Positions 1 to 64,000 are shown, numbered from the stretch's first letter. The stretch is DNA of 64,000 nucleotides from a virus (IMGVR_UViG_3300012954_004455:1-64000); one strand, 5' to 3'. Program-made: numbers and translations. Notes: generated by a model not told the origin, from the letters alone.

Positions 1-1
1 G

Positions 2-2893
2 CCCTCTACAACCACTCCCCAATTCAACCAACAACTATCCGCCTCTAAAGGATCAGGCTCGCCCCTATCCCCCGAAACAAAAGCATACATGGAACCCCGG
101 TTCGGCGCAGACTTCTCCCCCGTCCGAATCCACACAGGCCAGAATGCCATCAGCATGAACAACCAAATCAGCGCGAAGGCATTCACCCACCAAAATGACA
201 TCTACTTCAACCAAGGGCAATACAATCCCGATTCCTCCAGCGGCAAACACCTCCTCGCCCACGAACTAACCCACACCATCCAACAAGGAGCTGCCGTCCA
301 ACGAAAACCCCAAATCTCCACCAACGCCCAACCCAAAATACAAAGAGGCATCAGCGACATGCTCAATGATGTCGCCCGACAAATCCCAGGATACACCCTA
401 TTCACCGTCATCATCGGCCACAACCCCATCACGGGAGACTCCGTAGAAAGAACCCCAACCAACTTCGTTGGAGGATTCCTCGGTTTACTCCCTGGCGGAA
501 CTGCCCTCTTCGACAAGCTCAAAGAAACAGGCGCAATCGAAGACATGATGACATGGCTCGGCAACGAAATCAAACAACTCGGAATCACTTGGTCATACCT
601 CAAAGGACTCATAAACGATATCTGGGACGATGTATCAATCACCTATAGCTGGAACACTAACTACGGAATCGCCAAACGATACCTCGCAGAACCCTACAAC
701 CGAGTCAAAAGGTTCGTCAAAAACATCGCCAACAAAGTAAAGGAACTCATCTTCATAGGAGCCCTCAAACTTGTAGGCGCACCCGTCGAAACCGTCATGG
801 GCATCATCAACAAAGGCGCAAGCGTCTTAACCAAAATCTTCTCCGACCCAATCGGTTTCATCAAAAACCTCTTCAAAGGACTAAAACTCGGACTCGACGG
901 CTTCGTCCTCCGAATCCAAAAACACGTCCTCAACGGCCTCACAGGATGGCTCTTCGGATCAATGGCCGAAGCAGGCATACAAATGCCACAAAAGTTCGAC
1001 CTCAAAGGTGTATTCCAATTACTCGCCCAATTACTCGGACTCACATACCAACAGATCCGAACCCAAATCGTAAACAAACTCGGCAAAAAGGGCGAAACCA
1101 TCGTCTCAACCCTCGAAACCTCCTTCGAATTCGTCCAAATCCTCCTCACAGGTGGCCCCCTCGCTCTCTGGGATCACATCAAACAATCCCTCTCCGACCT
1201 CAAACAAACAGTCGTAGATGGAATCAAAGACTACCTCATCAAAACCGTAGTCAAAGAGGGCATATTCTGGATACTCGGACTCATAAACCCCGCAGGAGCA
1301 CTCGTCAAGGTCGTCAAAACCCTCGTGAACGTCGTCATGTTCTTCGTAGAACGCTTCCAACAAATCGTCGACTTCGCCAAATCCATCTTTGACGCCGTCG
1401 GCAAAATCGCCTCAGGCGACCTCAAGCAGGCTGCCAAAGCCGTCGAAAACGCAATCGCGAAGAGTCTCCCCGTAATGATCGGATTCCTCGCCAACCTCAT
1501 CGGCCTAGGTGGCCTCGCCAAATCCGTCGTCAACATCATGAAGAAAATCGGCGACAAGGTCAAAAACGTCATCAACAAGGTCGTAGCATGGATCGCCAAG
1601 AAAGGACGCAAACTCTTCAAAAAGATCAAGACCAAGAGCAAAGACCTCGTTGGAGGCCTCGTAAAATGGAAAGAGGTCAAAAAAGGCTTCCAAACCCACG
1701 ACAAAAAGAAACACAAAATATATGTAGAGAAGTCCAAGAAGAAGGCCAAGGTAATGGTTGCGAGTGTACCGAAAGAACTAGACGATATCCTGAAACTGAG
1801 AGTCCTACCCCTCTCTAGCAAAGACTACAATACAGCAATCGCAAAATACCAAGAACTCCAAGACGCAAACGATGAGTTCGAAGCCCTCAAATCAAAGTAT
1901 AACCTAGACCATATCTTCTACTCAGGGAAAAAAGGAAACACCCTCCAACAACGAAAAGGTCAAGGAGCAATGCCCAAAAAGCTTATGAGCGAAATTTCAG
2001 GCATCTCCGCAAAATACCACCATCATTTTAATACCCTCTCAGACCTCCTCAAAAAGTACGGCCTAGAAGGGATACACCCCCACGCTGTCACCACACAAAT
2101 AAACGTGGCATACAACAGCCATGGCATGCCACTCAACGGCCTCGCCAAACCCCTCACTGCACTCCCAGGCAATACCAAAGGAGCAAAGGCAAGTGCTGCC
2201 GTAACCGCAATCCAAGGACAAGAGTACATCGGAATCTTACGAAGTATATACGGGGTACACACCCAGATATACCACCGAACACACATGATTCACGATCGTC
2301 TCCATGGCCCTGCCACAGACGCAAACCTCGTATACGCCACCAAAAACCTCAACCACAGCTTCATCAACATGGAGCATGATGTCATCCGCCGTGTCTACAA
2401 ACCTGGCGAAATCATGTACTTCCACGTATCACAAATCCTCTATAACGCAAAACATAAATGGTTCGCCCGAAAGTTCGTCGCAGCTTGGGGCTACATGAAG
2501 ATCACCAGCCTAGGGCCTCCAGTAACAGTCGATAACGATTCAAAAAGAGAGAAAGGCCAAGGATCATTCGAAGATGATGCGCCACCAGAAATAACAGCAG
2601 AACAAAAGCCGCTACGCTCTCTAACAGGCGCAAAGGTCGCGGCTCTTGGAACAGCCCTAGGTATCGCTCCACCAACCGACTTCGCAAAACGATTCCGCGC
2701 CCTCAGTACTCCAAGAAGAGTCAATGGCAAAAACCTCGCACGAATGCCACTCCTAGACAGCATCAAAGCTCTCTATGGAAGCTCAATGGGAATCAGCAGA
2801 GGCTACCAACCTCACGAAGCCCCAGACACAACCTTCCTCCAACAACTAGAAACGGAAGCACATAACAGAAACATCGAAATCGTATTGAAGTAG
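2..2893 (+). CDS. DUF4157 (eCIS core) domain polymorphic toxin with C-terminal DNA/RNA non-specific endonuclease-like domain; 5'-truncated by the window edge
   Basis: Frame is open from base 2 (PSTTTPQFNQQLSASKGSGSPL...). DUF4157 motif MEPRFGADFSPVRIHT...AKAFT...LLAHELTHTIQQ, then a long helical middle region. C-terminal HRTHMIHDRLHGP...NLVY...N resembles the Endonuclease_NS_2 His-Me motif. Confidence 0.85.
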   Translation, partial: PSTTTPQFNQQLSASKGSGSPLSPETKAYMEPRFGADFSPVRIHTGQNAISMNNQISAKAFTHQNDIYFNQGQYNPDSSSGKHLLAHELTHTIQQGAAVQRKPQISTNAQPKIQRGISDMLNDVARQIPGYTLFTVIIGHNPITGDSVERTPTNFVGGFLGLLPGGTALFDKLKETGAIEDMMTWLGNEIKQLGITWSYLKGLINDIWDDVSITYSWNTNYGIAKRYLAEPYNRVKRFVKNIANKVKELIFIGALKLVGAPVETVMGIINKGASVLTKIFSDPIGFIKNLFKGLKLGLDGFVLRIQKHVLNGLTGWLFGSMAEAGIQMPQKFDLKGVFQLLAQLLGLTYQQIRTQIVNKLGKKGETIVSTLETSFEFVQILLTGGPLALWDHIKQSLSDLKQTVVDGIKDYLIKTVVKEGIFWILGLINPAGALVKVVKTLVNVVMFFVERFQQIVDFAKSIFDAVGKIASGDLKQAAKAVENAIAKSLPVMIGFLANLIGLGGLAKSVVNIMKKIGDKVKNVINKVVAWIAKKGRKLFKKIKTKSKDLVGGLVKWKEVKKGFQTHDKKKHKIYVEKSKKKAKVMVASVPKELDDILKLRVLPLSSKDYNTAIAKYQELQDANDEFEALKSKYNLDHIFYSGKKGNTLQQRKGQGAMPKKLMSEISGISAKYHHHFNTLSDLLKKYGLEGIHPHAVTTQINVAYNSHGMPLNGLAKPLTALPGNTKGAKASAAVTAIQGQEYIGILRSIYGVHTQIYHRTHMIHDRLHGPATDANLVYATKNLNHSFINMEHDVIRRVYKPGEIMYFHVSQILYNAKHKWFARKFVAAWGYMKITSLGPPVTVDNDSKREKGQGSFEDDAPPEITAEQKPLRSLTGAKVAALGTALGIAPPTDFAKRFRALSTPRRVNGKNLARMPLLDSIKALYGSSMGISRGYQPHEAPDTTFLQQLETEAHNRNIEIVLK

Positions 2894-2915
2894 GCCTAAG
2901 TCAATACACACACAT

Positions 2916-3584
2916 ATGGAACCCATAAATTACTTCCAAGAAGTAAATACCCTCATTCAATCCCTCCAACAAACAAAAGGGATTGTCACTACCCAAACCA
3001 TCCTCATACCTGGCCCAGGCCTCCAAGCCATCTCCAACCTCCAAACCAAACTCAACATAACCCTCCCCCCAGAAGTCGCCAACTTCTACGCCCAAATAGA
3101 ATACGCCCGCCTACTATGGGAAATGCCAGACACCTCCCATATCTCCCCCATACACACCTACCTCCCCAATGTCACCATAAGAGGCGGCTTCGAATTCATC
3201 CGCCTAACGGAATCCATCCAAGGCCCCAAGGGCTACCCCAACTGGAAAGGAATCATATGGACAGAAGACATGCACCCCGCTGACCTCAACGAATTCACCC
3301 AATACAAACCATTCTACTTCAACCCTTGGGACGAAGCCGAATCCACTTCCCTCTCCATCCAAAACAACCACCTCCTCTCCCACCAAACCCACTTCATCAA
3401 CAACGATGGAGCCCCCTTCGACCTAAACCTCTCCTTCACCCAATACTTCCGCCTCATCATCACCACCAAAGCCTTCATCAACAGAGAAAGCGCCTACCTC
3501 TTCCAACAAAGCCCCGAATACCACCAACTCACCCAATACCTCCCCCAAGCCTTCCCAAACATAAACCTATCTCCCTTCTTCTAG
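2916..3584 (+). CDS. SMI1/KNR4-like immunity protein
   Basis: ISNLQTKLNITLPPEVANFY matches the SMI1/KNR4 N-terminal pattern, and SFTQYFRLII resembles its C-terminal pattern; lies directly after a nuclease toxin gene. Confidence 0.7.
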   Translation: MEPINYFQEVNTLIQSLQQTKGIVTTQTILIPGPGLQAISNLQTKLNITLPPEVANFYAQIEYARLLWEMPDTSHISPIHTYLPNVTIRGGFEFIRLTESIQGPKGYPNWKGIIWTEDMHPADLNEFTQYKPFYFNPWDEAESTSLSIQNNHLLSHQTHFINNDGAPFDLNLSFTQYFRLIITTKAFINRESAYLFQQSPEYHQLTQYLPQAFPNINLSPFF

Positions 3585-3620
3585 CGTTTCTCTGATAGTC
3601 TCCTTCCCCTCAAAAAGATA

Positions 3621-3635
3621 CCGTAAAAACACCCT
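3621..3635 (+). promoter_or_regulatory. Conserved upstream motif CCGTAAAAACACCCT (copy before toxin 2)
   Basis: Identical 15-mer at 7169-7183; both lie 72-73 nt before the likely ATG. Confidence 0.45.
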
Positions 3636-3692
3636 TGGATTCTCCCCAAAAGAGTGATATCATTACATGCCGCAAACCTTTTCGCCAATATA

Positions 3693-6600
3693 ATGTTCAA
3701 GACCCCATTTGTATATGCTTCCCGTAAACCTATACCACAATCAAGAGCAATTGCAAATACAGTAGGTTTACAAACAAAGCTCAAAATAGGAGTTCCTAAT
3801 GACCACTTCGAACAAGAAGCGGACGCAACCGCTGATAGGGTAACCTCAACCCCAGAAACCCAAATTCAAACAACTCTCTGGCCAAATATCTCCCTAAAAT
3901 CTAGATCCGTCAATACCAAACCCTTCCTCCAACGAATGCTTGAATCACAAGCTCCTGAGGAAGACATGACCGAAGAAGCCCCCGAAGAATCCATACAAAC
4001 AAAGCCCTTCATCCAACGTACCATCTCCCAACCACCCAACGACGACACTCCCTCCATACAACCCTCATCCGAATCATCCCCCTCCACAACCACACCCCAA
4101 TTCAACCAACAACTATCCGCCTCTAAAGGATCAGGCTCGCCCCTATCCCCCGAAACAAAAGCATACATGGAACCCCGATTCGGCGCAGACTTCTCCCCCG
4201 TCCGAATCCACACAAACCAGAATGCCATCAGCATGAACAACCAAATCAGTGCGAAGGCCTTCACTCACCAAAACGACATCTACTTTAACCAAGGACAATA
4301 CAACCCTGATTCCTCCAGCGGCAAACACCTCCTAGCCCACGAACTAACCCACACCATCCAACAAGGATCCGCAGTCCAACGAAAACCCCAAATCTCCACC
4401 AACGCCCAACCTAACATACAACGAGGCATCAGCGAAACCCTCAACAATATCGTCAAACAAATCCCTGGCTATACCCTCTTCACCGTCATCATAGGCAGAA
4501 ACCCCATCACAGGAGACTCCGTAGCAAGAACCCCCAATAACTTCGTAGGAGGCTTCCTTAGCTTACTCCCTGGCGGAACTGCCCTCTTCAAAAAACTCCA
4601 AAAAACGGGAGCAATCGAAAACATGATGACATGGCTAGACAATGAAATTATACAACTCGGAATCACTTGGTCATACCTCAAAAGGATTATTAATTATATC
4701 TGGAATGAAGTTTCAGTAGTAAACAGTTGGAGCACAAACTACCAAATCGCCAAAAAACACCTCGCAGCACCTTATAACCGCCTCAAACGATTCGTCAAAA
4801 ATATCATAAACAAAGTAAAAGAGTTCATCTTCATAGGAGCACTCAAAGTCGTAGGAGCTCCCATAAAGACCGTAATGGGAATTCTCAACAAAGGGGCAAA
4901 CATTATCCAAAAGATCTTCTCTGATCCAATCGGTTTCATCCAAAACCTATTCAGGGGAATAAAACTCGGACTCAACGGCTTCATACTCCGAATCCAAAAG
5001 CACATGCTCAACGGACTCACAGGCTGGCTCTTCGGATCAATGAGCAAAGCAGGTATCCAAATGCCAAAAAAGTTCGATCTCAAAGGCGTATTTCAACTTA
5101 TCACTCAACTACTCGGCCTCACATATCAACAGATTCGCCCCCAAATCGTAAAAAGATTCGGTAGAAAGGGAGAGACAATCGTCTCAACCCTCGAAACCTC
5201 ATTCAAGGTCGTCCAATTGCTTCGAAAAAAAGGCCCTATAGCACTCTGGACTCACATCAAACAATCCCTATCCGACCTCAAAAAAACCGTAGTAGACGGA
5301 ATCAAAGACTACCTCATCAAAACCGTAGTTAAAGAAGGAATATTCTGGATACTCGGCCTCATAAACCCAGCAGGAGCACTCCTAAAGGTCGCCAAAACCC
5401 TCGTGAACGTCGTCATGTTCTTCGTCGAACGATTCCAGCAAATCGTCGCCTTCGCCAAATCTATCTTTGACGCCGTTGGCAAAATCGCCTCAGGCGACCT
5501 CAAACAAGCAGCCAAAGCCGTTGAAAACGCAATCGCCAAAAGCCTCCCAGTAATGATAGGCTTCCTCGCCAACCTCATCGGCCTCGGTGGCCTCGCCAAA
5601 AGCGTCGTAAACATCATGAAGCGCATTGGAAATAAAATCAAAAACGTAATCAACAAGATCATTGACTGGATCGTCAAAAAAGGGAAGAAACTCTTCAAGA
5701 AGCTTAAAGCAAAAAGAACAAACCAAGTAGGAAACCTCTTCAAATGGCAAAAGATGAGGAAGAATTTCCAAACTCCTGACAAAAAGATACATAAGATATA
5801 TGTAGAAAAAACAAAGAAGAAAAAGGCTCAAATAATGGTCGCAAGTGTTCCGGATAAGCTAAAAAACGTCCTCGATGCTAAAATTAAAAACAAATCAAAA
5901 GAGGATTATGATAAAGCAATAGAAATATACAAGGCTCTTGGGCAAGTAGAACAACAATTCAATGCTATATCAAAAAAATACAACTTAGACGAGCGGCTAT
6001 ACCAAGAGAAAAAACAAGGAAGATACACACACAAAAATCAACAAGGAGCAATATCACAAGAGGCTAAATCCGCAATAGCAGGGTTAGCTACAGACTATTA
6101 CAAGAGACTCTCTACTCTCTCAGATATCCTGAAGAAATACGAACTAGAAAATGTACTTCCTGAAACAGTCAAGACTAAAATAGAAGTAACCGCCTCAGTA
6201 AACGATGGAATGCCAGCAAACGGAAAAGCGAACCCATTGACAATGCTCCCAGGAAACACTAAAGGGCAGAAGGCAGATGAGGCCAAGGAAAGAATTAAAG
6301 GGCAAGACTACCTCGAAATTATGAGGGATATATACAAACGAGAAAGCTATCTATATCACCGAACCCATGTAATTCACGACCGCCTTCATGGCCCTGCAAC
6401 ACGAAACAACCTCGTATATGCCCATAAAAACCTCAATCATAGCTTCGTAAATATGGAACACGATATAATTCGACGGGTATACAAACGAGGAGAAATCATG
6501 TATTTCCATGTATCAAAAATCCAATACAACGCAACGCATAAGTGGTTAGCCAAACAATTTCATGGACAATGGGGATATATGAAAGTCATTGACCCAGGTC

Positions 6601-7004
6601 CCCCAGTAAAACTCGAAAATGACCCCAAGAGAGACAGCGGATCAGGCAAATTTCAATATGATGAACCCCTCGAACTAAAAGAGGATCAAAAACCAATACG
6701 CTACCTAACAGGTGAGAAAGTTGTCAAACTAGGTGAAGCCCTTGGCCTCACTCCACCAACTGATTTCGCTACACGATTCAAGGCCCTCAAGAATTCATCT
6801 GGTCCTGATGCTATTATTATCAGGAAACGAACTGATAACGGGATGGTCGAATACAACTTCAAAGGACTCGAATTCCCAACCCTAATAGACCAATACTACA
6901 ATTACAGAACCAAGTACAAGGACTTCATAGTGTCCGACACTGAATTTGTTAAACAATTAAAAAAGGAAGCACACGAACGAAACATCAAGATTACCCTAAA
7001 ATAG
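3693..7004 (+). CDS. DUF4157 domain polymorphic nuclease toxin, copy 2
   Basis: LQTKLKIGVPNDHFEQEADATADRV N-terminal motif, HELTH motif, HRTHVIHDRLHGPA nuclease motif. ATG 3693 preferred over GTG 3654 by comparison with copy 3. Confidence 0.85.
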   Translation: MFKTPFVYASRKPIPQSRAIANTVGLQTKLKIGVPNDHFEQEADATADRVTSTPETQIQTTLWPNISLKSRSVNTKPFLQRMLESQAPEEDMTEEAPEESIQTKPFIQRTISQPPNDDTPSIQPSSESSPSTTTPQFNQQLSASKGSGSPLSPETKAYMEPRFGADFSPVRIHTNQNAISMNNQISAKAFTHQNDIYFNQGQYNPDSSSGKHLLAHELTHTIQQGSAVQRKPQISTNAQPNIQRGISETLNNIVKQIPGYTLFTVIIGRNPITGDSVARTPNNFVGGFLSLLPGGTALFKKLQKTGAIENMMTWLDNEIIQLGITWSYLKRIINYIWNEVSVVNSWSTNYQIAKKHLAAPYNRLKRFVKNIINKVKEFIFIGALKVVGAPIKTVMGILNKGANIIQKIFSDPIGFIQNLFRGIKLGLNGFILRIQKHMLNGLTGWLFGSMSKAGIQMPKKFDLKGVFQLITQLLGLTYQQIRPQIVKRFGRKGETIVSTLETSFKVVQLLRKKGPIALWTHIKQSLSDLKKTVVDGIKDYLIKTVVKEGIFWILGLINPAGALLKVAKTLVNVVMFFVERFQQIVAFAKSIFDAVGKIASGDLKQAAKAVENAIAKSLPVMIGFLANLIGLGGLAKSVVNIMKRIGNKIKNVINKIIDWIVKKGKKLFKKLKAKRTNQVGNLFKWQKMRKNFQTPDKKIHKIYVEKTKKKKAQIMVASVPDKLKNVLDAKIKNKSKEDYDKAIEIYKALGQVEQQFNAISKKYNLDERLYQEKKQGRYTHKNQQGAISQEAKSAIAGLATDYYKRLSTLSDILKKYELENVLPETVKTKIEVTASVNDGMPANGKANPLTMLPGNTKGQKADEAKERIKGQDYLEIMRDIYKRESYLYHRTHVIHDRLHGPATRNNLVYAHKNLNHSFVNMEHDIIRRVYKRGEIMYFHVSKIQYNATHKWLAKQFHGQWGYMKVIDPGPPVKLENDPKRDSGSGKFQYDEPLELKEDQKPIRYLTGEKVVKLGEALGLTPPTDFATRFKALKNSSGPDAIIIRKRTDNGMVEYNFKGLEFPTLIDQYYNYRTKYKDFIVSDTEFVKQLKKEAHERNIKITLK

Positions 7005-7168
7005 CCCTAAACCAATGCACACACATATATAAAACCTATCTCAAATCGTTCCATGAGCTAATAAAAATAAACCCAGGCAACGAACTATGTAGAAGTCAAT
7101 GGTTAACAAAAACAATGAATACATCAATTCACCCACCTAAAAGAATCTACAAACAATCCCCAAAAACA

Positions 7169-7183
7169 CCGTAAAAACACCCT
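7169..7183 (+). promoter_or_regulatory. Conserved upstream motif CCGTAAAAACACCCT (copy before toxin 3)
   Basis: Identical to 3621-3635. Confidence 0.45.
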
Positions 7184-7241
7184 AGCATCCCCCAACAAAG
7201 AGACGTATTATTACACTTACAAGAAACTCTCTCCATTCCAA

Positions 7242-10200
7242 ATGTTTACGTATACGCTCTCTCACAATTCACGTAAGCCCATACCCCAATCAAAAGCAAT
7301 TGCAAACACATTCGGCTTACAACCCAAGCTTAAAATCGGCGCGCCCAACGACCACTTCGAACAAGAAGCAGATGCAACCGCCGATAGAATAACTTCAACC
7401 CCCGACACCCAAATACAAACAACTCCATGGCCCAACATTTCACTTACATCGAGAAACATCCATACAAAGTCCTTCCTCCAACGAATGCTTGAACCCCAAG
7501 CCCCCGAAGAGAAAACAACGGAGGAAACAGTAGACGAATCCATACAAACCCAATCCCTTGTCCAACGTTCCGCGTCTCCCCAAGACAACGACGACACTCC
7601 CTCCATACAACCCTCTGCCGAATCATCCCCCTCCACAACAACCACTCAATTCAACCAACAGCTATCTGCCTCTAAAGGATCAGGCTCTCCCCTATCCCCC
7701 GAGACGCAAGCATACATGGAACCCCGATTCGGTGCAGACTTCTCCCCCGTCCGAATCCACACAAACCAGAATGCCATTAGCATGAGTAACCAAATCAATG
7801 CGAAGGCATTCACCCACCAAAACGACATCTACTTCAACCAAGGACAATACAACCCAACTTCCTCCAGCGGCAAACACCTCCTCGCCCACGAACTAACCCA
7901 CACCATCCAACAAGGAGCTGCCGTCCAACGAAAACCCCAAATCTCCACCAACGCCCAACCCTCCATACAGAGAGGGCTAGCCGATATGATCAATGATGTC
8001 GCAAGACAAGTTCCAGGCTACACCCTATTCACGGTAATCATCGGCCATAACCCCATCACAGGCGAAACCGTAAAACGAACAGCCTCAAACTTCGTCGGAG
8101 GCTTCCTCGGCCTAGTACCTGGCGGCACAGTCCTATTTGACAAACTGGAAGAAGCAGGAGCAGTTGAAGACATGATTACTTGGCTCTCCAATGAAATCAA
8201 ACAACTAGGCATAACCTGGTCATACCTAAAAGGACTCGTAGGCGATATCTGGGATGAAGTCTCCATCACATACAGCTGGGAAACAAACTTCGGGATCGCC
8301 AAAAAACACCTCGCAGACCCATACAATCGAGTCGTAAGGTTCGTCAAAAACATCATCAACAAAGTAAAAGAGATTATCTTCATCGGTGTCCTTAAACTTA
8401 TAGGAGCGCCTGTTGAAACGGTACTCGAAATCATAAAGAAAGGCAAAGGCGTCCTAGTTAAACTCTTCACTAGCCCTATTTCTTTCATCAAAAACCTCTT
8501 CAAAGGGCTCAAAAAAGGACTCGACGGATTCATCCTTCGAATCAGAAAGCATGTCCTCAACGGATTGACTGGATGGCTGTTCGGAGCAATGGCCTCAGAA
8601 GGTATCCAAATGCCCCAACAGTTCAATCTCAAAGGAGTATTCAGCCTAATCCTACAAATCCTCGGTGTAACCTATCAACAAATCCGACAAAAGATCGTCA
8701 AAAAGCTCGGGAACAAAGGGGAAATCATCATGTCTGGCCTAGAAGGAGCCTTCCAATTCTCCCAAATCCTCCTCAGAGATGGCCCAATCGCCCTTTGGGA
8801 AACCATCAAAGGCTCCCTCACAGACCTCAAACAAATGGCCATGGAAGGAATCCGAGAATACCTAGTCAAAACCGTCGTCAAAGAAGGTATACTATGGATA
8901 CTTGGAATCATCAACCCTGCAGGCGCACTCGTCAAAATCGTCAAAACACTCGTAAACGTAATCCTATTCTTCTCCGAACGATTCCACCAAATCCTAGATT
9001 TCGCCAACTCCGTCTTCAAAGCGATCACACAAATAGCAGATGGAGACGTGAAGAAGGCAGCCAAAGCGATAGAAGATGCAATTGCCCGTAGCCTCCCAAT
9101 CATGATTGGCTTCCTCGCCAACCTTCTCGGATTAGGAGGGCTCGCCAAAGCAGTCGTCAAGATTCTCAAGAAGATTGGCAAAAAGATACAGGCTATCATT
9201 CTCAAAGTTATCGCATGGGTCGTAAAGCAAGGCAAGAAGCTCTTTAAAGGAGCCAAGAAAATGGGTAGAAGGGGCAAACGCCTATTCGGGAAAATAGTCG
9301 ATTGGGCTTCTATGAAGCAAGGCTTTAAAACACCTGATAAAAAGAAACACAAGATATACATCGAGAAAGAAAAGGGTGGAGCCAAATTCATCGTTGCAAG
9401 TACCCCCACAAACTTGCTTACCATCCTTGACGAAGTCGTCAAACCACGTTCTCTCAGCGATTACAAAGCCGCAAAAGAACAATATGATAACTTAAACACC
9501 ATAACTGCCGACTTTGAATCCATCTCGAAGAAGTACAAACTAGACAAATACTTCTACACAGACACATCAGGCAAAATCAGAACCCAAAGAAACTCTAACA
9601 AAGGCCTAACAGAGGCACAAATTGAGGAGCTAGACAAAGCCAAAAAGAAAATATCAGGCATCACAAAGAAATACTACAATAGCCTCCTCATACTTTCAGA
9701 CATCATAAAGAAGTATAACCTTGAAGACCGAGGCCCCGTAACTGTACTTTCCAAACTAGAGTTCTTCCAAAAGAACGGCCTCCCCTCAGGAGTAAAGGCA
9801 GCTCCTCTAACTGCCTTAGCAGGAAACGTCATTGGAGCCCCCGCAGACAAAGCCATTGCCGAAGTACCAGGCAAAGAATACCTCAGAATCATGAAGGAAA
9901 TCTACGGCAAAAGCACCAAAGGCTACCCAAGAGTACATATCATTCATGATCGCCTGCATGGGCCAGCAGATAACAGGAACCTCGCATACTCCTCTAATTT
10001 CCTCAATCGGTCTTTCGTAAATATGGAACACGATGTCATAAGAAAAGTGTACAAGTCTGGAGTCATCATGAGATTCGAGGTAACAAACATCACATATGAC
10101 CAAAAGTTCAAATGGTTCGCCCGAGAGTTTCAAGCAGAATGGGAATACCTCCAAGTGAAGGAATACGACAAAACAAACCCTCAACTACAACCCGATAACT

Positions 10201-10595
10201 CCAAACCAAAGGGCAAAGGCGTATACCACGAAAAAAATCCGAACCATCCCCCACAATTATCTCAAGAAGAACAAAAACTCCCACATTTAGGAGGGAGCCA
10301 AGTCGTGGCATTCGCAACCCTCCTGAACCTAACCCCTCCAGCAAGTTTCGCCGAACGATTCGACCTGCTCAGAAAGGTATCGGGCCCAGGCGCAACAATC
10401 ACCCGCAAACGAATCGACGGCAAATCGATCACATACAACTTCCGAGGACTTCCCCTCCCAACCCTAATGAACCAATACTACAGCTACAGAACCCAACACC
10501 AACCTTTCTTAGGGGCAGATACAACATTCATCCAACAGCTCCAAACCGAAGCAGCAAATAGAAACATTCCCATAAACTTCCAAGCAAAAAGATAA
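7242..10595 (+). CDS. DUF4157 domain polymorphic nuclease toxin, copy 3
   Basis: Same architecture; YPRVHIIHDRLHGPADNRNL nuclease motif. Confidence 0.85.
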   Translation: MFTYTLSHNSRKPIPQSKAIANTFGLQPKLKIGAPNDHFEQEADATADRITSTPDTQIQTTPWPNISLTSRNIHTKSFLQRMLEPQAPEEKTTEETVDESIQTQSLVQRSASPQDNDDTPSIQPSAESSPSTTTTQFNQQLSASKGSGSPLSPETQAYMEPRFGADFSPVRIHTNQNAISMSNQINAKAFTHQNDIYFNQGQYNPTSSSGKHLLAHELTHTIQQGAAVQRKPQISTNAQPSIQRGLADMINDVARQVPGYTLFTVIIGHNPITGETVKRTASNFVGGFLGLVPGGTVLFDKLEEAGAVEDMITWLSNEIKQLGITWSYLKGLVGDIWDEVSITYSWETNFGIAKKHLADPYNRVVRFVKNIINKVKEIIFIGVLKLIGAPVETVLEIIKKGKGVLVKLFTSPISFIKNLFKGLKKGLDGFILRIRKHVLNGLTGWLFGAMASEGIQMPQQFNLKGVFSLILQILGVTYQQIRQKIVKKLGNKGEIIMSGLEGAFQFSQILLRDGPIALWETIKGSLTDLKQMAMEGIREYLVKTVVKEGILWILGIINPAGALVKIVKTLVNVILFFSERFHQILDFANSVFKAITQIADGDVKKAAKAIEDAIARSLPIMIGFLANLLGLGGLAKAVVKILKKIGKKIQAIILKVIAWVVKQGKKLFKGAKKMGRRGKRLFGKIVDWASMKQGFKTPDKKKHKIYIEKEKGGAKFIVASTPTNLLTILDEVVKPRSLSDYKAAKEQYDNLNTITADFESISKKYKLDKYFYTDTSGKIRTQRNSNKGLTEAQIEELDKAKKKISGITKKYYNSLLILSDIIKKYNLEDRGPVTVLSKLEFFQKNGLPSGVKAAPLTALAGNVIGAPADKAIAEVPGKEYLRIMKEIYGKSTKGYPRVHIIHDRLHGPADNRNLAYSSNFLNRSFVNMEHDVIRKVYKSGVIMRFEVTNITYDQKFKWFAREFQAEWEYLQVKEYDKTNPQLQPDNSKPKGKGVYHEKNPNHPPQLSQEEQKLPHLGGSQVVAFATLLNLTPPASFAERFDLLRKVSGPGATITRKRIDGKSITYNFRGLPLPTLMNQYYSYRTQHQPFLGADTTFIQQLQTEAANRNIPINFQAKR

Positions 10596-10596
10596 C

Positions 10597-10629
10597 AAAA
10601 GGGGTACTCCACTACTGGAATACCCCTTT
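10597..10629. terminator. Probable bidirectional intrinsic terminator
   Basis: AAAAGGGGTACTCC-ACTACT-GGAATACCCCTTT hairpin between convergent genes. Confidence 0.7.
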
Positions 10630-10661
10630 CCTATAAACCAAACACTAGTAAGACAAACTAC

Positions 10662-12053
10662 TTACCCCAAATCGCCCACCATCTTCTCAGGTATCACAAC
10701 CCGATCAAACTCCTCCTCCGTCAATAACCCCAACATCAAAGCAGCTTCTTTCAAAGTAATGTCTTTCTTATAAGCCGTCTTCGCAATCGCTGCAGCATTG
10801 TCATACCCAATATGCGTATTCAATGCCGTAACCAACATCAACGAATTATTCAACAAGGTCTTAATTCGCTTATGGTTCGGCTCAATACCTACCGCTAGAT
10901 TCTTATTAAACGAATCGCAAGCATCCCCCAGCAATCGTGCAGACATCAAATAGTTGTAAATCATTACAGGCTTAAACACATTCAGCTGAAAGTGCCCATG
11001 CGTCCCAGCAACTGTAATAGCTGTATCGTTCCCAATAATCTGTGCACATACCATAGTCACGGCTTCAGCCTGTGTAGGATTAACCTTCCCTGGCATAATA
11101 GACGACCCAGGCTCATTAGCTGGGATAATAATCTCCCCTATCCCACAACGAGGCCCCGATGCCAACAACCGAATATTATTTGCAATATTCATAAAACTTA
11201 CGGCCGCCCGTTTCAATGCGCCAGACGCCTCTACAATTGCATCATGCGCAGACAAGGCCTCAAACTTATTCGGTGCACTCACAAAAGGATGTCCACTCAA
11301 CTCCGCAATCTTAGCCGCAACCTTCTCAGCATACCCACGAGGCGTATTCAAACCTGTACCCACAGCCGTTCCCCCCAATGCCAACTCACTCAGCCGTACC
11401 AGCACTCCCCGAATAGCCGAAATACTGTTCGCCAACTGCGTAGCATAACCCGAAAACTCCTGTCCCAATGTCACAGGTGTAGCATCCATCAAATGCGTAC
11501 GCCCAATCTTCACAACCTTCGAAAAAGCTGCAGCCTTAGCCGCTAACGTATCATGAAGAGCCTGTAGCTTTGGCAATGTATGCTCTACAGTCGCTTTATA
11601 GGCGGCAATATGCATAGCCGTAGGGAAAGTATCATTCGATGACTGCGCCTTATTCACATCGTCATTCGGATGCACAGGCTTCTTCGAACCAATCTCCCCC
11701 CCTAACAACTCAATCGCACGATTCGCAACTACCTCATTCACATTCATATTCGACTGAGTACCTGAACCCGTCTGCCAAACAACCAACGGAAAATGCCCGT
11801 CCAATTTCCCCGCCAATACTTCGTCACACACCTGCGCAATTATCTCCGCCTTACTCCCATCCAATGCCCCCAATTCAGCATTCGTCAATGCTGCCGCCTT
11901 CTTCAAGATAGCGTATGCCCGAATAACCTCTATAGGCATCTTATGACCCCCTATTTTAAAGTTCTGCAAGGAGCGCTGTGTCTGAGCACCCCAGTATCGA
12001 TCCGCGGGGACTTGAATCTCCCCCATTGTATCTTTCTCTATTCTGTATTGCAT
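10662..12053 (-). CDS. fumC: Class II fumarate hydratase
   Basis: [13 protein letters not shown] start, [23 protein letters not shown] and the [11 protein letters not shown] signature. Confidence 0.97.
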
Positions 12054-12147
12054 AAAACAATGGATTTGTTAATTCGTCTCCACAAAAGTAAAGGCTTATC
12101 AGGCATACATCAAGAAAATACCAAGCTTTTCAATCAAATACCTCCAT

Positions 12148-12185
12148 AAAAAAATCGGATTAAATCCCAATAAGATTTAATCCGA
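12148..12185 (-). terminator. Intrinsic terminator; probably the original terminator of the RNA gene used as the attachment site
   Basis: 12-bp perfect stem TCGGATTAAATC/GATTTAATCCGA followed on the minus strand by T7, 10 nt from the att core. Confidence 0.75.
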
Positions 12186-12195
12186 AGCAATTTAC

Positions 12196-12211
12196 GTGGA
12201 ATATACTGTTC
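12196..12211. repeat. att core, left junction (GTGGAATATACTGTTC)
   Basis: Exact 16-bp direct repeat of 52296-52311. The minus strand reads CAGT-ATATTCC-AC, like a tRNA/tmRNA T-stem plus acceptor 3' end. Confidence 0.85.
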
Positions 12212-12300
12212 TTAAGCCCCAGACTCGTATATCATTGATAGGCAATTGCTTATAAGGCTTTTGTAAAAAATGGTGAAACTGGGGTGCAAGAACTGCTATT

Positions 12301-12717
12301 TTAGCCCAATTTTTCTAATACCTGGTTTAGTATCTGGAGGGAGTCTTTTTGGAGTGCCTCGCTGCCTTTTATGGCTTTTACTGTGGGGGTATCTCCCTGC
12401 AGGGCTGCATTGAGAGCCTTGATGAGGGCTTGCTTTTCTGTATGGAAGTCTAAGATTTGGGCTTTGAGTTTTAAGATATCTGCCTTTGCTTCTTTGCATT
12501 CTAAGTGCTTGAACTCTGGGAATAGCTCTGAGGGGGCTATTTCTCCTACATGCATCAAGGTTAGAATTTGAGCTGCTCTGAGGTTCGGGTTTGAGAGTAG
12601 ACTGGAAACATTGCTTTGTGTACGGTCTATTTTCTCAGCAATTTCTTTTTGGTTCATTGCTCGCTTTTTGAATAAAGCTTTGAAACGGTTCCCTAGATTT
12701 ATGTTCTGATAATCCAT
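12301..12717 (-). CDS. XRE/CI-like HTH repressor, paralog A
   Basis: LGNRFKALFKKRAMNQKEIAEKIDRTQSNVSSLL HTH; paralog of the next gene. Confidence 0.8.
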   Translation of the reverse strand: MDYQNINLGNRFKALFKKRAMNQKEIAEKIDRTQSNVSSLLSNPNLRAAQILTLMHVGEIAPSELFPEFKHLECKEAKADILKLKAQILDFHTEKQALIKALNAALQGDTPTVKAIKGSEALQKDSLQILNQVLEKLG

Positions 12718-12779
12718 AATTCAACCATTGTTGCTATTAATATAGATATATGTTTGTATTAAATGAGATTTTTACCCAT

Positions 12780-12803
12780 ATTTGTATAAGTTAATTAATA
12801 CAG
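12780..12803. promoter_or_regulatory. Duplicated operator/promoter block (copy 1)
   Basis: ATTTGTATAAGTTAATTAATACAG, 23/24 identical to 13296-13319. Confidence 0.6.
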
Positions 12804-12810
12804 CGAAGGG

Positions 12811-13233
12811 CTACGCGCCCAATTTGGCTGTAACGTTCTTTAAAATGCGGATGGAATTTGGGCTCAGGAGGTCTGGTTCAGACATGAGTCTATTCACATG
12901 GTCTCTTTTACCAGAAAGGGCTGCCTCTAGGAGCTCTAGAATGGCTTCTTTCTCGGTGTAGGTGTCGAGGATGTTTGATTGTAGCTTGAGAATCTTTTGT
13001 TTCTCGGCTTTGCATTCGAGATGCTTTAAGAAGGGAAAGATATCTGAAGGCGCAATCTCTGCATAAACCATGACTTCTATTACGAAATCGCTCCTTAGAC
13101 GAGCTCGTTTTAGTTTTTGGTTTATGTTCTGGTGATTTGATTCAAGGGCGTCTGCTAACTCAGTTTGAGAAACCCTTTTCTCTTTGAGAAGTTCCTTGAT
13201 TCTGGAACCTAAGTGAAAGTCTTCATAAGCCAT
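12811..13233 (-). CDS. XRE/CI-like HTH repressor, paralog B
   Basis: LGSRIKELLKEKRVSQTELADALESNHQNINQKL; shares APSxxFPxxKHLECK with paralog A. Start trimmed to ATG 13233. Confidence 0.8.
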   Translation of the reverse strand: MAYEDFHLGSRIKELLKEKRVSQTELADALESNHQNINQKLKRARLRSDFVIEVMVYAEIAPSDIFPFLKHLECKAEKQKILKLQSNILDTYTEKEAILELLEAALSGKRDHVNRLMSEPDLLSPNSIRILKNVTAKLGA

Positions 13234-13292
13234 GATTGATTTTTTAGTTTTAAAAAAGCAACTAAAAAGTTGCAAATAAAGAAAACATTGCT

Positions 13293-13328
13293 CACATTTG
13301 TATAAGCTAATTAATACAGGCAAATATA
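13293..13328. promoter_or_regulatory. Lysis-lysogeny switch region: face-to-face -7 boxes around a putative operator
   Basis: Rightward CACATTTG (13293-13300), leftward TATATTTG (complement of 13321-13328); Bacteroidota -7 consensus is TAnnTTTG. Confidence 0.55.
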
Positions 13329-13370
13329 AAGAATGATATATGCTTGTAGTAATTGAACGAAAGAAAATTG

Positions 13371-13595
13371 ATGATGGGAACAGCTATTAAGGTAAAAAGA
13401 GGAGACGTAAGTAGGGTAGTAGGGATTACTGGATTGCCTTTCCCTACGGTTTACTCTGCTTTAAACGGCCTCCGAAAAGGAGAGTTAAGTAAAGTGGTAA
13501 TCAGAGTGTACGGAGCTTTATTGGATTCTGATGAACAGATTGCCTTGCAGTATAAGGCAGGTAAGTTTGATGGAGATAATGGAGACAATAGTTAG
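13371..13595 (+). CDS. Cro-like small HTH protein
   Basis: Divergent from the repressors; GDVSRVVGITGLPFPTVYSALNG HTH; homolog at 54041. Confidence 0.7.
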   Translation: MMGTAIKVKRGDVSRVVGITGLPFPTVYSALNGLRKGELSKVVIRVYGALLDSDEQIALQYKAGKFDGDNGDNS

Positions 13596-13656
13596 GTTTA
13601 ATTGTTTGTTTGGAGAAAGGGGTAAATAGTTCCTAAAACAGGCTTAACAACCATCG

Positions 13657-14268
13657 GGGCGCGCGTGAGTGAAACACTATTCCTTGATAAGGAAGGATTG
13701 AAGCAATAGGTGGTTACTTTGCACTTAGCGCGCCCAATTTTTTAAGGAGATAATGAATGATAGATAATAGATTACACCTTATGTAAAGGGCGCGCTAGAT
13801 AGCGATATTAAATACTTAGGCAAGGACTCAGCTCATAACGCGCCCATTTTTTTAGAAACAACACCAAATCTATCTCAAGGGAGTGGGGATACAGTCGGGA
13901 TAGAGGGAGAATATAAATATGACAGTGCCACTCCTGATTTTTTTAGGTTTCAATAGTTGATCGAAAAGGCGCGGTATTCTAGTTGGATTCATGCTCAAAA
14001 GGCCAATATTAATTCTTTCTAATTCTTTCTTTTCGATGCCGCGCCCATTTTTTTAGATGCAATAGAAGATTCGGATAAATAAGTGAAAGGAGGTTTTATA
14101 TCACTGATATGTAAAAATATCTTGATGGGATAGCTGTATCTAGGATATACGGCAGTCTCTCGCATGCCAGGCCTGGCGCGAAAAAGAAGGCATCAATTTT
14201 TTCAATAACAACAGTGGGGTCGGGGGGAGAGTAGAAGAAGGGAAAAATACGCCTCTCGACCTTTTTTT
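13657..14268 (+). ncRNA. Putative array of six structured small RNAs or long-loop terminators
   Basis: No ORF of 60 aa or more. Six units of a closing stem (three are GGCGCG/CGCGCC), an unrelated 24-65 nt insert and a T6-7 tract. Confidence 0.5.
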
Positions 14269-14283
14269 AATGTGTATATAGTG

Positions 14284-14493
14284 ATGTTAAAATTAAGAGT
14301 TATAAAATTGATAGTTGGGCAATCTCCTATGATACTGGAACTGGATGTGAATCTGGATGATGAACGGTTCGAGTCGGTTGATTTTGAGAAGGCTTGGAAG
14401 GTTGCTAAGGATAAGCAGGCTGTAACGTTTGCGGATGAGAAGAAGGGAGATGTACTGCTGGTGACGGTAGCGAAGAAGGGGGGGCTGGGATGA
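14284..14493 (+). CDS. Hypothetical phage early protein
   Basis: ORF, ATGA-coupled to the next gene. Confidence 0.6.
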   Translation: MLKLRVIKLIVGQSPMILELDVNLDDERFESVDFEKAWKVAKDKQAVTFADEKKGDVLLVTVAKKGGLG

Positions 14494-15122
14494 TAATTAG
14501 AGAGGATCTGAGACCGTTTTTCCAGACTTACTTCTGGAAACCGACTGATTTGAAGGATGTTGAGGGGATGACTGAGTATTGGGTGGTGAAGTTTCCTTCT
14601 ATTATTAATAAGTTACTAGAAAAGAAGGAGGTGCTGGGGCATGCACATAAAGGGCTAGGGACGGATACGATTTGGTATAGTGATCCTGAACAGGATTATA
14701 CTGAGCTAATAGAGGAGATGAAGAATGAAATAGATGCTTGTACTCGTAGCCTATTTATGGTTGAACTGGGTGTAGGAGGGAAGGCTCATGATAAGAAGGG
14801 GGAGCTTGGGAGTACGGTGATGTACTTGGGCGAATACGCCCATTGGGAGGAGATTTATTATAAAATAGGCTGGAAAGAAGCCCACATGGAAGCGGCTCAA
14901 GGGATTAGAGGGCAAGGGCGAGGGACTTTCCATGAAAATACGATCATGAAAGTGGATACTTTCGGGAGATTCACGCTTTATTCTGATTATACGCTGCAAT
15001 GTGTATGCGAAGAGAAAGATATAGAGACGGTGAAAGAGTTCCTGAAGCTGGGAGCAGAGGAACACCTGAAGGCACTGAAAGGACTAATCATGCTGACCAT
15101 CAAAAGATTGAATAACGAATGA
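14490..15122 (+). CDS. Hypothetical phage early protein
   Basis: 210-aa ORF in a coupled operon. Confidence 0.7.
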   Translation: MIIREDLRPFFQTYFWKPTDLKDVEGMTEYWVVKFPSIINKLLEKKEVLGHAHKGLGTDTIWYSDPEQDYTELIEEMKNEIDACTRSLFMVELGVGGKAHDKKGELGSTVMYLGEYAHWEEIYYKIGWKEAHMEAAQGIRGQGRGTFHENTIMKVDTFGRFTLYSDYTLQCVCEEKDIETVKEFLKLGAEEHLKALKGLIMLTIKRLNNE

Positions 15123-16423
15123 TTACGAACAAGAAGATAGAACTCAGCACGTGTTCTAAGGACTTCATAAAGAAGAACTTTAAGAATGTGTTCAATGAAT
15201 TAAAAGAGCTATACAGAAAGGATCGGGCGGGGTTTCCTATAGAGGATTTTGTGCTTTATAAATCCGTCAAGGGGAAACAGACTGTGTACAAAACTACCAA
15301 AGAGATGGTTGCGGATATGGAACATTATAGCTTGAAGCTGAAAAGAGCTAGATCGGAGCGTTCTAAACTGAACTGGAAAACAAAGATATATTTGGCTGAA
15401 CTCGCGCTTGCATTGCCTATGAAAACACAGGAGGATCGGATGTACTTTGGGGTAGATGAGCCATTGGTGGCGAGCTGCCTTAAAGCTCTGGGAGAAAACT
15501 TGGTGTATGTGAATCATCTGGGGTGGGTGTGGACGAGAGACTTCAAAATGGGGGTTAAAGGGAAGAATGGGGAGTATGAGGTTTTGCCTGGGCTGGATGT
15601 ATCTCCAGAGTCAAAGGAGGGGTTTTGGGAGTATGAGGGGGTTCTGCCGTCATTGCGGCAGATGATGAAGGATAGAAGTAAGGTATTAAAGAAGATTTTG
15701 GGGTGGGAAGAAAAGGGGGAATTCAAGCATATAACAGTGACACTTGGGCTATATGAGCGGTTTGGGGATGATTGGATTCTGAATGAAGATGCCTACCCTA
15801 TATCTTATGATGAGCTTAATAAGCATGGGGTTTATTCTTACCGTACCTTGTCTGTGGAAGGGATAGGGAAACCCTATGAGACGTTTGAGACGGTTCAAGG
15901 GAGATATGAGGTGGAATGTATAGAGGGGGAAGAGGAGGAGGCATTGAAGGCTTTGAAGGAGTACTGGGAGAGATTTAGGGATGATAGCCCAATTGAGGCG
16001 GCTTTTAAATCGGGGAAACCAGTGATTATGCATACCTATACAGAAACCACGCCCCTCGATGGGGAAGATGAAGACCTGAGCGACAAATGTGAGTGGGAGT
16101 TTAGGTATAAGAGCTGGCAGGAGATTGAAAACACCTTCGCTTTGGTTATGCTGGAGCATGATCCAGAACCAAAACGGTATGAATTTGAGGCAATGTTCTA
16201 TATAAAGATGAGATATAAGAATGATGTTGTTTGTATCTCATTATCTGATGAGATGATGGGCAAAGATACAATTGACTTTTGGTATGAGACTGCCCATTGG
16301 GCGCACCCTATGGGGAGAAAAGAAGGGGAGAGCCAGATTGACTTTTTGAAGAGACTGGATCGGTACATAGGGGCGAGTGTAAGGGAGTTTGAAAAGGAGG
16401 AGGGGACAGATGAAGGAGACTAA
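15119..16423 (+). CDS. Hypothetical phage early protein
   Basis: 434-aa ORF in a coupled operon. Confidence 0.75.
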   Translation: MITNKKIELSTCSKDFIKKNFKNVFNELKELYRKDRAGFPIEDFVLYKSVKGKQTVYKTTKEMVADMEHYSLKLKRARSERSKLNWKTKIYLAELALALPMKTQEDRMYFGVDEPLVASCLKALGENLVYVNHLGWVWTRDFKMGVKGKNGEYEVLPGLDVSPESKEGFWEYEGVLPSLRQMMKDRSKVLKKILGWEEKGEFKHITVTLGLYERFGDDWILNEDAYPISYDELNKHGVYSYRTLSVEGIGKPYETFETVQGRYEVECIEGEEEEALKALKEYWERFRDDSPIEAAFKSGKPVIMHTYTETTPLDGEDEDLSDKCEWEFRYKSWQEIENTFALVMLEHDPEPKRYEFEAMFYIKMRYKNDVVCISLSDEMMGKDTIDFWYETAHWAHPMGRKEGESQIDFLKRLDRYIGASVREFEKEEGTDEGD

Positions 16424-16805
16424 GCATGTGATTGAGATTGAGGTCAGAGTGTGTGGATCAACTCTTTATGTATTGACTCGGGATTTAAAAGCCCACAGAC
16501 TTTCAAAAGATGGGCTGTATCTGCTACCTGTGCCGAGTGCTATTTTTGATATTAACGGCTGTCATGGACTAAGCCCTCTCCAAAGGATGCCATTCCTGGC
16601 AAAGGAGATAGGCCAAATCAAGAGAAAAAGTTTCTTCTTAAAGGTCAATGTTACATGGACATGGAAATGTCTTGTATTTAAGGAGAACTTGGAGGAAATG
16701 AAATTGAGGATACTGGAGGAGGCGGAAATCCTATTGGAGGGGAAGCTATGGGAAATCAAACATGTTCTACAACAAATAGATGAAAAGCTATGCAAAAAAG
16801 AGTAG
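16410..16805 (+). CDS. Hypothetical phage early protein
   Basis: ORF overlapping both neighbours; ATG 16410. Confidence 0.65.
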   Translation: MKETKHVIEIEVRVCGSTLYVLTRDLKAHRLSKDGLYLLPVPSAIFDINGCHGLSPLQRMPFLAKEIGQIKRKSFFLKVNVTWTWKCLVFKENLEEMKLRILEEAEILLEGKLWEIKHVLQQIDEKLCKKE

Positions 16806-17083
16806 TAGCATACGATAATAAAACGAAGGCGATGCAAGTGGCCGAGAAGATGCGAAGTGATATAATGGGGGCTGAAGGGAAATGGGAATATGGGGTAAAA
16901 AACACTGAAAACGGATATTGGGCTCCTATGCTGAAGGTACTGACGCAAGGATTAACAGTGAGAATTTTTAAGGTAGAGAATGGCCTTACCTATATGGCTG
17001 CCTACCAACTCTCAGGGACGAAGGGGAAATGGGCGACAGGGAGCAGCCCAGCAAATGCTCTTTACAGACTTTTAAATAATTAG
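16790..17083 (+). CDS. Hypothetical protein (paralog of 20779..21075)
   Basis: YDNKTKAMQVAEKM...GYWAPMLK versus YETKEAAEKVAEEM...GYVPSLK. Confidence 0.65.
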   Translation: MQKRVVAYDNKTKAMQVAEKMRSDIMGAEGKWEYGVKNTENGYWAPMLKVLTQGLTVRIFKVENGLTYMAAYQLSGTKGKWATGSSPANALYRLLNN

Positions 17084-17126
17084 AGTTAAGAAAGGCTGTT
17101 GAAAAAATACGAAAGCTACATAAACG

Positions 17127-17786
17127 ATGAAGAGAATAATAGAAGCAGCAGTGCCTCCTAAGAAGGTTTTTAGGACGGATGAGGCAAGGATAAAAGCCTC
17201 CAGAAGAGTTGAGGAGTGGCTGAAAGGTAGTAAACTTGAGGGGAAGGTTAATGTTTTCTCGAAGGACGGATGGACATATGAGATACAATGGACATTTCAT
17301 AAAGACGACTATAATGAAATCACGATCAAGGCTCATGAGATAAAAGGAGATAAGGAGGATCGGGTTTGTTTTTTTGCTTGGGCAGAAGATGAGTTTGTGG
17401 TGACTGGGAGTGGGGAAAACCTTATAAATCTTTTATGCTCTATGAAACGGGAGCTGATCGGAGGACAAGGAGACGAGTGGGAGCAAGTGAAAGAGATAGA
17501 TAAGTTTAGCTTTTCTCTGGCTCTTAATGCGTTTCATACAACGCAAAGGATGGGAGAGTATAAAAGAGGGTATTTTGGGTGGGAGGAGGTGAATGGATCC
17601 AAAACTATACGCCCCTACAAGGTGGGAATGATAGATAAGAGCGGGGAGTTTCCTTTTGTTGAGTACACGGTTATTTGCTTCTCGAAACAAAGAGAGGCTT
17701 ATGAACGGAAGGTAATTAAGCAGGTGAGAGAGGATTTCGAGAAGGTAAAGGAGAGCTTAAATAGGGCAGGATGGATATGCTCGTAA
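17127..17786 (+). CDS. Hypothetical phage early protein
   Basis: 219-aa ORF. Confidence 0.7.
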   Translation: MKRIIEAAVPPKKVFRTDEARIKASRRVEEWLKGSKLEGKVNVFSKDGWTYEIQWTFHKDDYNEITIKAHEIKGDKEDRVCFFAWAEDEFVVTGSGENLINLLCSMKRELIGGQGDEWEQVKEIDKFSFSLALNAFHTTQRMGEYKRGYFGWEEVNGSKTIRPYKVGMIDKSGEFPFVEYTVICFSKQREAYERKVIKQVREDFEKVKESLNRAGWICS

Positions 17787-18079
17787 TGAAATATAGATGT
17801 GACCTCAAGCATTTTAAGACGGGTAAGGCGGCGGAGGTGTGGGGGAAGCGATTGGTGAAACGCCTGGGGCGAGAAGCAAGAGTTGATGCTGTGGGGTTTG
17901 ATGATCTGGAAGGGGTGGCTAGGTACTCTTTTCGGATATGGCTAACGGGGCAGAAAAGGGATGTTTATCTCTTTGAGGAACCCAGTGGGGAGGATGAAGA
18001 AAGAAAGTTCCTCCTGTGGGATGGGACTAAGGAGGAAAGATTTGAAGGACTGAATGATTTGATAGAGTATTTAAAGTAA
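17771..18079 (+). CDS. Hypothetical phage early protein
   Basis: 102-aa ORF in operon. Confidence 0.65.
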   Translation: MDMLVMKYRCDLKHFKTGKAAEVWGKRLVKRLGREARVDAVGFDDLEGVARYSFRIWLTGQKRDVYLFEEPSGEDEERKFLLWDGTKEERFEGLNDLIEYLK

Positions 18080-18086
18080 TAGAGTT

Positions 18087-18701
18087 ATGTATAAAGAAGA
18101 CTTACAGAAGATTTGGGCTGAACGCCCACAAGATATGGCAATAAGCAAGATCCTGTCTCCAGGGAAGTCTCTACAGGATCTTTATGAAATCAACGCGCAA
18201 ACGTTGGGGGAGATGAGAAAAATCCTAAAGGGAGCTAGAACACGTTTGGAGGAAATGCATGAGTTTTTTGTCTTGAAAGATATTGATGTGAGCGGGTGGG
18301 ATGCCTGGATAAGTGAGATGGGAAATGCCATTGACCAATACGAAAGGGAGAAAATGCCTTATAATAAGCGCACCCAAGTTCACGCAATTATTGTGATGAT
18401 AAAGGACAAGCAAATTAAGATAGAAGAGCGTGAGTGGCATCAGGTGTCTTACGAGAAACTGCGGGGTGAAGAGGAGATGGGGGAATGGCGTGGAATACAG
18501 ACCAAAATATCATTCTCTCAGGGAGCCTTGCTACACAACTATCAACCCATATCCTTGGACTCAGACCATAAATGGTTCTTTACTACTGAATATGGGTTGA
18601 AATGGGTACAGAGAGAAATTTTAAGGCTTGCGATAGAGATGGCTAATATGAAGGGGTATTCAATTGTTTTGGAAAAGGAGAAGGTAGAGGTAGAATTATA
18701 G
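18087..18701 (+). CDS. Hypothetical phage early protein
   Basis: 204-aa ORF. Confidence 0.7.
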   Translation: MYKEDLQKIWAERPQDMAISKILSPGKSLQDLYEINAQTLGEMRKILKGARTRLEEMHEFFVLKDIDVSGWDAWISEMGNAIDQYEREKMPYNKRTQVHAIIVMIKDKQIKIEEREWHQVSYEKLRGEEEMGEWRGIQTKISFSQGALLHNYQPISLDSDHKWFFTTEYGLKWVQREILRLAIEMANMKGYSIVLEKEKVEVEL

Positions 18702-18743
18702 AAAAGTTCTCAGGCATTATAAATAACATTTAAGTGTGGTAAT

Positions 18744-19442
18744 ATGAATGAAAGAAGAGAGCGAAATAGAAAACGTCGGGGGCAGGGAGAACTTTGGGAG
18801 GTGTATGGAATACAGAAAGAAGCTCCGAAGGTTTTAAGGTTTTTGGAGGAAGAAGTGGGGGGAATGTGGGAACAGGGGGGAAAAACAGGAGAGAACCCTA
18901 GTGTGATATTCAGAGGAAGAGCAGGGAAACGGGCTGTCTCCTTAAGACTACTGAGAGGACAAAAACTAAAGGTGATTTCTCCTATAGAAGATCTGGGTCT
19001 GAGCTCAGGAGCTCAAACGTTCTTTCTTGGAGCGATCAGTTATAGGGCTCTGCTGCCAACGGTACGAGCAATTTTGGGACTGGGAGATAGAGAGGTGCCG
19101 CTGAAGCATGCGAATATATTGGAGACTGTTGTTTTGATGCATACATGTGCAGCATTGTTGGAGATGGAAGAATGGTGGAAGAGGCAACAATACGAATTGA
19201 GGGTGGTGACTTCTAGCCCACGAAGAGATGTTTTAGGGTTTGGGCTGGAAAGCCTTATGCACCCTTTGGATGTGAAAAGACAACTAACTGCTGAGATACA
19301 AGGGGTACGGGATGGTGGGGTGGTTAGTATGAAGCTGATGGAAAGTGGTGAATGGATGTTTGATGGGAAAGGGGTAAAACTATTTGCGCATACGTTTGGC
19401 GATTTGATGGATGAGATGAAGGGGTTGCAGAATGATGGGTAA
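18744..19442 (+). CDS. Hypothetical protein, paralog 1 of a tandem triplet
   Basis: FLEEEVGGMW...LKVISPI...LLPTVRAILG...ESGEWMFDG. Confidence 0.75.
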   Translation: MNERRERNRKRRGQGELWEVYGIQKEAPKVLRFLEEEVGGMWEQGGKTGENPSVIFRGRAGKRAVSLRLLRGQKLKVISPIEDLGLSSGAQTFFLGAISYRALLPTVRAILGLGDREVPLKHANILETVVLMHTCAALLEMEEWWKRQQYELRVVTSSPRRDVLGFGLESLMHPLDVKRQLTAEIQGVRDGGVVSMKLMESGEWMFDGKGVKLFAHTFGDLMDEMKGLQNDG

Positions 19443-20130
19443 GAATATGTCTGCAGCCAATTTCTGGAAGCTTTACGCGATGACAGAAGAAGCAACCAAG
19501 ATAGTCGAGTACTTGACACGCGAGGTAGGCGGGGCATGGAAGCATAGGAAAGAGCCCAAGGCAGCTTTTACTTCACAAAAAATGCCCAAAGTAATTATCG
19601 AGGGTGAAGTGGATGGAGCGAAAATAGAGTTTGAGCTGCGGGAGGACAGAAACCTTAAGGTTTTCTCTCCAATACCCAATGAGAAAATTAGTCTGGAGGA
19701 ACGGAGATTCATGGCAAAACGATCAGTAGGCTATTGGGATTTATTACCGACTGTGCGAGTGGTTTTGGGGGTGGGAGAAAGAGGGGAAGCATTGAGGTTT
19801 GGAGAGATATTACACCCCAGGGTTATGCTACATGCCCGTGTTGTGATTCTGGAAGCACAAGAGTGGTGGAAGGATTTGGGGTATGAGCTTAAAGTAGCAG
19901 TCTATGAACCGCCAACTCTACCTATGAATCTAGATTTTACGCATGTGCACTCTTTGGATAAGGAGAGAACTATAATGGGGGAGATTCTGGGGATGAGAAA
20001 TGGGGACGTCGTTTTCTCTGTGAAACCATTGGAGAATGGAGAGTGGATGTTTGAAGGATTTGACAGGACTCTGTATGCCTGTACGTTTGAGGGACTACAC
20101 ACACCTATGAAGGGGGTATTAACTAAATAG
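19432..20130 (+). CDS. Hypothetical protein, paralog 2 of a tandem triplet
   Basis: YLTREVGGAW...LKVFSPI...LLPTVRVVLG...ENGEWMFEG. Confidence 0.75.
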   Translation: MMGKNMSAANFWKLYAMTEEATKIVEYLTREVGGAWKHRKEPKAAFTSQKMPKVIIEGEVDGAKIEFELREDRNLKVFSPIPNEKISLEERRFMAKRSVGYWDLLPTVRVVLGVGERGEALRFGEILHPRVMLHARVVILEAQEWWKDLGYELKVAVYEPPTLPMNLDFTHVHSLDKERTIMGEILGMRNGDVVFSVKPLENGEWMFEGFDRTLYACTFEGLHTPMKGVLTK

Positions 20131-20132
20131 CT

Positions 20133-20804
20133 ATGAAAACAAACTCAATATTTCTTTATAACTATTGTCATCAGAGGATGCATGGAATTATAATTGGACT
20201 GGAGAGGCACGTTGGGGGAACATGGGACTATCGTTCTCGATATCTTTTAGAGCAATACGAACACATTTTATTGGGGTATGTGAATGGAATGCCCATAGCA
20301 TGGAAAGTGGTGGAGCCTTATAAGTTTGTGGCGCAGGATCCCCGAATAATGGATGAGCAATTGATGTTTTTTGGGGAGGAGGTATATGAAGATGTACTAG
20401 TGAACGCAACTCAAATACTCTTAGGGGGCGAGGCTACGACTCTGATGCATTTTGCTGTTTCTAAACGAATCGAGGAGATAATGTACAAAGCATCTGTCTT
20501 GATAAAAGAAGAAATGCAAGAACTCCCTGAAGGGGGAAGGTTTCGTGTGGAGATTCATACGCCTCCTTTGAACCCTACAGGGGTGGAGAAGCTTCACAGA
20601 CAGGGAGAGTATAGTTATCGGTTTACGAGTAGACTTGTGGTGTTAGACACTGGAGGGATAGGGAAGTTTCATTTTCAACTTATGAAAAATGGAGAATGGA
20701 AGTATGAAGAGCTACAAGGGAATCAAAATGTTTTATATGGCAATACATTAACAGAATTAATTAAAAAGCTGAATAATTATGATAAAAAGCTTATTAGGCA
20801 ATAG
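20133..20804 (+). CDS. Hypothetical protein, diverged paralog 3
   Basis: GLERHVGGTW...KNGEWKYE...LYGNTLTEL. Confidence 0.7.
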   Translation: MKTNSIFLYNYCHQRMHGIIIGLERHVGGTWDYRSRYLLEQYEHILLGYVNGMPIAWKVVEPYKFVAQDPRIMDEQLMFFGEEVYEDVLVNATQILLGGEATTLMHFAVSKRIEEIMYKASVLIKEEMQELPEGGRFRVEIHTPPLNPTGVEKLHRQGEYSYRFTSRLVVLDTGGIGKFHFQLMKNGEWKYEELQGNQNVLYGNTLTELIKKLNNYDKKLIRQ

Positions 20805-21075
20805 ACCAGGATATGAAACGAAAGAAGCCGCTGAAAAGGTGGCAGAGGAGATGATGAAGGGGGCGGAGGATTCTGGTTTTCGGGCTGTGGTGAGGAAAAT
20901 GGGCGGGGGGTATGTTCCTTCGTTGAAGGGGGAAATTGGAGGTTTCTTGGTCTTTGTAGGAGAGAGGCCAGGAGGGGGCTATGTAGGGATTACCTTCAAG
21001 GATATGAAGCCTCTTGTGGTAGAGGCGGAGAGTGTGAAAGAGGTGATAGAGATGATCAAAGGGGAGGGAGTATGA
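20779..21075 (+). CDS. Hypothetical protein (paralog of 16790..17083)
   Basis: Shared motifs with 16790..17083. Confidence 0.65.
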   Translation: MIKSLLGNRPGYETKEAAEKVAEEMMKGAEDSGFRAVVRKMGGGYVPSLKGEIGGFLVFVGERPGGGYVGITFKDMKPLVVEAESVKEVIEMIKGEGV

Positions 21076-21251
21076 GTGAGATTTTGAAGTTCATAGGGGC
21101 AATGATGGTGATGGGGTTGTTTATGGGGGGGCTATATGTCTTTTATGGGATATATGGGATTGTTCTACTTGCAGTGGGAAAGGTAGGGGGGATGATGGTG
21201 ACGGGAGGATTGATGATTCTGTGTTTGAAGATCGTAAAGAGGTTTCTATAG
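21072..21251 (+). CDS. Small membrane protein (59 aa, absent from the ORF track)
   Basis: ATGA overlap with the upstream stop; MSEILKFIGAMMVMGLFMGGLYVFYGIYGIVLLAVGKVGGMMVTGGLMILCLKIVKRFL. Confidence 0.6.
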   Translation: MSEILKFIGAMMVMGLFMGGLYVFYGIYGIVLLAVGKVGGMMVTGGLMILCLKIVKRFL

Positions 21252-21315
21252 TTTTTCGTTTTCAGTCTAAAAGGGGCGGTTCGCTCTCGGGTGGCCGTCC
21301 CAAATTTAAGAGCAT

Positions 21316-21762
21316 ATGAGAAAGAAGATAGTGAAGGCGTTATTGGATTCATTGGGGTGGGAAGGGACAGTGGGGATGGAAGTACTGGAAGAGAAGGGGC
21401 TGATGTATGAGGGGCGGATAACACAGAGAGGGTTTGCGGAGATACAAGAAGGATTAAGATGGGATCAGTATGAACGTTTCGGAGGAATACAGTGGGATAA
21501 AGGGAAGCTTTATCGGTTTGCCAAGGAAGTGGAGAGCTACGGATATTTACCTAATTGTACACATTTTTATCAATATAAAAGTAAACACCACTTCAGTGTT
21601 TTTGTGGTTGTTCCTCCTGGCGGAGTGGAATGTGAAATTTGGTGGGGGGTGAAGAAATGGAGAGCAGAAGATTTTATGGCCTACCATAAAGAGGGAGGAG
21701 CGTTTAAGATCGGATGTTTCATGGGAAAGGACGTCAGGGCGAAGCTAGAGGAGTTATTATGA
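21316..21762 (+). CDS. Hypothetical phage protein
   Basis: 148-aa ORF. Confidence 0.65.
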   Translation: MRKKIVKALLDSLGWEGTVGMEVLEEKGLMYEGRITQRGFAEIQEGLRWDQYERFGGIQWDKGKLYRFAKEVESYGYLPNCTHFYQYKSKHHFSVFVVVPPGGVECEIWWGVKKWRAEDFMAYHKEGGAFKIGCFMGKDVRAKLEELL

Positions 21763-21763
21763 T

Positions 21764-21809
21764 TTGGAGGGATGGTCTTTAGGGAGGTTCGAATCCTCCT
21801 CCTCTGACA
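21764..21809 (+). ncRNA. tRNA-like minihelix (acceptor-like stem plus perfect T-arm)
   Basis: GGAGG-TTCGAAT-CCTCC T-arm stacked on a TTGGAGGG/TCCTCTGA stem; no D or anticodon arm. Confidence 0.45.
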
Positions 21810-21942
21810 ACATTACTAATTACACATAGTGTCGCCCTCTGGGATAAAACTCAGGGGGCTTTTTTCCCAGGTAACTTTTATTTCAAAGCATCTCAAATTC
21901 AAAGCTTTAATGTTTTGGATGGAGAGGAAAATCTACAGTGAA

Positions 21943-24900
21943 ATGTATATAGAGAAAGAAATAGTAAGCGAAATATATCGGAAGTGTTCCATCAAAACAA
22001 TAGCGGAGGCACTGATTGGAGGGCAGGGATGGAAAAAGAAGGGGGTTCGGTATTGGCGACGGACTCCTTTTGGGAAGGAGAATACGCCTTCTTTCTATAT
22101 CGATACGGAAAAGAATACTTTTGCGTGCTGGAGTACAGGGAGGTTTGGGAATGCGGTGAAATTGGTGCAGGAACTTGAAGGCAGTAAATGGATTTTGGCT
22201 GTGCGGAAAACGGCTGAGATAATGGGAATCACTATACCTGTGAAGGATGACCCAGAGACAAAGAAACGGAGACGCCTGGTGGCGATGATGGGGAAAGTGA
22301 AGGAGTACTACCAAGAATGCCTGGGGAAGAATGGACTGGCTCAAGCTTATCTGGAAGGGAGAGGGATAAGCAAGGAAACGGCTGAGGAGTGGGAATTAGG
22401 ATGGGCTCCTAATGAGAAGGAAGGTGTTTATGAGTATTTGAAGGGCGCGGGGTTTACGGTAGAAGAGATGATGGCGGGGGATATCTTCTATCAAAAGGAT
22501 GGGAGAGTATTACCAAGATTCTGGGGACGAATCATGTTTCCGATACGGGATGTATGGGGTGAGGTAGTAGCTTTCTCTGGGAGATGCTTGGAGGATAAGG
22601 AGGGGGTGCCGAAGTATGTAAATTCATCGGAGACGATGATCTACAAGAAGACAGAAACTTTCTTTGGGCTTGATAAGGCAAAGAAGGGGATCATGTCTGA
22701 TAAAACAGTGGTGATTATGGAGGGGTTTACGGACGTTATAGCGGCACACGGGGCAGGAGTAGGGAATGCGGTGGCTGTGTGTGGAACGGCTATCACTAAA
22801 AGACATATCAAGAAACTAAAGTGGTTTTCTGAGACGTCAATTTTGGCTTTGGATGGAGATGCTGCGGGGATAAAGGCTGCGGAAAGGAGTATCCAGAATG
22901 CGGTGAAAGAGGATATGGACGTGAAAATATTGACTCTCCCTACAGGGGATGACCCTGACGAGTTTCTGAAAAGAGAAGGGCTGGAGGGATGGAAGAAGTT
23001 ACAAAGAGTGGGGTGGGTGAAGTGGATGGTGATGAGAAGGAAGGAGGAGCTGGAGGGGGAAACGATAGCCAGAGGGAAGGCTATGAAGGAGCTCGTGGAG
23101 CTCGTGGAGCAAATCCCTGATAAATTAATGAGACATGAGCACCTGCTGAAAATCTCTAAACTACTGAAAACTCCAATGGAAATTCTGACTTCTCAGAAGG
23201 ATGAGATGCAGAAGATGTGGGGGAGACAGACGAGATGGTTGGCATTTATGTCATTCACGCAATGTATTCTTGGGAATGCTGGAGATCATAGCGATTTCCA
23301 TAGAACATCGACGGGGCATATGGTGGTGGAGTATTTTGATGGGGAGGGGAAAATGAGACGAAAGAAAACGGAGGAGGGATACGAACAATTATACCAGGAC
23401 ACGAGCTTGTATAAGCCTTCTGTGTGGGGGGCTTATATTCCGAAGGCTATGAGACCAGATGGTGCTCTTTATAGCAATGAGGAGAAACCGCTTTTGAAGA
23501 AGACTCTGTGGGTGTGCCCTGATGAGGTGATGGCGCACATCTTGAGTGAGCGGGGGATTCATGCTGTAGGGCTGGCTCATGCTAAGGCGTTTAAGGCGCG
23601 GCAAGGGAGTAAGCAACTACACCAGACTATGTTGGATATACTACAGAGAGGGTATGATGAGATAGTATGGGTAGCGGAAAGTGTCGGGTTCTCTTTACCC
23701 TCAGGGGATAAGGAGAAGGCCAATGTGTATGAGACGGAAGATATGGCGAAGAATGCCATAGCCAGCAGAGATGTGCTGGTGGAGTTCTTGAGAGTAATGC
23801 GGAATAGCCCGCATAGGGTTCTGATTAGGGCTCTGACTCCGAAGAAAATAAAGGGAATTAAGCCTAAGTGGCTTCTCCATTGGATGATGGAGCGAGAGCT
23901 AATCCCTGATATGGAGAAGGAGATCTTTGGGGATAGCTTCATTCAACAGGAGGTAGGCCTGGCAACTCCTGAGCAGATAGACCCGCTGTTCTCTCTGGAA
24001 GCGGCAGAGGTATTTTTTAGAAAGCATAAGCCGCAGAATATCGGGAAGCAATTTCGATTTAGAGAGGGGTTGTTCTCGATCGATTATGACACTGGTAGAA
24101 TTGAGGAAATTAACAATAATGAAGAGATAGTCCCCATACGAGTAATAAACAACTCGTATTACTGGCAGGAAAAGGGGGGAGTGAAGTGCCTAACGAGATT
24201 CGTACTGAAACCTACCCTCAAAGTACTGGGAGGGGATATGGCACATTGGCTTTATACTTTGACGACATCGAGAGGGGAAACGGCTCCTGTGAGGTTGTCG
24301 TCTAAGGATTGGTCAAGTGAGGATCAATTCTTCGATATAATAAACAATTTGCAAGGCATTCAAACAACGACCCAGATATCGAAAGGGCAAATGCGAGCCT
24401 TGCATATGTATCTGACTGATCGATTTCAAATAAAGGAAGCTATCTCCTGCCCAACGATGGGCTGGGATGGGGAAAGATGGCATTTTGGGGCTGGAGGGTT
24501 CATCGATGGGGAAGGGGTATACTACCCTATTGATGAGGACGGATTGGCGAGTGACAGCAAGAAGACGTTCTTTTATCCTGCTGGGGCGAGAACGACTAGC
24601 AAGGCGAGTTTGAAGGAACTCTACAAGGAGCATCAAAAGTATAAGTATAAGAGACACAATACCAGTTGGAGGGAATGGGTAGACCTTTTTACGAAGGTTT
24701 ATGAGCCTCAGGCTTTGCTGGGGTTGGGGTTCCTGACTATGACCATATATTGGGATATAGTTGAGGGATTGGTGCCTGACAATAAGGTGCCGATGGGGTT
24801 TTGTTTGGGGCTTCCCGAGTCGGGGAAGTCAGTTTTCGCGGAAAGCCTGACGGCTTTCTGGGGTAAGTTGGCAGTCGTAAATTTTGGGGCTAAATCGTCT

Positions 24901-25890
24901 AGAGCAGCATCGAGAGACCATCTGAGTTTTTATAGAAACTCACCTGCTATATTCAACGAGTGTAACCCCAGCAATATCCAAGACTGGGTACTGCCGTTCT
25001 GTAAGGGTATTTATGATCAGGAGACTGGTGTAAAGAAGGGAGGCGAGGGATACAAGACAACTATTTATGGATCAATTACGACATCGGCTCTTATTCTTGG
25101 GCAAGAAGAGAGCGTGTATCAGGAAAGAGCATTTGTCGAGAGGGTGATCCCATTCCTCTTCGAAAAAAAGAGAGCTTATACATCGGAGGAGAAGAGAGGG
25201 TGGAATACCCTCAAGAAGATGGAACGGAATGGATTAGGACACTTGCTCTCTATCTTCATCCAGAAACGAGAGCTTATTTTCGAAAGGTTTGAGGAGAAGT
25301 TTGTGGAGCTTGAGGAGAAGTTTGCAGGCTTGGTCAAGTTTGATGGGGATCGAATACCGAAGAACTATGCAATCCTCATGACATGCCTGAGCATCCTGAT
25401 TGAGGATGGGATGCACGTGCCTATATCTACTGCGGATATATATGAGAAGGTTACTATGGAGATGAAGGAGCATAAGAAACTCTTGAAGGAGAAGGGTATA
25501 ATGGACTTCTTTTGGGGGTTTGTGGCGATGGAATTGGGGGGAGAGAAACGTTTTGGATTGGATGACCGATGCGTTTTCTATGACAAGGACAAAGAGCTAG
25601 TAAACGTTTCTGTGAACAGAACCCACAAAGCATTTAAGAAATACCTGGAGAGTCGGAAGGTGAAGATAGAAAACCAGGAGCTTTCGACCTTCAAGAAAAG
25701 ACTAAAAGAACAGGACGGATTCTTAGGATCTGTGGGTAGTGCATGGGTCGGATGGCGTAGAGTACGTCATAATGATGGGAATCTTACCATTGATAGGGAC
25801 TCAAAACGGATGACAAGTGCGTACCAGTTTAGTTTTAAAATGATTACTGAAAAGGGGATTGAATTCCCTACTGAGGCTTTTGATAAGTAG
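21943..25890 (+). CDS. DnaG-type primase fused to a C-terminal P-loop ATPase/helicase-like domain
   Basis: RIMFPI...AFSGR...KYVNS, MEGFTDV, LDGDAAG and DDPDEFL Toprim motifs; Walker A GLPESGKS. Start set by alignment with the 57235 homolog. Confidence 0.85.
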   Translation: MYIEKEIVSEIYRKCSIKTIAEALIGGQGWKKKGVRYWRRTPFGKENTPSFYIDTEKNTFACWSTGRFGNAVKLVQELEGSKWILAVRKTAEIMGITIPVKDDPETKKRRRLVAMMGKVKEYYQECLGKNGLAQAYLEGRGISKETAEEWELGWAPNEKEGVYEYLKGAGFTVEEMMAGDIFYQKDGRVLPRFWGRIMFPIRDVWGEVVAFSGRCLEDKEGVPKYVNSSETMIYKKTETFFGLDKAKKGIMSDKTVVIMEGFTDVIAAHGAGVGNAVAVCGTAITKRHIKKLKWFSETSILALDGDAAGIKAAERSIQNAVKEDMDVKILTLPTGDDPDEFLKREGLEGWKKLQRVGWVKWMVMRRKEELEGETIARGKAMKELVELVEQIPDKLMRHEHLLKISKLLKTPMEILTSQKDEMQKMWGRQTRWLAFMSFTQCILGNAGDHSDFHRTSTGHMVVEYFDGEGKMRRKKTEEGYEQLYQDTSLYKPSVWGAYIPKAMRPDGALYSNEEKPLLKKTLWVCPDEVMAHILSERGIHAVGLAHAKAFKARQGSKQLHQTMLDILQRGYDEIVWVAESVGFSLPSGDKEKANVYETEDMAKNAIASRDVLVEFLRVMRNSPHRVLIRALTPKKIKGIKPKWLLHWMMERELIPDMEKEIFGDSFIQQEVGLATPEQIDPLFSLEAAEVFFRKHKPQNIGKQFRFREGLFSIDYDTGRIEEINNNEEIVPIRVINNSYYWQEKGGVKCLTRFVLKPTLKVLGGDMAHWLYTLTTSRGETAPVRLSSKDWSSEDQFFDIINNLQGIQTTTQISKGQMRALHMYLTDRFQIKEAISCPTMGWDGERWHFGAGGFIDGEGVYYPIDEDGLASDSKKTFFYPAGARTTSKASLKELYKEHQKYKYKRHNTSWREWVDLFTKVYEPQALLGLGFLTMTIYWDIVEGLVPDNKVPMGFCLGLPESGKSVFAESLTAFWGKLAVVNFGAKSSRAASRDHLSFYRNSPAIFNECNPSNIQDWVLPFCKGIYDQETGVKKGGEGYKTTIYGSITTSALILGQEESVYQERAFVERVIPFLFEKKRAYTSEEKRGWNTLKKMERNGLGHLLSIFIQKRELIFERFEEKFVELEEKFAGLVKFDGDRIPKNYAILMTCLSILIEDGMHVPISTADIYEKVTMEMKEHKKLLKEKGIMDFFWGFVAMELGGEKRFGLDDRCVFYDKDKELVNVSVNRTHKAFKKYLESRKVKIENQELSTFKKRLKEQDGFLGSVGSAWVGWRRVRHNDGNLTIDRDSKRMTSAYQFSFKMITEKGIEFPTEAFDK

Positions 25891-25891
25891 T

Positions 25892-26680
25892 ATGGAATAT
25901 AAGACATTATATCTATGTTGGTTGTCCATACCTGATGAGGAGTCAGAATCGATACTGGAGTCTCTACAAGGTATGCCAGGCATACCTTTAGATTACTCAA
26001 AAATCATCCAAAAGTATACAGAGTGGGAGCAATATTGGAACGCGATAAGACCAAAGAGATCAGGGAACGACCTCTATTGGCTTGAGGTATCCTGGCCGCC
26101 AATGAAGATAGTAAGGGCGTTATCGAGGAAGTACCCTACAGTGAAGTTTCAATTTTATTATGATAATGGAAGTTCGACTCACTCGATTTCATTATTGAAT
26201 TGTAAAGAACTGGAGCAGGTTCTGAAGGGGAAGGAGTTGGAAAAGTTGAAATCTCTATGGCAAGAATATCGGCTAGAAATCGCTATTGATACATTATCTT
26301 GCCGAGTAGTGAAAGTGCTACCTAAAGAGAATAGAGAGGACGAGATTAGGCTGACCAATCAAGGAAATACCATATGGAGGTGGTTCCGAGAGATGTTCGA
26401 GTGTCGAAAAGGCGATCTTCTATTTTTTGATTCAGTCGATAGTGGAGAGAAAACAAGGATAGTTTTCTCTCAAGATACCGTGACATTTAGGAAAGAAGAG
26501 TTTACGAGTCGGTATAGTTACACAAAGGGGGCTGTAATGGTCTTTACCAAGGTTGTGTTTACAGAAAAGGAAGGGATTACATCCTTTAGACTATTTAGGA
26601 ATCAGCTAGGGGCTTATAGAGTGGGAACCATATGTGGAAATGGATTAATGGAGATGCTGGTATATGGACAGACCGTATAA
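25892..26680 (+). CDS. Hypothetical protein with a DUF1281/YubB ferredoxin-like motif
   Basis: SWPPMKIVRALSRKYPTVKFQFYYD resembles the WxPP...L...YP...F...Y pattern. Confidence 0.45.
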   Translation: MEYKTLYLCWLSIPDEESESILESLQGMPGIPLDYSKIIQKYTEWEQYWNAIRPKRSGNDLYWLEVSWPPMKIVRALSRKYPTVKFQFYYDNGSSTHSISLLNCKELEQVLKGKELEKLKSLWQEYRLEIAIDTLSCRVVKVLPKENREDEIRLTNQGNTIWRWFREMFECRKGDLLFFDSVDSGEKTRIVFSQDTVTFRKEEFTSRYSYTKGAVMVFTKVVFTEKEGITSFRLFRNQLGAYRVGTICGNGLMEMLVYGQTV

Positions 26681-26731
26681 GAAATAATATTATTTTGAAT
26701 GAATGATTTAGGTGAAGTGGATTTACGCTGA

Positions 26732-26766
26732 TGTCCTAGGACTGGGGGGCTTATACTGCCATTTTG
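26732..26766 (+). promoter_or_regulatory. Putative phage late promoter TGTCC-N27-TTG
   Basis: One of six equally spaced copies; 39 nt before ATG 26771. Confidence 0.6.
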
Positions 26767-26770
26767 GGGT

Positions 26771-27571
26771 ATGGTAGTAGAAATAGGGACAACAACCTTG
26801 GTTCTTCCAGGGAACTGGGAAGAAGTCAATGAAGAGCAATACAAGACAATCATTGAAGGGGTTCTTCAGGGGAAGGAGCTTGAAGAAGTTATCATGAACC
26901 TTCTGCAAGGAGACGAGATGAAGGCTTTCGAGACCCTCGTGACTGAATCGGTTATACCCGATGTGGTCACGGGGGCTTCTTTTTCTGAGGAGGATGAGAA
27001 GGGTATGTACTATGCTTCTGCTGTTCTTTCTATAAAAAAGAAGATGGGGTGGATGATGAAGCCTTCGAAGCATACGGATGAGGTAGTGGCGAGGATTAAG
27101 ACGTTTTCTCATAAGGGGAAAAAATATAGACTCCCAGAACCCAACGGGAATGATGTCAATTTTGCAGAGTTCGCCCTATTAACTAGGCTACTACGAACCC
27201 AAAGGGGTGCGAAGATGCTGCTTTCTATTCTGGCAATTTTGGCGAGAGAAGAGGGGCAAGAAGAAAGGGACTTCGATCCGAGAAGAATCGAGAGAAGAAA
27301 AAAGGAATTTGGAAACGTACCAATAGCTGTCTTCATGGCAGCGAAAGACTACACAGAAAGGTTGATCCTATACGTAGTGAAGAGATATCCTAAGGTATTT
27401 GAAGGGAAAACGAGTAAGGGAAATGGATTTGGGTTTGTGGGATTACGTAACAGACTGGCGGCTCAAGGGGGAGGGATAGTGGATACTGTCCAGATAGATA
27501 ATATGAACATAAAAAGGGTCATGAGCTATGTGACCCAAATGATAATAGAGCGAGATGCTAAAGAGAATTAA
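26771..27571 (+). CDS. Putative tail assembly chaperone-like protein
   Basis: First gene of the late operon; LPGNWEEV N-terminus; functional call is positional. Confidence 0.4.
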   Translation: MVVEIGTTTLVLPGNWEEVNEEQYKTIIEGVLQGKELEEVIMNLLQGDEMKAFETLVTESVIPDVVTGASFSEEDEKGMYYASAVLSIKKKMGWMMKPSKHTDEVVARIKTFSHKGKKYRLPEPNGNDVNFAEFALLTRLLRTQRGAKMLLSILAILAREEGQEERDFDPRRIERRKKEFGNVPIAVFMAAKDYTERLILYVVKRYPKVFEGKTSKGNGFGFVGLRNRLAAQGGGIVDTVQIDNMNIKRVMSYVTQMIIERDAKEN

Positions 27572-28220
27572 AAAAGAGATACTGAAAATCGCATTGGGGT
27601 TTCCTGATGTAGATCAGGTAGTATGGGGGGAACAAGAATTATTGCTCCAGGAACAAATTCAGAATTCTCCGAGTACCTATTTCTGGGTCAATGACGTGGA
27701 AGTGCATGCTACGGAAAAGGGGGAAAACCATCTTTATCCTTCATACAGATTGGACATATCCATTAAATCGAAGGATAACGACCTCGATTCATGTGAGGTC
27801 ATAATGTGGCGGTTCATTAATATCCTGAGAAGCAAGAACAGAGAGGGTGTGTTTCGTTTCTCTTTGGATAGCCTTCGGGCAGACCAGGTGTTGTTCTTTG
27901 AGAATGGATATAATGGGTGGCGATTTTCTTTGTCAGTCGGGGAGACTGAAGCTGTTGTTGCTCCTGAGGATGGCTTTGAAGCAAGAGCAGTAAACGCGCT
28001 TTCGCTCAAGCCTAAGGCACACGCTGACCAGGTGTATCTCAAGGTTGGGGAAGATGAGATTGCTTTTGCTTGGGATGGGGCAGATACCAAAATCGCTCTG
28101 GAGACGGCAAGAATAAAGCTGGAGGAACTAGGCGTGGCCTCAGTGATACACGGGAACATGATCTATATAATGGCAGAAATCGATATCGTGGACGAAGAGC
28201 AAAACCATAGTTGGATATGA
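27555..28220 (+). CDS. Putative tail terminator/completion protein
   Basis: Size and position in the tail operon. Confidence 0.35.
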   Translation: MLKRIKKEILKIALGFPDVDQVVWGEQELLLQEQIQNSPSTYFWVNDVEVHATEKGENHLYPSYRLDISIKSKDNDLDSCEVIMWRFINILRSKNREGVFRFSLDSLRADQVLFFENGYNGWRFSLSVGETEAVVAPEDGFEARAVNALSLKPKAHADQVYLKVGEDEIAFAWDGADTKIALETARIKLEELGVASVIHGNMIYIMAEIDIVDEEQNHSWI

Positions 28221-29356
28221 TTATAAATAGGGATCTACCAAATTGGGCTGGGGTTTTAAATCCTATAGGGTTGGAGGTGCAAGCTGACCCAAACTGGAAT
28301 ACGTATGCGAGTTATGGAATCAGGGTGACGGTAACGGGGGGGAATGGACAAAGCTTGAGCTTCTTTCAGAGACCTGGGCTGGGAGATAAGACAACCTTCG
28401 ACCTACGAAGAGCGGTATTGGCTATTTTGGGGGATGATCAGGAACAACCTGATTTGAATTCTTATGTGAAGGTCATGATGCCAGGAGCGATATCGGTGGT
28501 GATTGAGGAAGTGGCAGATGGGGCAGTGATGGAAACTGAGAATAAGCAGATCAAGGTGATTAGAGGGGGATTTCATCCTAGATTGGGACAGATGATGAGC
28601 ACTTGGACTGCTGATGGGAAGTTTCTTACGAACCAGCCTCGCAAGAAACGAAGCAGTAGAAAGGTATGGGAGCTGTTACAGGTAGTCTTGAATGATCAGA
28701 TTATACCTGTGAATGGGATGTTTCCAATTCATATTTCAATGAAGTTTTCGGATGGTAATGAGATAACGGGGACAATTGAGATGCCTGTACAAGGGGCTTT
28801 TCCTAATGCTGGGGATTTAATACAAATCCCAGTTGGATGGGAACACTTAAACCTATCTCAGTATGGGACAAATGGGCAAGATCCAATTGAATGGACTGTG
28901 TGGCTCCAACAAGGGAGAGCCATACTATCGGAAAGAATGACCTATACCCTGAGAGGTACGACCTTTTCTTCTATTGAAAGGCAATACTTATTTAGGAACC
29001 AACTAGGAGGGTGGGATACCCTCCGAACGACGGGATTGAACCAGACGAAGATTGCTGTCGAAAGAAGTGAGATGCGGATTCCTGGTAGCCCTTTCGATAA
29101 CTTCGGGCGAAAGGTTTTCTCAACCCTTGGACGAAGCTACCATAGAGGAGCTCAAGATACAGGAACATTGACGCAAGCAGAAAGAATCTGGTTTAGAGAG
29201 TTCATCCGCTCCGAAAATGTGTGGGCAGCGAAAGACGAAGAGCAAAAAGACAACTCCCTCACTCCTATATATATAACCACCCAGAATGTGGCCATATTTG
29301 AAGATGAGAATTTTGTGGGAGAGGAGAAGTTTGAATATAAGGAGGCGTGTGTATGA
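28211..29356 (+). CDS. Putative minor tail protein
   Basis: YLFRNQLGGWDT motif typical of Bacteroidota siphovirus tail proteins. Confidence 0.55.
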   Translation: MDMIINRDLPNWAGVLNPIGLEVQADPNWNTYASYGIRVTVTGGNGQSLSFFQRPGLGDKTTFDLRRAVLAILGDDQEQPDLNSYVKVMMPGAISVVIEEVADGAVMETENKQIKVIRGGFHPRLGQMMSTWTADGKFLTNQPRKKRSSRKVWELLQVVLNDQIIPVNGMFPIHISMKFSDGNEITGTIEMPVQGAFPNAGDLIQIPVGWEHLNLSQYGTNGQDPIEWTVWLQQGRAILSERMTYTLRGTTFSSIERQYLFRNQLGGWDTLRTTGLNQTKIAVERSEMRIPGSPFDNFGRKVFSTLGRSYHRGAQDTGTLTQAERIWFREFIRSENVWAAKDEEQKDNSLTPIYITTQNVAIFEDENFVGEEKFEYKEACV

Positions 29357-31080
29357 TAGAGATAAAGACTGAGAGGGGCAGCTTGGGACTCTACCCAGAT
29401 ACGACAATTCAGTTTGAATTGATTAATCCTCTGTTCTCAGATGTAGTGGGATACAATTCTTTTGTTTTCTCCCTCCAGATCCCGAATGATGGAAGGAATG
29501 TGGGTGTATTCGAGATGCCTGATGAACCCACGATTATACCGCGAAATGATACGTTGGCAGCGACCATCCTGTTTGATGGAGTAGAACTATTTGAGGCTAC
29601 TATAAAAGTGGAAGATGCAAACGACCGAGTGATTAATATCGGGATTAGTGTCATGGAAGCGAAACTGGCTCAGGAGCTGGATAGAGAACTTACTGAGTTC
29701 AATTTAGGAGGAGAAATAAGCTTATCAAATCAATCGGGATATAATGGGACAGAGGAGGTTATACAGGTCATGAATGAGGCGGCTAATGGTATGGGGGATT
29801 GGCCGTTTACATGCTTTCCATACAAAAATGTATCTCATTACCCTGAGTTGGTGCACCCCACTACTCCAACAAATTGGGAATATGAGATTATTAACCTATG
29901 GGATCAATCAGGAACTTTCTCTCAGGAGGAGCACGCTCATAGAAGTGGGATTAATGTGGAGAGATACACCGTATCGCCACAGTTCTTTTTATTGTACATC
30001 ATAAGGGAGCTCCTGCAGGAATTAGGATATGAATTGGTTCCATCTGCTTGGACGGAGGATCCAGAGATTCAAAGTGTGGTGGTGTGGAATAACCGAACCC
30101 TACAGGATGAACAATATTCTGACAATCTTGGGTCTATGGTGATGATATACATGTACCATTACCGAACGGTGATAAAGGCGGCAGAGCATGTGCCTCCGAT
30201 GAAGGCAAAGGAGTTCTTGAGTTCCATTTGCAAGGTATTCAACCTATCCCTTTTCTGTGAAGGGGCTCAAATATCCATTAGAAATAGGGAGGAAGTTGTT
30301 CTGGAGGCAGAAGAATTGGATTGGAGGGATAAAGTCACACATATATCGGTAGTGGCAGACTCAAGCGAGAACAAAGATGGGTTTGAGTTCAAGATCGATC
30401 GCGACGAAAACGATGAATTGAGCAAACCAGAACTTGACAAAAGGCCAACCACAGTCGGAGAGGTAAACTTCCCTCATGAGCTACCATTATCTTCAACTAT
30501 GGATTCTTATTTGGTGAGGGAGACTAATGAAATATATTCGTATGGAGACCAAGGATGGGAGCCTGTTACCTGGGATCAATTCACCATGGGAGAAGGCGAG
30601 CTCAAGGTGACAACAAAGGCTTCAACGACACGAATGAAAGTGTTGCCTTGGGGAGGGGGAGACTGGAGGATTCCAGCAGTAGATATGCCTGGTAGCTCGG
30701 AAGGTATTGCGGGTATGCAACATCCGTTTGGGTTGCGACTGTTATTCTATCGAGGAATATATGCGGATATTCCTAATGGAGTGGCATACCCACACGCTGA
30801 TGCATCACCAGTTAGAGGGATTTATAATTATTCTCTCCATTGGGAAGGGGAGAGAGGCTTATATAAGTCCTGGTGGGAAGGCTGGCACAACGTACAAAGT
30901 AAACAGATCATTCGAGGGAGCGTCCGAATTAATATTATGGATATTAAAACGCCCCCTTGGGAGAAGAAAGTTCGTATGAGAACCTCAATTGGCGAAATTG
31001 GGGTGTTTGTGAAAAGGTTGAATGTTTCTCTTTCGATGAGTGGCATACTCCCTGCCGAGGGAGAGTTTATGAGCCTGTGA
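29353..31080 (+). CDS. Putative tail tip/baseplate protein
   Basis: LYPDTTIQFELINPLF...SLQIP N-terminus, YSLHWEGERGLY C-terminal motif; precedes tape measure. Confidence 0.55.
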   Translation: MIEIKTERGSLGLYPDTTIQFELINPLFSDVVGYNSFVFSLQIPNDGRNVGVFEMPDEPTIIPRNDTLAATILFDGVELFEATIKVEDANDRVINIGISVMEAKLAQELDRELTEFNLGGEISLSNQSGYNGTEEVIQVMNEAANGMGDWPFTCFPYKNVSHYPELVHPTTPTNWEYEIINLWDQSGTFSQEEHAHRSGINVERYTVSPQFFLLYIIRELLQELGYELVPSAWTEDPEIQSVVVWNNRTLQDEQYSDNLGSMVMIYMYHYRTVIKAAEHVPPMKAKEFLSSICKVFNLSLFCEGAQISIRNREEVVLEAEELDWRDKVTHISVVADSSENKDGFEFKIDRDENDELSKPELDKRPTTVGEVNFPHELPLSSTMDSYLVRETNEIYSYGDQGWEPVTWDQFTMGEGELKVTTKASTTRMKVLPWGGGDWRIPAVDMPGSSEGIAGMQHPFGLRLLFYRGIYADIPNGVAYPHADASPVRGIYNYSLHWEGERGLYKSWWEGWHNVQSKQIIRGSVRINIMDIKTPPWEKKVRMRTSIGEIGVFVKRLNVSLSMSGILPAEGEFMSL

Positions 31081-31081
31081 T

Positions 31082-31630
31082 ATGGATGAAAAACTTAGAG
31101 AGGAGTTCCTAAGAGAAACTATCCTAAAATGGATTGGGCATGCTAGGAAGGAGCTCATAAAACGAGTAAAGAAAAAGGAAAAACATCTGCCAGAAGGTTT
31201 GGCTGATGATATATGGTTTGACCTATCTGTTGGGGTGGTCACCAAAATAACCCTCTCTCTGGGAAGCAAAGGGGACGCGGCGAGGATGATAGACATCAAA
31301 AAGCTTAAATGGGAGAAAGTTCCCCATAAAGCAATCTCGCTATGGGTCACCAAACATTATTCTAGACTCAGAAAAAGAAAGGTGCCAGGGTATAAAAATC
31401 AGCCTAAAAAATTAACAAAGGAAAAGCAAATCGAACGGATAGCAGCAGCTATCGCGTTTCGCAAAAGGTCAAGACCCGCACACTCCTCAAAAGGACGGTG
31501 GCTATACGCTAAGCGCATATATCAATTGATAAGTGTGCTTGAAGATATGCTGCGAAGAGAACAACATGATTGGCTCAAGAAAAAACTAAAGAATGAATTT
31601 GAGAACTTGCCCACAGTCGAGTTCTTCTAG
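31082..31630 (+). CDS. Basic hypothetical protein, possibly virion morphogenesis
   Basis: 182-aa Lys/Arg-rich ORF in the late operon. Confidence 0.55.
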   Translation: MDEKLREEFLRETILKWIGHARKELIKRVKKKEKHLPEGLADDIWFDLSVGVVTKITLSLGSKGDAARMIDIKKLKWEKVPHKAISLWVTKHYSRLRKRKVPGYKNQPKKLTKEKQIERIAAAIAFRKRSRPAHSSKGRWLYAKRIYQLISVLEDMLRREQHDWLKKKLKNEFENLPTVEFF

Positions 31631-31638
31631 TAGCCTAA

Positions 31639-31673
31639 TGTCCTATCCACATCAGCGAGAAATTTATCTCTTG
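31639..31673 (+). promoter_or_regulatory. Putative phage late promoter TGTCC-N27-TTG
   Basis: 40 nt before the tape measure ATG. Confidence 0.6.
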
Positions 31674-31678
31674 CTGAT

Positions 31679-34600
31679 ATGGCGAGAAACTCAGACATAG
31701 CTCACTTAAGTGTTTTCGTGGACGGTACTCCCGTAACGAACACGATTAAGAGCCTAGCGAAGGACTTTCGTAAGCTTAAACGGGAGGTTGAATCAACCAG
31801 TCAATCAAACGCAGATTTCCAAGAGAAGGCCAAAGAATACGGTCGCGTCCGAAATGAGTTGGTTGGACTTAGAAAAGAACTCAAACAGATAGCCTGGGAA
31901 GTTCAAGGTATCCCTGAAGACTCCATCGAGGGACTCACGAAAAGAGCGTCTCAATTGGAAGAACAGATGGGGAAGCTCTCTACGAGTTCTCAAGAGTACA
32001 AGCAAAAACTTCTGGAATATGATGAGGTAAAAAAGACGTTGGAGAGGGTCAAAGCAGAGGCTAAGGCTCTCACTGAGGTCGTTGAATCGGTTCCAAAGGA
32101 CTCGATTCAAGGCATGAAAAACAGGTTGGAGGAATTGAATGAGCAACTCATCAAGGCCAAAAGGGGGGGAGAGAAGTTTGTAGCGTTATCGGCAGCCTTT
32201 AAGACTCTGTCTCAAGAAATCAAGGAAACGGAAAAGGAGGCAAAAAAGCTGGAGGAGGCCATAGAAAGCTTTCCTAAAGGAAGTCTTAAGGCAGCGGAGT
32301 CGGAGGTGAAAGAACTACGAGAAGAACTATCCAGACTTCCAGAGGAAAGTGAGGAGTTTAATTCGAAGGTACAAGAACTCAGAAATGCCGAAAAACGTTT
32401 TGATAACGTCAAGAATAAGGTGAAAGGGGTCACTGAAGCCTTCAAGACCCAGAAGGGATCAATAAAGGATTTGGAACGGGAATTCAACAAATTGAATAAC
32501 GAAATCAGATCAATTAACCCAGAAACCCAAAAATTCAATGAGAAGCTGAAGGAACTGGCAAAGACTGAAAAAAGCCTCGACAGAGCGAGACGCTCTATGA
32601 ACAGATTCAAAGCCTCTCAAAAGCAAAGTATTTCCATTACTCAAAGACTAGGGAAATTTATGAAAGCCAATTGGATAGCCTTAGTGGCAGTCATTGGTAT
32701 GGCTATAAAGAAAGGTCTTGAATATGCCTGGCGACTCAGCCAGGAAATGGAAGAGCTCAGGGGAAAGATCAATATCCTCACGGGAGAAGTTGGGGATAGT
32801 TTAAATAAGGTCTCGGCTAGGGTCAAAGCACTTAGCAATATCTTCGAAATTTCGATAAAAGAGATATTAGAAGCGGGACAGTCTCTAAGCACAGCTTTTG
32901 GCAAAAAAATGTATGAATCCTTAGATAGCCTTGCTAAAGGATTAATCTTGGTAGGCGACAAAGCTGGAGAACTCTTAGATCAAATCTACGAATATAGCTC
33001 CCGACTTGAAGAAGCTGGATTCATAGCATCCCAAGCTGTTGCCCTAATAGTCAATTCGATTAACATGGGGACGTTCAATGATTCCCTTGTTGATTCAGTG
33101 AAAGAACTCGATTTGCGTTTGGAACAACTGAGTGAATCCGCAAAAAATCTACTCAACTTAAAGTTTGGCAAAGAACTGACTGAACAGATATTGGCAAATT
33201 CGGGGGATACAGTTAAAGCACTCCAACTGATATCGGGAGGAATCGCGGAACTCCTAGAAAATGGAGAAGATGTGAATGAGTTAGTTTCTGTTCTTTTTGG
33301 AGAGCCAGGCGAAAACCTTACCGCTGGGAACATTGCAAGGATAAAGGACATGAACCTGAACCTTGATGAACTTGTGGGAACAGGTAATACATATATACAA
33401 CTCAAGCAAAGGGAACTCATACTTGAGGAAAAAGCGGCTATAGCAAGTGCCTCTTTATCCCAAGAAATAGAGGGGCTTTCGGCATGGTTTAGAAGGGCAG
33501 GGAAAAACATATCGAGGTTTTTCGTCGGAGGGCTTGCCGCCACTCTGAAATTCTTCAATTATCTTCCTGGCCGTATTAAAATATTCGGGAGCTTAATGTC
33601 TCATGCTGCTGCAAAGTTTGCGAATGCTTGGATAAAGGTCATCAATAGAATAAGGAAATCCTTAGGGTTCGATCCAGTAAAAGAGTTTGAGGCCAGTGGG
33701 GAGAATATCCGTAACGCACGAAAGGCTTTACAAGAAAAGATTGCTAAGGATAAAAGGGATTATGAGGCATCACAAGCCGTAGAAAACCTTAAAAACATCA
33801 AGCAATACAAAGCTGCTGAAAGACTTGAGAGGGTGAAACAGGAAGTTGCAACTCAAAAGGCAGAAAGAAAAACATACAAAGAAGAGGCCGATAAGATGTC
33901 CAAGCTCAGAGCAGAATCTCAAGCAGAGATTGAGAGGTTGCAAATAGAGCTTATGGAGGACGGACTTGAGAAAAAAATAACTCTCCTTCGGTTCGAGACT
34001 CGCAAAAAAATTGAAGCTATCAAAGGAGGTCAAGCAGAAATTGAGCAATTAACCCTCTTATACGAAAAGAGGCTTGCCAAACAGATAAAAGCATTAAGAA
34101 AAGAAGAAGAAGTAGAGAACGCAGCAGCTCGTGCGAAGGATGCAAGCGAAGCCAAAGAATCACGAGATAAAGAGTACGCCCAGAGACTGGAGAGCCTAAA
34201 AAGGAGTAGAGACGAGGAAGCCCTTATAGACACACAAACCGCTGTAGAAAAAATACGTAATGGCGAAGATAGTGTAGTTGCAGAAGAGGTACTCAACCAA
34301 CAGCTTCTTGACGGCCAAATAGATTTCTTGGAAGCGAAGAAAGAGCTTCAACAGGAATTCGGGATGGATTCTCTGGAAACACAGACCCAAATCGAGCAAA
34401 TGAAACTCGATGAGGCAAGAAGGAGGGCTGAAGAAGAACTCGAAATCGAAAGGGAAAAAGAGGAAAAGAAGGAACAAGCAAAGCAACAAGCCCTTACAAA
34501 GACCAGGCAACTGGGACAGGCCATGACAGCCTTTTGGAAGGCTAAGTTGGATGAAGAACTAGATCTTCTCGATCAACAAAAAGAGGCTGAACTTGAAAAA

Positions 34601-35260
34601 GCGGGGGACAACGAGGCTGCCAGAGCTGAAATAGAGGCAAAGTTCCAAGAGAAAAAGGAAGAGGCTCAGAAAAAAGCAGCAAAAAAACAGAAAGGGGTAT
34701 CCATAGCCAATACCCTAATAAACACGGCAGAATCTATAGTGAAGACAGGGGCTACCTTAGGATATCCCCTAGCCATTCCGTTTCAGGTCATGGCTGGGGC
34801 GATTGGAGCTCTCCAGATCGCTACTATAAGGAAACAAAAATTTGCAGACGGGGGCTTCACAGGTGAAGCACCTTGGGGAGCCGTTCCTGATGAAACGGGA
34901 GAGATTCCAGTCGGTCTAGTCCATAGACACGAATATATTGTACCAAGGAGAGTCGTTGAAGATCCTGCTTCAATACCTCTCATAAAGTCTCTAGAACGTA
35001 TGAGAAGAGGCCAAAAATTCGCGGATGGGGGCATGGCATTGGACTCCCCTACCCTCTCCCATTCAAATATAGACGTAAACCCGTCTGACGATTCACTTGC
35101 TGCAGTAGGGCAGAAGATGGACAAAATCCATCATACCCTACAACGGATGAGGGACGATATTCAAAACCAACGTTTGGTCTCCATAATCGGAGAAAAAGAA
35201 GCAAATGTAATTGATAAAGCACAAAAAGAACTCTACAGGAGAAGAGGGACTGCACTATGA
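31679..35260 (+). CDS. Tail tape measure protein
   Basis: 1193-aa coiled-coil protein with a central hydrophobic segment and C-terminal QIATIRKQKFADGGFTG...GLVHRHEYIVP. Confidence 0.85.
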   Translation: MARNSDIAHLSVFVDGTPVTNTIKSLAKDFRKLKREVESTSQSNADFQEKAKEYGRVRNELVGLRKELKQIAWEVQGIPEDSIEGLTKRASQLEEQMGKLSTSSQEYKQKLLEYDEVKKTLERVKAEAKALTEVVESVPKDSIQGMKNRLEELNEQLIKAKRGGEKFVALSAAFKTLSQEIKETEKEAKKLEEAIESFPKGSLKAAESEVKELREELSRLPEESEEFNSKVQELRNAEKRFDNVKNKVKGVTEAFKTQKGSIKDLEREFNKLNNEIRSINPETQKFNEKLKELAKTEKSLDRARRSMNRFKASQKQSISITQRLGKFMKANWIALVAVIGMAIKKGLEYAWRLSQEMEELRGKINILTGEVGDSLNKVSARVKALSNIFEISIKEILEAGQSLSTAFGKKMYESLDSLAKGLILVGDKAGELLDQIYEYSSRLEEAGFIASQAVALIVNSINMGTFNDSLVDSVKELDLRLEQLSESAKNLLNLKFGKELTEQILANSGDTVKALQLISGGIAELLENGEDVNELVSVLFGEPGENLTAGNIARIKDMNLNLDELVGTGNTYIQLKQRELILEEKAAIASASLSQEIEGLSAWFRRAGKNISRFFVGGLAATLKFFNYLPGRIKIFGSLMSHAAAKFANAWIKVINRIRKSLGFDPVKEFEASGENIRNARKALQEKIAKDKRDYEASQAVENLKNIKQYKAAERLERVKQEVATQKAERKTYKEEADKMSKLRAESQAEIERLQIELMEDGLEKKITLLRFETRKKIEAIKGGQAEIEQLTLLYEKRLAKQIKALRKEEEVENAAARAKDASEAKESRDKEYAQRLESLKRSRDEEALIDTQTAVEKIRNGEDSVVAEEVLNQQLLDGQIDFLEAKKELQQEFGMDSLETQTQIEQMKLDEARRRAEEELEIEREKEEKKEQAKQQALTKTRQLGQAMTAFWKAKLDEELDLLDQQKEAELEKAGDNEAARAEIEAKFQEKKEEAQKKAAKKQKGVSIANTLINTAESIVKTGATLGYPLAIPFQVMAGAIGALQIATIRKQKFADGGFTGEAPWGAVPDETGEIPVGLVHRHEYIVPRRVVEDPASIPLIKSLERMRRGQKFADGGMALDSPTLSHSNIDVNPSDDSLAAVGQKMDKIHHTLQRMRDDIQNQRLVSIIGEKEANVIDKAQKELYRRRGTAL

Positions 35261-36078
35261 CAATCGCTGAATGGGAACGTAATAAAACATGGGAAGCGAC
35301 GGAAAACCTCATTAAAAAATATGGGAGTAAGAGGATGAGGCTCTTACTACGAGTGACCAGTAAAAAAAATCTTAGCAATCGACGGATTCTGGAGAAACAT
35401 CTTCTTCAGATTAAGAAAAAACATCAAACAAACCCAAGGTCAAACCCAGGGTCAAACCCAGGGTCAAACCCAAGGTCAAACCCAGGGTCAAACCCAAGGT
35501 CAAACCCAAGGTCAAACCCAAGGTCAAACCCAAGGTCAAACCCAAGGTCAAACCCAGAGTCAAACCCGTATAGTGGGCTTTCTTTCAGGTTTCGAGTTAA
35601 ATCGGGAGTACCCGATATACAAAAGATCGACCTAAGGATTGTAGAATTGGCAATAGAGAGAGATTTCTGCATCAACTGTGTAGAAATCATATATAAGAAC
35701 GGGCGATATTCTGAAGAACAAATCAAGAGGAATAGAAGAGCCGTAATAATCTTGAACAGGATTAATAAAGAACTCTCGGATCTTAAATCCAGAAGAGAAA
35801 TTCTAGAGAACTCGATTATGGCAGAAGAGCCGCTGGCAGATGACCTAGTTATATCCTTCGCCAAAAGAAAATACTCAACAAAGGATATAAATGCGATGGA
35901 TAAATCGGAATTAAAGGATCTTAAAGCGCGTATTTCTACACGCGCCTCTCAATATAGATCGAAAGCTAAACTGCAAGAAAGCACCACACGCCTCAATACA
36001 ATTCTAAAAATCAAAACTTTAGAAGGTTATCTAGATCTAATCCAAGCGGAGGAAAGAAAAAGGAAGATTAAGAAATGA
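35257..36078 (+). CDS. Hypothetical protein containing an (NP[R/G]S)n repeat
   Basis: 273-aa ORF coupled to both neighbours. Confidence 0.7.
   Translation: MTIAEWERNKTWEATENLIKKYGSKRMRLLLRVTSKKNLSNRRILEKHLLQIKKKHQTNPRSNPGSNPGSNPRSNPGSNPRSNPRSNPRSNPRSNPRSNPESNPYSGLSFRFRVKSGVPDIQKIDLRIVELAIERDFCINCVEIIYKNGRYSEEQIKRNRRAVIILNRINKELSDLKSRREILENSIMAEEPLADDLVISFAKRKYSTKDINAMDKSELKDLKARISTRASQYRSKAKLQESTTRLNTILKIKTLEGYLDLIQAEERKRKIKK
35429..35567 (+). repeat. 12-bp tandem repeat CAAACCCA(A/G)GGT, about 11.5 copies
   Basis: Directly visible; in-frame. Confidence 0.95.
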
Positions 36079-36533
36079 AGAACGGGATCATAAAAAAAAT
36101 AATAAGTCATTATCAAAAAGGAACAGTATTATCACCTCCTGAAGAAGGCTATAGAAACACCTTACTCAAGGTGGTGGAGCTCCACAGAAAAGGATGCTCC
36201 AAAACGGAAATAATTAAACAAATAAAAGAGGACGGGGGGCTACCTCAATGGAAGGTATACCAAGCGTATGAACATGCTTGGAAACTCTTTGCTATAATAT
36301 TCGACATATCTGACGAGGCGAAGAGAGCTATGGTTGGCCAATTCTATTTGGATTTGGCCGAGCGAGCGAAAGCTAAAAAGAATCTCGCCATAGAAAAAGG
36401 GGCAATTGATTCCTATGCAAAACTTCATGGCTTGTTTAAAAACAAGTCGAAAGAGGAAGACAAAACAGTAATAAGACGCCCCAAAAGGCGATATAGTACA
36501 GATCCCTCTGTACTTGATATAAGAAAGGAATAG
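36075..36533 (+). CDS. Putative terminase small subunit
   Basis: Immediately upstream of terL; HTH-like N-terminal half; AIDSYAKLHGL motif. Confidence 0.55.
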   Translation: MKNGIIKKIISHYQKGTVLSPPEEGYRNTLLKVVELHRKGCSKTEIIKQIKEDGGLPQWKVYQAYEHAWKLFAIIFDISDEAKRAMVGQFYLDLAERAKAKKNLAIEKGAIDSYAKLHGLFKNKSKEEDKTVIRRPKRRYSTDPSVLDIRKE

Positions 36534-36535
36534 GA

Positions 36536-38047
36536 ATGCAAGAGTTAGTATATGTACATGCCAAACAGAAACTCTTCTTGGAAGCAATCTTTTCCGCTTT
36601 ATACAAGATATTCGTTCTGATAGCGGGACGAGGATCTGGAAAGTCAAGCGTAGGAGGTATATACCTAGAGGAATGTGTCCATGCGATGCCTGGCAGCTCG
36701 GGCTTCATCGGCTCCCACACAGCCGAAACAATAAGTAACAGGATTATTCCATCTATGAAAATCGTTTGGGAGGAGATGGGATACATAGAGGGAGTTCATT
36801 ACAAGGTCGGAGGAACTCCGCCTTCCAATTTCGAAAAGCCAAAAGCGGTTCCAGACGATTATAGGAATGTGATATCATGGTATAATGGTACGGTTATCTA
36901 TATGATTTCATTCTTCAATGACAAAGGAGGAAGGGGGGCTAATTTCCAGTTTGGATTGGTTGATGAAGCGACCCTAGTAAAAGAGAGTAACTTCGCCCCT
37001 AATATCATCCCTGCATTACGAGGTATGGGTCATGTAACAACTTTGAATCCGATAGATCATAGAGAACCTAGATGGGGGAAACTGGTGGAGATAGACGATG
37101 AGTTCTATGAGGAACTCAAATGGGAAGAATGCCCCCTTTGGGGAACCCTGATGCTAATGGGGTCAAGAGCTTGGCATGAAATCGGGAAATGGGTTGAAGC
37201 TTATCAAGAAAAAGAAGAAATAAAAATTGCAGACGAGGTTTACAGAACTTTCTATATGGAGATGACTGCATTGGACAATCCCCTCACTGGGGAGAAGTAT
37301 GTAGCCTTAATGCGTTATCACCTAGAAGAGGCTGTATTCGCCTTGGAGATAATGAATAAGAAACTCAACGTTGAAGATAGACTCAAATTCTATCCTTCAT
37401 GGCAGGATAAGATTCATACGATATTCCACAACCCCTACAAGAAAGATAAAGGTCTCATAATATCTTGGGACTTCGGTAGTTATACCAAGGCTACTGTGTG
37501 GCAGGAGCAAGAGGATTATCTATATGGTATAATGGAGTTCGAGTCCGACAAGGGTTTGGTCTCCGACGTATGTAACCAAATCATTGAGTTCTTCAAGGAT
37601 CACGGGGACAAGCATATAGAACTCCAAGGAGATGTGAACGGGATGTATACTCCATACTCCAAAAACAGCAATAAGAGTATACATGAGGTGATTATTGAAC
37701 GCTTATCCAAACAGTTTAGTATCACCCCGATACAGAACACCCACAACCCTCCTCACACCAGCAAATATGAAATGCTAAATGATGTGTTTGCTGAAACATT
37801 TCCTTCTCTCCCCAAAATTCGAATATATGCACCCCAGATGCAAAAGACGTGCATAAGCATCAAGCTAACCAAAAGACTAGACGATGGCTCAGGCAGGAAA
37901 GATAAAAGAAGCGAGCATCCACTAGAAAAGACTCCTCAAAAGCACGCCACACACGGAAGCGATACCGTTGATTATGTAATCTACAACAAATACAAAAGTA
38001 GATGGATTGGCGGAGGGACTGGGAAGGGTTATGCTAGCGTGAATTAG
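36536..38047 (+). CDS. terL: Terminase large subunit
   Basis: Walker A AGRGSGKS, Walker B GLVDEA, nuclease motifs SWDFG and HGSDTVDY. Confidence 0.88.
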   Translation: MQELVYVHAKQKLFLEAIFSALYKIFVLIAGRGSGKSSVGGIYLEECVHAMPGSSGFIGSHTAETISNRIIPSMKIVWEEMGYIEGVHYKVGGTPPSNFEKPKAVPDDYRNVISWYNGTVIYMISFFNDKGGRGANFQFGLVDEATLVKESNFAPNIIPALRGMGHVTTLNPIDHREPRWGKLVEIDDEFYEELKWEECPLWGTLMLMGSRAWHEIGKWVEAYQEKEEIKIADEVYRTFYMEMTALDNPLTGEKYVALMRYHLEEAVFALEIMNKKLNVEDRLKFYPSWQDKIHTIFHNPYKKDKGLIISWDFGSYTKATVWQEQEDYLYGIMEFESDKGLVSDVCNQIIEFFKDHGDKHIELQGDVNGMYTPYSKNSNKSIHEVIIERLSKQFSITPIQNTHNPPHTSKYEMLNDVFAETFPSLPKIRIYAPQMQKTCISIKLTKRLDDGSGRKDKRSEHPLEKTPQKHATHGSDTVDYVIYNKYKSRWIGGGTGKGYASVN

Positions 38048-38058
38048 CATATATCACC

Positions 38059-38082
38059 AAAATGAAGAAATTTCTTCATTTT
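38059..38082. repeat. Perfect 24-bp palindrome AAAATGAAGAAATTTCTTCATTTT
   Basis: Directly visible just after terL. Confidence 0.85.
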
Positions 38083-38271
38083 TCGCTAATGGGCGCACCC
38101 CGCGCTTTAAGCATATCTATTTTCAGATTTATTTTTTTTCGGTTTTGTAAAAGCTTGGTAAAAAGGCATTTACGGCAAAAGTATTCCGAAAAAATTAGGG
38201 GACTCCCCTACCCTATTTTACACGGTATATACGTCTAATTAGTCATCATTTCGACTGTACAGTAGTGTTAA

Positions 38272-38306
38272 TGTCCTATTTTACGTAAGACTTGGGCGGC
38301 ATCTTG
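38272..38306 (+). promoter_or_regulatory. Putative phage late promoter TGTCC-N27-TTG
   Basis: 38 nt before ATG 38310. Confidence 0.6.
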
Positions 38307-38309
38307 CGA

Positions 38310-38654
38310 ATGATGTCAAGAACGATACATAAAAGCCGCATCAACTACTGGCTGAATGTAGAAAAGCCAAAAGGAGGGCAACGACTGTTCTCGATGAGCA
38401 TCCTCCTTCTGACAGGAGATGATCGTGGGTTTTGTCGCTTCTTCCCTTCTGTGAGGTTGTGGAAGGATGAGGATAAGGAGGAGAAGGAGAATAAAGTTCA
38501 GAAGCGAGGAGGAAGTGGATCGAAGCAGGGTAAGGGAAAGGTGAATAGAAAGCACCACGAAATGTTTACCCTATATGACACTATAGAGGAGAAAGTATTT
38601 AGAGTACACTTGAGCCAAATAAAAGAATTCAATGGACAAGAGGTCAGGCACTAA
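38310..38654 (+). CDS. Hypothetical protein upstream of portal
   Basis: C-terminal IKEFNGQEV; overlaps the portal start. Confidence 0.6.
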   Translation: MMSRTIHKSRINYWLNVEKPKGGQRLFSMSILLLTGDDRGFCRFFPSVRLWKDEDKEEKENKVQKRGGSGSKQGKGKVNRKHHEMFTLYDTIEEKVFRVHLSQIKEFNGQEVRH

Positions 38655-39996
38655 CGCATTCATTAAAGTGGTTCCTATCAATGTGAGGGAAAGCAGCTTG
38701 CAGACGAAAAAAACGAGCAATCCAGCGGAGGCATTGAGCGAGGATATGACGTTCGTGAGGAAGAACTTCTGCAGGGATGATATTATTCCCTGGTTTGATA
38801 AGAAGAATAATCACCCTGAGAGGATGATGACGTTGGTGACGAGTACTCCGAGCTTTTTGCCATTGATGCTGACGCTTGTGAAGATTACGAATGCAGGGGG
38901 ATTGACGCTGTTTGGGAGGGATGAGAAGGGGAAGATTGTGCCGCTACAGCAGCATAATTGGCCGCCACAGATCAAGGACTTCTATGTCTATAACGACCTC
39001 TATATGTGGGCGTACAACTTGATTAGCGACATGATTTTTCTGGCAAATGCGTTTCCGTTGGTGACTTTTTCTCAGGGGGCAAAGGGAAAAAATGTGACGG
39101 TGAAACGGCGGATTGTGGAGCTGGGACGGCGGCGGCCAATGTATACGCGGAAACTGAAAAAAGCTAAGAAGGAAGACCCCCAAAAGTATATTCATGTGCC
39201 TGAGTGGACGCAGGAAGGGATAGAGAAGGAGGCTGTGATTTATATGCATATGACGCAGAAGGCTTTCTTTGATGAGAATTATGCTTTTGTGGCGGGTGGC
39301 AATACTTTTCAGCATGACCAAGGGCTGTTTCATCTGAAAGAGGATATACCAGGCTTCTCTGATTATGCGATTCCTCGGTATTATGGAGGGTTGAAGTCTG
39401 CGCAACTACAGAAGTTCATTATTGATTGGCAGACGTCGAATCTGCGGGATTCTATGGTACTGCGGGCGCATGTGCAGATTAGTGACCGATATTTTGCGGC
39501 TAAGCTGCAAGATATCAACCCCGAGACAAAACAAAAATATACTAGGAAAGAGATATCCGAGGAGGTTGGAGAGATGGTTGATAGGTTGTTTCATGATCCT
39601 GAGAAGGCGTTTAAGACGCTTCTAAGTGGGGTATTTTTCTCGCCTAAGGGTGAGGCTGTGCCTGATATCAGGATTGAAGCGATTAAGATTGATTTCAAAG
39701 ACGAAGCATTCGTCGAGTTGGAGAAGAATATACGGTCTTTGGCTACTTCTGCGGTGGGATTGTTACCGAGTTTGGCGGGGTTTATTACGGAGAAGGGAAT
39801 GAGCTCTGGGTCGGAGATGACCCAAAGTTTAAACTTGCAGGGATTCCTGGGGTGGCATTTACGACAGATGATAGTCAATTTGATGGAGTGTATACACAGG
39901 TACAATGGGTGGGATGAGGAATATACATGGGGCTTCCCTATGCCTGCCTTGGTTACTAAGGATATTGATAAAGGAGGGATTACGGATGCTACTTAA
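38632..39996 (+). CDS. Putative portal protein
   Basis: 454 aa; IIPWFDKKNNHP, DYAIPRYYG, GLLPSLAG...SSGSE motifs resemble Bacteroidota phage portals. Confidence 0.7.
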   Translation: MDKRSGTNAFIKVVPINVRESSLQTKKTSNPAEALSEDMTFVRKNFCRDDIIPWFDKKNNHPERMMTLVTSTPSFLPLMLTLVKITNAGGLTLFGRDEKGKIVPLQQHNWPPQIKDFYVYNDLYMWAYNLISDMIFLANAFPLVTFSQGAKGKNVTVKRRIVELGRRRPMYTRKLKKAKKEDPQKYIHVPEWTQEGIEKEAVIYMHMTQKAFFDENYAFVAGGNTFQHDQGLFHLKEDIPGFSDYAIPRYYGGLKSAQLQKFIIDWQTSNLRDSMVLRAHVQISDRYFAAKLQDINPETKQKYTRKEISEEVGEMVDRLFHDPEKAFKTLLSGVFFSPKGEAVPDIRIEAIKIDFKDEAFVELEKNIRSLATSAVGLLPSLAGFITEKGMSSGSEMTQSLNLQGFLGWHLRQMIVNLMECIHRYNGWDEEYTWGFPMPALVTKDIDKGGITDAT

Positions 39997-40996
39997 GTAT
40001 GTATATGATGCGACGGCAAAGGATACCCCAGAGGATCAGAGGTTTTCTATTTGCCGATACGTTCCTGAGATCGATCGGGATTTGAAGTGGGGAAAGATAT
40101 ATCCTCATATAGAGACTGCTGAGTGGGAATATCTTGTGCCGAATTTGGGAGAGGAGCTCCTGGAGGGGCTTGAGGGGGAGGTAGAAAATGAGCCTCAAGA
40201 AGGATATCTGGAGGTGAGGGAGAAGCTGAAGGGGCATGTATTGGCGGCATTGGCGAACTTTACAGCTCTGGTGTATAGTCGGAGCGCATCTGTGAAGCTG
40301 GGAGCGATGGGAACTGTGGTGAACAACTCTGCGGATGGTACGGTGATGCAGGCGGGGAAGTGGATGAAGATCGATAGTAGAAAGTCTTTCTTTATGAGGG
40401 GGATGAGTGCGATGGACAGAGCTCTAGGAGTACTAGCGAAGGGGGCAAGTTTTTTTCCTGAATGGAAGGATGGGGGAAAGAGAGTGATTCCTACTCCTAC
40501 GGTACTGGCGGAGCATATGTCTATACTGAAGGGACGACATGTGGTTTTTCATATGATGAAGCCATGGATGAAGGATGCGGAGAAACGCCTGGTATCTGTG
40601 ATGGGAAAGCTCACACTCTTACGAATGATTGAGGGGGCTACAGAGCAGGCAAGGGAGCTGAGAGAGATGTCGAGAGAGGTCGTAAGTAAGGCTCTTTATA
40701 TAGTGGCGGTGCCTTTCTTAATGGTTCGGGTGACGCAAGAGGGGGTAGTAGAGATGGACTATACTGAGGATGGAGAGCCGCAGAAACAGCTCCGATCTGA
40801 TATGGTGGATAAGCTAGCACAGAAGGCAGAAAATGCGATAACAATCAAGCTGAAGGAAATAGAGAGCTATCTTAATGCTAATGCGGATAGCTTTCCTGAA
40901 TATAAGGAGAGTGGGCTATACACTCCTGTGGGGGAAGGTGATCCTTTCCATAAAAAATTTAACTACGAAAACGGACGGAATGTAATTTTAATGTGA
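39986..40996 (+). CDS. DUF6712-like protein (putative head-tail adaptor)
   Basis: PHIETAEWEYLVPNLGEEL, FFPEWK and YLNANADSFPEY motifs; follows portal. Confidence 0.55.
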   Translation: MLLKYVYDATAKDTPEDQRFSICRYVPEIDRDLKWGKIYPHIETAEWEYLVPNLGEELLEGLEGEVENEPQEGYLEVREKLKGHVLAALANFTALVYSRSASVKLGAMGTVVNNSADGTVMQAGKWMKIDSRKSFFMRGMSAMDRALGVLAKGASFFPEWKDGGKRVIPTPTVLAEHMSILKGRHVVFHMMKPWMKDAEKRLVSVMGKLTLLRMIEGATEQARELREMSREVVSKALYIVAVPFLMVRVTQEGVVEMDYTEDGEPQKQLRSDMVDKLAQKAENAITIKLKEIESYLNANADSFPEYKESGLYTPVGEGDPFHKKFNYENGRNVILM

Positions 40997-40997
40997 T

Positions 40998-41507
40998 ATG
41001 AGAAGAAGTTTATCTGGAATTATACTTGTGGTAGCGGCGGTGCTGCTGACTGTGGTGACAATTTTCCAGGGGGTTTACATAGGTCAAATTATTGACCAAC
41101 AAGAACACCTAACGAAAAGATTTAGAATCAGCGAGGAAGAGTGCCTCGTAGGGGAATGGGAGGTGGAACAACTGTCTCCCAAAGGCTCCAGACGAATAAA
41201 GGAGATTGATTTTGGGCTATTGGGGTTAGTGAGGATTATAGAGATGAAGCAGGGATATTCTACAAGTAGTATCTACTACGCAGATAGAGCAGGTGGGCGA
41301 TTCTTACTGGAGAACATCTGCGAAGGATATACACATGAGTTTAAAATAGATGAGCGAGATGCTGAATGCCAGGAGATGAAGGGGAGGCTTATTTTGCAGC
41401 CTTTCGATGAAAGGGAGCAGAAGGTAATCAAGCTAAAGCTAAGTAGACCAAGTAGGATTAATTTGACTCATTTACAGGCAGAATCTACAGCAGCTGAGGA
41501 AATGTAA
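40998..41507 (+). CDS. Membrane-anchored hypothetical protein
   Basis: N-terminal hydrophobic helix. Confidence 0.6.
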   Translation: MRRSLSGIILVVAAVLLTVVTIFQGVYIGQIIDQQEHLTKRFRISEEECLVGEWEVEQLSPKGSRRIKEIDFGLLGLVRIIEMKQGYSTSSIYYADRAGGRFLLENICEGYTHEFKIDERDAECQEMKGRLILQPFDEREQKVIKLKLSRPSRINLTHLQAESTAAEEM

Positions 41508-41566
41508 ACAACAAGTAGATAGACATAAGTCGAAAGTCTCGGAAAACCATGATTGTTTTAAGATGT

Positions 41567-41596
41567 GCCGTGAAAGTATCCCTTTCACGGCTTTTT
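41567..41596 (+). terminator. Intrinsic terminator
   Basis: GCCGTGAAAG-TATCC-CTTTCACGGC-TTTTT. Confidence 0.75.
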
Positions 41597-41613
41597 CTGT
41601 TTTGATGGCTTGG

Positions 41614-42129
41614 TTACCGCTGAGCGGCTTGTACTAGCTTGAGCTGCTTCTGGAGCTTTGGGGCTCGGGCGGAAGGTACTTTACTTTCGCAGTAGCCATC
41701 ATTCGTGTATAGTCTGATTTTTACCAATTTTCGGGTCATGAGCTGTGTGTATTGGACTGGGGAAAGGACAAAGGAGAGCTGGACACCGTACATTTCTGAG
41801 CCTGACAGCCCTTTCGCTCCGCAACCTCTACAGGATACTTCGCTGCTTATGGGATTGAGGGTAATAACTTCTCCATTATCTAGCTTGAGCATGAGGTCAT
41901 GGTCTTCTCTTACAGTGCAGATCCCTGTTTGGCACTTGATTTCTAAGAAGCGAGTGTCATCAATTTGGGAGACGCGGGAGAAGAAGTTATACTTTAGTAT
42001 GGCTATCATATCCCAGGACGTTTCGATGACGGTTTTTCCTGTGAACTCATCTGTCTCGTTCGTTTTGATTTTCTGGCTAGAGGCTAGAAGAGGGATGAGA
42101 AGAAGGATTGTTAGTAGTAATCGTTTCAT
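41614..42129 (-). CDS. Secreted hypothetical protein (moron-like)
   Basis: Signal peptide MKRLLLTILLLIPLLASSQ followed by DEFTG; opposite strand to the late genes. Confidence 0.7.
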   Translation of the reverse strand: MKRLLLTILLLIPLLASSQKIKTNETDEFTGKTVIETSWDMIAILKYNFFSRVSQIDDTRFLEIKCQTGICTVREDHDLMLKLDNGEVITLNPISSEVSCRGCGAKGLSGSEMYGVQLSFVLSPVQYTQLMTRKLVKIRLYTNDGYCESKVPSARAPKLQKQLKLVQAAQR

Positions 42130-42250
42130 TTTTAATGTGTTTAATATTCTGGTGTAATATAACAAAATTTTTTAGGGCTGGTCAAGTGGCTTGTTTTATA
42201 TACATGACAAAAATATTTTCTGGTGTAAAGTAAAAAATAGACAAAAAACA

Positions 42251-42573
42251 CTGAGCGGAAGCGGAAATATGAAAACCCCTCTATATCTATTTGAAAAAAC
42301 CACTATTTTACAAATAGAGGGTCTTAAGATGTTGATAGTCATAGAGTTAGGCCATTTGCTTTTTTTTTCAAAACCACTATTTTTTACAAATAAATGGAGG
42401 CAAAAAACAAATTTGCTTTTTGATTTGTGTTTTTTTGTAAAAAATAGTGGTTTCTAGAAAAAAAACAAATGGGTTAAAGCACTACTAATCAAACTGTTAT
42501 ATGCCTCTATTTGTAAAATAGTGGTTTTTTCAAATAGAGGTACCTATACATATGTATTTTTATTTCCGCTCAG
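42251..42573. repeat. Nested inverted repeat with four AAACCACTATTTT(TT)ACAAA iterons; candidate replication origin
   Basis: Perfect 35-bp IR 42286-42320/42504-42538; perfect 20-bp IR 42371-42390/42434-42453; 10-bp IR 42251-42260/42564-42573. Confidence 0.8.
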
Positions 42574-42692
42574 AACGGTTTTGTGAGATGGGGTTTTGGT
42601 GGTGTAGATGGGTGGGGAAATAAGGTAGATGTAAGCCTTTATACGATAAGGGGTGATATTATTTGGGTGTAATTTTGTATCATTGGGGTAAT

Positions 42693-43412
42693 ATGAAGAG
42701 GATCGAAATACCTGTGACGGCCTACGTCTCAGCGTATTTGAGACGCAGGTATTGCTCAAGCGGGGTTTTTGATGTGAGGGGGGGAAGGGATGACTTGAGC
42801 ATGGCTTTAATGGGGATCAGTGATCTCCTTATGTTGAACCCAGAATCCGAATCTTCGACCTCTCCTACCCTATCTACTGTTGTTTTGATTGTTGATGACC
42901 GACTGGCCAATGTAGCCGATATGTATCGCGAGTTTTTGCGGTATGGGGCTTTTTTTCAGTATCAGTTTTACAAGGATTTGGTGGATTATGTAAGCTCGCA
43001 AAGAGATTTGGCGAGGGAGCAACATCTATCAAGAAAAGAATGGAATGAGAGAAAAGCTGTGCAAGCTTTTAAAAAAAAGTATAACTTGCCTATTAGTGAA
43101 GAGACACTAGTGAGGCAATATACGCGAAAAGTGGGCTGGAAACGAAGTTTTGCTTTTAAGGAGGTGAAGGGAAGGTTTGGTTTTAATGAAGGTGATGGGC
43201 AGGTGAGGGGGAAGGCTGCAAGGCTCGTTAATGGTTTGGAGATTTATATACGTTTTTGTGCTTACTCGCGGGCAAAGGGACGGGTTGTGGAAAGGAAGTG
43301 GCGAGTGCCTTCTTTCTTGTGTAACCAACCAGGGGATGATTGGTTGGTGTGGGCAGAGGCTCGGATCGATGTGCTAAACAAATTTTTAATAAAAGGTTTT
43401 TCAATAAAATGA
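42693..43412 (+). CDS. Hypothetical protein, possible transcriptional regulator
   Basis: MKRIEIPVTAYVSAYL N-terminus and AVQAFKKKYNLPISEETLVRQYTR helix pattern. Confidence 0.55.
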   Translation: MKRIEIPVTAYVSAYLRRRYCSSGVFDVRGGRDDLSMALMGISDLLMLNPESESSTSPTLSTVVLIVDDRLANVADMYREFLRYGAFFQYQFYKDLVDYVSSQRDLAREQHLSRKEWNERKAVQAFKKKYNLPISEETLVRQYTRKVGWKRSFAFKEVKGRFGFNEGDGQVRGKAARLVNGLEIYIRFCAYSRAKGRVVERKWRVPSFLCNQPGDDWLVWAEARIDVLNKFLIKGFSIK

Positions 43413-43518
43413 AAAAAATACTACTGTGGATTCTCCCTTTATTCTATAAAGGTGCAGAGCTGGAGCACTGGAAAAAGGTGCTTCAATAAGATATGTAAAC
43501 CCACCCCCCTAGGGGGAA

Positions 43519-43548
43519 CCTTGACCCCTTAGGGGGTCGAGGCTTTTT
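43519..43548 (+). terminator. Intrinsic terminator
   Basis: CCTTGACCCC-TTAG-GGGGTCGAGG-CTTTTT. Confidence 0.6.
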
Positions 43549-43679
43549 GGTGAATTTTCTCGGTTTTTTGGGGAAATTCAGGGAATTTCTGTATGAATTA
43601 GCTTATACATTTCGTATATTTACATTAACGATAATTCCTTCTTCTCTCTCCCCCCTACCCTCTTTTAAAGTGGGTTTAC

Positions 43680-45029
43680 ATGGTTAAGTTTTTAATGATT
43701 TCGTGGCTATATGCCACAGGAAAATTCAAGTCTCATTATTTTTTACAGACATTTTTCTGGGTTTTTGTGGCCTGTACGGTCAGCCTTCTTATCATGTCGG
43801 TATATCTAGCACATCTTTCATATCCATTTTGGTTTACAAATATGGGAGGTGAGGTAAATGTGGATAGAGCGCATGCTTTGGCGGTGCTTATGACTTGTAC
43901 GATTAGTATTGGTATTGGGGTGATTTTCTTTCAGGTGGTGAATGTACTCGTGGTGATCAGGAATATGGGTGTGGTTGGGGTATTATTTACGGTTTCTTTG
44001 GTGGTATTATTGTTTTGTTTCTTGTCTGTAGAGATTCTGGCGAATCGGAATGGCGCGTCGGATATGGCGCGAGAGATGACTTTATTTCCGAGTGATAGTA
44101 GCGAGGTGGTGGCAGGGCGATACGATAAGAAAATAGAGGTGTTGGAATGCAAGATTCAAAGAGTGTATTCACGATATAGATGGTGTGGGGTGCATAAGGT
44201 CAATCATTTTAATGCTTCGGAGTGTGCGGTGGAGCCTTGCCCTCATGCTACCTTCTATTTTGCGAGTACTAAATACATATCGAAGAACCAGTTTCTTAAA
44301 GATGAGGTTGAGGTTCAGAACCTGAAAAGGAGAATTGAGAGCACACAAGAGGTTCAGACGAAACTTGTGGGTTCTGTGTCTGATGCCTTTAAGAAAGCGG
44401 ATGATCTGGCAGATTATAAATACTCTACGAGAGAGGCAACACATCGGAATATTGGGACTTATATATACTTGGTGTTCTTTCCGTTTTTGTTCATTGTAAA
44501 TGCTTTTTACTCTTATGAGTTTGAGAAGGTTTTTGGGTATGATAAACGTGTGAATGGTGGCTCTGGACGCAGCTCCTCCCCTACTCCTGTGGCTGAGGAT
44601 TGGGAAGATGCGGACGAGGATGAGGGGGGACATGGTAGTGGTAGTGAGCCTGTGTTTAGGGGGGGAGATGCAAGCGAGAGTGATGAAAATGAGGAGATGG
44701 AACTGCCTAAGACCTTATTTGCGGATGAAAATGAGGAATTGTATCCAGCTGAAAATCTAGTGAAAAATCCAGAAAATCTGGAAAATTCAACTAGTGCGGA
44801 TGAGAGAGGAGCGGCGAAAAAAGCTCGGAAAAAGAGGGGGAAATATAAGACCAAAACGCAGGAGAAGATAGTGAAGGCAGTCGCAGAGATGAGAGAGGAA
44901 GGGTTTAGTGATGAGGGGCTGAGCATGGCGAAGTTATCAACGAGAATTGCGGCAAGGGCTGGGGTGGATGCTTCGACGGTGAGGCGAACGTATCTAGACA
45001 TCTACGGCTCTCCATTTAGTGAGGGGTGA
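43680..45029 (+). CDS. Multi-pass membrane protein with acidic linker and C-terminal HTH-like segment
   Basis: Three N-terminal and one central hydrophobic helices; C-terminal IAARAGVDASTVRR. Confidence 0.7.
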   Translation: MVKFLMISWLYATGKFKSHYFLQTFFWVFVACTVSLLIMSVYLAHLSYPFWFTNMGGEVNVDRAHALAVLMTCTISIGIGVIFFQVVNVLVVIRNMGVVGVLFTVSLVVLLFCFLSVEILANRNGASDMAREMTLFPSDSSEVVAGRYDKKIEVLECKIQRVYSRYRWCGVHKVNHFNASECAVEPCPHATFYFASTKYISKNQFLKDEVEVQNLKRRIESTQEVQTKLVGSVSDAFKKADDLADYKYSTREATHRNIGTYIYLVFFPFLFIVNAFYSYEFEKVFGYDKRVNGGSGRSSSPTPVAEDWEDADEDEGGHGSGSEPVFRGGDASESDENEEMELPKTLFADENEELYPAENLVKNPENLENSTSADERGAAKKARKKRGKYKTKTQEKIVKAVAEMREEGFSDEGLSMAKLSTRIAARAGVDASTVRRTYLDIYGSPFSEG

Positions 45030-45062
45030 AAAAAGGCAGAGCTTGGAGGCTCTGCTTTTTTT
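45030..45062. terminator. Intrinsic terminator
   Basis: AAAAAGGCAGAGC-TTGGAG-GCTCTGCTTTTTTT. Confidence 0.8.
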
Positions 45063-45083
45063 ATGTGTGGGTGTGAGAGTGTG

Positions 45084-45119
45084 TGTCCGTGTGAGGGGGA
45101 AGGGGAGTGGGTATATTTG
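45084..45119 (+). promoter_or_regulatory. Putative phage late promoter TGTCC...TATATTTG
   Basis: 40 nt before GTG 45124; perfect -7 box. Confidence 0.6.
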
Positions 45120-45123
45120 ATAT

Positions 45124-45780
45124 GTGAATTTGATTCCGACATATCAGGCTCTGCCACCAATGATTCATCCTGGGTATGATACCTGGCATCATGGGGGGGT
45201 ACGTAATACGCTGCTTCTACGGAAAGAGCGTGTTTTGAATGTACCTGATAGCAGTGCGATAGAGGCGAGTGAAATACTACTGGATGGGGTGGGCTTCTGT
45301 TCACTTTATACGGCAGAGGATAAGGGACGGCTATCGATTGGGGTCAAGAATGGGGTTTATACGGCTAAGCTAGCTGTGTTTTCTCCTACACTGAGGGTAG
45401 AACAAGAGGGATTGGGACGGTTATCGGGAGGGCATTTTGTGGCTATTGTCCAGATGTGGACAGGGCGCATGTACCTACTCGGATGGCCAAACCCACTGGT
45501 TATTCTGAATATGATGATGGATCATGGGGGGGAAAGAAAGCATTGGCCTGGGGTCTCTTTTGAGATGCGGTCGGATAATTTTACTTACCCAATAGAGGTC
45601 GTTAATCCTGAGGTGGTGGTACCGCCTACAGGGGGTGGAGTAGGAGGTAGTGGAACAACGCCACAGCCTCAAATGAGAACGGCTGAGGGGGATGTATATA
45701 TTTCTGTGGCTAAGGATAATGATTATGAGAAACGGATAACTGCCTTGGAGCGTGCAGTAACGGGGCAATATATATCTTAA
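45124..45780 (+). CDS. Putative virion structural protein
   Basis: Late-promoter motif upstream; C-terminal YEKRITALE coiled coil. Confidence 0.55.
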   Translation: MNLIPTYQALPPMIHPGYDTWHHGGVRNTLLLRKERVLNVPDSSAIEASEILLDGVGFCSLYTAEDKGRLSIGVKNGVYTAKLAVFSPTLRVEQEGLGRLSGGHFVAIVQMWTGRMYLLGWPNPLVILNMMMDHGGERKHWPGVSFEMRSDNFTYPIEVVNPEVVVPPTGGGVGGSGTTPQPQMRTAEGDVYISVAKDNDYEKRITALERAVTGQYIS

Positions 45781-45795
45781 TAATAATAAGGATCT

Positions 45796-46845
45796 ATGGC
45801 AATTAACGTGAAAGGTATGCAGTTAATAACCAAAAGCTCGGCTCAATGGGCTTTGGATAATACTGTATATGCGGCGAGAATGATTCTGGTAGCTCAAGAT
45901 GGAGACCAAGTAGCAGCTGTCAAGTGGACGGCAAGTGGTAGTACCTTCGCTGATGCACCGAATCTTTATGATATTCCAGAGCTTACTGCAGATTTCAATG
46001 AAGCAGCTCCTGGGAAGGCGGCTAGTGCGGCACTTACTAGCCAACTGAAAACTGAGGTAGACGGCAAGGTCGCTTCTAGTAATGTGCTGAAACTGGATGG
46101 GACTACGAGTGGGTTTACTCCGACGCTGGACAATCATCCTGTTACACTGGGGTACTTGAACTCTTTGCAGTTTGGTAAGGATCGGTACCAAGGGGACTTT
46201 GATGCGAGTGGGGGACAGTATCCTGCAACTTCATATGATTCTCAAGGGAATGCACGCGCGATTCAGAAGGGTGATTTCTGGAGTATTTCTGTGGGGGGAA
46301 CGCTTCCTGATGGAACTGTTGTTTCTAGTGGAGACCAAATCAGAGCAAAAGTGAATGGTGCTGATTCTGATGGGGAGTTCTATGTTCTTGAATCTGGAGA
46401 CCAGGCAACAGAGATTATCCGTGGAGAGGTGAAGCTGGCGAATACTGCTGATGCTGAAGGTGCGGTGAATGACTCGAAGGCTATGACTTCTTTGAAGACT
46501 AGCCAGCAGATTACTGCACGAATCTCTGACCAATCGAGTGCTGAGGCTGGAACGGATGGGAACGCGCTGATGACTCCTTTGCGGACGCGCCAAAGTTTCC
46601 TATCAATGGTTAGCAACGACATACAGGAAACGAGCACGAGCAAGGTACCGAGTATGGCATTATATGGCCAACTGGCTGTACCAGTGGGAGACCATGCTAC
46701 GAAGTGGAATGTGATGGAGACTCAGACGCTACCTAACATCAACCAAGAGATTCAAGATTTGAATACTATGTATACAGACCTTGAGGCACGAGTGGCGAAG
46801 AACGAGAAGGCTCTAAGCGGTGACGCTTCTATAGCTGCAGCATAG
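45796..46845 (+). CDS. Putative tail or head fibre protein
   Basis: SSAQWALDNTV N-terminus, YQGDFDAS...KGDFW module, ATEIIRGEVKLA fibre repeat, coiled-coil C-terminus. Confidence 0.6.
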   Translation: MAINVKGMQLITKSSAQWALDNTVYAARMILVAQDGDQVAAVKWTASGSTFADAPNLYDIPELTADFNEAAPGKAASAALTSQLKTEVDGKVASSNVLKLDGTTSGFTPTLDNHPVTLGYLNSLQFGKDRYQGDFDASGGQYPATSYDSQGNARAIQKGDFWSISVGGTLPDGTVVSSGDQIRAKVNGADSDGEFYVLESGDQATEIIRGEVKLANTADAEGAVNDSKAMTSLKTSQQITARISDQSSAEAGTDGNALMTPLRTRQSFLSMVSNDIQETSTSKVPSMALYGQLAVPVGDHATKWNVMETQTLPNINQEIQDLNTMYTDLEARVAKNEKALSGDASIAAA

Positions 46846-46880
46846 TCTAGGTTTGAGTTGTATGTGAAATTGTGAAATTA

Positions 46881-46910
46881 AGGGCATCCTCTTAGGGGGA
46901 TGCCTTTTTT
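46881..46910. terminator. Intrinsic terminator between convergent genes
   Basis: AGGGCATCCTC-TTAG-GGGGATGCCTTTTTT. Confidence 0.75.
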
Positions 46911-47274
46911 AGTGTGCGATTATTATTATGTCTCCTTCGTAAGACCAGGTGTCTTTTAGGTAGGCGGCGGCTTGGTTGATGTGCTCTTGTAGGTCATTGG
47001 GGCGAATGACTTGGTGATAGATGCCTATGGCTATGGTGGAAAGGGTGTTTTCTGAATGGAGTGGGAACCAACCTTTGGAGCCTGACTTTTTGCGTGCTGG
47101 TGATGAGCCGAAGATTTCATCTAAGTGTTTTGGGGAGATGGATAGGAGGGTGTCGGGGTCGGACTTTTTGAAGAAGGCTTGGTGTGTCTGAACGAGTGAG
47201 CCTGTTTCTTTTGGGATATGGACTTCGAGTGTGGTATGGGCGAGGATCTCGCTTGCTAGTGTACCTATGATCAT
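46909..47274 (-). CDS. Hypothetical protein (moron-like)
   Basis: 121-aa ORF on the opposite strand, ending at a terminator. Confidence 0.55.
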   Translation of the reverse strand: MIIGTLASEILAHTTLEVHIPKETGSLVQTHQAFFKKSDPDTLLSISPKHLDEIFGSSPARKKSGSKGWFPLHSENTLSTIAIGIYHQVIRPNDLQEHINQAAAYLKDTWSYEGDIIIIAH

Positions 47275-47323
47275 GATGTTTTTTTTGTAAAGGTAGGGAG
47301 AGGGAAGATGTGGGGGCAAGGGG

Positions 47324-47358
47324 TGTCCTATGATGGTGGTGGGGTGGGGAGGATATTG
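47324..47358 (+). promoter_or_regulatory. Putative phage late promoter TGTCC-N27-TTG
   Basis: 40 nt before ATG 47364. Confidence 0.6.
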
Positions 47359-47363
47359 CGTGT

Positions 47364-48194
47364 ATGACAGATTTCCTGAATATAGACTTCTCTGGGGCGT
47401 GGGAGATTAGCCCTCAAGCTGCAGCCAATTTGGTGAGACGTTTTACGGTTATGATGAAACGGCCTGGGCTAGTTGTAGAGCGGCGGAGACGGTATGTGTA
47501 TTGGCATGAGGTCGGTATTATGGAGGATGGTAAGAAGGTAGGGACAGCTGCGGTGCTACCTGTGAATGGGGAGCTGTTTATGTATGACCAGTACTGTGGT
47601 AATGTGGGGATGAAGACGCTGGGGTATGTGATAGATGAGCTAGCGGAAAATAGTGGGGTGGATATGATAGTGCTGGAGATTGATTCTCCTGGTGGGGAAG
47701 CGCGGGGAAGTAGAATGCTAGGGGAAAGTATAGCTAGGGCTGCGGAGAAGAAGCCTGTGATGGTATGGTGTACAAATATGCTGGCTAGTGCGGCGTATAA
47801 GATCTCGGTGGGGGCTACGGCTATTTATGTGGCTCATGCGCAATGTATGGTAGGGAGTATAGGCACACGTATTTCGTATTTTGATTTTAGTGACCACTGG
47901 AAGAAGGAGGGGATTGATTTTGTGGACATTGTGTCTGCGAAATCACCAATGAAGAACCGCCCCAATTTTATGAAACCTACGGAGGATGATAGGGGGGAGA
48001 TACGAGATAAGTTTTTGGAACCTCTGACGGAGGCTTTTCATGAGTTTGTGCTGGCGCACCGAGATGTAAATGAAAAGGCAATGAATGGAGACCTCTTCTA
48101 TGCAGATGAGGCGATAGAATATGGACTTATAGATGGTGTAAAATCATCATTGGGTGAAGTAATAATTGACGCATGGCAAAAGAAACAAAACTAA
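47364..48194 (+). CDS. S49 (SppA-like) peptidase, prohead protease
   Basis: IDSPGG, ASAAY and VGSIG motifs; DEAIEYGLID. Confidence 0.88.
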   Translation: MTDFLNIDFSGAWEISPQAAANLVRRFTVMMKRPGLVVERRRRYVYWHEVGIMEDGKKVGTAAVLPVNGELFMYDQYCGNVGMKTLGYVIDELAENSGVDMIVLEIDSPGGEARGSRMLGESIARAAEKKPVMVWCTNMLASAAYKISVGATAIYVAHAQCMVGSIGTRISYFDFSDHWKKEGIDFVDIVSAKSPMKNRPNFMKPTEDDRGEIRDKFLEPLTEAFHEFVLAHRDVNEKAMNGDLFYADEAIEYGLIDGVKSSLGEVIIDAWQKKQN

Positions 48195-48568
48195 CCTTAG
48201 GGCAACGAATCAAACGCGCCTGGAATGGGGGAGTGGATAAGCCTGGAACAGAGGAAGGGGTGAATCCAGAGCCTGAGAATAAGGGGGCTGGAGATTTTTC
48301 TGTGGTTCTGGCGGAGAAGGAGGGTGAGATTGGGAGCCTGAAGGAGAAGCTATCGGAGGTAACAGCCGAAAGAGATGCTCTGGAAAAAGAGCTATCGGAG
48401 AAGACAAAGGAGATTGAGGAAGCAACTGAGCTGATTATAGAACTGGGTAATCGTAAGAAACCAGGAATCAAGGCAGTTGAGAATACGGGGGCAGATTTAC
48501 CTGCTCGGAAAAAAGGACGAGTGCATCGATTCACTGCAAAAGCAAGAAAGGAGTTAGGACGTGGCTAG
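48173..48568 (+). CDS. Putative scaffolding protein
   Basis: Coiled coil between protease and capsid genes. Confidence 0.5.
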   Translation: MAKETKLTLGQRIKRAWNGGVDKPGTEEGVNPEPENKGAGDFSVVLAEKEGEIGSLKEKLSEVTAERDALEKELSEKTKEIEEATELIIELGNRKKPGIKAVENTGADLPARKKGRVHRFTAKARKELGRG

Positions 48569-49505
48569 AGGTAATAATGGATTTAATAAGGAGGATGTAG
48601 CTACTCTGCAAGAATTCTGGACAGAGTTTGTGGATGATTTCAAGGAAGAGATATCTCCAGAACCAGTGAAGACTGGTATGGTGACTCGATTCACTAAGGA
48701 TGTGGATGAACTGCCTACGGTGACTGTATCTGGGCAAGCACAGAGTTTCCAAGTGGGTTTTCATGGTACAGCCGCTCTCAGTGTCAAGACGCGCGCACTG
48801 AAGCGGACGCCTGTGAAGCTGGACTTGCTGCTTAAGTCTGTGGATTTGAGCTATGAGAGTTATCTGGGATACCTGAAGCGAAAAAGCAACAAAGCCTCAC
48901 GGTCGATAGAGTGGGAGGAATGGGCGATTAATAAGATTGCGAAGACGTTGAAGACTTCTTATGTGATCGTGATGTGGAGAGGGCGAAAGCTGGAAACGCT
49001 TGAAAATGCGCCTAATGGAGCTGCTGATACTGCGGATGGCTTTACGAAGGTTATCAGAGAGGAGGTGATGAAGGGGGCGATTCCTGTTATTATGCACGAG
49101 CCTCTTGATGAGACGAATGCGTATAAGGTGATCAATAACCTATTCAAGGCTGTAGCGGATACACCAGAGAAGCGGCAAGAGGCGTTTGTGGGGTATTGTG
49201 GGCTTGACCTACTCGACCTTTACCAAGCAAGCTATGTGGCACTTCGGGGAGGAACTACGCATGCGAAGGAGCATGTGGGGCTTGACCGAATAGAGGGGAT
49301 GCCTAATTCTTATTTGGCTCCTGTGAATGGAATCGATGGGCATGGTATCTTCATTACTCTGGAAGGGAATCTATTCTGTGCGGAGAATGAGGAGCCAGAG
49401 TTGAACCTATTATATATGTTCTATGCGTTGTATGTGTCATGGTTTTATGGGTGGGGTTTTCAGATCGCCACTACGTTGCACTCAGCGGTAAATCAACATT
49501 TCTAA
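48561..49505 (+). CDS. Putative major capsid protein
   Basis: 314 aa after protease and scaffold; MWRG...DTADGF motif; GWGFQ C-terminus. Confidence 0.65.
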   Translation: MARGNNGFNKEDVATLQEFWTEFVDDFKEEISPEPVKTGMVTRFTKDVDELPTVTVSGQAQSFQVGFHGTAALSVKTRALKRTPVKLDLLLKSVDLSYESYLGYLKRKSNKASRSIEWEEWAINKIAKTLKTSYVIVMWRGRKLETLENAPNGAADTADGFTKVIREEVMKGAIPVIMHEPLDETNAYKVINNLFKAVADTPEKRQEAFVGYCGLDLLDLYQASYVALRGGTTHAKEHVGLDRIEGMPNSYLAPVNGIDGHGIFITLEGNLFCAENEEPELNLLYMFYALYVSWFYGWGFQIATTLHSAVNQHF

Positions 49506-49518
49506 GGAGGATATAGGT

Positions 49519-49908
49519 ATGGCATTTGAATTCAGAAATAAAACAGTGGAAGTCAGAGGGACTCCTACGGTGTTTAAGCTTGTGGGGACTAAGCTTAAGC
49601 CTGTGGACACGATAGACGCGGCAGCTCTGGAGGATTATTTTCCAGAGGAGGATGAGATTGATGATTTTGTGCAGGATGAACGGGTGGATTATGCTCGGGA
49701 TAGTGACGGAAATGTGCTATCTACGGACGGGCAAATTTGGGCTGATAAGTGGGACAAGGTGAAGGGAATCAAACTAGGTTATCAGACACGGAAGGTGTTT
49801 GGGGCGTTATTGGAGATTGTGCCTAGTAGTGATCCAAACACAAATGATCCTAATGATCCTGGAACGGGTGGTAATACGGGTACTGGAACTGATAATACGG
49901 GGGGCTGA
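49519..49908 (+). CDS. Hypothetical structural protein
   Basis: Follows capsid; Gly/Thr/Asn-rich tail. Confidence 0.6.
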   Translation: MAFEFRNKTVEVRGTPTVFKLVGTKLKPVDTIDAAALEDYFPEEDEIDDFVQDERVDYARDSDGNVLSTDGQIWADKWDKVKGIKLGYQTRKVFGALLEIVPSSDPNTNDPNDPGTGGNTGTGTDNTGG

Positions 49909-49911
49909 TAA

Positions 49912-50445
49912 ATGGAAGATTACCAATTGGATGATATAGTTTTTGATCCTCGTGCGGCTATTGCGCCAGGACATACGGCACAGCTGTTGATTATTGCTGT
50001 GGATGATGTGGAGACGGTACCCCCACTGCTGACGAGTGCGGATGATGATTTTCGGCCTCTTACGCTGAAGGGTAATATTGATCTGAAGGCGGATAAGAAA
50101 TGGACTAAAGTCGATATCGAGGTGGAGAGTGCCGACTTTATAGAAGAGGTAGTCGGGAATGGAGAAGGTACACACTTGAAAACGGAGCTGCCTTTTAAGA
50201 TAGTAGGTAGCTCACGGGAGCAAAAGGCTGCTATTCATAAGCTGCATAAGCGGCGCATAATGGTGGTCATTACAGATAAGGCTCTGGAGAAAAGAGTGGT
50301 AGGGAGTAAGGAATTTCCGTGTAGAATCAAGTATAAGGCTACCAAGGGAACTGGTGAAGGGGGATATAATGGGACGGAGATGTCTCTGGCGGTTCCTGTA
50401 ATGACTGACCCATGGCCATACTATGATGGAGATTTGGTTTTGTAG
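49912..50445 (+). CDS. Putative major tail tube protein
   Basis: 177 aa, beta-rich; VVGSKEFP...GTG...PYYDG pattern. Confidence 0.5.
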   Translation: MEDYQLDDIVFDPRAAIAPGHTAQLLIIAVDDVETVPPLLTSADDDFRPLTLKGNIDLKADKKWTKVDIEVESADFIEEVVGNGEGTHLKTELPFKIVGSSREQKAAIHKLHKRRIMVVITDKALEKRVVGSKEFPCRIKYKATKGTGEGGYNGTEMSLAVPVMTDPWPYYDGDLVL

Positions 50446-50526
50446 ATTATGAACGTGAAGATATGTAAGCACGCTGGCTTCTACCCAACCGTGTGGACGG
50501 CTCCTTAGGGGGTCGTTTTCTTTTTT

Positions 50527-50562
50527 TGTCCTTAGTTTTTTGGGGGTAGATAGGGAGGTTTG
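50527..50562 (+). promoter_or_regulatory. Putative sixth late promoter TGTCC-N28-TTG
   Basis: Same spacing as the other copies; longer leader to 50604. Confidence 0.45.
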
Positions 50563-50603
50563 GGTCACTATTATTTTTTCTGTTATTCATGTTTAACTAA
50601 ACG

Positions 50604-50837
50604 ATGATCAATATGGTAGGGTTTATTTTATTGACGACTTTGAGTGGTGTGCCGCAAGCGGCTAAGGATCAAATAGAGGCGAAGGCTAAGGAGCATGTGG
50701 AGAATCTCCAGAAGGGAATGGAAGCTGCTGAGAGCTATGAGGCTAAGGAGCTGATGATCTTGGAGATGGGGCTGAATTTGGCGCAGTACAAGCTACGGCA
50801 GGCTCAAGAGATGATTAAGGCTGTGGCTGGAGAATAA
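50604..50837 (+). CDS. Small hypothetical protein
   Basis: 77-aa ORF followed by a terminator. Confidence 0.55.
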   Translation: MINMVGFILLTTLSGVPQAAKDQIEAKAKEHVENLQKGMEAAESYEAKELMILEMGLNLAQYKLRQAQEMIKAVAGE

Positions 50838-50864
50838 GATTTTTGTGTGTATGTGTGTGTGTAT

Positions 50865-50898
50865 GGTCTCCCCATCTGTGAGGTGGGGAGACCGTTTT
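50865..50898. terminator. Terminator between convergent genes
   Basis: GGTCTCCCCATCT-GTG-AGGTGGGGAGACC-GTTTT. Confidence 0.75.
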
Positions 50899-50901
50899 GG
50901 G

Positions 50902-52170
50902 TTAGAAGTGGGCGTAGGCTGAGGTGAGGCTGGAGTTTGCGAGGTCATTGGCGATGTGTAGGTAGACCTGTAAGGTGGAGAGGGACTTTATGCCTGCTAG
51001 TTTTTTGACGCGCTCGATGGGGACTCCACGAGCGATAGACATGGTGATGAAGGTATGCCTGGCATCGTGCATTTTGGTGGGGCGAGTGGCGAGTTCGGGT
51101 ATTAGGGTGCATATGTGCTTTATCTCTAGGTTGCATTCGCAGTTATTGGGGAGGGTGTGGAATAGGTAGGGCGATGAGCTGCGAGGGGGGATGAAGCGGG
51201 AGATCATTTTGTTTATTTGGATGCGGATGGTTATGCCTGAGGTGCGACGGGTTTTGTGGGGCTGGTAGGTGATGAGGTTGTTTTTTATGTGGGTGTATTG
51301 GATGCGCTTTAGGTCTGAGTATCTGAAGCCTGTGAAGCATGAGAAAAGGAAGGCTCGTAGGACGCGCTGAACTTTATCGACTTTCTCCTGGCATACGTAG
51401 CGTGATGCGTGCCAGGGGGTAAGACCTCGGGTGGTGGCTTTTTCTCTGAGGCGATCGAGGATGGTGGATGGTGACTCTATGAGGGATATAAGTAGGCGTA
51501 CTTCTGCTTCTGTGAGGGGGGTGGGATCTGGACGAGAGGTGGGTAGTTTTTTCTTATAGAAGGCTGAGGGGGATACTTGGTGGCCTTCGTTTTGGGCGAA
51601 ACGAAGGTATTTTCTGATGTTAAGGAATAGGCGCCTTCTTTCTGTGATGCCTGTGTGGCCTTTTTCTGCAAGCCATTTTGAGTGTGCTGTATCGAGGTTT
51701 TCGAGGAACTCACGGGTTATGTGATTTGGGGGAAGGTGGGAACCTGCGAAGCGGATGAGCTTACGAAGGGAACGACGCTCGGTGGTGAGGGTTCCTTTTG
51801 TGATGTCTCCCTTTTTATGGGCTTCGGTCATTCTGGTGCGATAGAACTGAATGAAGTTGTGCTGGGGGAGGGGAGATGAGGATCCATACCATTCTTGTTT
51901 GAAGAGGGTATTGGAGAGCGGCTTTTTCTCATGAACGTATGTAAGGACTATCTCGCTGGCTTTGGCGACGAGGGCTTTTATGTGGGCGTTTTGCTTTGCG
52001 GCGAGAGCGTTTTTGCCTTTTACGTGGCCTTTATTGGGATTCCATACTTTTTTATCTATCCGTAAGCCTGTGGTGAGGCGCATGGGGCTACCATTTATAT
52101 TTACGTATAGAAGAATGGTATGAAGGCCGTGCTTGGTAGGTCGGTTTTTAAGTACTGGTTTTATGGTCAT
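50902..52170 (-). CDS. int: Tyrosine recombinase (phage integrase) with N-terminal arm-binding domain
   Basis: FLFSCFTGFRYSD, HDARHTF, catalytic Tyr in TLQVYLH; adjacent to att. Confidence 0.92.
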   Translation of the reverse strand: MTIKPVLKNRPTKHGLHTILLYVNINGSPMRLTTGLRIDKKVWNPNKGHVKGKNALAAKQNAHIKALVAKASEIVLTYVHEKKPLSNTLFKQEWYGSSSPLPQHNFIQFYRTRMTEAHKKGDITKGTLTTERRSLRKLIRFAGSHLPPNHITREFLENLDTAHSKWLAEKGHTGITERRRLFLNIRKYLRFAQNEGHQVSPSAFYKKKLPTSRPDPTPLTEAEVRLLISLIESPSTILDRLREKATTRGLTPWHASRYVCQEKVDKVQRVLRAFLFSCFTGFRYSDLKRIQYTHIKNNLITYQPHKTRRTSGITIRIQINKMISRFIPPRSSSPYLFHTLPNNCECNLEIKHICTLIPELATRPTKMHDARHTFITMSIARGVPIERVKKLAGIKSLSTLQVYLHIANDLANSSLTSAYAHF

Positions 52171-52295
52171 TACACATGTATTTAATGGTGCAAATGGCCT
52201 ACCAGAAATCTGTTTGTATAGATGCGAATTAAGAGGCTAACTATCAGGAACTAACTCCTCTTAAGGTCTTTTATTCTCCATAGGGAGAGACTTCA

Positions 52296-52314
52296 GTGGA
52301 ATATACTGTTCCAC
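52296..52314. repeat. att core at the junction between prophage 1 and prophage 2
   Basis: GTGGAA-TATACTG-TTCCAC: 6-bp inverted arms around a 7-bp overlap. Confidence 0.85.
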
Positions 52315-52453
52315 GAACCCCCCTTAAACCCTTATGAGCCTCAAGTGCTTACGGGTAGATATCTCATTTGGGTGCAAGGAGAGTGCAGAAACACTTGCAT
52401 TCCTTCCATCCTATGGAAGGGATTTTCAATCCCTGCAGGTTCATCTTAATCAG

Positions 52454-52849
52454 TTAATCCTCCTTGCGGAGTTTGGCTTCCAATCTTAAAAGCAAGTCCG
52501 CTATCTCAGGATTAATGTTTTCCCAAGGAACGGTCTCCTCTTCTGTCTTGTCCATCATCAAAAGAAACTCTAAGGCCTCTTTTGTCTGTTTTTCACTTCT
52601 GTACATCTGGAGTATTTCCCCCTCGGAAAACACAAGCTCTTTATTGATTGGGAAAAAATCAGTAGGCGGGATATCAAACCGATTCAAGAGCAACCAAATC
52701 AGATCAGATTTGAAGTCTTTATAGCTGAACCATCTCCGTACTACTTCAGGCCTTTTATCTATCTCTCTAGCGAAAGCGGCGGCTTTGACTCCCTTCTTCT
52801 TCAATAAGTTCTTGAGGAAGTCTCCCATATGTATTGGATTCTCTGGCAT
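52454..52849 (-). CDS. XRE/CI-like HTH repressor, paralog 1
   Basis: HMGDFLKNLLKKKGVKAAAFAREIDKRPEVVRRW. Confidence 0.8.
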   Translation of the reverse strand: MPENPIHMGDFLKNLLKKKGVKAAAFAREIDKRPEVVRRWFSYKDFKSDLIWLLLNRFDIPPTDFFPINKELVFSEGEILQMYRSEKQTKEALEFLLMMDKTEEETVPWENINPEIADLLLRLEAKLRKED

Positions 52850-52886
52850 ATAAGTGATATGTTTTTTGTAAAGCAGAATGTTTTTG

Positions 52887-53276
52887 TCATTGACGAAGTT
52901 TCCCCTCCAGTTTCAGAAGGAGAACTCCTATTTCGGGATCTATATTTTCCCAAGGCACGGTACCAGGATTATCTTTACTAAAGGTTACCAGAAACTGGAG
53001 AGCTTCTTTTATAAGTTTTTTTTCTCGGCACATCTGTAGTATTTCACCTTCAGAGAAAACGAGATCCTTGTTTATCGGAAACAAAGCTGTTGGAGGAACA
53101 TCAAATCGTTCCATAATCATCCATACAACATCAGATTTTAAGTTTTTATATCCCAACCAGCGTCTAACGACCTCTCGTTTTCGTCCTATTCGCCTTGCGA
53201 ATTCTGCTATGCTTATTTTATTTTCTTTGAGGAGACTTTTAAGATAGCCTCCGATATGTACTGGGTTTTCTGGCAT
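52887..53276 (-). CDS. XRE/CI-like HTH repressor, paralog 2
   Basis: HIGGYLKSLLKENKISIAEFARRIGRKREVVRRW. Confidence 0.8.
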   Translation of the reverse strand: MPENPVHIGGYLKSLLKENKISIAEFARRIGRKREVVRRWLGYKNLKSDVVWMIMERFDVPPTALFPINKDLVFSEGEILQMCREKKLIKEALQFLVTFSKDNPGTVPWENIDPEIGVLLLKLEGKLRQ

Positions 53277-53343
53277 AAATGATACTTTTTTGAGGTCTGG
53301 TCACTAAATAACCAGAATTTTGTTGTCAATAATTAAAATATTG

Positions 53344-53372
53344 CTATATTTGTATCCGTAAGCAGATACAAA
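53344..53372. promoter_or_regulatory. Duplicated promoter/operator block
   Basis: CTATATTTGTATCCGTAAGCAGATACAAA, identical to 53937-53965. Confidence 0.7.
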
Positions 53373-53483
53373 CTTTGCGCTTGCATCTTGTTTTACACAA
53401 GGCTAAAGCCTTGTAACGTTCTTTCACAAGTAATCGAGATTCAGGAATTTGTAGAACCTATCTCTAATAATTAGAGGAATAAG

Positions 53484-53876
53484 TTATTGACGAAGTTTCC
53501 CTTCCAGTTTCAGAAGGAGAGCTCCAATTTCAGGATTGATATGCTCCCAAGGCACGGTACTAGGGTCATCTTTGGAGAGGGTTATAAGAAACTGGAGAGC
53601 TTCCTTAATGAGCCTCTGGTTTTTGTATAATTCTGTGATTTGCTCTTCAGTATGAACCTTGTCTTCATTGATTGGGAAAAAGTCTGTAGGAGGTAACTCA
53701 AAGAAAGATAATATTGTCCAAATCGCATCAACAGAGAGATATTGGTATGAAACCCAGCGGTTTACTACCCCCTCAGATCTGCCAATTTTCTTTGCAAATG
53801 CTTTTTGTGTCAGTTTTCTCGCTTTCAGGAGCCTCCTAAGCTCATTCCCCATATGTATAGGATTCTTCTCAAACAT
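53484..53876 (-). CDS. XRE/CI-like HTH repressor, paralog 3
   Basis: HMGNELRRLLKARKLTQKAFAKKIGRSEGVVNRW. Confidence 0.8.
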   Translation of the reverse strand: MFEKNPIHMGNELRRLLKARKLTQKAFAKKIGRSEGVVNRWVSYQYLSVDAIWTILSFFELPPTDFFPINEDKVHTEEQITELYKNQRLIKEALQFLITLSKDDPSTVPWEHINPEIGALLLKLEGKLRQ

Positions 53877-53936
53877 GATCAAGTAGGTGTTTTAGCCCAA
53901 AAACATACAGATCTGTTGGCTTTCGGTTTTTTAAAA

Positions 53937-53969
53937 CTATATTTGTATCCGTAAGCAGATACAAATCTA
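53937..53969. promoter_or_regulatory. Switch region: face-to-face -7 boxes forming an ATTTGTATC-N8-GATACAAAT palindrome
   Basis: Rightward TATATTTG 53938-53945; leftward TAGATTTG (complement of 53962-53969). Confidence 0.7.
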
Positions 53970-54040
53970 CAATTGTGTCTTTGTTATTACAAAAGTGAGA
54001 CACTTTTGTAACGGTAATTACAAAAGCAAAGAGGGGTTAT

Positions 54041-54340
54041 ATGGATAATTCTAGTAGTATCCTCGCAGATCAAAACCCATTAGAACAAGAATACGATCCT
54101 TTCTTCATTCTACTCGCAGAGAACCTCATAGATTTAGAAGTAGATGTAGTTTTCCCCGCTCAACGGGAATCAGATTATGAAGAAATAAGCAGAATTACAG
54201 GCTTGTGTTTATCAACTGTAAAGTCTGCAATTAAGGGGAGAACCCACGGAGCAAAATCAAAGTACGCACGAACAGTTCAACGTCTACTGAAAGCGTTTAG
54301 AGAGGCAAGCAGAGAGTATTTTTATCAAAAGGGAAAGTAA
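54041..54340 (+). CDS. Cro-like HTH protein
   Basis: SDYEEISRITGLCLSTVKSAIKG; homolog of 13371. Confidence 0.7.
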   Translation: MDNSSSILADQNPLEQEYDPFFILLAENLIDLEVDVVFPAQRESDYEEISRITGLCLSTVKSAIKGRTHGAKSKYARTVQRLLKAFREASREYFYQKGK

Positions 54341-54573
54341 GGTTCTGCATAGAGGAAAGTAGGGGAGAAGGCAAGGTTCTCCCCATTTTTTAAGCATACC
54401 AATAACAATCAGATACGTAGATGTAATCATAAGGCAGAGCCAGTTCCCATCTGGCTCTCGTCTTTTCTCTCTACCAATCTGAATTGAAAAGATACAGAGT
54501 AAACATCCTTAACTAAGCAGTTACAAAATCGCAGAACCAGCCTAATCACCTGGTTTTGCATATCTTAAGAACA

Positions 54574-54696
54574 ATGGGAATAGTAATATTCATGATTTCT
54601 TTGGTGGCTGCTGTTTACAGAGTTTTGCATTTCTGGCTCTTTTTAGACCAGTATTTTGTAAGCAGAAGGTCTCGGAAAAATCGACAAGGTAAATAG
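54574..54696 (+). CDS. Small hydrophobic peptide (40 aa, absent from the ORF track)
   Basis: MGIVIFMISLVAAVYRVLHFWLFLDQYFVSRRSRKNRQGK. Confidence 0.45.
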   Translation: MGIVIFMISLVAAVYRVLHFWLFLDQYFVSRRSRKNRQGK

Positions 54697-54827
54697 AGAA
54701 CTCGGGGGCGGTGTGGTAGCCGTCTCCATTTTTAAACAAGAATTGGGCGTTAGGTGCATATATCAAGGTGGGAGGGGGAAACCCCTCCCTTTATCACCAA
54801 ACGAGACGAAATACACACATTAATATT

Positions 54828-55049
54828 ATGACACTCATCCATCACAGAACAATCCTTCTAGAAATAATAAACGGACTCCTAAAAGGAGATTTCCACAATT
54901 ATCATTATGAAGGGATTACACTTGCTAGATCTGAGAGTACCAAGTCTAATTGGATATTCACAACCGGGAAAGATTGCCGAATGATAAACATGGATCATAA
55001 CACCCCAATGGGGGTCGCCAACTTACTCGCAAAAAAGATAATGGAATGA
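54828..55049 (+). CDS. Hypothetical phage early protein
   Basis: ATG 54828, coupled to the next gene. Confidence 0.6.
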   Translation: MTLIHHRTILLEIINGLLKGDFHNYHYEGITLARSESTKSNWIFTTGKDCRMINMDHNTPMGVANLLAKKIME

Positions 55050-55351
55050 TAGCAAGAACTGCAGGAGCCAAAGAAATCCAAAAACAACTTCAGAACCTTC
55101 TAGAAGGCTCGTCCACAGAGGAACAAATAAAGGTTTGGAGTCGGAAGGGAAAAGGAACATTTACCATAAAAATAAAAGATGGCTGGTTCAAGTTAGGTTC
55201 TGGTCGCATACTCCTTACCCGTGATACAGAAAACGGATTCTTTAAATTATTTAAGCTACAATGTTCCACACCAGAAGATACTCATCTATTTGCTAGATAC
55301 ATTGATCAACTTCTTGAATCTCAATTAAGAAAATCCCATGTCAAAATATAG
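55046..55351 (+). CDS. Hypothetical phage early protein
   Basis: Coupled ORF. Confidence 0.65.
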   Translation: MIARTAGAKEIQKQLQNLLEGSSTEEQIKVWSRKGKGTFTIKIKDGWFKLGSGRILLTRDTENGFFKLFKLQCSTPEDTHLFARYIDQLLESQLRKSHVKI

Positions 55352-55979
55352 TTGCAAAATTGAAAAGCTTCCAGGCTCTTTACAAGGAGGAACAGACTTT
55401 ATGACCCTAGCGACGATCGCAATCAATGGGATGACTTTCACATTGGTAAGAATGAACACAGGGATGCTTGCCCAAAATCTATTCTTCATGGTGAACAAAC
55501 CAAGAGACTGGGAAGAATTCTTTGGAAAGGAAGGGCGATCAATCGCTCAGACTCAACTAGAGATTATCTGGCATGCAGCAAGCTACTTCAGAGAGGATGG
55601 TCTAAAGCTGTCCATATTGTTAAATACAATCATCTTAATTTATAGAGGGAGCGAGAATTCTTTGTCTAGCTGGTGGGGGCATATATGGTTATGCGGAACC
55701 CCACGCAAAGACAGGGATTACAATGGAGAATTGAACTACCAGTGCATAAGAGCCTCGCTTGAAGGGGAATCCAACGAAAAAGGAGAAGGCCTAATTAGAG
55801 AAGAGACCCCAATCAATCTTGAATTTCTCAGAAGAGTAGATAAGATTTACAGAGAGAACTATGCAAATAAGAAGATCTCCAGAAAATCGTGGGACGAAAT
55901 CGGAGTTCTAGCCGAAGAGATCAACGATAGTGTATTTGACGGTATGCTGGGTAGTTTCAAGGATCGCTCATATTTTTAA
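55338..55979 (+). CDS. Hypothetical phage early protein
   Basis: 213-aa ORF. Confidence 0.7.
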   Translation: MSKYSCKIEKLPGSLQGGTDFMTLATIAINGMTFTLVRMNTGMLAQNLFFMVNKPRDWEEFFGKEGRSIAQTQLEIIWHAASYFREDGLKLSILLNTIILIYRGSENSLSSWWGHIWLCGTPRKDRDYNGELNYQCIRASLEGESNEKGEGLIREETPINLEFLRRVDKIYRENYANKKISRKSWDEIGVLAEEINDSVFDGMLGSFKDRSYF

Positions 55980-56012
55980 AACCTCATACAGAACACCTTA
56001 ACGCAATAGAAA

Positions 56013-56777
56013 ATGATAACGAGAACCGAAATAGACACCCATATCCAGAAACTGATAAAACCTCATGAGAACGCAATAAAGCTGTTTTGCTCAGGTTTCT
56101 CAGGACACGAAAAAATCCACATTGCTGGATTAGATCTACTATTTGAAAGAAAAGGCGATCAAATCCAGCTCTTAGGACGTACAGAAGGCTGCCTAGAAGG
56201 CGCGATATATGATGAGCTGCTAAATAAAGCCAAAACGATTAAGAAGGAAGTCGAAAATAGAGAAAGCGGCTTACCAAGCCATTGGACAGACTTCGAACTC
56301 TTTTACTGCCAGAATACAGGCGATTTCTCTGTTAGTCCAACCGACGAAGACTCTCAGGAAGAGAATATCCTATTCGGTCACGCCTCCGATCCTTTAGCTC
56401 CGAATATGTTAGGAGGCTTATTGGTAGAATCTGAGAACCTAGGCATTAACCGTTACGGTTATCCATTCCCTAAAAAGAAACTACGTTATACCTACGAAGG
56501 GAAAAGCATGGTTGCAGATATCTGGGAAGCTGCGAAAAGCAGAAGTGCGTTAGCCTCGGAAAAACGCTACTTTAGTGTAAGAAGATACCTAGACTTCCTA
56601 GATGCTAATTCCACTCTTTTATTCTTCGAAGGGTGGGACTTTGCGAGGAGATTCATAGAAATGGACGACACTGAAGAAGCGACTTGGCGAAAATTCGTAT
56701 ACCATTTTAGCCACGGCACCCATCTAAACCGACAAGATTACACACGAGAAATAATAGACATTCTACCAGGGAAATAA
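56013..56777 (+). CDS. Hypothetical phage early protein
   Basis: 254-aa ORF. Confidence 0.7.
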   Translation: MITRTEIDTHIQKLIKPHENAIKLFCSGFSGHEKIHIAGLDLLFERKGDQIQLLGRTEGCLEGAIYDELLNKAKTIKKEVENRESGLPSHWTDFELFYCQNTGDFSVSPTDEDSQEENILFGHASDPLAPNMLGGLLVESENLGINRYGYPFPKKKLRYTYEGKSMVADIWEAAKSRSALASEKRYFSVRRYLDFLDANSTLLFFEGWDFARRFIEMDDTEEATWRKFVYHFSHGTHLNRQDYTREIIDILPGK

Positions 56778-56813
56778 TACCCAAAACGGCAATAGGCTCC
56801 TTATACCACTATT

Positions 56814-57041
56814 ATGGCATTAACTATAGCGCAAAGAGAGGTCATAGAAATCGGCAACCGCTGGTTCGATCATGGAGAAAACGAATTCCTATTCAAAGGC
56901 TGGAAGCTCATTTTTAGCAAAGATGGCTTCTCAGTGAACATAGAAACGATAAAAGTATTCTCCTATGCGATCCCGCTCACGGATTTGAATCCCATCCTAG
57001 CTCCTACCATACTATATCTGAATCATAGGTTAATTAATTAA
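56814..57041 (+). CDS. Hypothetical protein
   Basis: 75-aa ORF. Confidence 0.55.
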   Translation: MALTIAQREVIEIGNRWFDHGENEFLFKGWKLIFSKDGFSVNIETIKVFSYAIPLTDLNPILAPTILYLNHRLIN

Positions 57042-57052
57042 ATATACTACAC

Positions 57053-57111
57053 GTCCAGTAGCTCTCGCTAGCCAAAGCACAGAGTAAGTACGATTAGATC
57101 GTACCCTGGAC
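57053..57111 (+). ncRNA. tRNA-like structured element
   Basis: GTCCAG/CTGGAC closing stem, TAGCTC D-arm-like start, GCTCT/AGAGT stem, GTACGA-TTAGA-TCGTAC arm. Confidence 0.4.
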
Positions 57112-57234
57112 CTCTTTTGTCCTCAATTTGCCCCGAGCGTTTGAGGAATTTGTGGGGCAGACAAAAGGCACAAGACAAAAACAAAGACCAGTTGGAAGGG
57201 GGATCTCGGGAGATCCCCCTAAAATTTCAAAACT

Positions 57235-60200
57235 ATGCCAAGAATATCAAGACGTTCTATTGATGCCATATACTCTGCTGACAACCTCGTTAACATTATA
57301 GGGACGGTTGTAAAACTAAAAAACAGCGGAGCTACTCTGTCAGGGAAATCCCCCTTTAAAAGCGAGAGAACAGCTTCTTTCATGTTAAACCCTCGTAAAA
57401 AGGTTTGGAAATGTTTCTCGACTGGAATTGGTGGCTCAAACTCAATCCAATTTCTTATGGAGTTGGAGGGATTGAGCTATCCAGAAGCAATAAAAAAAGC
57501 TGCAGGAATTCTTGGCATAACGATCGAATACGAAGGGGGGGATTCTGGCTCAAGCCAAAACCTAGAATACAAGCGAAAGAAAGAACTAGCCGATCGTTTA
57601 GAGCAAACAGCCATCTACTTCGGAGAAAGCCTGAAAGAAGGATCTCCTGCATCTAAATTCCTCTTAAAAGCGTTCTCAGAGCGTCTTAATGACGAAGTAA
57701 TAGAGGATTTCCAGATAGGATTCGCGAAAAAAGGATTCCTGCAGGAATTGAAAGCCGACGGAACCATCAGCGCAACGAAAGGAACAGGCATCCTTAAGGC
57801 TTTTGAGAATAGACTGATATTTCCCATACACAACAGTTGGGGGCAAGTAGTGGGGTTTGGCGCACGCATCATACCCAACGATCCAAAGCCCACACCAGGC
57901 AAATACATAAACTCTCCCGAAACCATCCTCTATAAAAAAAAGGAAAGCCTATATAACCTGAACAGGGCTAGGAGAACGATAATCAAAGAAGATAACACTT
58001 TCCTGGTCGAAGGCTATTTCGATGTTATTGCCATGCACAAAGCAGGGATACATAATGTAGCCGCTCCTTGTGGAACAGCATTAACAGAAAAGCAGATAGG
58101 GCTATTAAAACCACTCGGAAGAAGCATAACCATATGCTTCGACGGGGATAAGGAAGGCCAAAAGGCGACAGCAAGAGCTCTACTTCTCTGCTTAGAAGCT
58201 GGCTTGATGCCTAAAGTTGTAGCCTTAGAAGGCCAAGATCCTGAAGATTTCCTCTCCGACAAGGAACAAGAAAAAAAACAGGAAGCCATCAACAACCTAA
58301 CCGTTTCTTGGTTGGAATGGCTATGGGGGTTCATAAAGAAAAGTTCAAATACTTGGCAGACTCAAGATCGTATTGAGGCTGTCCAGAAAATTCAAAAGGA
58401 ATATCTAGCTAAAATCGAAAACCAGCTCCTACGAGAAGAACTCCTCCTCGATCTCGAAAAAGCATCGGGAATCCCCATCGAATCGCTCCAAGGAGAAGAC
58501 TTCTGGGAAAAGAGCACCTGGTTGAACTTCATCGCTCTTTGTGATCGATTGAAAATCAGCAGGGAAAACGAAGATTTCGCACCAGGGGAAGAAAACACCA
58601 TTTCTATATACAGAAGGAATCTGAAAGGAAAGATTACCCATAGTAGAAAGACATCCGACCAAGTAGTCAGTTATGGGGTATACCAGCCCCAAAAGCTAAG
58701 AAAAGCCAAAACACTAGGACAAATCCTTTTCCCTGGTCAATACAGGGAGGATTCGCTTTTTATGGTCGTAGACGAGGTGCTTGCTTACGTTCTAACCGAA
58801 TTGGGAGTTCCCTCGATAGGCATATCTCACATAGCTGGCTGGAAAACGGCACCCGACGGCAAGAAACTTCATCCCTCTCTAAAGGCGGCTCTAGCAGGAT
58901 ACAGAGAACTTATCTTTCTAGTCCCTTCACAACTTTGGGAGATCGCCGAAGGGGAAGAAGATAGCAGCTCTGTAATGAGTGAATCGGAAGAAGGGATCTT
59001 CGGCCTTATCACGGCACTCCAAGAAAGCGAACTTGAAGTAAATTTGAAATTGCTGTTCCCAAGAAAACCCACAGCAAGAACACAATCGCGATTCGTAGAA
59101 AAGAAACTCCTGGAATGGTATCAAGCAGTTACAGATCCCAAGGGGCGGCTGATTCGCAACCTGGACCTCAGTAGAGATCAGAAATCCCAAGTTTTCACAT
59201 TGAGAACCGTGGGCTATAACAGCCAAAAGAGTATTCGTGACTGGCTAGGGATAGATTCTCCAGACGATTGGAGAGAAATCCATCAACTGACATCCGATTT
59301 TGTGTTCCGTGGAACACAGTACAAGATATCTCCTACAACGGGGGATATCAGTATCGCGAAAACGAAAAACGAAATATCTTCTCTTTGGGAGGAAAATGGC
59401 ATGTACCATATAAAGAAAGGGGCTCGTAATTCGGAATCAATAAGCAACTTCACTTTCATAGATTGGCGACTCAAAATAACGGATGGAGTCGATCAGAAAG
59501 GGATGTTTCTGTTTCGGCGTTTTGATCGTCGGGATAAGTTCAGAATACTCATATCTTCCGAAGATTGGTTAAGCCCCAAGAGCTTAATCAAAAAGTTCCA
59601 AGCATACCCAAAAGCAAACCTCTCTTTCAAAGGTAGCGGCCAAGATCTCCTAGCTGTATATCACCTCTTGACTAAGAAAAACCCAAAGGAAGCAGAGCAA
59701 GTAAATAAAGCAGGTTGGGATAGTTCGCGGAATATATGGATTTGGGGTGGCGGTGGCTATACAACCCTGGAGGGGAAGTTCCATCCTGTAGACTCGGAAG
59801 GCACAGCCGACTGGGAAGGAACCAAGTTGTTTTGGCCCGGAGTCAGCAAACTGATCCCGAAAAAGGAACGAGAGAAGTACAAAGCCATGTCGATTATGGA
59901 ACATCGAGGGAAGGCAGATGTAAACTTCTCCAGTTGGGTCGAACGGTTTAGCTCCGTATATGAAAAGGGACTAACTGGAATCATCTTTCTGCTAGGAACC
60001 ATAAACGTACACATAATAGAAAAGAAGCTCCGTAAATACCCTGTCTTGCTTCTTACCGCTCCAAACAAGTTTGGGAAATCGGAATGGGTAGAAAGTCTAG
60101 GGGCAATTGCTCCCGTTATGACGCTCAACCATGGATCTGGAGCAACTAACGCATCTACTCGGGAGCATCTCTCTGCGTACAATAGCTGGTTTACTGTTTA

Positions 60201-61194
60201 TAATGAGCTGACAGCTAAGAAAGCAGAGTTCATTCAGAGCTTAATAAAGGCTGCCTATGATAGGCAAGCTCCTGCCAAGATGGATGCTAAAACGAGTTTT
60301 AGCACCATCGACTACCAGAAACCAACTGGTAGCATGATTGGGATCGCTCAAGATCGAGAACTCCTCTTCAAACGAGAAGAGGTTGGAGAGAGAGGGATAC
60401 ATGTCGAGCTTACCATCGCTCCAAAAGACAGATCAAGAGAAGAGAAAAGAAACTACCATTCCCTGAAAGCCCTAGAAGATAAAGGCTTAGGTCATCTAAT
60501 GGGAGAACTTCTCCCTCATACCAGGAATGTGGAACCCAATTTTAGAGAAAGATTCCTGGAGGTAAAAGAGTGTTTGTTGGATTTAGCTCCAGTCGGTATT
60601 AATGAACGGATTCTCGAATCATGGGCAATGATGCTCACTCCCACTTTTGCCATGATTGAATCTGGATTGGACTTCCCTTACACAAGCGAAGAATTATACC
60701 AATATGCGATAGCTGAAACGGCTGCGCAATCGGGAGCCATGGGTAAAGGAGGGATCGCGGAGATATTCTTCGACTGGCTATCATTGGCCACAAACCGAAG
60801 TGGCGTGAATGTCATAGGAGCCGTAGGAGCATATGTAGATACCACTAAGTTCCCTCAATACAAAGATGGCACCCTACACATCTCCCTGAAGAATGTTTAC
60901 CCCCTATTTCGGGAGTACCTAAGAAAGGTATTCCCCGAAATCCAAAATGTGAGCAAAAACGATCTCCAACGCAGGAAGCTCCGAGCGCATCCTGCGTTCC
61001 TGGAGAAAGAAAGTCGTGAAAATGGGGTCTGCATAGGCTATAAAACTGAAATTTCAACAAATGGACGAATCATCGTCAAAAATGGCCAACGAGGCCCCAT
61101 GAAGGTGACTGGGAGAGCCCTAGTCTTTGATCTCTCCAAAATCGACGCGGCGATCAATATCCAATATGCCTTCATAAACGATGACGAAGCATAA
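57235..61194 (+). CDS. DnaG-type primase fused to a P-loop ATPase/helicase-like domain
   Basis: RLIFPI...GFGAR...KYINSPET, VEGYFDV, FDGDKEG and QDPEDFL; degenerate Walker A TAPNKFGKS; homolog of 21943. Confidence 0.85.
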   Translation: MPRISRRSIDAIYSADNLVNIIGTVVKLKNSGATLSGKSPFKSERTASFMLNPRKKVWKCFSTGIGGSNSIQFLMELEGLSYPEAIKKAAGILGITIEYEGGDSGSSQNLEYKRKKELADRLEQTAIYFGESLKEGSPASKFLLKAFSERLNDEVIEDFQIGFAKKGFLQELKADGTISATKGTGILKAFENRLIFPIHNSWGQVVGFGARIIPNDPKPTPGKYINSPETILYKKKESLYNLNRARRTIIKEDNTFLVEGYFDVIAMHKAGIHNVAAPCGTALTEKQIGLLKPLGRSITICFDGDKEGQKATARALLLCLEAGLMPKVVALEGQDPEDFLSDKEQEKKQEAINNLTVSWLEWLWGFIKKSSNTWQTQDRIEAVQKIQKEYLAKIENQLLREELLLDLEKASGIPIESLQGEDFWEKSTWLNFIALCDRLKISRENEDFAPGEENTISIYRRNLKGKITHSRKTSDQVVSYGVYQPQKLRKAKTLGQILFPGQYREDSLFMVVDEVLAYVLTELGVPSIGISHIAGWKTAPDGKKLHPSLKAALAGYRELIFLVPSQLWEIAEGEEDSSSVMSESEEGIFGLITALQESELEVNLKLLFPRKPTARTQSRFVEKKLLEWYQAVTDPKGRLIRNLDLSRDQKSQVFTLRTVGYNSQKSIRDWLGIDSPDDWREIHQLTSDFVFRGTQYKISPTTGDISIAKTKNEISSLWEENGMYHIKKGARNSESISNFTFIDWRLKITDGVDQKGMFLFRRFDRRDKFRILISSEDWLSPKSLIKKFQAYPKANLSFKGSGQDLLAVYHLLTKKNPKEAEQVNKAGWDSSRNIWIWGGGGYTTLEGKFHPVDSEGTADWEGTKLFWPGVSKLIPKKEREKYKAMSIMEHRGKADVNFSSWVERFSSVYEKGLTGIIFLLGTINVHIIEKKLRKYPVLLLTAPNKFGKSEWVESLGAIAPVMTLNHGSGATNASTREHLSAYNSWFTVYNELTAKKAEFIQSLIKAAYDRQAPAKMDAKTSFSTIDYQKPTGSMIGIAQDRELLFKREEVGERGIHVELTIAPKDRSREEKRNYHSLKALEDKGLGHLMGELLPHTRNVEPNFRERFLEVKECLLDLAPVGINERILESWAMMLTPTFAMIESGLDFPYTSEELYQYAIAETAAQSGAMGKGGIAEIFFDWLSLATNRSGVNVIGAVGAYVDTTKFPQYKDGTLHISLKNVYPLFREYLRKVFPEIQNVSKNDLQRRKLRAHPAFLEKESRENGVCIGYKTEISTNGRIIVKNGQRGPMKVTGRALVFDLSKIDAAINIQYAFINDDEA

Positions 61195-61199
61195 CGATT

Positions 61200-61766
61200 A
61201 TGATCAATATCTTAAATAGAAAACAAGTCTTTTACATAGGGAGAGGGAAGCATTCTCCATTGGGGAACCCCTTCTCGCACCTGGCTAAAACCCCTAAAGA
61301 ATTCCTATGTAAAAATAGAGAGGAATCTATCCAGAAGTACAGAGTTTGGCTTCATCAGAAAATCAAAGAAAAAAACAAAGCCATAACGACAGAGCTAAAC
61401 AAGATCTACAAAGCTGCCAAACAAGGCGATGTTTACCTTGTCTGCTTCTGCTCTCCAAAACCTTGTCACGGACAAGTAATTCGGGAGCTAATCAACGAAA
61501 AATTGCCTCCCACTGAAGAAGAAAGACAATCTCAAGTAATCAGTGTAGTCGCAGAGCTAGAGAAGGGGATTCCCAAATGGAATGTGTTCGAAATAGTTAC
61601 GGACGGATCTGGGATGTGGGAGAAAGATAACCTGGTCATTCAGGAAGAAGGAGAATACCCAAACAAGAGATATTGGGTTGCTTGCCGATTAAGAGACAAG
61701 AAAGAAGCAAAAGACATGATACTCGCAGCGATTAAGGAGGATTCTTGTCTAGCTAACGAAGAATAA
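61200..61766 (+). CDS. DUF4326 domain protein with a C-terminal extension
   Basis: YIGRG..SPLGNPF...LVCFCSPKPCHGQV. Confidence 0.8.
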   Translation: MINILNRKQVFYIGRGKHSPLGNPFSHLAKTPKEFLCKNREESIQKYRVWLHQKIKEKNKAITTELNKIYKAAKQGDVYLVCFCSPKPCHGQVIRELINEKLPPTEEERQSQVISVVAELEKGIPKWNVFEIVTDGSGMWEKDNLVIQEEGEYPNKRYWVACRLRDKKEAKDMILAAIKEDSCLANEE

Positions 61767-61802
61767 AACCATCAACTAGAATACCATTAAAACAATCAAT
61801 AC

Positions 61803-62555
61803 ATGGAATTAATCAATGTCATCTTTAAAGACTATACGCCTCTGGTAAAAGAAGCTATTAAACACGGCTTAAGGATAAAAGACTGTGTCTATTATCATGT
61901 CGGGTATGAAATCCTCACAGACAAAGAAAGATCCGAACGCTTGAAGGCATTAAAGAAAAAAAAGAAAACGGCTCAGGAGAAGAAAATCTTACTTAACGAA
62001 ATAGTAAGCTTGGAAACAGCTAAAGTAATTCATGCCAACTTTCAGTATTTGGCAATACCTCCAGCATTAACCTCCCTACTAACAGAAAGAGGAGAGCATG
62101 TCATTCTCTTCAATAAGGAACACCTTTGGGCAAGAAGCACCATTGTTCCCCTAGAACGGGATCGTATCGCAAACAAGCTGATTGAAGAGATGGAAGAACG
62201 GGGAGCAAACCTCATTAAGCTGAAAATAGGAATCACCGATTTCGGCATTCAGATAAAAGAAAGCCCCCTTGGCAAACTTTATCCATGGGATAAACATAAC
62301 GCATGGATAGATCCATACAACCCACAAGAGCCTATTTGTCTAGAAAATCCGAACCTATTTAAAGTCGATCGTTACGGAAGAGTCCACGAACTGATATGTA
62401 AAGAAAGCGATATCAAGGAAGTGATAACTATTCTCCTAAAGAAGCTTCACGAATTTTACGTGCAAAAAGCCCAGCCTACCCTCGACTTAATAGCCAAACT
62501 AGGCGAACTAATTAAAAAGGAGTCTAATACAGAAAAAGATGACACCACTGAATAA
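61803..62555 (+). CDS. Hypothetical phage protein
   Basis: 250-aa ORF. Confidence 0.7.
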   Translation: MELINVIFKDYTPLVKEAIKHGLRIKDCVYYHVGYEILTDKERSERLKALKKKKKTAQEKKILLNEIVSLETAKVIHANFQYLAIPPALTSLLTERGEHVILFNKEHLWARSTIVPLERDRIANKLIEEMEERGANLIKLKIGITDFGIQIKESPLGKLYPWDKHNAWIDPYNPQEPICLENPNLFKVDRYGRVHELICKESDIKEVITILLKKLHEFYVQKAQPTLDLIAKLGELIKKESNTEKDDTTE

Positions 62556-63129
62556 GACAAAATATAACTTCCGAAAGTTCCCAGTTCCCTTGGAAGGATC
62601 AATTACCACTTACACCCTCAAATACGCAACGATTACAATCGAACAGACAGTCGATAACGAATTTCGTTTTCGTATAACTGTAAAGGGGGAGCGTCGATGC
62701 GACCTAGGCTTTCTGAGCGAGAATAAAACAACATTTCTACTGGATGTTGCCTATCAGTTGTTTGGCGGAATTGGGGAGGAAGGAACACTATCCCAATTCC
62801 TCACTTTCAAGGGGTTTTCAGTGACAGAAAAGTTTGGGATGATCGTAGCCAAAGTATTCTTCTCAATATTCGAAGAAGATTGCTCCCATTACCCAAAAGG
62901 GCTGGACGAGGAGAAAGAAGGCTTCTTCTTCTTTCGACACGGTTGGGAAGGAGCCTCCTTTATCATTGCTCCCTACTTCGCCGACGGCAAAAGGTTCCAA
63001 ATACTTTCGACTCGACAGCTTGTTTGTTATCCAAAACTCGAACACGCATTGTTAATATCCGAAACCGATGAAATCGGAGTCGGGAGCTTTCTAAACTTGG
63101 TTTCTGCACTCGATAAAAGAAGATCATAA
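62539..63129 (+). CDS. Hypothetical phage protein
   Basis: 196-aa ORF. Confidence 0.65.
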   Translation: MTPLNKTKYNFRKFPVPLEGSITTYTLKYATITIEQTVDNEFRFRITVKGERRCDLGFLSENKTTFLLDVAYQLFGGIGEEGTLSQFLTFKGFSVTEKFGMIVAKVFFSIFEEDCSHYPKGLDEEKEGFFFFRHGWEGASFIIAPYFADGKRFQILSTRQLVCYPKLEHALLISETDEIGVGSFLNLVSALDKRRS

Positions 63130-63347
63130 TGAAGAAGAAAAGATATGTATGCTCGTGTGGATGGTCTGGAGATACCTTTGACCTGAGCTGGGAAGTTGGA
63201 GAAAGAGACAACGCACCCGCTCCATATTATGCTTGGGGCGTCTGCCCTGAAGATGGCTGTACTGAAGATTTAGAAGAAATGTTTATAACAGAAGAAGATC
63301 TCCAGACCATCAAAGATGCTGGATGCGATATAACCACCATTGACTAA
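63129..63347 (+). CDS. Small Cys-rich (zinc-ribbon-like) protein, copy 1
   Basis: YVCSCGW...WGVCPEDGC. Confidence 0.65.
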   Translation: MKKKRYVCSCGWSGDTFDLSWEVGERDNAPAPYYAWGVCPEDGCTEDLEEMFITEEDLQTIKDAGCDITTID

Positions 63348-63372
63348 ACTCACCAAATAAAAGAGAATCATA

Positions 63373-63588
63373 ATGAAGAAGAAAAGATATGAATGCTCTT
63401 GCGGATGGGAAGGAAACAGTTTTCAGCTAAGCTGGCAAGTAGTAAAAGGGAAAAGATATGGTCGATACCGAGCTTGGGGGACATGCCCCCAAGCAAAATG
63501 CTCCTACGACCTAGAGAAAACCCATATAACGGAGAAAGAGGTGAATGCGCTGAGAAAAGCTAAAGCCGACATCTTTTGGCTTGAATAA
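63373..63588 (+). CDS. Small Cys-rich (zinc-ribbon-like) protein, copy 2
   Basis: YECSCGW...WGTCPQAKC. Confidence 0.65.
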   Translation: MKKKRYECSCGWEGNSFQLSWQVVKGKRYGRYRAWGTCPQAKCSYDLEKTHITEKEVNALRKAKADIFWLE

Positions 63589-63590
63589 TC

Positions 63591-63833
63591 ATGATTATGC
63601 ATGAATCCAGACCAGAACTAGACAGAATATTGGAGGATATCACGGAACGAATAGAAACATATCCTCGGGGTAAGTTCCCATCAACCAAAGACCTAGAAAT
63701 TCTCCAAAGACCCTCGATTCACACCCCCAAAGGGATAACAATGGTTGAAGCCATTCGGAGAATCAGAGAGCAGAAAAAGCGGACTTCAACAGGCATCCAA
63801 ATAATTAACTTGAATAACTCGAATTATGACTAA
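63591..63833 (+). CDS. Hypothetical protein, copy 1 of a pair
   Basis: PELDRILEDITERIETYPRGK. Confidence 0.6.
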   Translation: MIMHESRPELDRILEDITERIETYPRGKFPSTKDLEILQRPSIHTPKGITMVEAIRRIREQKKRTSTGIQIINLNNSNYD

Positions 63834-64000
63834 ATACCCAGCAGAGTTAGACAGAATCGCAGATAAGCTCGTCGAACGAATAGAAATCTACTCTTTGGGG
63901 AAGACCCTATCAATCAGAGATATAGAAATTCTCGAAGTAAGGTCTATTCCCATCCCCACAGGGAGAATCTACTTCGATAAAGAAGTCAATTCCGCCCGTT
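63826..64000 (+). CDS. Hypothetical protein, copy 2 of a pair; 3'-truncated
   Basis: MTKYPAELDRIADKLVERIEIYSLGK..., open to the window end. Confidence 0.6.
   Translation, partial: MTKYPAELDRIADKLVERIEIYSLGKTLSIRDIEILEVRSIPIPTGRIYFDKEVNSAR

Follow-up and report, generated by a model that had tools for sequence, protein, structure and literature searches.

Between the Cro-like gene of a temperate prophage and its first early gene, positions 13657-14268 of the window carry a series of inverted repeats, most of them rich in G+C, each of which encloses a long insert and is followed by a run of T. What is such an array for? The window is the whole stretch of DNA that was analysed, 64 kb in length. 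A preliminary description of this DNA proposed two readings, namely a cassette that releases small RNAs, which it preferred, and a stacked attenuator. In our analysis the stacked attenuator is favoured by its co-direction with cro and the early genes, by the lack of a -7 motif, and by the terminators found at the corresponding place in the neighbouring prophage. That the array is a terminator or attenuator stack gating the early operon is, judged from the sequence, a proposition to which we give about an even chance.

The window is the opening stretch of a 92,342-bp IMG/VR provirus record, which contains a tandem pair of prophages, P1 (approximately 12.1-52.3 kb) and P2 (approximately 52.3-92.3 kb). 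Each prophage is terminated by a tyrosine integrase, and the P1 integrase possesses an Arm-DNA-bind_5 domain. With 25-35% amino acid identity in the primase and late genes, P1 and P2 are distant relatives. The host flank ends with a fumarase gene whose closest relatives are 66-74% identical and belong mostly to Bacteroidota MAGs. TAnnTTTG, the Bacteroidota-type -7 motif, occurs at both immunity switches (13321 on the minus strand, 53938 on the plus strand and 53962 on the minus strand); because of these motifs, we take the host of the prophages to be probably a member of the Bacteroidota. In Bacteroidota, Shine-Dalgarno pairing is little used, and a probable host of this kind weakens arguments built on sigma-70 hexamers or Shine-Dalgarno sequences. 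The genes that frame the array are the following:

10662-12053, minus strand: class II fumarase gene at the end of the host flank (Pfam Lyase_1, 3e-111)
12301-12717 and 12811-13233, minus strand: two paralogous XRE-type repressor genes of P1, divergent from cro
13371-13595, plus strand: cro-like HTH gene from the ORF list, 74 aa from ATG, directly 5' of the array
14329-14493, plus strand: first early ORF 3' of the array, from the ORF list, 54 aa from ATG

The array thus occupies the untranslated gap between the stop of cro (13595; an alternative 80-aa form of this gene would start at TTG 13353) and the first early ORF (14329). The latter overlaps the next ORF (14490-15122) by ATGA, and an operon of orphan genes runs from 14329 on to the primase gene. 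None of the ORFs between 14329 and 20804 matches a family in Pfam, PHROG, PADLOC or NCBIfam, and the Atlas structure models of two early proteins (210 aa and 434 aa) are poor, with pLDDT values of 0.33-0.37. As the preliminary description had stated, the region behind the Cro-like gene is free of substantial reading frames: between 13630 and 14271 there is no plus-strand ORF of at least 30 aa. Genes for small peptides were considered and rejected on this count, the sole candidate preceded by a Shine-Dalgarno-like sequence being a mini-ORF of nine codons. Neither sigma-70-type nor Bacteroidota-type promoters were found inside the array, where the plus strand contains no TAnnTTTG. The units and the mini-ORF are arranged as follows:

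13657-13743, plus strand: U1, 8-bp clamp GGGCGCGC/GCGCGCCC, then AA and T6
13757-13786, plus strand: mini-ORF of nine codons (MIDNRLHLM), AAGGAG at 7-nt spacing
13788-13853, plus strand: U2, 7-bp clamp GGGCGCG/CGCGCCC around a 44-nt open loop, then A and T7
13880-13944, plus strand: U3, 7-bp clamp GGAGTGG/CCACTCC around a 41-nt purine-rich open loop, then TGA and T7
13960-14054, plus strand: U4, clamp GGCGCGGTAT/ATGCCGCGCC with a perfect 7-bp core, then CA and T7
14122-14202, plus strand: U5, 6-bp AT-rich stem TTGATG/CATCAA around two local hairpins, then T6
14218-14268, plus strand: U6, 10-bp clamp GGTCGGGGGG/CCTCTCGACC with two G-U pairs, T7 directly after

The spacers between the units measure 21-76 bp and contain no ORF. 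The mini-ORF stops 1 nt before the 5' clamp of U2, and the other units have no equivalent; its significance is doubtful, and we give it little weight because the host is probably a member of the Bacteroidota. All clamp and T-run coordinates of the preliminary description proved correct, and the expected closing stems appear in local folds, whereas the count of six units given there holds only in part, as the following comparisons with chance reveal.

T-runs and complementary words could simply coincide in an AT-rich spacer. Two analyses bear on this reading, both of which take in every run of at least six T on either strand of the 92,342-bp record. The first asks for a perfect stem of at least 7 bp with at least five G/C pairs, located within 3 nt of the run and closing a loop of 20-75 nt. 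Only 4 out of 147 runs pass, and these are U1-U4 (13657-14045); when the upstream sequence is shuffled, 0.185 are expected per record. The second evaluates, as a duplex energy, how strongly the 14 nt that precede a T-run pair with sequence lying 20-80 nt further upstream. U1 ranks first among the 147 runs, U4 second, U6 third, U2 fourth and U3 fifth, with energies of -22.2 to -15.1 kcal/mol for these five versus a median of -6.7 kcal/mol. U5, with -5.9 kcal/mol, ranks 90th, and for this reason it is not supported as a unit; the z score of its local fold is -0.95. The T-runs themselves are clustered, six of them lying on one strand within 735 bp where about 0.6 would be expected, and the CpG-rich words of the clamps are rare in the record and concentrated at the array. 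All remaining strong terminators of the record, in both prophages, have loops of 3-11 nt.

An outside background of 544.5 kb, drawn mostly from Bacteroidota loci and comprising 1206 T-runs, yielded 16 short-loop stems and three nominal long-loop stems. One of these three is really a long short-loop hairpin, and the other two have loops of about 20-25 nt; an open loop of 40-65 nt at a T-run does not occur in this sample. Five units, U1-U4 and U6, are therefore real and exceptional, whereas U5 is no better than chance. As an account of the array, chance coincidence has a next to negligible probability: it can claim U5, which is indistinguishable from it, and for U1-U4 and U6 it is refuted by the four stems against 0.185 expected, the first five ranks and the concentration of the rare clamp words.

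How firmly the five clamps form depends on the unit. In transcript context, those of U1, U4 and U6 are stable (P 0.91-1.00). The U1 clamp is lengthened by TGAGTG/CACTTA to a helix of 14 bp with one bulge, leaving an interior of about 50 nt unpaired; its local fold reaches -31.5 kcal/mol (z -3.63), and in transcript context the clamp forms with a probability of 0.99-1.00. For U6, which has a purine-rich open loop of 24 nt and represents the last barrier before the early genes, the corresponding values are a z score of -2.47 and a clamp probability of 0.93-0.99. The local fold of U4 has a z score of -2.09; its open loop of about 58-64 nt contains TAATTCTTTC twice in tandem and is CU-rich in its 3' half. 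U2 and U3 both have z scores of about -1.6 for their local folds; the clamp of U2 fails to form in long-context folds, and that of U3 is less robust in context (P 0.01-0.73). For U5, the clamp probability is 0.00-0.22.

A comparison of the units with one another indicates that U1, U2 and U4 are paralogues, while the stems of U3 and U6 are unrelated in sequence. The exact 16-mer GCGCCCATTTTTTTAG closes both U2 and U4, a third copy carries two mismatches, and U1 and U2 agree in 23 of their last 29 nt. The interiors of the three paralogues do not align, in agreement with the preliminary claim that the inserts are unrelated to one another; the clamp and the U-tract have stayed the same. Its further claim that the stems covary applies to a single position: at clamp position 8, U1 has C-G, U4 has G-C and U2 has a C.A mismatch, which amounts to one compensatory change among the paralogues, and U3 and U6 are merely different sequences. 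Likewise, of the internal hairpins ascribed to U1 and U5, those of U5 are stable, but the U1 insert is not significantly structured. Folded alone and compared with shuffles, the loops have z scores of +0.31 (U1), +1.53 (U2), -0.11 (U3) and +0.99 (U4), and the loop of U6 is devoid of structure; shuffled sequences equal or surpass the folding of the U2 loop in 197 of 200 cases and that of the U4 loop in 173 of 200. The loops being unstructured, the architecture is that of a GC clamp holding open a long single-stranded loop, not that of a folded payload.

What recurs among the units is the 3' clamp with its T-run and nothing else, and the distances from one copy to the next (110, 201 and 149 bp) are irregular. 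Averaged over alignment columns, the units are 51% identical, and tandem periodicity is absent. A CRISPR or TIGR array, which the preliminary description had already set aside, requires near-identical regular repeats, and these are absent; an array of the ToxI type is excluded likewise. Rfam 15 gave no match at the gathering score anywhere in the window, and none of relevance at E<=10 within 12500-15500.

The T-runs have a strict orientation, and this bears on the possibility that the element works as DNA. According to that reading, the array would be a replication origin, a protein-binding array or a cluster of attC-like sites, with the inverted repeats as cruciforms or protein sites and the T-runs as bends. 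The location would suit it, since the array fills a non-coding gap with the immunity genes on one side and, on the other, the genes that run up to the primase gene, a place at which some phages have their origin; the twofold occurrence of the exact 16-mer, with its third copy at two mismatches, could be a repeated site; and units of 55-79 bp with 7-bp inverted cores resemble the geometry of attC. Yet the T-runs stand without exception 3' of their stems, read along the transcribed strand, and the other side has no matching A- or T-run. Such asymmetry is needed by an RNA signal and not by a DNA palindrome, which is why we disfavour the DNA-level readings. Moreover, the clamp sequences differ between units (U3 and U6), which argues against a common protein site, and neither attC cores (RYYYAAC/GTTRRRY) nor cassettes between the units are present. 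Integron attC sites were rejected specifically: in their place stand the clamp words GGGCGCG, GGAGTGG and GGTCGGGGGG, and the spacers are devoid of ORFs. Taken as a whole, an element acting at the DNA level is improbable.

At the RNA level, the units share many features with intrinsic terminators. U1-U4 and U6 have perfect stems of 7-10 bp with at least five G/C, which U5 lacks, and throughout the array a tract of T6-T7 starts 0-3 nt past each stem on the plus strand. All units point in the same direction as cro and the early genes. Where they depart from the type is the loop, which is short in intrinsic terminators (about 3-10 nt) and measures 63, 44, 41, 64 and 24 nt in U1, U2, U3, U4 and U6, respectively. 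A loop of 3-10 nt is also the selection window that was used for Rend-seq-mapped terminators (bioRxiv 10.64898/2026.05.29.728758). That the loops of 24-64 nt are unlike both the canonical ones and those of the other strong terminators in the record speaks against the terminator reading, as does the behaviour of U2, which fails in long-context folds, and of U3, which forms only partly. Long loops should slow or weaken the closure of the hairpin and expose the 5' arm to competing pairings. Equilibrium folds predict that, until the 3' arm has been transcribed, the 5' arm is in every unit mostly engaged in other pairings (P 0.57-1.00). Slow closure and competition for the 5' arm together make it probable that termination is partial or conditional.

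Some of these competing pairings can be named. Between the 3' arm of U1 and the 5' arm of U2 there is perfect complementarity over 10 bp, and when the transcript is folded to equilibrium from its start, the arms of these two units re-pair into an outer A:D and an inner B:C helix. In U4, a 9-bp helix (13960-13968/14029-14037) crosses the clamp pairing, and the two are therefore mutually exclusive. A classic attenuator with alternating 1:2, 2:3 and 3:4 pairings, in which U1 and U2 would supply the arms and the mini-ORF would encode the leader peptide, was also considered and not adopted. The complementarity is real, but it is a trivial consequence of the palindromic GCGCGC core, and a leader peptide translated from the mini-ORF is disfavoured in a host that probably lacks initiation led by Shine-Dalgarno sequences.

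Comparative evidence would be the natural way to judge the array, and relatives of P1 proved to be scarce. No match to 13300-14500 was found by blastn among 50,697 phage records. Among viral, genome and metagenome contigs, there was none for the 210-aa neighbour protein. A comparison with 5.8 billion clusters retrieved, for the 434-aa protein and for the repressor profile, the record's own proteins only, and for the C-terminal part of the primase its own protein and one relative at 23% identity. Cro, searched with HMMER against 1.84 billion representatives, found itself plus repetitive long proteins only. In viral contigs, the primase alignment detected generic DnaG domains only, and the repressor alignment detected nothing; nor did the C-terminal part of the primase have a match in 401 genomes from the phylum of the best fumarase match. 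The members of the primase and Cro clusters are the same phage from other assemblies, at about 99.9% identity; these near-identical copies lie on an ENA contig of 83.9 kb and on Logan contigs of 14.4 kb and 8.3 kb. P1 is thus an orphan phage lineage, and P2 is its sole informative relative.

In P2, a homologous Cro-like gene (54043-54341) is directly followed by the positional counterpart of the array:

54342-54828, plus strand: non-coding post-cro leader of P2, about 490 bp

This leader is strongly structured (z -4.82; none of 100 shuffles folds as well). It contains three ordinary short-loop terminators on the same strand (54362, 54436 and 54704) as well as further hairpins. A terminator-rich untranslated leader behind cro is accordingly common to the two phages, of which P1 alone has the long open loops. 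A further strong terminator lies at 21834, within the early region of P1 and 5' of the primase gene, and control of read-through is therefore plausibly part of the programme of this phage. As to antitermination, neither a gene for an antiterminator nor a nut-like site or put-like element was recognised.

Shared position, strand, U-tracts, lack of promoters and the counterpart in P2 make the terminator or attenuator stack the best-supported reading, and we infer from them that the units terminate transcription and gate the early operon. According to this model, the array would be the untranslated leader of the rightward early transcript, which would start at the cro promoter in the divergent immunity switch. 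RNA polymerase that has passed cro would meet successive terminators, i.e. five signals of the intrinsic type in series (U1, U2, U3, U4 and U6), so that leaky transcription in the lysogen would die before it reaches the early lytic genes from 14329 onward. In each unit, the 5' arm would have to remain free until the 3' arm is made 40-65 nt later. From this delay it would follow that each signal is sub-maximal, or else that it depends on what engages the open loop or the 5' arm. This role could fall to alternative helices such as the 9-bp helix of U4, the interchangeable arms of U1 and U2, or some factor. After induction, read-through would need the cumulative leakiness of the signals or an antitermination factor. 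Nested cro-leader RNAs ending at each U-tract would be a by-product.

The reading preferred by the preliminary description is compatible with termination. It supposes that every unit gives rise to a separate RNA of 45-80 nt, in which the paired ends protect the molecule and the open loop shows a unit-specific sequence that acts in trans as an antisense RNA, decoy or sponge. The 5' ends would be cut by a nuclease of the tRNA-maturation type that recognises an acceptor-like stem, and the 3' ends would derive from termination or from trimming of the U-trailer. Loops as open as those of U2 and U4, in comparison with their shuffles, are what a displayed pairing sequence would look like, and unrelated inserts on the paralogous scaffolds U1, U2 and U4 also fit. 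The clamps of U1 and U2 look like acceptor stems, having 7 bp that begin with G, followed by an unpaired A and a U-trailer; in resemblance alone, 7-bp stems that start with G and are followed by an unpaired A recall substrates of RNase P. In real tRNA-Ile and tRNA-Val genes, the word that makes up clamp, A and T-run in U1 and U2 serves as acceptor stem, discriminator and trailer. A search of genome contigs for the clamp pattern gave 96 matches, and a tRNA gene lies at the match in 9 of the first 30 loci; two other matches are situated in G+C-rich, apparently coding DNA (likely chance) and in an intergenic region of an Alistipes genome. Furthermore, both prophages contain an element resembling the 3' half of a tRNA 5' of the primase gene, from which it follows that these phages may use tRNA mimics. 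A precedent is the CI RNA of phage P4, which is processed from an untranslated early leader (PMC4825925).

Against this reading, none of the inserts has a complementary target beyond shuffled controls in either prophage or the host flank; in particular, the best duplexes that they form with the repressor mRNAs, the early genes, the cro leader or the immunity region of P2 are no stronger than those of shuffled inserts. BLAST-short matches of the inserts extend over 12-16 nt at most, with E>=0.2, which is chance level. There is no Rfam match and no promoter motif between the units, and a second example of the clamp pattern is missing from 2.9 million viral contigs (0 matches). A recognisable RNA-binding, Cas-like or RAMP protein is not associated with the array: a search for a partner gene (Cas7-, RAMP-like or RNA-binding) gave no match in Pfam, PADLOC or NCBIfam, the early ORFs being orphans and the models of two of them poor. 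Of the preliminary preference for a small-RNA cassette, then, neither an antisense target nor an Rfam family nor a recognisable partner protein materialised, and its inserts turned out to be unstructured. We regard the release of discrete RNAs as unlikely. Rather unlikely, too, is a more specific version, a phage display cassette in which clamps that mimic acceptor stems let tRNA-maturation enzymes and termination excise stable RNAs of 45-80 nt with loops that act in trans, for instance by antisense pairing or by decoying a host nuclease or a sensor of defence. If true, such a cassette would represent a modular RNA family of clamp plus programmable loop that has no described relative.

The resemblance to acceptor stems raises a related possibility, namely that the array is a decayed row of tRNA genes, i.e. 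pseudo-tRNAs whose acceptor stems have been kept. Besides the acceptor-like stems of U1 and U2 with their discriminator-like A, it could invoke a 7-nt loop in U1, UUGAUAA on a 4-bp stem (13680-13694), which reads as a GAU anticodon loop, and ARAGORN at a threshold of 70% indeed names U1 a tRNA-Ile(gat). At the default or at 80%, however, the program reports nothing, and the call at 70% is noise, because a threshold of 75% already yields 143 'tRNAs' in the 92-kb record. Even at E<=10 there is no tRNA match in Rfam; the inserts are unstructured and have neither D-arm nor T-arm, and U2 and U3 are only 55-58 nt long. This very improbable reading is effectively refuted.

Among known systems, the closest parallels to the terminator or attenuator stack are found in phage early-operon attenuation leaders, in which intrinsic terminators occur in tandem, as from tR1 to tR3 of lambda and in the putR-tR1 regions of HK022. 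In common with these leaders, the array has G+C-rich stems followed by U6-U7, several of them in series, co-directional and placed between cro and the early lytic genes. Unlike them, it has unstructured loops of 24-64 nt and three paralogous units with interchangeable arms, it is without recognisable antitermination of the N, Q or put type, and its host is probably a member of the Bacteroidota and not an enterobacterium.

The immunity RNAs CI of P4 and C4 of P1/P7 offer a second comparison. These RNAs are processed by RNase P; they have acceptor-like paired ends and act on termination within the same operon. The array resembles them in its acceptor-like stems and in its position in an untranslated early-operon leader. 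It differs in that its complementarity to target boxes of the operon, which in these systems are seqA/seqC or the ant leader, does not rise above shuffles, that Rfam finds no C4 match, that immunity here is protein-based, with two HTH repressors, and that there are five different units instead of one. For its action, the P4 CI RNA needs complementary seqA and seqC boxes in the same transcript (PMC4825925).

Two further systems share single traits with the array. Like the vrRNA arrays of VIPR (bioRxiv 10.64898/2026.04.26.720920), it is phage-borne and consists of short non-coding units with unit-specific variable sequence, but it shows neither the GGY-NN pentamer rhythm nor a period-5 signal; a vrRNA identity was rejected, the longest GGNNN run being 2 and the autocorrelation of G at lag 5 being 0.00. 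The hairpin clusters of PMC8355165, reported to induce intrinsic termination in bacteria, likewise combine a non-canonical terminator geometry with several hairpins in series. These are clusters of ordinary hairpins 3' of stop codons, whereas the array consists of single GC clamps that close long open loops in a phage leader. The array is best filed as an intrinsic terminator/attenuator architecture with unusual long open loops.

What would follow for the biology of these phages? The generality of the finding is limited, as it rests on a single orphan phage lineage. Should the units be released as RNAs, they would constitute a new family of scaffolded small RNAs. If, as the preferred reading has it, the units terminate, a temperate phage whose host is probably a member of the Bacteroidota protects its early lytic operon by serial terminators with long open loops. 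Because predictors exclude a long-loop geometry by design, signals of this kind would be systematically missed in annotation. If long-loop terminators closed only under certain conditions, a molecule that binds the loop could control termination by simple means, and the array offers five natural variants of this design in one leader.

The phage lineage represented by the two tandem prophages P1 (window 12100-52300) and P2 (52300-64000 and beyond) is an extreme orphan. For Cro, the repressor family and the 434-aa early protein, no relatives beyond their own record were found among the 1.84-5.8 billion proteins searched, and the C-terminal part of the primase has a single distant relative at 23% identity. 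The structure models of early proteins that were checked are of very low confidence (pLDDT 0.33-0.37). The integrases of the two prophages, listed here, share 33% identity; the left end of P1 adjoins the host fumarase gene, and an integrase is absent from that end.

Window 50902-52170, minus strand: P1 integrase, at the right end of P1
Record 91089-92342, minus strand: P2 integrase, at the right end of P2

The coding strand of P1 (window 14000-52000) carries a very strong excess of purines and of G, with a GC skew of +0.3 to +0.4 across tens of kb. The toxin-like genes of the host (1-10.6 kb) display the reverse of this pattern, i.e. a GC skew of -0.14 to -0.38 and an AT skew of about +0.3.

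Just 5' of the primase gene, both prophages possess an element resembling the 3' half of a tRNA. The position of this element is common to P1 and P2; it could function as a processing signal, represent a remnant of an att site or belong to an origin.

Window 21764-21866: P1 element and the terminator after it; the element has a perfect T-arm (GGAGG-TTCGAAT-CCTCC) and an acceptor-like strand
Window 21834-21866: strong terminator, 3' of the P1 element
Window 56965-57010: P2 element, GGATTTGAATCC...AGCTCCT-A-CCA

Two further sequence matches lie in and around the post-cro region of P1. A leftward RNA starting between units U2 and U3 could be antisense to U2, U1 and cro; the Bacteroidota -7 motif match in question is probably due to chance, because the window contains 44 such matches where 45 are expected. 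Furthermore, a short word is present in two copies, each of which shows perfect complementarity to the stretch of U5 made up of its 3' arm and T-run (CATCAATTTT, 14191-14200); such complementarity is about as frequent as chance would predict for this AT-rich region.

Window 13865-13872, minus strand: -7 promoter motif match TAGATTTG
13364-13373: AAAATTGAT(G), at the start of cro
14304-14312: second copy of AAAATTGAT(G), 25 nt 5' of the first early ORF

An intergenic unit with the geometry of the long-loop units of P1 is present in a Bacteroidota genome, that of an uncultured Alistipes sp. (USBO01000027.1). It is located about 80 nt 3' of a 425-aa ORF, directly after an ordinary hairpin, and has no match in Rfam.

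L030:1366-1440 (Alistipes locus): perfect 12-bp clamp ATGGGCGCGGCA/TGCCGCGCCCAT enclosing 49 nt, followed by a T-run

Long-loop clamps may be occasional gene-end terminators in Bacteroidota.
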